Shown piece by piece: positions 1-31,411 of a stretch of 31,411 nucleotides of DNA (position 1 is the first letter of the stretch; the number at the start of each line of letters is the position of its first letter). Where the stretch lies: the IMG/VR virus record IMGVR_UViG_3300031197_000008, positions 1-31,411 of that record; one strand, written 5' to 3'. The position numbers and the translations under genes were made by a program. The notes beneath the pieces are model-generated. The model was not told the origin of the DNA, searched no databases, and worked only from the letters and a program-made list of their open reading frames with translations. This stretch comes from a virus. Its lineage: Duplodnaviria; Caudoviricetes.

Positions 1-1076
1 CGCGGATTGATGAGCGTGTTCGTATGGAGCGTCGCATTGTAAATCGTCGAATCGAAAATCGCCGGTGAATTGATAATCCCGTTATACCAGGTGCCATTGG
101 TTGTCAGACCGAATACACCAGAGTATGTCGATTCAGAAATCGTCGCGCCCTTAATGACCGTGTTGGTAATCTGCGCGAATTCGTTCGTGCCCGTGAACAC
201 GTTCGCCCAAGTCAGGCCGGCGAATTTATTGCTCGCCGCGCCGAGCGTGAGCAAGTTGTGATTCAGCGGAGTGAACGCCGGCAGCGGATGCAATGGCGCA
301 TTCGTCGCGCTGACATCCCACAGCGAAGGATTTCCGAATTGATCCGGCGCGATAGCCACAAGTTGATCCCCTCCGAAGCCCGCCGCTTCGTGAAAGTAAA
401 TGCCATTGAAATTCGTGGGGTCAATCTCGGTAGAGTTGGAATAGTAGAGCTTCACACCCTTTGCCAGAGCGTTGGAGAGCGTGCCGGCGATTTGATTGGA
501 TGCGTTCGTGAATCGTTTGATGCCGGCAATGGTTTGCGCGTTCGTCAGGCCAACGAGATTCGCTGCGAACGTCGCCGCTTCATTCATTGCGTTCGTCGAA
601 TAATCCTGAAGCGCCGTAGTGAGCAGGCTGAAATTGTTCGTCCTCACGCTCGCCGTTTCACCGCTGCCAGGAACGCGAATAGCAATCAGGCTGGTAACGG
701 TTTGCGTCGAGTAAGACACCGAAGCCCAGTTGCCGGAGAAGGAAACCGTCATGGCTTGATCCACTGTCCCGATGTATTGGATCGTATTCGTCGCCTGAAG
801 ATTGATCGTCACCGGGCCGGCGAACGGCGAGATGAGCGAGTGAATGAAGAGATTCGTCGTCACTCCGCCGATGGTTGAATTCGTAAGAATCTGCGTCGCC
901 GGAGTGATCACCACGTTCGTCCAAGTGCGCGTTGAGCCATTCAAAACGAATGTCATTCCATTCGTCGTCGGTGCGTTCGTAATCGTGACGGTTGCCGTGA
1001 TTCTGCTGGCCGCGTTGATAACGCCGCCTGCCAGCAAACAAACAACCGCCACGAAGAGGTAAAAAAACGTTTTCAT
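1..1076 (-). CDS. Tail-fibre/spike-like protein with N-terminal signal-peptide-like segment (3' truncated by window)
   Basis: Not in the ORF track. Translated by hand from ATG 1076 and open to the window edge: MKTFFYLFVAVVCLLAGGVINAASRITATVTITNAPTTNG... Contains fibre-type motifs QTIAGIKRF and ANVFTGTNEF and is Thr/Asn-rich. Confidence 0.75.
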   Translation of the reverse strand, partial: MKTFFYLFVAVVCLLAGGVINAASRITATVTITNAPTTNGMTFVLNGSTRTWTNVVITPATQILTNSTIGGVTTNLFIHSLISPFAGPVTINLQATNTIQYIGTVDQAMTVSFSGNWASVSYSTQTVTSLIAIRVPGSGETASVRTNNFSLLTTALQDYSTNAMNEAATFAANLVGLTNAQTIAGIKRFTNASNQIAGTLSNALAKGVKLYYSNSTEIDPTNFNGIYFHEAAGFGGDQLVAIAPDQFGNPSLWDVSATNAPLHPLPAFTPLNHNLLTLGAASNKFAGLTWANVFTGTNEFAQITNTVIKGATISESTYSGVFGLTTNGTWYNGIINSPAIFDSTIYNATLHTNTLINP

Positions 1077-1077
1077 T

Positions 1078-1731
1078 TTAAATCATCACCATATCGTCTT
1101 GAGCCGAACCATCATCGCGGGCGCCCAGAATTCTCTGAGCGGCTGAAAGCTCGCTGGTCAAGGTGATGGTTGCGCCGGGCGGATTGTTCGTGAACCTCAC
1201 AAACTGATTCATCAGTGCCAGAATTTCGGCAGATGTCATAAACTGATTCGCCGGCACCGGCACTGCATCGTTGCCCACTGGCCCGATGACGACGGCGTAA
1301 AGCGTGATTGGCTTTTGAAACACGACGCGCGCAATGCCGTCCTCCGCCATGCGAATTTCAAAATAAGTCGGGAACGTGTCCGCCGTTGCCAGCGCGGTGT
1401 TAATCTCAGTCGTGTTGAGGTCAAGGATCGCACTCAGATAACCCGTGCTCCCGCCAGGATCGTAAACCTTCGACCAAGTATATTGCTTTGCGAGTGTCGC
1501 TTCAGCCCCGGCACGCGGCCCGATGGCAATTTGCAATGAGATCGGATCAATCGGCACCTTCGTGAAGAACGGCGCATAGGGAGTGTTTTTTGAACGGACA
1601 GGCGTGAACTTGATCGGCAACTGCGACCCCTGATAAAACCCTTGAAACTCATAAGCCTCCTGTGAATTGAGACTTCGCACCAAGCGGTTGTTGTCAACGT
1701 CACAAAAGAGTTCAAGAGTAGCGCCAGCCAT
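1078..1731 (-). CDS. Tail tip/baseplate-associated protein (BppU-like position)
   Basis: 217 aa beta-rich ORF between post-tape-measure gene and fibre gene, preceded by the GTTGACT motif. Function inferred from synteny. Confidence 0.55.
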   Translation of the reverse strand: MAGATLELFCDVDNNRLVRSLNSQEAYEFQGFYQGSQLPIKFTPVRSKNTPYAPFFTKVPIDPISLQIAIGPRAGAEATLAKQYTWSKVYDPGGSTGYLSAILDLNTTEINTALATADTFPTYFEIRMAEDGIARVVFQKPITLYAVVIGPVGNDAVPVPANQFMTSAEILALMNQFVRFTNNPPGATITLTSELSAAQRILGARDDGSAQDDMVMI

Positions 1732-1746
1732 TTGATTCGTGGGTTA

Positions 1747-1753
1747 AGTCAAC
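1747..1753 (-). promoter_or_regulatory. GTTGACT late-gene upstream motif
   Basis: 15 nt before ATG 1731. Confidence 0.7.
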
Positions 1754-2572
1754 TCAGACATTGTAGGGAGAATGGAAATAGAAGGACGTTGACCAAGCGG
1801 CAAAGACGAAATCAAAACTCGTTTCCACCTTAGTCGCTCCGTAAGTGAACGTGGAAACCTCGCCACGACTGCGCCAACCCCATTTGGTTCCGACCGGAGT
1901 TGCTCCGGGAAACGTCGGCACCGCCGGAAGAAACCGGATGAGGCCGGCGGGCACTCCATATTGCGTGCCCAGGCTTGCGGCGGAATAAACGTAATCACCC
2001 GCCTCGATGACCCGGCGTTGCGTGAGATACCAATTCACGGATGCGAAGTAGCGGCCTTGCAGCACGAATCGTTTCGTTTCAAATGCCTCGACGCCCCGCG
2101 CCAGTTCGCGATAGACCACGGCAGAGTAAGGGAATTTAACTTTATTGATCGGATTCGCCGTGCCGGCTTTGACTGCATCCTCGATGTCCTTCTTGTATTG
2201 AGCCGGGTTCTTGTATTGAGCCGGGTCGATGTAACGATCAGCCTCTTCTTGAATTGCAAAGGCTGAGAAAATCGAAAGCTGAACCATCTCCGTTCGCACT
2301 TCCCATTTGATGTCGGGAGCGGATTCCGTTTGCCCATCCACCAACTCAGGATTCGCAAACGTCGCCTGCAATCGCCATTCCGGGGAACCTTCCTGTTGAC
2401 CCGTGCGCGTGCGCGCGCCGAGCACTCGGTAAGCCGCTGCGACTGAGAGAATGGATTCTTCAAGGCCAACCCAGTTCTCGATTATTGTATCACCGAGTTG
2501 CGGATCAAATCCAAACTCGCGCGAAACACGCCGGGCATTCGTCGTTCCTGCAACTGTGAGGCCGGGTGTCAT
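1754..2572 (-). CDS. Tail protein following tape measure
   Basis: 272 aa; start overlaps the tape-measure stop (ATGA). Function from position only. Confidence 0.6.
   Translation of the reverse strand: MTPGLTVAGTTNARRVSREFGFDPQLGDTIIENWVGLEESILSVAAAYRVLGARTRTGQQEGSPEWRLQATFANPELVDGQTESAPDIKWEVRTEMVQLSIFSAFAIQEEADRYIDPAQYKNPAQYKKDIEDAVKAGTANPINKVKFPYSAVVYRELARGVEAFETKRFVLQGRYFASVNWYLTQRRVIEAGDYVYSAASLGTQYGVPAGLIRFLPAVPTFPGATPVGTKWGWRSRGEVSTFTYGATKVETSFDFVFAAWSTSFYFHSPYNV
2191..2226. repeat. Perfect 18-bp tandem duplication inside CDS
   Basis: TCTTGTATTGAGCCGGGT twice; encodes DPAQYK-NPAQYK on the minus strand. Confidence 0.9.
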
Positions 2573-3561
2573 TCGATGGATTCTCCCGTGTCACTGCTCA
2601 TCTTGTTTTCGATGGCCTTCGTGTTCTTCGCCGTGTCTTCCGTCGCGCGCACCAGCTTATCTTGAAAGCTCGTGATGCCGATGTCCCCGCGTTGCGCGAA
2701 GCCGCCGATTTTGTTCAGCGGATCAAAGGAACGAATCTGCATCGTGCGTTCCAAGTGTTGTTCACGCGCAGATTTCCCAGGCAGAATGGGAACGAATGGT
2801 GGAGCGCCCTTTAACGCGGCGGGTGACTTCAAACCAGAGGACTGCGGAATGCCGAGCTTGGCATAATATTCGAGAGGCGTGAAAAAGAAGGTGTCGAACA
2901 AATTCGCAAATCGTTTCGCGAAAAATCCCATTGTTCCCCTGCCAGATTCTTTTACAACGTCCGAAGTCTTGTCCAAAATATCGACCGTTTGATCCGACAT
3001 CTTTCCCGGCGCTTCCGACATATCGGAAAGTGCACGCCCCAGCTTCGGGCCGCCGCGTCCAAAAATGTCACGCAACCTTGTCCGCGTGGCATCCGTCATT
3101 CCGCCGCGCGTCTTATTGCCGATTTGCATCATTAAATCGAACGACGATTTGCCGCCGAGATTGATTACGTCTTTGACTGACAAACCGAGATCGTAAAAAG
3201 TCTTTTGCAGCTCGATGTTGCCTTGCGCGGCCTCTTTGCGCTTTGCGGACATGATGTCCATTGCGGTTGCAAAATTCCCAAACTCCAAACCCGCCCGTTT
3301 CATCGCCGCCTCCACGTCCTGCACCTGGCCGGGAGTCATGTCGAATTGCTCCGACAAATCTTTGACATGGCTGCCGAGTTCAATCGTGCGGCGGGTGAAT
3401 TCCAGGATTGCTCCCACGCCGAAGGCGGCGGCGAGCGTTCCCTTGATGTGCCCGGAAATGTGATTCCCTAACTGCGTCGCCGTCCCTTCCGCCTGCTTCA
3501 TCTTCAGGTTGAACTCGGTCGTATCCGCGCCCAGGCGGGCGATGAGGCTCAGGAAACCCAT
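2569..3561 (-). CDS. Tape measure protein (short)
   Basis: 330 aa, helical and Ala/Gly-rich, with typical N-terminus LIARLGADTTEF; follows tube and chaperone genes. Confidence 0.75.
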   Translation of the reverse strand: MGFLSLIARLGADTTEFNLKMKQAEGTATQLGNHISGHIKGTLAAAFGVGAILEFTRRTIELGSHVKDLSEQFDMTPGQVQDVEAAMKRAGLEFGNFATAMDIMSAKRKEAAQGNIELQKTFYDLGLSVKDVINLGGKSSFDLMMQIGNKTRGGMTDATRTRLRDIFGRGGPKLGRALSDMSEAPGKMSDQTVDILDKTSDVVKESGRGTMGFFAKRFANLFDTFFFTPLEYYAKLGIPQSSGLKSPAALKGAPPFVPILPGKSAREQHLERTMQIRSFDPLNKIGGFAQRGDIGITSFQDKLVRATEDTAKNTKAIENKMSSDTGESIE

Positions 3562-3562
3562 G

Positions 3563-4123
3563 TCAGTTTTCCTCCGGTTTCATCGCGCGGGCCAGCGCGA
3601 ACATTTCCGAGAACTGTCCGCCGTCCAGTTCCATCTTCCCTTCCATTTCGGAGCGCGAACAATAAAGCGCGTGCGCCGTGGCCATCGGGAAATCGAGCGC
3701 TTGCTCGACCGTCAGATGAAACTCGCTCATTAAAATCGCGAGCATCCGCATGGCGGACGGCGAGTAGAGTTCCTTCGTTCCACGCGGAACAATAGGATCG
3801 GGAAACCACCGGCCCGCCTCGCGATAGGCCACGAACTTTTTCATTTCACCGAGCACGTCCGGTTTCCAGAGCAGCAAGCGCCAGAGCTTGAGGAAGATTT
3901 TCGTCTGCCAATTGATCGTGTTCCACCAATCGAATCGAAACGGCTGCGAACAAATCAGGGCGGCCAAAAGCAAATCGGGAATGTCCGCCGGTTCATCGTT
4001 TACGAAGGGAGAAGCGAACCGGCGCAGGAGCAATTCATGCCCGATGGAATATGGCCGCAGTTTGAGTTTGAGACAGACGGTCGGCGGATCAGGCAGCGCC
4101 GCTTGGAGCCACGCGGCATTCAT
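3563..4123 (-). CDS. Tail assembly chaperone (putative)
   Basis: 186 aa ORF between the putative tube gene and the tape measure. Confidence 0.55.
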   Translation of the reverse strand: MNAAWLQAALPDPPTVCLKLKLRPYSIGHELLLRRFASPFVNDEPADIPDLLLAALICSQPFRFDWWNTINWQTKIFLKLWRLLLWKPDVLGEMKKFVAYREAGRWFPDPIVPRGTKELYSPSAMRMLAILMSEFHLTVEQALDFPMATAHALYCSRSEMEGKMELDGGQFSEMFALARAMKPEEN

Positions 4124-4128
4124 GGGGA

Positions 4129-4581
4129 TTAGCTGCTGATGACGGCCAGCCCGCCAAATGTTCCCGCCGTGGTGGTTTCCTGCGCTTCAAGTTGTATGCC
4201 GCAAATCACTTCACCTTCGCGCGTGGCTTTCACCGATGCCCCGCCCATGTAATTGTAAGTTCCGTTGAACGCCGTTATTGTGAAACCCGCGAGCGTAATC
4301 ACCGCGAGGGGCGCGAGGGCCAGCATGGAAGTCACGATGGCTTCCGCTGCGGTTCGGGTCGCGCCAGAAGGAAGGAAGTTAATGGTCAGCCGTCGATTAC
4401 GGTCAAAGGCAACAATCGTGTCGGTGAGCACGCCGGCAGAGTTCGTATATTTGCGCGATTGGAAATTATCATCGAGGCCGACATCATCGAGTTTGAAGGT
4501 TGCTATTCCAGTGATCGAAACCGATCCACTGATGCCGTGAATAACGGCGGTGCCGACTTGGACATCTGCTGTAGTTGCCAT
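4129..4581 (-). CDS. Tail tube (major tail) protein, putative
   Basis: 150 aa, Thr/Gly/Ala-rich beta pattern, canonical position, preceded by the GTTGACT motif. Confidence 0.65.
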   Translation of the reverse strand: MATTADVQVGTAVIHGISGSVSITGIATFKLDDVGLDDNFQSRKYTNSAGVLTDTIVAFDRNRRLTINFLPSGATRTAAEAIVTSMLALAPLAVITLAGFTITAFNGTYNYMGGASVKATREGEVICGIQLEAQETTTAGTFGGLAVISS

Positions 4582-4596
4582 TTGATTTGGCCGCTA

Positions 4597-4603
4597 AGTC
4601 AAC
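4597..4603 (-). promoter_or_regulatory. GTTGACT late-gene upstream motif
   Basis: 15 nt before ATG 4581. Confidence 0.7.
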
Positions 4604-4606
4604 GCC

Positions 4607-5101
4607 TCAAGCGATGTCCGAGCCGATGCAATCAATCTCCAAACTCAAATGGCTCACCCATTTGCGGCCTTCCAGCGTGTAAGATTGATCCCGCACGATC
4701 ACGAAAAGCGCAGTGAAACCGGCGAGAGAATCAGAGAGGTCTGCTGCAATCGTGGCCGTCATAAACCAGCCGGTGACGACGCCCTCACGCTCGCCGTGAT
4801 CGTCCTCGGTCGTGTCGTCCGCGTTGGACTCAATCAGGATTTCCGCGAAGGCTTTCCAGTTGCCGCCGGGCGGATGCGATTGCTCTGCCCGATTGCAATC
4901 GCAAACGACACACGGCAGCTTGACCCCTTGCTCCTCGGTTTCTTCATCCAGCGACGCGCTGTCCGTGGTGGTGGTAGCGGCCGCTTTCCCGCGCGAGATG
5001 CCCCGGAAGATGTTGATGGCGGGAATACCGCCCAGGTCCTTGTCGGCCAGATAAGCGGCGAGCGCCTTCTGGACTTTGATTTTGATGTTGTTGGCCGGCA
5101 T
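4607..5101 (-). CDS. Tail terminator/completion protein, putative
   Basis: 164 aa acidic ORF immediately upstream of the tube gene, with an LPCVV segment typical of terminator-like proteins. Confidence 0.55.
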   Translation of the reverse strand: MPANNIKIKVQKALAAYLADKDLGGIPAINIFRGISRGKAAATTTTDSASLDEETEEQGVKLPCVVCDCNRAEQSHPPGGNWKAFAEILIESNADDTTEDDHGEREGVVTGWFMTATIAADLSDSLAGFTALFVIVRDQSYTLEGRKWVSHLSLEIDCIGSDIA

Positions 5102-5114
5102 GAACCAGCCAACC

Positions 5115-5121
5115 AGTCAAC
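5115..5121 (-). promoter_or_regulatory. GTTGACT late-gene upstream motif
   Basis: 13 nt before ATG 5101. Confidence 0.65.
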
Positions 5122-5389
5122 GAAACCGATAACTCCGATATGCTGGCCGCAAACCTTTTACCGTCACGACGGATTCAGCACTCCGCTTTCGGTTGGACTT
5201 CAACCGCTCAATCGCCGCCAGCAATTGCGGCAGGTCGCTGCCATCACAACCGAGCGCATCCCGGAGTTGCTTGAAATCGTGCGCGTGTCGGTCGAGTAAT
5301 TTGTTCGCCGCAGCGAGTTGCTGCTCAAGGCTTCTCATTTCACCTTTTGAATCCGGTTTGTCCGCCCCCGGAAAATATTTATCGTTCAT
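5117..5389 (-). CDS. Hypothetical protein
   Basis: 90 aa helical ORF; ATGA overlap with the upstream gene. Confidence 0.6.
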   Translation of the reverse strand: MNDKYFPGADKPDSKGEMRSLEQQLAAANKLLDRHAHDFKQLRDALGCDGSDLPQLLAAIERLKSNRKRSAESVVTVKGLRPAYRSYRFR

Positions 5390-6168
5390 CGCACTGCGTA
5401 AACTCTGAACTTTTTAGCGGCACTGGCCTTATCGAATTCTGCCTGGATATTCAAACCGAGGTGACGTTTCATTTCGATGATTTCCGAGTTGATTGCTTTC
5501 TGCAAAGCGAACTGATACCTGGAAGCCACGGCGGCGCGTTGGGAAGAATGAACCGGAATGCCCAAGTTGAATTCGGCTGCTGGAAAGGCACCGGGCCTCG
5601 CGATCTTGAAAAGCTTTTGGATTCGGCTGCCCGGCAGAATCGAAACTTTTCCTGCGCCGAATACTTGTGCCTTGTGTTGGAGATCAATCACCGCCGCATT
5701 GTGTTGCGTAAATTTTTCATAAATCGAAAAACGGCGCATCACATGCACAAGCGCAGCCTTCATAAAACCGACGCGCGCGAGTCTTGTGCGAACGAATTTG
5801 GCTGCCGCGTCATACATCGCTCGACCGTAAAGCCCTTTTTTTCCCAGCCGCCCGCGAATGGCGTTGATGATGAGATGACGCGCCTGAAGATTCAGGTTCA
5901 CCCGTTTGCGGCGTGTCCCGCGCTTGCCGGTTTTCTTGTTGCGATAAAATGCAGGGTTGTTGATGTCATGAAGGTCTAGCAATTCCCCTCGTATTCGATT
6001 GCGCTCCGCTTGCGGGTCTTGCGGATCAAGATTCACGTAGGTCCGCGCTGCCACGTAGAACATTCGCGAATTGAGTGTGCGCTCAATCGTCCGGGAACTG
6101 TTTGCCACCGTTTGCCGCAATCCGGCGGTGAATTCCGGCAAACCTTCCAGGCGTAAAGTAATGGCCAT
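5386..6168 (-). CDS. Neck/tail-completion protein (HK97 gp10-like position)
   Basis: 260 aa basic protein starting MAITLRLEGLPEF, located after the head-closure gene. Confidence 0.55.
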   Translation of the reverse strand: MAITLRLEGLPEFTAGLRQTVANSSRTIERTLNSRMFYVAARTYVNLDPQDPQAERNRIRGELLDLHDINNPAFYRNKKTGKRGTRRKRVNLNLQARHLIINAIRGRLGKKGLYGRAMYDAAAKFVRTRLARVGFMKAALVHVMRRFSIYEKFTQHNAAVIDLQHKAQVFGAGKVSILPGSRIQKLFKIARPGAFPAAEFNLGIPVHSSQRAAVASRYQFALQKAINSEIIEMKRHLGLNIQAEFDKASAAKKFRVYAVR

Positions 6169-6171
6169 GCG

Positions 6172-6561
6172 TCAATGCTCCGGGTCGATCAAATCAATTT
6201 GCCAATGCGCGTTGCCCACCGGCTCAGTCACGGCGCCGACTCGATAGCGCCGGTTCTTGTGCGTGACAATCTTGCCAGCGCTCGGCGGAAAATCTTGATC
6301 GGTTGTGATGAGGCTTGAGTCCACCGTCACTTCGTCGCTGTCCACCGTCAACCGTTCAGGCAACACGTCCTTGCGCACGATCAAAGTGGCAACAATCATA
6401 ACCTCGAATCCGCCGACGGCGATGGCGGTTCCCCGTCGCAGCCCGCTGACGATGCAAGGATACGTCTGGCCGCGCCAATCGAACGTTGGCGCACCGGCTG
6501 CCCCGCCGAAAACATTCTCGCACGTTCGCAAACCGTGTTGAATCAATCCTTGAAAGCTCAT
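6172..6561 (-). CDS. Head closure / head-tail joining protein (gpFII-like)
   Basis: Start moved to ATG 6561 (ATGA overlap), 129 aa. C-terminus PSAGKIVTHKNRRYRVGAV fits the beta-barrel stopper pattern. Confidence 0.6.
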   Translation of the reverse strand: MSFQGLIQHGLRTCENVFGGAAGAPTFDWRGQTYPCIVSGLRRGTAIAVGGFEVMIVATLIVRKDVLPERLTVDSDEVTVDSSLITTDQDFPPSAGKIVTHKNRRYRVGAVTEPVGNAHWQIDLIDPEH

Positions 6562-7061
6562 TCGACGACGAGTTGAAAATGATTCGTATCGAGTGCCGCA
6601 TTCGCCGAGCCGGCGCTTAGGTTCGTAAACCACCACACCGCCCCGGCATTCAACCAGCCGATCAGTTGCACCGTGTTCGTGGAGGCTGGCCCGTAACTGC
6701 GCACCGGCCCGAAGCGGTTCGTCTGCGTGGTGGTCGTCACCACCAGTTCCACTTCCGCCGCGTCGGCGGCCGTATTGGTAAGGATGACACCCGCCGACAC
6801 GCGGGCGCGTCTCAGCCCATTCGTGAACTTGGTATTGAGCGCAACCGTCGTGTCGTTGGTGATCATCGTAAACGCCGCGTTGGTAAACAAGTTGTTGAAA
6901 TTCGTCTGCGTCTTTTGCATAGCCAGCCGCAGCGAATCGCCTGTGCCGTCATTGGCCGTGGTGCCCACGTTGATGTTGAGTTGCGCGGAATGGATGATTA
7001 ACCACATTGAGCCAAAGATGAATGCGCTCAATCCGATGAACCATTTAATCATAATTTTCAT
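6558..7061 (-). CDS. Structural protein with T4 gp9/gp10-like N-terminal motif and a hydrophobic leader
   Basis: INVGTTANDGTGDSLRLAMQKTQTNF motif directly after a hydrophobic N-terminal segment. Confidence 0.7.
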   Translation of the reverse strand: MKIMIKWFIGLSAFIFGSMWLIIHSAQLNINVGTTANDGTGDSLRLAMQKTQTNFNNLFTNAAFTMITNDTTVALNTKFTNGLRRARVSAGVILTNTAADAAEVELVVTTTTQTNRFGPVRSYGPASTNTVQLIGWLNAGAVWWFTNLSAGSANAALDTNHFQLVVE

Positions 7062-7077
7062 TTCAACTCGTGGGTTG

Positions 7078-7084
7078 AGTCAAC
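7078..7084 (-). promoter_or_regulatory. GTTGACT late-gene upstream motif
   Basis: 16 nt before ATG 7061. Confidence 0.7.
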
Positions 7085-7085
7085 T

Positions 7086-10025
7086 TTACACTTGGGCGAT
7101 GTAGGGTCGCGGATTGTGATAAACATTAAAAATCTTCTGCGGTGCAAAGTCCGCCAGCGTGAACATCGTCACCACGCCCTGGCTGGAAACCGTCGCCGCT
7201 TTCTCCGGGTCCGGCGCGTGCCAGATCACCGTTGCCGGTTGCTGTTCCTTTTTCGGATTCGAGAAACCCGGCGCGGGCGTGAGCAGAAACTTTTGAAACC
7301 GCTGCACCGCCGTCGATAGGAATTGTTGAAAGGCGAGACTGCCTTGCGCCAGGTCCGCAACTTCGGTGTCATAACTGTCGCTCCGAAAATTCCACATCTG
7401 CGGCGGGTTTCCTGGAATTTCCGAGACGAATTCAAAGTCCGGCAAATGCGCGTGCGTCGCCTTGATTTCCAGAATGGTTTGCACGTCGCCTTCGTCCCGG
7501 TGCCGGTCGATGCTGACGCCGGCGGCCACTTCCAATTTCTCATGAACGAACAGCCAGCCGAGTTCTTCCGCCCGCGCTTTTACGTCGCGAATGTCGCACC
7601 AGTAATATTGCGGCTGGGGAAACGACGGCTTCACAATCCCATTCATCTTGAGCACATCGAACGCAAGCGTCTGCGCCTGCTGCCAGGAGGCCGGGAAATC
7701 TGCATAAGTCTTGATGGGGATGCCCAGCACCGTCGCGCATTCGCGATTGCGCGGGTAGCGCAGCTCCGCGAATTGATAGCGCGGATGAATGCCCAGGCCG
7801 ATCAAGCCAGCCTCCTCAAGTCCAATATTACCAAGCGAGGCAGCCACGAACTCAAAAAGACTTTCCGGCTCGCTCGGCAACACGAAACTCAACCGGCCAA
7901 AGTGCAATGGATACCCGCCTTTGATCCGGTTCACGCTCCAAGCCATGTTGTTGTAATGCTCGCGCAAGAGCGGCAGGCGCGTGAACCGTTTCGGGTCGAG
8001 CGGCGCGAATTGATTGGCGAGCAGGAGCGCGCGGCGATTCACGGGAGTCAATTCATCATACCATCCCACCGTGTTGTAACGATCCGCAAAAAGATTCAGC
8101 ACGTCCGGTTCCGCGAAGGAAAAGAACCGGCCATCCTCTTCCGGGTCGAGCAAGGCTTCCACGCGCTGCAAGAGCTTGATGCCATTCTCCGCTTCGTGAA
8201 TTCGGTTCAATGAAAAATCTGCGCCGTCCGGCCCGGCCTTGTCCTGCTTGAACCACGGATTGCGATAAGCCAGCCCGCCGCTTTCGACATTGTAAGGCGT
8301 GAACGACGCCGGGAATCGACCCTTGCGCGGCGAGTGAAACGAACTGCCGGCCACAATGCCATGCTGTAGGGTAAAGAGAAGCCCGAAATATGCCTCGTTG
8401 CCCTTGGGAATGATTTCGCCAATCTCTGGAAATCCATTGAAGTTGAAAGCCACGAATTCCTTCTTCGTGATTTCCTTGTTGCCGATCTCCCAGGAATCAT
8501 TGAAATCTTGAATCGGATATTTGCCCGTCACCGTTCGATCGTACGTCAGCACCAGGCCCGCGCCCGTGAGCGTCAACTTCTGATTCGTGTAACGCCCCGC
8601 CGTCAAATTCGCCGAGTTGAACGTCGTGAATTCTTCCACCGTGCGAATCTGCGGATACGTCGGCTCATTGAAGCTGATAAAAAATCCGTTCGTATGATCG
8701 GCTTGGACTTCCTGCCATGTCACGACGTTCTCGCCCGCGAAGGCTTGCGCCGTGACCAAATCCGAATTATGCCAATGCAATGGAGCGAAGCTGGCGAGTT
8801 GCACCGGTGCATTCACATTCGTGACCGGCACATTGCCGAGCAGATTGGTGGACCAGGAAACCAAATCCGTCTGAATGCCATCGCCGTTCACGATGGACAG
8901 CACCTTGTTTGTTTCCGTCACGTTCAGATTCTTCGCCGCGAAATCGTTCATCAAAGTCCGGTAGCCTTTGAACTCGACTTCAGCGAACGTCGTGGCCGCA
9001 TCGCCCGCCTTCCGCGCAATCTTCAGTTTGCCTTTGTGATGGATCAAGTCGCCGATCAACGTTGCCGGATCGGACGGGTCGCCAAACAAATCCGCGTAAT
9101 CCGAATGCACATCGTGCACCATTGCATTGTCGAACGTCCATTCGGCTCCAAGCATCGGGCCGGCGAATTGATTCACAAAATCAAAGAGCAACTTCGGGTT
9201 GCTGACGTTGTTCGCCGCCATCGCCCACTTCACCGGGCTGGTGGTGCCGGTCTCCTGAATATTGAATTGAAACAGCCTTGGATCGTCCGGCAGAAACTTT
9301 TGAAAGTAGCGGCCGCCGCGCGTGTAAATCCCGCCAACACCTGTTCGCCGATAGCAAACCGATTCCCACCGCGGCAACGTAAAACTCAAATCGCCATCGA
9401 AAGAAATCGTGACCGGATTCTTCGTCATGTTGTGGAACCGGAAAAAATTGAACTTGTTTTGCCGGCGCGTGATCGTCAGCGACGTTGGCCCTTCAATGAT
9501 GATGTCCGCCAAGGCGTAGCGGTAAATCTTTTCCGGGATGCGACTGTTCCACGGTTGCAGCCAGTAGCGTTCGCCTGCGATTTCCCGCGTGTGCGCTTCG
9601 AGGGAAAAATCAAGGAAGTTGAAACTTGAATAACTTCCGGGTGAACCGTTGAACGGAACATCCGTGCCGGCGTGCGCCGATTCCAGAGGGGCTTTCGTGT
9701 GGACAATGCGCAACTCGGAATCGCGCGGCGTGCCCGGAATCGGAATTGAATCCATTTCCGCTTGCGTCAATTCAGCCAGGCCGTCGGCGGCATCCACGAA
9801 CAATTGATGATTGTAGGAATGCGCCGCGAAACGACGGGCATAAGCGGATAGTCCGCTGAAAAAACAAAAGCGTTTGCGGCTCAAGAAAAAACCAGCATCA
9901 TCACAAAAGAGAAAACTTTTGCCAGTAAGCAGATTTGAAAGCTTGGCATCGAGCGCGTCAAACAGCGCGTTCATGCGCGCGGCGGTCGGACGCTCGCCGC
10001 TGACGAGATAAGGGATCAGAGCCAC
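7086..10025 (-). CDS. Large hypothetical virion/tail-associated protein
   Basis: 979 aa ORF; N-terminus GERPTAARMNAL resembles the T-A-x-x-x-N starts of tail-tip proteins. No catalytic motif recognised. Confidence 0.6.
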   Translation of the reverse strand: MALIPYLVSGERPTAARMNALFDALDAKLSNLLTGKSFLFCDDAGFFLSRKRFCFFSGLSAYARRFAAHSYNHQLFVDAADGLAELTQAEMDSIPIPGTPRDSELRIVHTKAPLESAHAGTDVPFNGSPGSYSSFNFLDFSLEAHTREIAGERYWLQPWNSRIPEKIYRYALADIIIEGPTSLTITRRQNKFNFFRFHNMTKNPVTISFDGDLSFTLPRWESVCYRRTGVGGIYTRGGRYFQKFLPDDPRLFQFNIQETGTTSPVKWAMAANNVSNPKLLFDFVNQFAGPMLGAEWTFDNAMVHDVHSDYADLFGDPSDPATLIGDLIHHKGKLKIARKAGDAATTFAEVEFKGYRTLMNDFAAKNLNVTETNKVLSIVNGDGIQTDLVSWSTNLLGNVPVTNVNAPVQLASFAPLHWHNSDLVTAQAFAGENVVTWQEVQADHTNGFFISFNEPTYPQIRTVEEFTTFNSANLTAGRYTNQKLTLTGAGLVLTYDRTVTGKYPIQDFNDSWEIGNKEITKKEFVAFNFNGFPEIGEIIPKGNEAYFGLLFTLQHGIVAGSSFHSPRKGRFPASFTPYNVESGGLAYRNPWFKQDKAGPDGADFSLNRIHEAENGIKLLQRVEALLDPEEDGRFFSFAEPDVLNLFADRYNTVGWYDELTPVNRRALLLANQFAPLDPKRFTRLPLLREHYNNMAWSVNRIKGGYPLHFGRLSFVLPSEPESLFEFVAASLGNIGLEEAGLIGLGIHPRYQFAELRYPRNRECATVLGIPIKTYADFPASWQQAQTLAFDVLKMNGIVKPSFPQPQYYWCDIRDVKARAEELGWLFVHEKLEVAAGVSIDRHRDEGDVQTILEIKATHAHLPDFEFVSEIPGNPPQMWNFRSDSYDTEVADLAQGSLAFQQFLSTAVQRFQKFLLTPAPGFSNPKKEQQPATVIWHAPDPEKAATVSSQGVVTMFTLADFAPQKIFNVYHNPRPYIAQV

Positions 10026-10216
10026 ACCGGATCGCCTCCGCCGGTCCCTTCGCTCACGCTCGGTTTCACTTTGCGGATCACACCCAGCCGCGTATGCTGT
10101 GTCTCGACCCCGAGCGATTCAATCGGCTGCAAGGATTGGATGTCCTCCACAACTTTGTTGTGTTCGCGGATGAGGGCGGCAAAGCGTCCCTTCTCAGGCA
10201 GTCGGCGTGAATGCAT
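10016..10216 (-). CDS. Small hypothetical protein, probably structural
   Basis: 66 aa; overlaps the start of the 979 aa gene. Confidence 0.55.
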   Translation of the reverse strand: MHSRRLPEKGRFAALIREHNKVVEDIQSLQPIESLGVETQHTRLGVIRKVKPSVSEGTGGGDPVWL

Positions 10217-10436
10217 CGTTTGAATGCGGAGTGCGGAATTCGGAATGCGGAAAAGCTGGATCGTGTTGGTGACAATGAGAGCGCCGCTTCAATTCGGCTC
10301 GCAATATTTCAGCGACTGCTATTTGACCAAACAGCCCGGCTCGACAAAACGCATCGCTCAATGCTCTCATCGGATAAGTCTCCGCTTGTTCCTTCGCTAT
10401 TTGCACCGGAGTTTTTCCAGGATTTTCAATTTGCAT
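10194..10436 (-). CDS. Hypothetical protein
   Basis: 80 aa ORF overlapping both neighbours; C-terminus runs through a heptamer repeat. Confidence 0.5.
   Translation of the reverse strand: MQIENPGKTPVQIAKEQAETYPMRALSDAFCRAGLFGQIAVAEILRAELKRRSHCHQHDPAFPHSEFRTPHSNDAFTPTA
10223..10250. repeat. Degenerate 7-bp tandem repeat (x4)
   Basis: AATGCGG AGTGCGG AATTCGG AATGCGG. Confidence 0.8.
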
Positions 10437-10581
10437 TTCTGTTCCTTCGGTCCAATTCCTTTTTCGCGATTTCGAGCTTTTGGGCGTCTCCCGCCTGTTT
10501 GGCCTGCCGGTAGATTTCCACCAGCCGCTTGGTTGGAGTCATGGCGAGTTGTTTCGCGTAATCAATCAGTTCTTGATCCAT
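10426..10581 (-). CDS. Small hypothetical protein
   Basis: Start moved to ATG 10581 (MDQELIDYAKQLA..., 51 aa), downstream of the terminator and of a promoter-like sequence. Confidence 0.6.
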   Translation of the reverse strand: MDQELIDYAKQLAMTPTKRLVEIYRQAKQAGDAQKLEIAKKELDRRNRNAN

Positions 10582-10587
10582 GCGCCC

Positions 10588-10616
10588 ACTATAAACAAAA
10601 GCCGGGCCGGGAGCAA
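10588..10616 (-). promoter_or_regulatory. Putative sigma70-type promoter giving a leaderless transcript
   Basis: Minus strand TTGCTC-17 nt-TATAGT-6 nt-ATG(10581). Confidence 0.5.
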
Positions 10617-10634
10617 AGCAAACTCCGGCCCGGC
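10593..10634 (-). terminator. Rho-independent terminator after the capsid operon
   Basis: Minus strand GCCGGGCCGGAG-loop-CTCCCGGCCCGGC followed by TTTTGTTT, 16 nt after the stop at 10651. Confidence 0.8.
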
Positions 10635-10650
10635 ACACCCGAACGACAAA

Positions 10651-11097
10651 TTAGCGCGCCTCAACCCGTGGCGCTTTGAACCGCATCTTGACGACGATGT
10701 TCGTGACGTGGAAGAGATTCCCATTCTCAATCGAAGTCAGCTTCAAGGCTGCCGTCGAAGGGATCGAGACATTGGTGTATTTGGTCACAGTATTCGTGCC
10801 ATCTAGAGCCACTGTAATGCTGGTCGCAGGGGCCGTCTCATAGAGTGACGTGTCTGCGCTGTGCGCGAATTTGAAGATCACGTTGCCCGTAGCCGTGTTG
10901 GTCGAGGCCAGCGAGATTTGAATTCCAACGTTGTCATAATCGCTGACGGCAATCGTTTTCGCCGGGCTGTTCGTGGCCGAGAAAGCCACGTTGTTCGTGC
11001 CGCCATTGAAACCGCCAAACGTGTAAACGCCGGGTGACTGGGCCGAGGCCACCATTACGGCCGCAAAGAGCGTGATAAGGAAAAGGAATTTTTTCAT
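10651..11097 (-). CDS. Beta-rich protein with signal peptide (possible decoration or exported protein)
   Basis: MKKFLFLITLFAAVMVASA-Q is a typical Sec/SPI pattern; the mature part is Thr/Asn-rich. Confidence 0.75.
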   Translation of the reverse strand: MKKFLFLITLFAAVMVASAQSPGVYTFGGFNGGTNNVAFSATNSPAKTIAVSDYDNVGIQISLASTNTATGNVIFKFAHSADTSLYETAPATSITVALDGTNTVTKYTNVSIPSTAALKLTSIENGNLFHVTNIVVKMRFKAPRVEAR

Positions 11098-11351
11098 GCG
11101 ATTGATTTGTCGTGATTGGTCTGTTTCAAAAGAATGGCAATGTCGCGGTTGCTCCGGGCCATGTCGCGCAAGCGGAAACCGCGTAACACTTCCATGTGCC
11201 GGCGGAAACCTTTGATGATCGCCTGTCCCGTATTGGGCGGCGTTCGATAATTGCCGTGCTTGTCGAACAACCCTTCCGGCTTCGGAGCAGCGGCCATGGG
11301 AATTTCCGAGGAAAGTTCCACCGCCGTTTTGACTGAAATTGGTCTGGCCAT
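11094..11351 (-). CDS. Hypothetical protein after capsid gene
   Basis: 85 aa; ATGA overlap with the downstream gene. Confidence 0.6.
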   Translation of the reverse strand: MARPISVKTAVELSSEIPMAAAPKPEGLFDKHGNYRTPPNTGQAIIKGFRRHMEVLRGFRLRDMARSNRDIAILLKQTNHDKSIA

Positions 11352-11355
11352 GAAC

Positions 11356-12402
11356 TTATTTGTTCGTGCGGAACAGGACCGCGCCGACGCGATTCGCCGT
11401 GGAATAAACCATGTCCCAATTTGTGTTCACTGCCAGCTCGGCATTCGTTGCGCTCTGGCCTCCCGGCGTGCCAACCCACTTCATGCCGTTCAAGTGCATC
11501 ACGAACCGGGTGCGGTCGTAAATGCGTTCGTTGTTCAAATCCACGTCCGGACTGTAATTCAGGCTGGCCACGTCGATGACTGGATTGGAAGGCGTGCCGC
11601 CGGTCTGCGGTTTCTCGCCGAGCGCCACGATGCCCGAACCGAGCAAATAGGTTTCATAAACGAAGCCATCGCCCGTGCCCGCGCGGCTTAAAGTTTCACT
11701 CGTAAAGATCGGCACACCGCGATAGGTGCGGATGGTGAATGGCAGCCCGCTTTCGAGACCGTTCTTGAAACTTTCCTTGTCGGCGATTTCGAGCGAGGCC
11801 AATACGTTGGGATGAATCAGCAGCGCGCCGGATGCGAGTTGATCGGCCAGTTCGCCCATGAGCGCCTTGCCCGTGATGAACAAATCTGCGCTCATCGTCT
11901 GATCGGCTGTGGCGTCCAGACCGGTCTCATCGAACGAATCAATCCGCATCGCGCTCAATTCCGCTGCCGCGCCATTGGCGCCGAGACCATTGAATGCGCC
12001 GCGCAGAATGGAGATCAAAGTCGATTGGCGTTGCTTCAAACGCCGCTCGGTCAAGGCATCGGTGAACGCTCCGACCACATCACCGCCCGAAACCTGAATG
12101 GCGAGCGCCGTCACCCGGTTGTTGGTCACGCGATTCAGGATGGGAGTGACCATGAGGCCGCTGGTGATTCCCTGAATCGCCGGGGCCGTGTCCTCAACCT
12201 GGATCGCATCGGCCTGGTCGGTGATGTCCTTGAAAAAAGGAATGTTGGCGGAGATGCCAGCGCCCGTGGCGATGGCATCGAAGACCGCGCTGCGAACGGC
12301 GATTCCAGAATTCAAGAGGCTCGGAAACGTCGCCTGCTTTTCCCGCATGGCTTGAATCCAGATGTCGGGCGTCCAAAGATTAGAGATGGTTGCGATGGCC
12401 AT
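11356..12402 (-). CDS. Major capsid protein (SPP1 gp13-like coat family, HK97 fold)
   Basis: 348 aa after protease and scaffold; N-terminus MAIATISNLWTPDIW and ANIPFFKDI segment resemble this coat family. Confidence 0.85.
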   Translation of the reverse strand: MAIATISNLWTPDIWIQAMREKQATFPSLLNSGIAVRSAVFDAIATGAGISANIPFFKDITDQADAIQVEDTAPAIQGITSGLMVTPILNRVTNNRVTALAIQVSGGDVVGAFTDALTERRLKQRQSTLISILRGAFNGLGANGAAAELSAMRIDSFDETGLDATADQTMSADLFITGKALMGELADQLASGALLIHPNVLASLEIADKESFKNGLESGLPFTIRTYRGVPIFTSETLSRAGTGDGFVYETYLLGSGIVALGEKPQTGGTPSNPVIDVASLNYSPDVDLNNERIYDRTRFVMHLNGMKWVGTPGGQSATNAELAVNTNWDMVYSTANRVGAVLFRTNK

Positions 12403-12405
12403 AGA

Positions 12406-12879
12406 TTAGTTGTTTCTGATTGTTTCCGCTGCCCGCGCTGCCAGACAACGTTCGGTGAGAGTGGCATTCGCCGGGAGATTGGTTTTGGGATTCGCCTTCG
12501 GTTCCACGGATACGGGCGGGATGCCGCACGCCGCCTGAATTTCCGTCACGCGCGCGGAAGCCATCCTTTGCACTTCGCCTTTCGGATCGGAAAGAGTCTT
12601 TGTCGCCTTTTCCAAATCGGCCTGCACTACGGCGAGCTTGTCCGTGGTGGTTTTGTTGGCAGTTTCGAGCGTGCCGATGGTCTGGCGGGCGGTGGCCAGA
12701 TCGGCTTGCGTTTGGGAAAGTTGTCCGGTCAGTTCCGCTACCTTCGCCGTTGCGGCATTGAGCGCGGAAATGTTCGCATCGCGATCCGCTTTCACTTCGC
12801 CCAACTCCTTTTCCAACGCGGCGATGCGGGTCAGTTGCTCCCCGTTCACCCGATTGAGTTCAATGACGTTCAAATTCAT
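12406..12879 (-). CDS. Capsid scaffolding protein, putative
   Basis: 157 aa coiled-coil between protease and capsid. Confidence 0.65.
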   Translation of the reverse strand: MNLNVIELNRVNGEQLTRIAALEKELGEVKADRDANISALNAATAKVAELTGQLSQTQADLATARQTIGTLETANKTTTDKLAVVQADLEKATKTLSDPKGEVQRMASARVTEIQAACGIPPVSVEPKANPKTNLPANATLTERCLAARAAETIRNN

Positions 12880-13694
12880 TTCTTCAGCGTGGAAGTCAAC
12901 GCAATGGCTTCCTCCAAGTTGTTTACCAGCCCGTCGATCAATCCGATTTGAACTGCCTTCTTGCCATTGAAAATCTGGCCTTCGAGATATTCTGGATCGA
13001 CCTTGCGCTTGCTGAGAATAGCGGCGTCGAACTCGGCTTTGATTTCATCCACGTCGGCCTTGAACATGGCCCGCTCATCATCGGAGAGGGCTTTGAATGG
13101 AGCGCCGGACAGCTTCCATTTGCCCGCGGAAATCGCGTTCACCTTCAACCCTTCCTTTTCAAGCGCTGCAGTCTCATCCAGAAGGAACATATAAACGCCG
13201 ATGCTCCCCCAATTTGAACTGCCCGTGCCGAGCACGGCGTCGGCCTGAGAGGCCAGCCATTGCCCGCCGGACAATGCGCGCGAATCGGAAAAGCTGATGA
13301 TGGGCTTTGGGAATCCGGAAATGATTCTGCCGGTTTCCGGAATGCCGGTCACCGCGCCGCCTGGGGTGATGAAATTCAGGAGGACTTGGGAAACGGAAGG
13401 ATCAGCCGCCGCATCACCAAGTTCAGCGGCGAGTGAGTTGATGCTATAACCGCCGCACGATTCTTCGAACGCCGAAAGGTGCTGGCCGATTACGCCGTCA
13501 ATCGTGATGACGCGGACGCCGCCAGTCGTATCCGTGTTATCGGTCTTATCGTTGCGTATTGGCGGGATGAAACCGGGATCGGCAGGCTGTCCTTCCAGTC
13601 GCGAGAATAGCACGCGCCGCATGGCGACGTGGAACGGAGGATGCACCGTCCACGGCTCGCACAGGAGCCGGCTGACAATGCGCGGATAGTTCAC
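12876..13694 (-). CDS. S49 (SppA-like) prohead protease
   Basis: Motifs TPGG, ALSGGQWLAS, GSIGV, AGKWK, G-IF-G-x-x-A-x-x-x-GLID. Confidence 0.92.
   Translation of the reverse strand: MNYPRIVSRLLCEPWTVHPPFHVAMRRVLFSRLEGQPADPGFIPPIRNDKTDNTDTTGGVRVITIDGVIGQHLSAFEESCGGYSINSLAAELGDAAADPSVSQVLLNFITPGGAVTGIPETGRIISGFPKPIISFSDSRALSGGQWLASQADAVLGTGSSNWGSIGVYMFLLDETAALEKEGLKVNAISAGKWKLSGAPFKALSDDERAMFKADVDEIKAEFDAAILSKRKVDPEYLEGQIFNGKKAVQIGLIDGLVNNLEEAIALTSTLKK
12894..12900 (-). promoter_or_regulatory. GTTGACT late-gene upstream motif
   Basis: 14 nt before ATG 12879, inside the protease gene 3' end. Confidence 0.65.
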
Positions 13695-13707
13695 GCCCCG
13701 CCGGGCG

Positions 13708-13714
13708 AGTCAAC
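13708..13714 (-). promoter_or_regulatory. GTTGACT late-gene upstream motif
   Basis: 13 nt before GTG 13694. Confidence 0.7.
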
Positions 13715-13727
13715 AATGGGCAGGAAA

Positions 13728-13949
13728 TTACCCTTGGCTGATTTGCGTTTCGACCGCCGGCACTTCAATGCTGTGATGCGACCAATCAAACTCCCGGTTC
13801 CAAATATCCTTTGCCTCTTGGAGATTTGTCCTCTGGCCAGTTCGCCCCTTGCATTTCGGACACTCGACAAAAAATGTCATCGCTGTGTTCAGGTACATTC
13901 TTTGCGAAAGGGTCGGCGTCGGATGCTGGCAGAACGGGCAAGGTTTCAT
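13728..13949 (-). CDS. Lar-family (restriction alleviation-like) zinc-ribbon protein
   Basis: MKPCPFC...VECPKC...EAKDIWNR matches the Lar-family pattern. Confidence 0.75.
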   Translation of the reverse strand: MKPCPFCQHPTPTLSQRMYLNTAMTFFVECPKCKGRTGQRTNLQEAKDIWNREFDWSHHSIEVPAVETQISQG

Positions 13950-13958
13950 TGGGCAGGT

Positions 13959-14816
13959 TTAATCCAGCACATCCAGCAATTCAAGGATTTCCTTTTCCGA
14001 CGGGTTGGACAGGCAACGGCCCGCGGTGCGAACGGAGACTGGATTCAGCCGGATATTCGCAAAACCTTGAATGCGCAAATGCGAATGCGATTGCAGCCGG
14101 CACGCGCCCAGGTTGCCGGACAAGTTGCCCTTGATGCCCAGCCGCCCGGTCGATTCGAGCATCAGCGCGCCGAGCTTGATGTCCGCCTGCGCATAGAGCC
14201 GGGGCAAATCCGGGCGCGGCAGCTTTTTCTTTTTCGGAAAAAACCAATCGGGAAAAAAGACGAATCCGCCCACATGCTGTTCCTCGATTGGCAACGGCTC
14301 AAGCGTGCCATCGGCTGACAGAGTGAGAGCGTCGAACGTGCGGTTGAACTCGCCAAAGATTGAGCCGGCAGACCCGACCGTGCCATCCGCTGACAAGGCG
14401 AGCGGACCAAACGATCTGGACAAGTTCGCGACCAAGGCAATTGATCCGCTTGAACTAATCGTGAGGTTGCCTAGCGTCCGGTCGAGTCCACCGCTGATAT
14501 TAAGGGCAGATGCCGACGATAAAGTCAAGGTTCCAAGCGTGACATTCGCCGCAGCCACGATGTTCACGCTGCCCGCGCTCGTGAGCGAGATTGCGCCAAG
14601 AGTCACGGCCGCATTGCCGGCAATCGCCAGCCCGCCCGCCGATGAAACGGTGAGCGTGCCGAGTGTCTGGCTAAGATCGGCAACGAGCGTAAGCGCGCCT
14701 GAGGCGGACAGAGCCAATGCGCCGAGCGTGATGGAAGCATCAGCCGAGTGATCGAAGATCAGCGGCTTGCGAATTATGTGGGGCGGAAATGCTCTTGCTC
14801 TGCCAAGTAGGGCCAT
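13959..14816 (-). CDS. Structural protein with 21-aa repeats
   Basis: About seven repeats such as ADASITLGALALSASGALTLV, a linker, then three degenerate copies. Confidence 0.75.
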   Translation of the reverse strand: MALLGRARAFPPHIIRKPLIFDHSADASITLGALALSASGALTLVADLSQTLGTLTVSSAGGLAIAGNAAVTLGAISLTSAGSVNIVAAANVTLGTLTLSSASALNISGGLDRTLGNLTISSSGSIALVANLSRSFGPLALSADGTVGSAGSIFGEFNRTFDALTLSADGTLEPLPIEEQHVGGFVFFPDWFFPKKKKLPRPDLPRLYAQADIKLGALMLESTGRLGIKGNLSGNLGACRLQSHSHLRIQGFANIRLNPVSVRTAGRCLSNPSEKEILELLDVLD

Positions 14817-14822
14817 AACAAT

Positions 14823-16028
14823 TTACCAATAAGCCGCCCGCTTCACCGCTTGCAGATACACCAGCGGTTTGGGAGCCAAGGCCACCACGCTCGCAAACTC
14901 CGCCTCGACCATCGTGCACATGAGCGATTTGTCGGGATTCGCATCAGAAGCGAAGCCATAGCGGAACCTGATATTATTGAAATTGCCTGCTCCTGAAACT
15001 ACCGTCCATGCGCCGCCCGTCGGCGCTGTGGCGTAGTGCTTCCTCTTATAGATCCCTGTCGTTGTTCCTCCGATACCAGTTCCGTCATAGACCGTATCGA
15101 CGGTGCCGTTGTCATTTAATTTGAAAATCTCGTCTGACGCCAGCGTGCCCGCCGCGAAGAATTCCGCGATGACTTCCACCGCTCGCGGCGCTGCCGTCGG
15201 TGTGCTGATGCCAGGCGCCGGTCCATAGACGCACTCCACATAGTCAGTGACATTCGGCGGTGCAACGATGCGAATGTGATCGTCCGCGTCCGGCGTCACG
15301 TCATCGAGCGGCACATCGTCCACCAATTGAAACGCTGTTGTCGTCGCGTTCGTGATGTCGGTCGTCGTGTCGCCGCGCCGGAAATCCGCCGCGCCCGCGA
15401 CGTTGTGCGTGCCGTCGGAAGTCGGCACGAAATGATTCACATAGCCCGCGCCGATGGGGTAGTCGGCGGAAGTGGATGATATTAAAACATCATCGAAGAA
15501 GATGTCAGCCGTAGTGCTCTGAAGGCACCCAAAATTGCCGCCGCTTCCGGTATTTGACGCGAGTGTTAGTTGGGCCAACGCCGAACCATCCACTTTGCAA
15601 TCTGCTGTGATGTTTGTAACCGTGTCCACCCTTGCGTCGATCAAATACCAAACACCAGTCGTGACGCTTACCCCCGAAGCACTAAAATTAGCAGGAGCAC
15701 TTCCAGCCCCGGTGGAAGTTGCAACGTAGATTTTAGAGTCTGACTGCTTGAACGCCACACCGCCTAGCTTAGTTCCTCCGGCGGCGAACAAGTATGTGTC
15801 AGCATTTGGCAGAGTTGTAAAACGCACATAGAATCGAACAACCCATACCGATATGGAACCCGATGCAGGAGCTATAGCACAAGTAGCAGCGCTTGGATTG
15901 ATGCGCAGTGAACGCGCACCGCTCCGAACCGTCGTTGTGGAGATTGATGCCCCGGTTGGCGCAGTCCAATGCTGGCCAACCGAGCCAAGCTGCCCGCACT
16001 CAAATCCACAGCAAAAGACAGGCGTCAT
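14823..16028 (-). CDS. Beta-sandwich (LamG/lectin-like) virion protein, putative
   Basis: 401 aa; CGFE start, TTGVWYLID and FFDDV motifs typical of concanavalin-like domains. Confidence 0.6.
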   Translation of the reverse strand: MTPVFCCGFECGQLGSVGQHWTAPTGASISTTTVRSGARSLRINPSAATCAIAPASGSISVWVVRFYVRFTTLPNADTYLFAAGGTKLGGVAFKQSDSKIYVATSTGAGSAPANFSASGVSVTTGVWYLIDARVDTVTNITADCKVDGSALAQLTLASNTGSGGNFGCLQSTTADIFFDDVLISSTSADYPIGAGYVNHFVPTSDGTHNVAGAADFRRGDTTTDITNATTTAFQLVDDVPLDDVTPDADDHIRIVAPPNVTDYVECVYGPAPGISTPTAAPRAVEVIAEFFAAGTLASDEIFKLNDNGTVDTVYDGTGIGGTTTGIYKRKHYATAPTGGAWTVVSGAGNFNNIRFRYGFASDANPDKSLMCTMVEAEFASVVALAPKPLVYLQAVKRAAYW

Positions 16029-16432
16029 ATTTGAAGGAAAGTCTTCGCTGCCGTTAGGAGTTCTCCGGCAGTCATCGTCTCCACTTGACTCAGCTTCGCA
16101 ATCACGGAGTCGATGCCCGAGGCGTCCGTGTAAGTCGCCGGAGGGTTGGCCGTGTAGGAGGTGGCGATTGCAGAGCCATTTCCTTCCACTGACAAAGTGA
16201 GCGCGATTGACATTGCCCCGTTGATAGTTCCAACCGGGGTCACTTCAGCGTAGATCACAACCGTTCTCCCTCCACGAACCGCTATTATTTGGTAACGGAG
16301 ATTGTTGCTATCGACTTCCTGAATGGTTATGCGGTTGGAAGCGACTCCGGCAGCAATGAGATTTGTCCGCAGCGACGTGAATGCAGCTTGCATCCTCTGC
16401 GCGAACGAGGTCGTAAAAGTCCAATAGTCCAT
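16025..16432 (-). CDS. Hypothetical protein, probably structural
   Basis: 135 aa; ATGA overlap with the downstream gene. Confidence 0.65.
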   Translation of the reverse strand: MDYWTFTTSFAQRMQAAFTSLRTNLIAAGVASNRITIQEVDSNNLRYQIIAVRGGRTVVIYAEVTPVGTINGAMSIALTLSVEGNGSAIATSYTANPPATYTDASGIDSVIAKLSQVETMTAGELLTAAKTFLQI

Positions 16433-16441
16433 GAGCAGTCA

Positions 16442-16969
16442 TCACACCTCGAAAATAATCCAAATGGTCATATTGACCGTCGCTGCGAAGGTTACACGCG
16501 CACGAACGTAATTTTGCGGCGTGATGTCAAACTCAGTCCCGAGCGGCCATTGATAAACGTATTGGTTCGTCGGCGCGATTTGTTGAATGTCAATCGCGCG
16601 GTAGCCAGCCACAGTTCCTTCCGTCACCGCAGCCGTGGCAAAACCGGAAGTCGTGGTGGACAAATTCAAAGGCACGCCGCCCGCGCCGGCCGTATTCGCC
16701 GTGGCGTTGCGGTCATTGTAAGGCATGATGTCCGCCGCCGCGTAAGCCGTGCTCATGGTGGCGGCCACAGTCGTTTCAAATAATTCCACCTGGCCGGGCG
16801 TCGCCGCCGCCGAGCCATCAAAGGAACATCCCCAGGCAATGATCTTCGCGTGGACGCCGGTTGCAAAGCGCAATTGCATCATGGTGCGAATTGCGGAGCC
16901 AGTCGGCTGCTTAACCGGGGCGGCCGTTGTCGGTTGAGCGCAGTTAAGAACGATGTAAGACTTGGCCAT
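16442..16969 (-). CDS. Beta-rich hypothetical structural protein
   Basis: 175 aa, Ala/Thr-rich, tightly packed in the operon. Confidence 0.7.
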   Translation of the reverse strand: MAKSYIVLNCAQPTTAAPVKQPTGSAIRTMMQLRFATGVHAKIIAWGCSFDGSAAATPGQVELFETTVAATMSTAYAAADIMPYNDRNATANTAGAGGVPLNLSTTTSGFATAAVTEGTVAGYRAIDIQQIAPTNQYVYQWPLGTEFDITPQNYVRARVTFAATVNMTIWIIFEV

Positions 16970-17140
16970 TTATTTTTCTTCCTGTTTCCGTTCGCGTTCC
17001 GTCGCCTCGGCAATTTCCTTGTCGATGAATTTCTTCAACTCGCCGAGCGTAAACACGCGATAGTCCAGCGAGTCGTCATCGTGCCGCGAGATTGACCGGA
17101 TGCTGGTTTCAGCAATCGAGATTTTGCGTTTGATTTGCAT
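16970..17140 (-). CDS. Small hypothetical protein
   Basis: Below the ORF-track cutoff; 56 aa MQIKRKISIAETSIRS...RKQEEK fills the gap, with TAA abutting the next ATG. Confidence 0.65.
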   Translation of the reverse strand: MQIKRKISIAETSIRSISRHDDDSLDYRVFTLGELKKFIDKEIAEATERERKQEEK

Positions 17141-17146
17141 GATGAG

Positions 17147-17716
17147 TTAAAGTTGTGCAATGAGCTTGTTGCTTTTCGTTTTGTTTTCGTGCTCGGTAAC
17201 AATTCTCAAATTCCAAGGAACATGGAGGCCAGACAATCCTTTTCCGTTCAATGGCATGATGTGGTCAACCTGATGTTTTATTCCCGTCTCTCTGGTAATC
17301 TTCCGAGCGATTGAATAGAGTTTTCCAATCTCAGCAACGTCAACCCAAGGGGGTGTTGCGCGCTGAATTCTTTTTGACCTATCAACAACTTTTTGAATTT
17401 CACGATCCCGATTAGCTTGGTATCGCGCACGACACAATGCGCGTGCTTTTTCAGGATTTTTCCAGTACCAGCGAGTTGCCTTCATCCTGCCAATTTCTTT
17501 TCCGCGTTCGGATTGTGCGTAACGTTTCTTTGCTGCTTCAGTCCCGCCGTAACCGGAATGTTGTTTAGCGCGTTCTGGATTCACTTTTATCCATTCGCTA
17601 ACTCTTAATGCGTTTGAACAAGGAGTGCATTGCACCATGCTGCCGCGCCTTCGCCAGCGATGAAATGGTTTTAGACACCGAATGCAAACGCACTTAATAG
17701 GAGATGCTAACCTCAT
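17147..17716 (-). CDS. HNH (homing) endonuclease
   Basis: ATPPW...HQVDHIMPL...GLHVPWNL...N-x-x-K-x-N motif; visibly more AT-rich than its neighbours. Confidence 0.9.
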   Translation of the reverse strand: MRLASPIKCVCIRCLKPFHRWRRRGSMVQCTPCSNALRVSEWIKVNPERAKQHSGYGGTEAAKKRYAQSERGKEIGRMKATRWYWKNPEKARALCRARYQANRDREIQKVVDRSKRIQRATPPWVDVAEIGKLYSIARKITRETGIKHQVDHIMPLNGKGLSGLHVPWNLRIVTEHENKTKSNKLIAQL

Positions 17717-18132
17717 GAATTTGCGTCTGTGAGCGTGAACGTGTTGATGGTAAAACTCTGACCGGCGGCGAACACCGCATTGTCCACCGTCATATCCGTG
17801 CCGCTTGTCCCAACCGTCCCCTGCATGAAGCAGGTCGTTTCATCTTTGGTGGCCTGGGAATTATAGACGCGAAAGTGCGCCGCCGTTCCCGCCGCATCGG
17901 CGGAAGCGTCCTGCCAGGTGCCCGACTTGGCTTTCGAGCCGGATGAGGCTGCGGCCATCCAGTCAGCCGGCAGATTGATCGTCGCCAAAACAGTTCCCGT
18001 GCCCGCCGTGGCGCAAGTGGCCGGTTGCGTGCCGGTGCGGATTTCGAGGGAACAGCTTGTGCCATTCGTGCTTTCGATGGTGTCCAATCGCGCATTGCGA
18101 GTGGCCGCGTTCATTTGGAGATTGAGTGCCAT
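17713..18132 (-). CDS. Virion structural protein, putative
   Basis: 139 aa Thr/Ala/Gly-rich (RNARLD..., GTAAHFR, GTVGTSGTD), directly after portal. Confidence 0.65.
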   Translation of the reverse strand: MALNLQMNAATRNARLDTIESTNGTSCSLEIRTGTQPATCATAGTGTVLATINLPADWMAAASSGSKAKSGTWQDASADAAGTAAHFRVYNSQATKDETTCFMQGTVGTSGTDMTVDNAVFAAGQSFTINTFTLTDANS

Positions 18133-18135
18133 AGA

Positions 18136-19761
18136 TTATTTTTCGATCAAGTTTTCTTCCACGTTGAAACCGAGAATTTCGCCGCTATCGTTGCGGCGAT
18201 AGTCAACTTTGCGCGCCATGCGTTTGCCTTCCGGCAACGGCGCTTTGAGCGTGATGTTGACCGGCTGAGAAGCCGCCGCGCTAGCCTGCGACGGCGCAGA
18301 GCCGTTGGCCTCCTGGCGCAAGGCTTGCGGCTCGTTCCCGAGGAGTTGAATCTTGTCCGGGTTGACCCCTTCGGCCTTCGCTTCGTCCTGGATGAAACGC
18401 TGCTCTTTGATCCGTTGCCGAATCTGCTCCTGCCACCAGAGGTTTTTCTTCCCATACCAGTTCCGATACGTCTGCCCGCCCATCTTGAGCGCTTCCCGGT
18501 CGATCTGTTCGTCATAGCCAGCATCGGGCGTGAACCGCGCCGGCCCTTGGTAATCGAGTTCGTAAAAGTCATCATCGGGCGGCAACGTGCCGAGCTTCAC
18601 GAATTTGGAAATGCGCCAGACATTGATCCGTTGCGTGGCCGGTATGAGCGTGGTGTATTGCAGGCATTGCACCGTGCGATTGATCCGGTCCACCAACAGC
18701 CGCAGATTCCCGCCGTTCAGCTTCACCGCCCCGAAACCGAAATCCACCGACCAATTGAGCGAATAGAGCGCTTCCCTCAAAACGTCCTCCCGTAAATCCC
18801 TTTCGCTCGGCGTCGGGCGATTGTCCTCGATGGCTTCGATCTTGGAATCGCTGCCAGCGCGAACAATGCGAGAGGTCACGCCGTTGACGATTGATTGTCG
18901 CACGCCGGCTTGGATCGGTGTCGGGCTGTCCGGCAGGTCGAGCAGAGTGGACGCTTCAGCATTTCCGCCCTCGGTATGTTCGATGAAGCCCATCGACGCG
19001 GCCAGCATGTGCCGGGTCAATTGATAACGCCGCGCCGAGTTCAAATCTTGGAAGTCAAACAGGCACGCGCCGAGTTGCGACCAGCCGCGCACTTGATCGG
19101 GGTATTCCGGGATGAAACTGAGGAAAGCGTCATTCGCCGAAATGTCTGTGAAATTATCCTTGTCGTATCGGCTCTCGCTGCAAACGCGGTAAGCCAGCGC
19201 CCGGCCGTAATCATTCACGATCACGCCGTCAATGATTCGCGCGCCATCAAGGTCGCCGCCTTGGACATTCGTTTCGTTCGCCGCACAACGAATGCGATGG
19301 CTCGGAATCATCTGAATCATCGGGTAGCCGTTGCCTTGATCCACCAACACTGTCAGCATGTCCCCTTCACGGAACACGGAATAAATCAGCATTCGCCGAT
19401 AGGCCGCGAAGTCGAATGGCGGACCATTCAAGCATAAAATTTTGTCGTGCTCATAGAGCTTGTCCTGCATCAGCCGGCCCCATTCCTCGTTTCGTCCAAC
19501 ATAGTGGACTTCAAACGTTGATCCAGCGGCTTCCGCCATTTCCTTGACTGCCCCGCGAACAGCCGGGCAATTGTCAAAAAGATACTTTCCCGCATTGGCC
19601 AGAGTGATCCGGCCAAACGCATTGATATTCCGGTGCGTGTCGTTATCGAGCGGCGGCGGTGTCGGCCGGTCTGGTCGCGGTGTCGCCGCGTCAATCAGCC
19701 GGTTGTTCGTCCAGCCGGTTGACGAGCGGCGGTCAATGAGTTTGTAGCCGGAGACGCTCAT
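18136..19761 (-). CDS. Portal protein, lambda family
   Basis: 541 aa; motifs REGD, IPSHRI, IIDGV-x-x-x-x-x-GR-x-x-x-Y, QVRG; follows a gpW-like gene. Confidence 0.88.
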   Translation of the reverse strand: MSVSGYKLIDRRSSTGWTNNRLIDAATPRPDRPTPPPLDNDTHRNINAFGRITLANAGKYLFDNCPAVRGAVKEMAEAAGSTFEVHYVGRNEEWGRLMQDKLYEHDKILCLNGPPFDFAAYRRMLIYSVFREGDMLTVLVDQGNGYPMIQMIPSHRIRCAANETNVQGGDLDGARIIDGVIVNDYGRALAYRVCSESRYDKDNFTDISANDAFLSFIPEYPDQVRGWSQLGACLFDFQDLNSARRYQLTRHMLAASMGFIEHTEGGNAEASTLLDLPDSPTPIQAGVRQSIVNGVTSRIVRAGSDSKIEAIEDNRPTPSERDLREDVLREALYSLNWSVDFGFGAVKLNGGNLRLLVDRINRTVQCLQYTTLIPATQRINVWRISKFVKLGTLPPDDDFYELDYQGPARFTPDAGYDEQIDREALKMGGQTYRNWYGKKNLWWQEQIRQRIKEQRFIQDEAKAEGVNPDKIQLLGNEPQALRQEANGSAPSQASAAASQPVNITLKAPLPEGKRMARKVDYRRNDSGEILGFNVEENLIEK

Positions 19762-20015
19762 GCGGTGAAGATGGGCGTCGTGCGCGTGGGGCGAATCATG
19801 GTCGCCAGCGGGTAAGTCGTGGGGTCGCGCGCGTAGAGCGTTTCCTTGATCTGATCCAGCCGGGCATCGATGCTAAGGCCGTCCCGGAAACGAAACGAGC
19901 CATCGCCCGCCGATGCTTCGGAGATGTCAGCGTTTTCAAGCTTGGCAGCTTCGAGTTCCGCCGCTTTTGCCGCCAGGGTCGCCGTTGACAGAAATGGAAA
20001 ATAATCAAACGCCAT
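19758..20015 (-). CDS. Head-tail adaptor (gpW-like), putative
   Basis: Start moved to ATG 20015 (85 aa); helix-hairpin-helix pattern, ATGA overlap with portal, preceded by the GTTGACT motif. Confidence 0.6.
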   Translation of the reverse strand: MAFDYFPFLSTATLAAKAAELEAAKLENADISEASAGDGSFRFRDGLSIDARLDQIKETLYARDPTTYPLATMIRPTRTTPIFTA

Positions 20016-20029
20016 TTCTCCCGCCCAAG

Positions 20030-20036
20030 AGTCAAC
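20030..20036 (-). promoter_or_regulatory. GTTGACT late-gene upstream motif
   Basis: 14 nt before ATG 20015. Confidence 0.7.
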
Positions 20037-20067
20037 AAAGCATCGACCGACAACGTTAAAGCGAGGC

Positions 20068-20096
20068 TTGACGGAGAGCATTGGACAGGCTATGTC
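20068..20096 (+). promoter_or_regulatory. Putative sigma70-type promoter for the plus-strand operon
   Basis: TTGACG-17 nt-TATGTC, 8 nt before ATG 20105. Confidence 0.4.
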
Positions 20097-20104
20097 CAAG
20101 GCCC

Positions 20105-20491
20105 ATGTTCTCGCGCGACCTCGCCGATTCTTCGCTGGCCTCCTACACCCCGGACATCGCCGCCGAGATTGACGGCCTCGATCCTGACGTGGCTGAATTG
20201 GTCGCCGAAGCCCGAACGGAAGGCATTGATCGGACGATCTGTCTGCTCCTCGACACCAAACGCGCCGGACTTGAAATCGACTGCCTGGCCATTGCGACCG
20301 GTGCGGCCTACCGGGATGATAAGACGATGGCCAGCATCGCCCGCTCCTGGGGACTCACCCGCGCCGCCATCTCCCAACGCTGTGTGGACTTGTGCCAACG
20401 GCTCGGCATACCGCCGTCGCGCTTCATGCGAAGCGAAATGGCCCGTCAAACCTTCGCGCTCACCAATCGCCGCAACCTCTCTGCGGCATGA
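20105..20491 (+). CDS. HTH DNA-binding protein (sigma region-4-like HTH)
   Basis: Start moved to ATG 20105 (128 aa); KTMASIARSWGLTRAAISQR helix-turn-helix. Confidence 0.7.
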   Translation: MFSRDLADSSLASYTPDIAAEIDGLDPDVAELVAEARTEGIDRTICLLLDTKRAGLEIDCLAIATGAAYRDDKTMASIARSWGLTRAAISQRCVDLCQRLGIPPSRFMRSEMARQTFALTNRRNLSAA

Positions 20492-20682
20492 ACGACACAA
20501 ATAATGCGACAGAGCCGGCACCTAAAGCGCGAAGGCCAGCGGCTGTGCGGGCGCTTTTTCGATTTATGCCACTGCTCATGCTAATGATGGCGGTGGCCAC
20601 GAGAAACGAGTGGGTTGCCTCGCTGTTTCTTCTGCTTTGCTACTTCTACATTTGGAACAATGAGAACAATCGAAGATTGTGA
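20488..20682 (+). CDS. Small membrane protein
   Basis: 64 aa from ATG 20488 (ATGA overlap), two short hydrophobic stretches; GTGA overlap with the next gene. Confidence 0.6.
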   Translation: MNDTNNATEPAPKARRPAAVRALFRFMPLLMLMMAVATRNEWVASLFLLLCYFYIWNNENNRRL

Positions 20683-21341
20683 CTGAGAACAGCGGCATGA
20701 ACGAACCCACTACGTTTGAAGAACCGGGGCTGATCGTTCATCCGCTCGGCATTGAGTTCGGTGAAGATTATCCGATTGAATCCTGGGTGCGTCTCGGGCC
20801 GCTGCTCAAACGCTCCGGCATCGTGGCGCAATGGCGGCTCGCGGATTGGCTGGCTCATGCCATCAGGAAATCAAAGGAGGAACAGGCTGAACCTACTCCC
20901 GGGAGTAGGAGCCAGAGAACTTGGACCGATGCTCTTAAAGCATTCAAGGAATCGGAAATCCGCGCCGATCAAACTATTTGGACGCTTGCGAGCGTGGCTA
21001 GGAGTTTCCCGATTGAGCGGCGGCGGGATAACATTGAGTCGCTTTCTTTCTATCGTGAACTGGCTCCCTTGAAAGCGACGCAACAAACCAAGTGGCTGGA
21101 TCGAATTGAAAAGGAAAATCTTTCGGTGTCGCAATTTCGCAGGCTCTTACGGCAATCATCCGCCACGCGCGACGCGGAGAAAGTCGATCACGAACCTTGG
21201 GACAGCCCGACGTTGAAATGCCGGGAACTGGTGAATTGGTTGCGGAGCAAGCCGTCGGATTTTTGGACGCCGTTACGGAAGCAAATGTGGGCTGCTGAAC
21301 TCAAACCGCTCGCCGAGTTTTACGCCGGGCTGGTTTCGTGA
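20679..21341 (+). CDS. LmbU-like DNA-binding protein, putative
   Basis: W-x-L-A-D-W and R..S.S.YRELA.L....Q..WL.......LSV..FR patterns resemble LmbU-family proteins. Confidence 0.6.
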   Translation: MTENSGMNEPTTFEEPGLIVHPLGIEFGEDYPIESWVRLGPLLKRSGIVAQWRLADWLAHAIRKSKEEQAEPTPGSRSQRTWTDALKAFKESEIRADQTIWTLASVARSFPIERRRDNIESLSFYRELAPLKATQQTKWLDRIEKENLSVSQFRRLLRQSSATRDAEKVDHEPWDSPTLKCRELVNWLRSKPSDFWTPLRKQMWAAELKPLAEFYAGLVS

Positions 21342-21486
21342 CGGGATAAAATCCGACGGTAGCGAGCGCCTCGTTCCATACTTTGAGATGCCTGCGCCCT
21401 TTGGCCGTTCGCTTAAATTGCGCGAACACTCGCCGCGCCGCCAGCCCGTCTTTGCACGCCGTGGGTTTCAGAGTTTCTTCGCTCAT
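21301..21486 (-). CDS. Small hypothetical protein
   Basis: 61 aa from ATG 21486 (MSEETLKPTAC...), after the terminase; 3' end overlaps the convergent gene. Confidence 0.4.
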   Translation of the reverse strand: MSEETLKPTACKDGLAARRVFAQFKRTAKGRRHLKVWNEALATVGFYPVTKPARRKTRRAV

Positions 21487-21489
21487 TCG

Positions 21490-21524
21490 AGGTTGGAAGT
21501 TGAATGTTGAATGTTCGATGTTTC
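21490..21524. repeat. Degenerate 7-bp tandem repeat (x5)
   Basis: AGGTTGG AAGTTGA ATGTTGA ATGTTCG ATGTTTC directly after the terminase stop. Confidence 0.75.
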
Positions 21525-21529
21525 CGATC

Positions 21530-23413
21530 TTACGCCGCCACCGCCGTTTCCGGCAACTCCTTTTCCGCCCCTTCCTTCGCCCCTTCCGCCGCCACATCCT
21601 CAACCAAATCCGGCAACACCTTCGCCATCTTCGCGCCGATCACCTGCATACATTCGCAATCCCACAAATGGTCGTTCGTGGATTGAAACCAGACTTCCTC
21701 CCAGCGCCCCGTTTTCTTGCTGCGCTCCCGGCGCTTGTAGGTGGAATGCAGTTGCCGGTTGTAATCCGCTTCCTTCTCCGGGTCGCCGCCCGCCGGACAA
21801 AGCCATTCCTCGCCCCGGCCATCCCGCAATCGGCGCAAAACCTCGAACGTCGTGGGGTTGCTCCAAAAAACCCGGTTGCAATACATCCGCCCTTGCATGG
21901 TGGTTCCGCGCTCCGGGTCGCCGCTGTTCGGGTCTTCCAAATACGATTGCTCTTTATGCCCGACTTTCCGGCCGTATTTGGTAAGCGGAATCGAAAAGCT
22001 CTTGCGCTTCTCACCGAGCGCAGCGGTCCAGAAATTATTTTTGCGACAGAAGAAATAAACGTCCTTTATGCGAAAGCGGCAATCGCAGATTACACTCACC
22101 TTGCCCTTGGATTTCCATTGCTCCTGTTTCAACTCGATCTCCGTCCAGGAAAAAAGTTTCCCGAAATCCAGTCGGCGACTCTTGCCATTCTTGGACCATG
22201 CCCGAACCACAAACCAGAAGTGATCCTCTTGCACATCGACCGTGAGGAAAATGGCATAGGTCTCATCCCACTTCGCATTCACATCATAAGCCACCAGCCG
22301 ACCGCTCTGGCCGAGTTGCGCCCGTTCCTCGCTCCACGGCTCGGCGAGTTGTTTCTGAATGAACTCGCGACGCGGATCGGGAATGCCCTTCTTCCACGCA
22401 TCATTCGCCTTCAGCCATTCCGTGACGAGTTCCTTCCAATCGCGGAAAATCATCGCGGGCCGGCGGAAGCTTTGATAAGCGGGATTCGCGCGCGGATTTT
22501 CGGCAACATCTTTTCCGCGTAAATTCCAGTGTTGCTCCAACCGCTCGTTCTGGATGTTCGCCTGGCCGCAGTGCGGGCATTCGTAACGCACCGTGGGCAA
22601 CACTTCCGAGAGGTTCCAGCGGCCGCGCGCGTCGCGCGTGCGTTCGTTTTGATCGTAACGCATTCCCCATCTGCTGCCGTCCGGTCGAAAACCCTCCCAG
22701 CGCAGCGCAAAGAATTTGTCACAATTCAGGCACGGCACGGTCCAAATATTCTGCGTGCCCTCCTGCCAGCGTTCGTCGAGTTCATCCATCACCTCGCCGC
22801 CTTGGGAACAAATTAAAACCTTGCTCACGCCCTGATCTTGGTGCGCCTGCGTGCGGGCAATGGCTTCCTGCAACCGGCCCGGCTCCCAATTCCAAGCTTC
22901 GTCTCCGAACAGGTAACGCACGCGCTTGGCTTGGAGCAATCGCAACGCCGCGCCTTGAACAAACAGTGCCGCGCCGTGATTCCAGAGCACATCGCGCCGC
23001 CGCTTCTGATCTTCATCTTTGGGAAATAATTTCGCGACGGGCGGACAGTGTTCAAGAATCGGCATCGTCCGCATGTCCGCATGGCCGTCCGCGAGTTCCT
23101 TCGTGGGTAGGATGAAAAGGAAATTGCCGGGGTCATTCGCGACCGTCCAGGGCAGCCATACATCAGCGATCATCGTCCCGCCGTAACTCACCGCCTTGTA
23201 AACCACGACCTCGCGCACCGCGTCGTTTTGTAGCGCCTCGAAAATGGGCATGACTGAGCGCGTGTCGTCGCAGCGAAAGAAGCCGCTGCGTTTTGGAAAG
23301 GATTGAAGCGGAAGGAAAACATTTTCGCCCGCCCACTCGTAAATGGGACGGCGATCCGGCGGCTGCCAGATTTCGCGCCAGAGGGAATCGACTAGAGCGG
23401 CGGACACACCCAA
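21530..23413 (-). CDS. Terminase large subunit, lambda gpA family
   Basis: W.PP......WA N-terminus, deviant Walker A KAVSYGGT, Walker B YLFGDE, zinc motifs CLNC and CPHC, nuclease TVDVQ and NDHLWDC. The true start may be GTG 23407. Confidence 0.92.
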   Translation of the reverse strand: MGVSAALVDSLWREIWQPPDRRPIYEWAGENVFLPLQSFPKRSGFFRCDDTRSVMPIFEALQNDAVREVVVYKAVSYGGTMIADVWLPWTVANDPGNFLFILPTKELADGHADMRTMPILEHCPPVAKLFPKDEDQKRRRDVLWNHGAALFVQGAALRLLQAKRVRYLFGDEAWNWEPGRLQEAIARTQAHQDQGVSKVLICSQGGEVMDELDERWQEGTQNIWTVPCLNCDKFFALRWEGFRPDGSRWGMRYDQNERTRDARGRWNLSEVLPTVRYECPHCGQANIQNERLEQHWNLRGKDVAENPRANPAYQSFRRPAMIFRDWKELVTEWLKANDAWKKGIPDPRREFIQKQLAEPWSEERAQLGQSGRLVAYDVNAKWDETYAIFLTVDVQEDHFWFVVRAWSKNGKSRRLDFGKLFSWTEIELKQEQWKSKGKVSVICDCRFRIKDVYFFCRKNNFWTAALGEKRKSFSIPLTKYGRKVGHKEQSYLEDPNSGDPERGTTMQGRMYCNRVFWSNPTTFEVLRRLRDGRGEEWLCPAGGDPEKEADYNRQLHSTYKRRERSKKTGRWEEVWFQSTNDHLWDCECMQVIGAKMAKVLPDLVEDVAAEGAKEGAEKELPETAVAA

Positions 23414-23458
23414 GCGGGCGTGTCAATCATTGGAACTGAGAATCACTTACACATTTGA

Positions 23459-23482
23459 ATATACGAACGCCTGTTCGTATAT
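23459..23482. promoter_or_regulatory. Perfect intergenic palindrome (operator or hairpin)
   Basis: ATATACGAAC-GCCT-GTTCGTATAT upstream of the large terminase gene. Confidence 0.6.
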
Positions 23483-23498
23483 CACTTGCTCGACATAT

Positions 23499-23795
23499 TC
23501 ACAGGTCTTGGAGTATTGCCGACCACGGTTCGCTGTCCACAATCAGTCGGACTTCGCGCAGCGCATACGCTTCTGCGTCTGCGGCAGTTCTGATGTCGAG
23601 CGGATGAGCGGCTCTGAGCACATAGGTTGCGTGCTTGCGTTCAGCAACCCGCCAGTTGACCAGAGCGGTGCGCAGGCGGTTGAACGTCGAACCAGCCCGA
23701 TGCAGCGAATGAGCTTTAGCCTTTTCGCGGAGACAGGCGGCGCATTCATCGGCGCTCAGACAGCTTTCAAGAATCGTATGGTTGCAATCGCTCAT
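23499..23795 (-). CDS. Hypothetical protein
   Basis: Start moved to ATG 23795 (ATGA overlap), 98 aa, Cys-rich N-terminus. Confidence 0.6.
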   Translation of the reverse strand: MSDCNHTILESCLSADECAACLREKAKAHSLHRAGSTFNRLRTALVNWRVAERKHATYVLRAAHPLDIRTAADAEAYALREVRLIVDSEPWSAILQDL

Positions 23796-24136
23796 GTTCC
23801 TGAGTCCTTTTTGCACGCCAGTTCGTTGAGTTTTGCCACTGCTTTTCCAACACACGATTTGCAAAGGATGGCGGTTCTGCTTTCCCAGCCCGGTTCTTCT
23901 CCAACGCGAAGCACCCAGTCTGTCTCTTGTCCGCATTCGTCGCATTGCAGGGTTGTCCATGACGAGTTGCCGATTATGTCCGCCACATCTTTTGCGGAGC
24001 AAGTTTCGAGATTGAGTTGTTGCAACTGTTTGAAGATTTCCAACTTGTTTGGACTGTGTTTGTCAAACGGCGTGTATTGGTCTTTCCATCGGTCGCAGAC
24101 CCGGAGGATGCAATCTCTTTGAGTTATGATTTTCAT
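23792..24136 (-). CDS. Hypothetical protein with two CxxC motifs
   Basis: 114 aa, CDEC...CKSC; ATGA overlaps on both sides. Confidence 0.7.
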   Translation of the reverse strand: MKIITQRDCILRVCDRWKDQYTPFDKHSPNKLEIFKQLQQLNLETCSAKDVADIIGNSSWTTLQCDECGQETDWVLRVGEEPGWESRTAILCKSCVGKAVAKLNELACKKDSGT

Positions 24137-24762
24137 GGTTCATTGATCGTCTGAACACCCGCCGCCGTGAAACTTTCATCCAGCGTGGTCTTGAGCAGAA
24201 TGCCGACGGCCGTCATGTCCAGCCCGGTCAGTTTTGCGATTTTGCTTTTCAACTCGATCTCGAATTTCTGGCGAAGAATCTGGCGCAGGTTTGTTTCCCG
24301 TTCGTAAACTCGATTCCAGGTCTCCTGCCGGTCCACCCATTTGCCGGCGAAGATTTCTTCCGCGCGTTTTTCCAGCCTCAATTCCCGGCGCAATTTTATT
24401 TCCTGCGCCGTAGCAGCGAGCTTGTCCTTGCCTTCGGCTTTGGCCCTAACTTCTTTGCCGTGGGTTTTCAGCCAGGGACCAAGTTCTAGCGGATAAATGC
24501 GGCTGTCGCGGAAACCGGGAGCGCCCTTGCGTTTGGCAAACTGAATCTCCGAGCGCGTGACATTGAGCCGGTCCGCAGCTTGGTCAATCGTATCACACGC
24601 CGCCCCTTCCGCGCCCATTGCCGCGCGGAGTTGTTGCCGCTCGCCGATGTTGAGCACCTTGCCCGCTTTGATCTTGGAAACGATGTTGGCGAGGTTAGCT
24701 TTTTCCAGGAGCGCGAATTGCTCCGGCGTGAACGTCTCGGCGGGTTTGGCGGGATTGCTCAT
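24133..24762 (-). CDS. Terminase small subunit (Nu1-like), putative
   Basis: HTH (DQAADRLNVTRSEI..KRKGAP) followed by a coiled coil, upstream of a gpA-type terminase. Confidence 0.65.
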   Translation of the reverse strand: MSNPAKPAETFTPEQFALLEKANLANIVSKIKAGKVLNIGERQQLRAAMGAEGAACDTIDQAADRLNVTRSEIQFAKRKGAPGFRDSRIYPLELGPWLKTHGKEVRAKAEGKDKLAATAQEIKLRRELRLEKRAEEIFAGKWVDRQETWNRVYERETNLRQILRQKFEIELKSKIAKLTGLDMTAVGILLKTTLDESFTAAGVQTINEP

Positions 24763-26021
24763 TTGGAAATCAGGACGGGTTTCTTGCCGGTGGAATCCAG
24801 AAACCTTTGCAGAGTCACGGCCACGTAATCCGGCGAAATCTCCAAGCCGAAACAGCGACGCCCAAGGTTCTCGCAGGCAATTAGCGTTGTGCCTGATCCG
24901 AGGAATGGATCATAAACTGCATCGCCTTTTTTTGAATTGTTCCGAATCGGACGCGCCATGCACTCAATTGGTTTTTGAGTGGAATGGCCGGTCTCGGACT
25001 TTTGCGGCTTATCGATCTCCCAAAGCGTCGTCTGTGATCTATCGCCCGACCATTGCCCCCTTTTACATTTTCGGACGGCATACCAACAAGGCTCGTGTTG
25101 CCAGTGGTAGTCGCCGCGACCGATAGCGAAAGTGTTCTTTGCCCAAACGATCTGACATCTAATCTCGAAGCCTGCGATTTCAACCGAAGCCTGCACCCTG
25201 CTGGCATGCCGGTCGGCATGCCAGACATAAGCAACGTCCCCCGGAAACAACCTCCAAGCCTCCGTCCAGTCGCACTCGCTGTCGCCCGTGACCTTCCCTA
25301 CGGCGCGAGCGCCGTAGGGCTTTCCATTTGCGCGATCAGCCTCGTTGCGCCAGTTGGCATCGTATTCGACGCCATACGGCGGATCAGTTACCATTAGCAT
25401 GGGTTTTTCTTTGCCGAGCAGTCGCGCTACGTCTTCACCTTTGGTCGAGTCCCCACATAGCAGCCGATGCTCTCCAAGCTGCCAGAGTTGACCCGTCTTC
25501 GTTTTCCATTTCTTCGCGAGTTCCGCTGCATTGTCGATTTGAGGTTCAACATCAATGACGGGCTTGGGCAGCAACGAATTCAAATCAATCGGCAGCACCG
25601 TCAACTCTTTCAACTGATCCAGATCCAACATGGCCGTGTTGATAAACTCGCCCAGGCTCGCGTCCGTCATCTCGCCGTATTGCGAGTTGCACAAAAGGAT
25701 TTTCTCTTTCGCTTCCTTTTCATCCCGCGCCTCGATCCACACCACCGGCACGGGCGGCACCGTGTAACCTTCCTCGGAGAGACGGCGCAAAACTTTATCG
25801 CGCTGATGCGCGTCAATGATGAAAACCTTGCCCGCGTTTTTCCAAACGAAGAAAGGAAACGTCACGCCGTGCTTCAAGATCGACGCTTTCAGTTTCTTGA
25901 AATTGTCTTCCGGCAGACTTTTCAGATCACCTTGCAACGGCAGAAGTTTTTCCAGTGGGATCGTGGCCGCGCCCTCGCAGGTGATGCGGATTTCCGTTTT
26001 GGTTTTGCGATCGGGTTTCAT
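24759..26021 (-). CDS. ParB-like domain fused to N6-A/N4-C DNA methyltransferase (beta class)
   Basis: Start moved to ATG 26021 (420 aa). ParB-like IIDAHQR; catalytic TDPPY precedes HSTQKP and SAM-binding DPFLGSGTT. Confidence 0.92.
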   Translation of the reverse strand: MKPDRKTKTEIRITCEGAATIPLEKLLPLQGDLKSLPEDNFKKLKASILKHGVTFPFFVWKNAGKVFIIDAHQRDKVLRRLSEEGYTVPPVPVVWIEARDEKEAKEKILLCNSQYGEMTDASLGEFINTAMLDLDQLKELTVLPIDLNSLLPKPVIDVEPQIDNAAELAKKWKTKTGQLWQLGEHRLLCGDSTKGEDVARLLGKEKPMLMVTDPPYGVEYDANWRNEADRANGKPYGARAVGKVTGDSECDWTEAWRLFPGDVAYVWHADRHASRVQASVEIAGFEIRCQIVWAKNTFAIGRGDYHWQHEPCWYAVRKCKRGQWSGDRSQTTLWEIDKPQKSETGHSTQKPIECMARPIRNNSKKGDAVYDPFLGSGTTLIACENLGRRCFGLEISPDYVAVTLQRFLDSTGKKPVLISK

Positions 26022-26590
26022 CGTTCCCAAGGTTCTAAATACGCGACTCCGCAAATCTCAAAGAATGCTTTTTCTGAGGCGCACGGAATCACTGAGCCAT
26101 TTAAAATTTCCGTCAGCGCGTTGCCGTAAGCGTGAACCGCAATTCCGCGCTCCGCCGCCGATGCAATGAGCTTCAGATTTAGTTCTTTTGGTCCGGTGCG
26201 AATGACCAGCGAGCGCGACCAATTAGCTTCGTCGGTCTCACAAAAAAAATCCAACGGCATACCCGTAGCGCAATGAATCATCAGTTTGTTCTTCACGCCG
26301 AATGTCGTTCCACCGTTCACGTTCGGACGCAGTTCCAGGACGCCGGCCTTGATCCATTTCTGAATTTGTTCATCGACGAGAAAAACGGTTTCAGTCTCAA
26401 ACATATCACCGCGATCTTTCCGGTTTTCAGTCTTGGTGATATAAAGGATTTCCACGTCACCGATGAATTTCTTTCGCCGGCGCAATGAGCCAGCGATCAC
26501 GAGCCGATGGCACAGCGGTTTCAACACGTCGCAGATTTCTTTGGCAACGTGCAAGCCGAGAGCAGCAGGATATTTTTTCTTGTCAGTCAT
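26018..26590 (-). CDS. Minimal family X DNA polymerase (palm and thumb only)
   Basis: IAGSLRR....GDVEIL, LDFF, RTGPKELN and SE...F...G..YLEPWER PolX motifs in 190 aa. Confidence 0.88.
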   Translation of the reverse strand: MTDKKKYPAALGLHVAKEICDVLKPLCHRLVIAGSLRRRKKFIGDVEILYITKTENRKDRGDMFETETVFLVDEQIQKWIKAGVLELRPNVNGGTTFGVKNKLMIHCATGMPLDFFCETDEANWSRSLVIRTGPKELNLKLIASAAERGIAVHAYGNALTEILNGSVIPCASEKAFFEICGVAYLEPWER

Positions 26591-27323
26591 TTGTTGCCCA
26601 CCTGTTCAAAAGGTCTTGCAACCATGCGCCACGATTTGCGATTTGTTTGCCTTCGCGAATTTGCACGGTCAAATCCGCAAGGCCGCGATCCACCAGGCTG
26701 GGAAATTTCCGCACCCAGTTCGCCCGCCAATGCCCGCCGGCCCGGGCCATTTCGTCTTCGCCCAACGCTTCCCGCAGCCGTCCCATCAGTTCCTTTTCGA
26801 CAGAGCGATTAGGCGATGAACGTTGAACGATTAACGGCTGGCCGTTGGTGTCCGGCGGCCCGGTGGCATCGTTTAAACGCTCTGCTTTGCGTTGTAAGTT
26901 TAGTCGTGTATCGTAAGAGCAATGCTTGAAGGATGCTTGAAGGATGCTTGAAGCATTGCTTGAAGCATCAACTTTCAGTTTTTTCCAACGCGCTTGAGAT
27001 GCGAGACTTGCACGTTTTTTGTAAGCGACCAGGTGGCCTTGCCACTTCAACCAGTTCGTCATTCGCCATTTTCCGGCCCGTTGTTCCATCCATTCGCATT
27101 TGACCATTGCCGGCAACATTTGACCCGGTTTACCCCACCATCCGGCCAGCGTCTCGATCTCCTCTTCCATGTAGTCGGCCAGCGAACCCGTGTCGCTGTG
27201 GAACTTACCGCAGTAGGTCCACAATCGCAGAGGTAATAGCTCCGCTCCATGTCCCAAGAGGCCAACCAGACGTTTGGTCTGCCGATGATCGAAGTAATCC
27301 AAGTCAAGGTTTATTGACGGCAT
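26583..27323 (-). CDS. Phage replication initiator / replisome organiser
   Basis: N-terminal winged-helix-like domain (LDYFDH.....L...LG......L.LW), low-complexity linker encoded by iterons, helical C-terminal domain. Confidence 0.72.
   Translation of the reverse strand: MPSINLDLDYFDHRQTKRLVGLLGHGAELLPLRLWTYCGKFHSDTGSLADYMEEEIETLAGWWGKPGQMLPAMVKCEWMEQRAGKWRMTNWLKWQGHLVAYKKRASLASQARWKKLKVDASSNASSILQASFKHCSYDTRLNLQRKAERLNDATGPPDTNGQPLIVQRSSPNRSVEKELMGRLREALGEDEMARAGGHWRANWVRKFPSLVDRGLADLTVQIREGKQIANRGAWLQDLLNRWATND
26923..26965. repeat. Iterons, putative replication origin
   Basis: TGCTTGAAG at 26923, 26934, 26945 and 26957 (spacing 11, 11, 12) inside the initiator gene. Confidence 0.75.
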
Positions 27324-28324
27324 TATTGGTCAGCATTTTGTTTACCCGGCATCAACGCTTCCGGGATGGGAAAAATCAGTGCGCTATCTAATGGACTGGA
27401 AACACTCAACGCCTCCGCGTGAAGATAGCCCATTGTTGTTTCCAGTTGGCTGTGACCCATCGCCAGTTGAATCGCGCGCGGATTCTCTCCGGAGTTCAGG
27501 CAATGTGTCGCATAGGCATGGCGAAGATGATGCGGAGTAATATCCAGCCCAAGCGGTCGGGCCGCTTTTCGGACGCATCGCTGGATATTCGCCTCATGGA
27601 TTCGCCACCGCACGACCTGTCCGCGAAACTCGCAGGGCCGATGCGCCGGGAAAAGAAACGCCCATTTCGGTGAGAACTGCCAATGCGGATACTTCGTCGC
27701 CAGCAACCCAGGCAGCTTGACTGGCAGTTTCGCAAGACGATCTTTTTCGCCGACCGACTTCGCATAATCCAGTTGTGCCCGAAGCTCCGATACCAGCGAA
27801 CACGGGATGGCCACGAACCGATCCTTGCCCCCCTTCGCCCCGCTCAGCACCAGCTTTGAATCCGCCAACAATACATCTTTGACGCGCAAGTTCAGCGGCT
27901 CCGTCACGCGCAGGCCGCAGCCATAAATCAGCTTCACGATCAACGACGTTGGATAATCAGACTCATCCTTCAACGCGCCAATCATGGCCATGACTTCATA
28001 TCGTTCCGGTGCATAACGCAGATGCACTTCCTTTTTGGCCCGCAACGAATCTATCTTGCCAATTTCGACCTTCAAAACCTCGCGATAGAAGAATAGCAGG
28101 GCACAAAACGCCTGATTCTGCGTAGATGCGGAAACATCCTGCCTGGTTAACTGAGTTAGGAAGCCTTCCATCTTTTGTTCTGGCTTCTCATTAGGCTGGC
28201 AACGCTCGGAAACAAAGCGACCAAAGCGTGCTATCCACTGGCAATAATTCTCCTCCGTCGCTTGGGCTAAATGCTTGCGACGGATTATATCCCGCGTGGC
28301 TTGTATAGCAGATTCCAGTTTCAT
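27323..28324 (-). CDS. intI: Integron integrase (IntI-family tyrosine recombinase)
   Basis: SAM-like N-terminus (TEENY..WI.RF; VSASTQNQA..ALLFFY), catalytic YGCGLR, KGGKDR, HHLRH, MGH, TTMGY, the IntI-specific insert LPGLLATKYP...W.FLFP and C-terminal SPLD. Confidence 0.93.
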   Translation of the reverse strand: MKLESAIQATRDIIRRKHLAQATEENYCQWIARFGRFVSERCQPNEKPEQKMEGFLTQLTRQDVSASTQNQAFCALLFFYREVLKVEIGKIDSLRAKKEVHLRYAPERYEVMAMIGALKDESDYPTSLIVKLIYGCGLRVTEPLNLRVKDVLLADSKLVLSGAKGGKDRFVAIPCSLVSELRAQLDYAKSVGEKDRLAKLPVKLPGLLATKYPHWQFSPKWAFLFPAHRPCEFRGQVVRWRIHEANIQRCVRKAARPLGLDITPHHLRHAYATHCLNSGENPRAIQLAMGHSQLETTMGYLHAEALSVSSPLDSALIFPIPEALMPGKQNADQ

Positions 28325-28371
28325 ATTAAGCGAACGATTAAGGTTTTGAAGTTGCAGAATCCTCGTTCTCC
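28325..28371 (+). other. Putative attI site, crossover G28365^TT
   Basis: GTTCTCCATCA (28365-28375) is the exact reverse complement of TGATGGAGAAC at the R'' end of the first attC. No full attC left arm lies upstream. The extent of the site is uncertain. Confidence 0.75.
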
Positions 28372-28652
28372 ATCAAGATTCGCTCGCGGCGCTCTAAATA
28401 GACGATGCCGATGACGCGGTTGCTGTCCTCCTCGCGGGCGATGCGCCAGCCTTCATCGGGATTGCCGGGGATGCCTTGTTTCCGCAGGATTGCGTCAGCT
28501 TCCGCGTAGGTGCAGAGCTTCAGTTCGAGACGCCGATACCGTTTGAAGATTCGATAGTAGAGGCTTTTCAGCGTTCGCACCAATGATGGAGAACCAATCA
28601 GTGCAGCAGACGGCATTTTGGCGCTCAATTGAGGAGGCGTGTTGGTAGTCAT
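28338..28652 (-). CDS. Cassette 1 hypothetical protein
   Basis: Start moved to ATG 28652 inside the attC loop (104 aa); stop lies beyond the attI crossover. Confidence 0.65.
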   Translation of the reverse strand: MTTNTPPQLSAKMPSAALIGSPSLVRTLKSLYYRIFKRYRRLELKLCTYAEADAILRKQGIPGNPDEGWRIAREEDSNRVIGIVYLERRERILMENEDSATSKP

Positions 28653-28705
28653 AAATTCAGTCGTTTTTCGGAAGCGCGTTCCCGGTGCCGCTGCTGAATT
28701 CCTCG
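28366..28705 (+). mobile_element. Gene cassette 1 (340 bp)
   Basis: Bounded by G^TT crossovers; 11-bp complementarity between the cassette start and its own R''. Confidence 0.85.
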
Positions 28706-28711
28706 TTATGA
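28588..28711 (+). other. attC site 1 (124 bp)
   Basis: GGAGAAC-CAATC-AGT[G]CAGCAG[A]CGGCA ... TGCCGCTGCTGAAT-TCCTC-GTTATGA: 5-nt spacers and two unpaired bases on the left arm. Confidence 0.9.
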
Positions 28712-29032
28712 TGCTTGCCCTATCGCCATGCAGAGCGTTCCGGTTTGGTGGTCGCCGATACCGCCGACAGTTCCGCCGCACCAGATTTCCCACGGACGCG
28801 GCCAGTAGGGGACGTTGCGCTCGATGATGATTGGCGCGGGATAGGGCGGCCACGGGAACGGCGTGGTTTTCGGATTGTCCTTTTCCCATTGCTCCTTGAA
28901 TTTTTGCAGTTCGGTTTTCTCGATCTCGAACAGCTTGTTGAGTTCAGCTTGCACTTCGCGGGCTTCCGCCGCCGTGAGTTCGATGTCACGGCCTTTGAGT
29001 TGCAGTTTTATTTTCGTGATTTCAGTTTTCAT
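28706..29032 (-). CDS. Cassette 2 hypothetical protein (Pro/Trp-rich C-terminus)
   Basis: 108 aa; TAA stop coincides with the TTA of the R' box at 28706. Confidence 0.75.
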   Translation of the reverse strand: MKTEITKIKLQLKGRDIELTAAEAREVQAELNKLFEIEKTELQKFKEQWEKDNPKTTPFPWPPYPAPIIIERNVPYWPRPWEIWCGGTVGGIGDHQTGTLCMAIGQAS

Positions 29033-29148
29033 ATTTGTGTTGAGATTGACGCATCATAACCCGTCACTGCTGCGAATCGGACGGGGCGCACTGAGCCTCA
29101 CCCGATGCCGACGCCTTCTCTCGCCCCGCCGATTCGCAGAGTTCCACG
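28706..29148 (+). mobile_element. Gene cassette 2 (443 bp)
   Basis: GTTATGATGC (28705-28714) is complementary to GCATCATAAC (29051-29060). Confidence 0.85.
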
Positions 29149-29154
29149 TTCGGC
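29054..29154 (+). other. attC site 2 (101 bp)
   Basis: TCATAAC-CCGTC-ACT[G]CTGCGAATCGG[A]CGGGGCG ... CGCCCCGCCGATTCGCAGAGT-TCCAC-GTTCGGC. Confidence 0.92.
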
Positions 29155-29489
29155 ATCTCATGCGCCGCGTTGCTGATAGCCTCATGCCACTGCTTCGGAA
29201 TGAAGCCGAGACGGGCAGCTTCTACACCGAGTTCATCACGGATTCGCATTGCGTTCTTCATGCAGGCAGACCGCTCGTCAGGCATCACCGGGATTGCGAT
29301 GCCGCGCTTGTCTCTGGCCTTGCAGTGGATTTGGTCGAAGCGTTCCGTGCGCTCATGATATTCACGCGCCAGTTCACGCAGTTGCTTTTCCTCCGGGCTT
29401 GGCGTCCACGGCACTCCGAGATATTCACGTTGGAATGCCGAACCACTTGCTGCTGCCAACCCCGCTTCCGTTTTACGTTCGTTGCTCAT
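29064..29489 (-). CDS. Cassette 3 hypothetical protein
   Basis: 141 aa; starts inside the attC3 loop and reads through almost all of attC2. Confidence 0.7.
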   Translation of the reverse strand: MSNERKTEAGLAAASGSAFQREYLGVPWTPSPEEKQLRELAREYHERTERFDQIHCKARDKRGIAIPVMPDERSACMKNAMRIRDELGVEAARLGFIPKQWHEAISNAAHEMPNVELCESAGREKASASGEAQCAPSDSQQ

Positions 29490-29552
29490 AGTTGATTCGA
29501 TTGTTTGCCGTGCGCTCCACCCGCGTCCTCGGCGGGGTGGCAGAGCGCGACG
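29149..29552 (+). mobile_element. Gene cassette 3 (404 bp)
   Basis: GTTCGGCAT (29148-29156) is complementary to ATGCCGAAC (29435-29443). Confidence 0.85.
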
Positions 29553-29558
29553 TTAGCA
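29437..29558 (+). other. attC site 3 (122 bp)
   Basis: GCCGAAC-CACTT-GCT[G]CTGCC[A]ACCCCGC ... GCGGGGTGGCAGAGC-GCGAC-GTTAGCA. Confidence 0.92.
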
Positions 29559-29891
29559 GGTTTCAATTTCCTCAATTGTTGGCGTCCACACCTTGCGACC
29601 GCCGCGCGGGCCGCGTTTGGCCCAGCCGATGAGCACCACGCGCCGATCTGGCGGGCAATGCACGATGCCCACATTCGGTTCGTTGCGCAGTTTGGTTCGC
29701 CGCGCGGACAGACTCGCCGAAGCGCACGCCTGGATATAAAGTGATTCATCCCCGCGAATGGCCACGATGTCACAGAAACCGAACAGGTCGCAGCGATGAC
29801 CCGGCGGCGGGAAGCGCACGAACTTTTCCACGATGCCGCAGAGCCAGCCTTCGCCACGGAATTTCTTCAAAGTGAGTTGGGTTGGACTCAT
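29553..29891 (-). CDS. PD-(D/E)XK-like nuclease / Holliday junction resolvase-like protein, putative
   Basis: Start moved to ATG 29891 (112 aa); L...GW...VE...DLFGFCDIVAI......IQ pattern; stop lies in the last R' box. Confidence 0.55.
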   Translation of the reverse strand: MSPTQLTLKKFRGEGWLCGIVEKFVRFPPPGHRCDLFGFCDIVAIRGDESLYIQACASASLSARRTKLRNEPNVGIVHCPPDRRVVLIGWAKRGPRGGRKVWTPTIEEIETC

Positions 29892-30112
29892 TTCTTGCGA
29901 GTTTTCCGTTTGGTGTTGCGTTGAATAGCGTCGAGCTTTTGCGGGATTCTCAAAAAGTTGTGGCAATGAAGAACGGAGTTTATCCCTTTTAGTTCATCCC
30001 GAATGTCCATTAGCAGCGCCACTTGGATTGACACCCACTGGTGCGATGCGCTGCCATCAACATTTCGGACGCCTTCGGGAAGTCTCCAATCAATGTCTTT
30101 ATGTCTCGCCAT
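29888..30112 (-). CDS. Hypothetical protein
   Basis: 74 aa; ATGA overlap with the nuclease gene. Confidence 0.7.
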   Translation of the reverse strand: MARHKDIDWRLPEGVRNVDGSASHQWVSIQVALLMDIRDELKGINSVLHCHNFLRIPQKLDAIQRNTKRKTRKK

Positions 30113-30115
30113 AGG

Positions 30116-30307
30116 TCATCTCAATTTTTCCCAAAACTTTTGATGCCAGAGTTCCGTTCGCAAAATGCCGTCGCGTTTGACGCTCAAATAATCCGATTCA
30201 ATTATTTTAACGACGGTTCCAATCCGGCGCTTGCATGGTCCATCCAGCCCCATGCGAAGTGCCCTATTGGACATCTGCACGCGGTCGCCGGGCTTGAAGG
30301 TTTTCAT
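30116..30307 (-). CDS. Small SH3/KOW-like hypothetical protein
   Basis: FKPGDRV...GTVVKI pattern, 63 aa. Confidence 0.65.
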   Translation of the reverse strand: MKTFKPGDRVQMSNRALRMGLDGPCKRRIGTVVKIIESDYLSVKRDGILRTELWHQKFWEKLR

Positions 30308-30549
30308 TTTAGCTTCTGAACCTTGATGCCGTCCCTGGCATCGGTGTGTTTCCGCTCGAAACGGTATTGCCCCACGCGAATGAATTGCTTGCCGGATTCG
30401 TCAAGCTCCGCCACCAAAGCGAGCATGGCCTTGGCTTTGTCGGTTTGCGCAGCGTCGAGTTCTTCCAACGCATCGCGGAAAGTTTCAGCGGCTTTGCCGA
30501 GCACAGTCGCTTCCACTTTCAAAAGTTCAGGTTGTGCTTTGCTTTTCAT
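30304..30549 (-). CDS. Hypothetical protein
   Basis: Start moved to ATG 30549 (81 aa, MKSKAQPELL...); ATGA overlap downstream. Confidence 0.65.
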   Translation of the reverse strand: MKSKAQPELLKVEATVLGKAAETFRDALEELDAAQTDKAKAMLALVAELDESGKQFIRVGQYRFERKHTDARDGIKVQKLK

Positions 30550-30736
30550 TGTTGAAATAAGTTCGGATCGTCCGCCGGGCCTCGGCGCCGCACTCGGCTT
30601 TGATGAGACGCCCAGCGATGTCCCGCACGAGGACGACGGTGGTAAAGCGGTCCCGGCTTTTCGCGCCGTTTGGAAACTCAGCCACCTTGCGATAATTCCC
30701 ATCCTCGCACGCGCGATATTCCTGGCCGATGCTCAT
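30527..30736 (-). CDS. Hypothetical protein
   Basis: Start moved to ATG 30736 (69 aa), ATGA overlap with the upstream gene. Confidence 0.55.
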   Translation of the reverse strand: MSIGQEYRACEDGNYRKVAEFPNGAKSRDRFTTVVLVRDIAGRLIKAECGAEARRTIRTYFNNEKQSTT

Positions 30737-31359
30737 TGAAGGCTGCCGGCGTTTTGGATCAAACCTGCCTCGCACTTTCTCAATTCGGGAAGCGCCGCAT
30801 CCAGCTTCGCCGCGCGCAATCCATATTGTCGGGCGGTTGGAATATCACCCTCAGTGATCAATTTTTCCTTTTCCGCTTTGAGTGACGCGCTGGCGAAGAT
30901 AATTCCCGCGACCATCCGGCGGTAAAGTGGCACGGGGCCAAAGACCAGGGCCAGCGCGGCTTCGGCCGGCGCAGCCGCATCCAGTAATTCACCCGCGCCT
31001 GCGCGATCAGCGGCGGCGGCAGCGGCATCCCGTTCCACCTGCGCGAAGTGCTCGGCGAGCGCGTCGATTTCCTCCGCGTGAATTTGTTCGATGGTCTTGC
31101 CATCGGCATTTTGAAATGATGTCGTTGGCAACGGCGGCGCAACCCATCCCGGCGGCACGGGCAGTCCGGCGGGTTCACCTTGGACACCGCCGCCCGGAGG
31201 TCCATCCGCTGGCGTGACGCCGGGTGTGCCCGTGGTGTTAGTGCCGAGTATATCGCCCGTGCCCGATGCGTTCGGATCAAGATTTTGTCCGGCTGGGGCC
31301 GGTGTTCCAGTTGATGAGCCTTGCGGCGCATCCGCGATTCTGAGGATTTTGGTATTCAT
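30733..31359 (-). CDS. Hypothetical protein with Pro/Gly/Thr-rich N-terminus
   Basis: ATG 31359 follows an A-rich leader; 208 aa, disordered N-half and helical C-half. Confidence 0.65.
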   Translation of the reverse strand: MNTKILRIADAPQGSSTGTPAPAGQNLDPNASGTGDILGTNTTGTPGVTPADGPPGGGVQGEPAGLPVPPGWVAPPLPTTSFQNADGKTIEQIHAEEIDALAEHFAQVERDAAAAAADRAGAGELLDAAAPAEAALALVFGPVPLYRRMVAGIIFASASLKAEKEKLITEGDIPTARQYGLRAAKLDAALPELRKCEAGLIQNAGSLQ

Positions 31360-31411
31360 TGTTTTGGTTTTGTTGGTTGCGTTAAATTTGCTTTCTTCCA
31401 CGCCCGCGCTT

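Follow-up and report, generated by a model that had tools for sequence, protein, structure and literature searches.

Classical integron arrays are driven by a Pc promoter located in intI or attI, and their cassette genes lie on the top strand and end at or before their own attC. In the textbook description, attC is a non-coding hairpin that follows the gene and hampers downstream translation.

attC sites, in four cases accompanied by intI, occur in phage genomes, and five of six tested phage attC recombined with attI1 (Qi et al. 2023, PMC9892861). The phage intI genes in the main text of that study are of class 1 or host chromosomal types. Short reading frames in attachment sites are described as well, namely ORF-11, ORF-17 and ORF-18 in attI1 and short ORFs in attC (PMC8876359). 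GcuF1-OXA-28 is a natural fusion that is read across an attC junction and altered by IntI-mediated excision (PMC3375312), and synthetic attC placed in coding sequence recombine and encode peptide, with protein shuffling proposed (Nivina et al. 2020, PMC7439510). Neither attC in phages nor occasional translation through att sites is new in itself.

This work describes an array in a window of 31,411 bases (the whole stretch of DNA analysed) that very probably represents a phage integron with genes antisense to attC, in which each attC is the standard gene junction. The phage integrons of PMC9892861 carry DNA methyltransferase cargo, like the related arrays studied here. Their integrases are of class 1 or host origin, whereas the present one belongs to a phage-associated clade with antisense, frame-locked genes; the main text of PMC9892861 neither contains the term ‘antisense’ nor mentions coding through attC. 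In the published phage TJE1 our scanner returned three attC in the usual sense orientation, and in P12002L it found no convincing attC. The ORFs of PMC8876359 likewise cross the crossover, take their stop from the neighbouring cassette and couple translation. However, they are short top-strand leader peptides, as opposed to an array-wide rule for full bottom-strand genes that end in the neighbour’s site and start in their own. GcuF1-OXA-28 is a single sense-strand class 1 fusion, whereas here the frame is common and every site brings a stop. The sites of PMC7439510 are engineered, and the present array would be a natural counterpart that exchanges short tails and leaders, not domains. In the literature covered, which comprises few subscription papers and in which the 17 CALINs of PMC9892861 might include such arrays, antisense frame-locked arrays are undescribed. 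Judged from the sequences, the architecture appears to be clade-wide and well beyond chance, and an antisense frame-locked integron is apparently new.

Integrase and attachment sites

The window is a whole contig of a lambda-like phage, with genes for terminase gpA, a lambda-type portal, an S49 protease and a major head protein, and all its annotated genes are on the minus strand. It is present in five listed runs, all of them soil metagenomes and none an RNA run. A verrucomicrobial host is likely because six of the nine best genome-collection matches are Verrucomicrobiota bins, the rest being labelled Burkholderiales, Polyangiaceae and Chryseobacterium. Viral locus L035 and genome-collection contig L091, which bears a Burkholderiales label, have identical integrases, and the host labels of such bins may mislead.

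The integrase frame is unbroken and its catalytic motifs are kept. The top NCBIfam match, TIGR02249, reaches 236.6 bits (E 4e-70) against a cut-off of 265; this cut-off is a naming threshold, and a score below it is consistent with the divergent clade seen in the tree. The top PDB sequence match is 2a3v, IntI4 (E 1.6e-38, residues 9-306 aligned), and this alignment takes in the integron-specific inserted segment that is missing from XerC/D matches. Among cultured phages no close IntI relative was found, the best being ~35%. In a quick tree, which omits 10 rows with stops and 10 that are duplicate or partial, the window integrase joins almost every array-bearing viral relative in a single clade of 35 rows (SH-aLRT 99), apart from 40 other rows; L079 is a long-branch exception. 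The integrase frames of L008 and L072 contain in-frame stops.

The gene next after intI encodes a replication initiator. Within it, at 26918-26968, an 11-12 base repeat occurs four times and forms an inverted pair, likely representing origin iterons. On the minus strand, 26018-26590 encodes a small protein resembling PolX (DNA pol beta thumb), adjoining a ParB-like/DNA methylase fusion at 24759-26054.

Upstream of intI, the array has three attC sites in canonical orientation, the plus strand being the top strand (Table 1). All three have R''-L''-L'-R' boxes with box-pairing scores of 13-15 out of 15, and the ends of each cassette (R' with R'') are perfectly complementary over 11, 9 and 9 bases. 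A strict box-pairing scanner returned these three sites alone across the 31 kb window, and 359,833 shuffled bases gave no match. Because of the complementary cassette ends and the lack of matches in shuffled bases, the three attC sites exceed chance. We infer from its position that the region ahead of intI is attI: its crossover lies 41 nt upstream of intI with an 11-base complement to the R'' of attC1, and at the same position relatives have a similar sequence and an Asn-frame stop ahead of intI.

The predicted folds of the three sites differ. Compared with shuffles, only attC2 folds better as bottom-strand DNA (z -4.8, versus +0.4 for attC1 and -0.1 for attC3). A strong hairpin with bulged bases is the best predicted fold for attC2 only, and the predicted pairing of the R stem amounts to 0.51 in attC2, 0.03 in attC1 and 0.003 in attC3, for which a competing DNA fold is predicted. 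As RNA, an unusually stable hairpin is again confined to attC2. Given the weak predicted folds of attC1 and attC3, their cassettes may move rarely. A weak scan for a sigma-70-like site, i.e., a Pc-type promoter directed toward the array, found none in intI or attI, where such a promoter would run antisense to the cassette genes. A promoter and terminator scan of the window stayed at chance level.

Table 1. Attachment sites and genes of the array in the window
Feature	Position	Strand	Description
intI, integron-type integrase, 333 aa	27323..28324	-	TIGR02249 and 2a3v matches; same direction as phage gene chain
Putative attI region	28325..28367		Crossover G|TT 28365|28366; provides 9-residue tail and TAA (28338-28340) for ORF1
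ORF1, 104 aa	28338..28652	-	attC1-encoded leader, conserved phage domain of ~70 aa, attI-encoded tail
attC1	28584..28711	+	AAC 28592, GTT 28705; contains ORF1 ATG 28652
ORF2, 108 aa	28706..29032	-	Widespread phage protein with its own start; stop is TAA of attC1 R'
attC2	29052..29156	+	AAC 29058, GTT 29148; codes 28-residue tail of ORF3 and TGA 29064-29066
ORF3, 141 aa	29064..29489	-	attC3-encoded leader (~18 aa), conserved core phrog_27964, attC2-encoded tail
attC3	29435..29560	+	AAC 29441, GTT 29552; contains ORF3 ATG 29489
Resident phage gene bounding the array	29553..29891	-	ATG 29891; stop is TAA of last R' box

Genes predicted to start and end in the sites

The ORFs are on the bottom strand, so that the genes are antisense to their cassettes and point the same way as the phage operon and intI. 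A preceding sequence-only reading had proposed that ORF2 and a bounding ‘nuclease’ gene stop at the TAA inside an R' box, and homologues support both frames. ORF2 has 86 homologues, and most of the 50 inspected share its beginning and end, which are therefore native; one search for its viral relatives returned only ORF2 itself. The bounding gene has 28 homologues, the closest of which (92%) finishes three residues short of its stop. Its product, without a match in Pfam, NCBIfam or PHROG, may be nuclease-like, judging from a resemblance of motifs.

The same reading had placed the starts of ORF1 and ORF3 inside their own attC and had found no stop within either cassette, both frames passing the neighbouring crossover with its AAC read as Asn and gaining a tail from the adjacent site (attI for ORF1, attC2 for ORF3). 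These descriptions held for both genes, the start of ORF1 being less certain than that of ORF3. Judging from alignment, the start of ORF3 must lie in or before attC3, since conserved residues begin one codon past R'' and no further ATG comes until far into the core; N-terminal similarity among ORF3 homologues also starts right at R''.

An alignment of homologues had been suggested as a test of whether similarity stops at the crossover Asn. A search with ORF3 returned 19 proteins, 16 of which have the core in common. Twelve of these 16 have the crossover Asn and then split, every tail being different, and the other four end earlier, differ at the crossover or are frameshifted. The remaining three proteins (P0017-P0019) are unrelated bodies with an attC2-type tail, P0018 and P0019 having been picked up via the tail alone. 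Together with a cassette of locus L045 that carries two tails (see below), these splits and shared tails bear out the claim that shuffling swaps C-termini. One further protein, P0006 (242 aa), resembles a fusion of two cassette genes by way of an attC.

Among 12 homologues of ORF1, the conserved core ends just short of the crossover and none has the ORF1 tail. TTG and GTG codons directly after R'' would make ORF1 as long as its attC-free homologues, and ORF1 may start there because eight homologues, of 66-83 residues, have no leader. Start-context scoring did not separate the candidates; the matrix was crude and non-discriminating, built from 33 window starts with two wrong training coordinates. 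The cassette homologue of ORF1 in locus L030 has no TTG or GTG after R'' and starts at an ATG in its own site, which speaks against a TTG/GTG start for ORF1. A 183-aa ORF from 28889 was considered as the true ORF1 and rejected because it overlaps the well-conserved ORF2.

Three loci with ORF1 homologues show further variants. In L030 (~5940-6330), AGC/GCT takes the place of AAC/GTT at both ends of the cassette; the ends remain complementary and the frame is unchanged, and the tail of the homologue finishes in an ATGA overlap. In the large phages L026 and L028 (~5960-6240), the leader of the homologue resembles a relic attC arm and the gene end is without a site; these homologues are possibly domesticated cassettes.

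Strand, frame and spacing in related phage arrays

Relatives of this IntI are encoded by 67 viral loci, and the window and 65 loci were scanned. Scanner matches numbered 102 upstream of intI in canonical orientation versus three in each of the three other side-strand classes. Removal of five duplicate loci, and of five distant ones that each had a single weak match, left 88 unique sites from 28 loci; the five dropped single sites likewise carry short Asn-frame tails. The strict scanner, which replaced a noisy loose hairpin scan, overlooks non-AAC cores and other spacings, so that some surveyed ‘cassettes’ span two. A few attC are reversed or far from intI (upstream of intI in L072, downstream in L017 and L015).

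The longest frame that reaches the crossover is the Asn frame at 58 of the 88 sites, the R' TAA frame at 12 and another frame at eight, with no frame of 50 codons at the remaining 10. The Asn frame stops within the site in 87/88 cases, compared with 52 and 49 for the other two frames, and in 53/53 clusters at 65% identity, compared with 31 and 32. Of 71 cellular loci whose integrases are distant, 23 provided 31 control sites; here the Asn frame stops within the site in 17/31 cases, and a long frame arrives at 5/31 sites versus 62/88 phage sites. At the attI of relatives, the end of the last cassette is matched exactly (7 bases) in 15 of 27 loci, and all 13 attI tails read out of those 15 loci stop before intI.

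The first ATG of the downstream gene lies inside attC at 52 sites and after R'' at 28, and is absent at eight, so a start within attC is not a universal rule. Where the ATG is internal, the Asn-frame stop falls within 8 nt of it in 40/52 sites (4 and 14 for the other frames), and in 16/52 the two overlap exactly as ATGA (2 and 10 for the other frames, the 10 belonging to the -1 frame). At 28 of the 40 closely spaced sites, the junction is currently used by a long Asn-frame gene. The translational coupling that the sequence-only reading had proposed stands, through this close spacing, to the extent of a sequence signature. Start-bearing sites are longer (median 100 versus 84) and have less stable predicted folds (50 versus 28 sites, with two edge sites skipped), which suggests a trade-off between initiation and recombination in attC. 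The window fits such a trade-off, as attC2, the site without a start, is its sole strong hairpin.

The 17 PHROG matches in related arrays include five DNA methyltransferases, one Mom-like and two Lar-like proteins, a cargo that suggests counter-restriction.

Mobility, competing readings and implications

In locus L045, one 254-base cassette occurs twice (7566-7820 and 9717-9970) with 99.6% identity that breaks at the crossover. The predicted tail of the duplicated gene has 18 residues in one copy and three in the copy beside attI, and the duplicated cassette gives the same 7-residue tail to two unrelated upstream genes. Near-identical attC are also found on unrelated gene bodies, with similarity that ends at R'', as in L007 (7874-7995) and L015 (2051-2172) and in a further site that L007, L009, L014 and L043 have in common. 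Such shared attC may bear on how cassettes are made. For the window itself, two other assemblies and three array-spanning runs have an identical gene order and no joints, the assemblies matching the window throughout. Four public runs contained no joints or variants, three of the four possibly being source samples and contigs dropping rare forms.

The layout, the fixed Asn frame, the stop within the site, the close spacing of stop and start, and the differing tails on homologous or identical cassettes are direct observations. In the mechanism we propose, an attC would provide the upstream gene with an in-frame tail and a stop and then, usually, its own gene with a start and leader. The phage IntI would recombine folded bottom strands, excise cassettes and reinsert them at attI, which lies downstream of all the cassettes as the genes are transcribed. 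All genes would be read from one upstream phage promoter in a single transcript. The common frame would let a stop-less gene terminate properly beside any attC or attI, and ribosomes that terminate in the loop would re-initiate at the following gene, so that cassettes could be reshuffled without breaking reading frames.

It is next to impossible that these are ordinary bacterial cassettes with top-strand genes, the bottom-strand frames being their shadows. The top strand does have an open frame of at least 80 codons at 55 of the 88 phage sites, but the length of top-strand ORFs is a poor test in these GC-rich sequences. Strand was therefore judged by PHROG matches, obtained for 17/72 bottom-strand frames and 0/62 top-strand frames; since the bottom-strand products of ORF1, ORF2 and ORF3 each have homologues too, classical sense cassettes are refuted by homology. 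We also consider it improbable that the tails are functional, with shuffling selected to vary C-termini for stability, interaction or localisation. Diversity is high, with 79 distinct tails among the 88 sites and one gene body found with many tails. Against a function, the tails are short (median 13 aa, range 2-30) and have no common end residue, phage genes free of attC also encode the cores of ORF1 and ORF3 with no tail of this kind, and conservation ends at or before the crossover. Because the tails are short and lie beyond conserved domains, it is doubtful that their swaps diversify protein function; they are probably tolerated, mostly neutral by-products whose job is termination and coupling.

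Two more limited alternatives concern attC3 and the mobility of the array. The sequence-only reading had noted a short frame over attC3 and had suggested that ribosomes crossing the hairpins could couple translation. This frame is real, with a TGA (29486-29488) that overlaps the ORF3 ATG; it forms the last part of a shadow ORF of 123 codons and lacks a start codon within attC3. It coincides with the Asn-frame tail of attC3 (29554-29486, 22 residues, ending in the ATGA overlap), and the equivalent slot of attC1 (28707-28657, 16 residues) has its stop 4 nt ahead of the ORF1 ATG. Neither tail is in use in the current gene order, since the genes upstream already end at the TAA of R', and the short frame is most likely the idle tail slot of attC3, not a leader peptide. 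It is unlikely that ribosomes currently enter this frame at a TTG near the end of the upstream gene and are delivered to ORF3, a role for which the short ORFs of class 1 att sites are a precedent (PMC8876359, section 3.2). In-frame TTG codons do occur at 29566 and 29575, and the latter ranks in the top 1% of the start-context matrix, a weak score given the two wrong training starts. However, nearly every attC holds an Asn-frame slot whatever lies upstream (the 87/88 sites above), which leaves a dedicated ribosome-delivery ORF unsupported; at most closely spaced sites a long upstream gene uses the slot, and the slot of attC1 shows no start codon. Similarly, there is only a small chance that the array is a frozen relic here, with a real architecture and immobile cassettes. 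The weak predicted folds of attC1 and attC3, the lack of rearrangement in other assemblies or runs and the relic half-sites ahead of ORF1 homologues in L026 and L028 speak for it. On the other side, intI is uninterrupted with its catalytic motifs present, the ends of the three cassettes are still perfect complements, the near-identical L045 duplicate points to recent activity within the clade, and the runs may be source samples whose contigs drop rare variants.

Tentatively, the antisense, frame-locked reading may be extended to a widespread phage lineage that runs an active integron, in which attC acts as a portable stop-start module that joins phage genes at R'' to create new cassettes and shuffles them at R'. 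This extension draws on the near-identical attC on unrelated bodies, with their break at R'', and on the cores of ORF1, ORF2 and ORF3 being ordinary phage genes. The single frame would then keep the early operon coupled in any order.

The phage appears to invert the integron design, with the site as gene junction and a cassette that keeps its frame wherever it is inserted. In this, it would be the natural equivalent of the engineered synthetic coding attC. For annotators it carries a warning, as attC-derived tails create false similarity among unrelated phage proteins such as P0018 and P0019. The array points to gene shuffling on the phage side, and the pairing of cassettes with attC-free versions of the same genes makes cassette origin testable. 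If attC is indeed a portable module, these arrays would be a place to watch cassette creation, a long-standing question.
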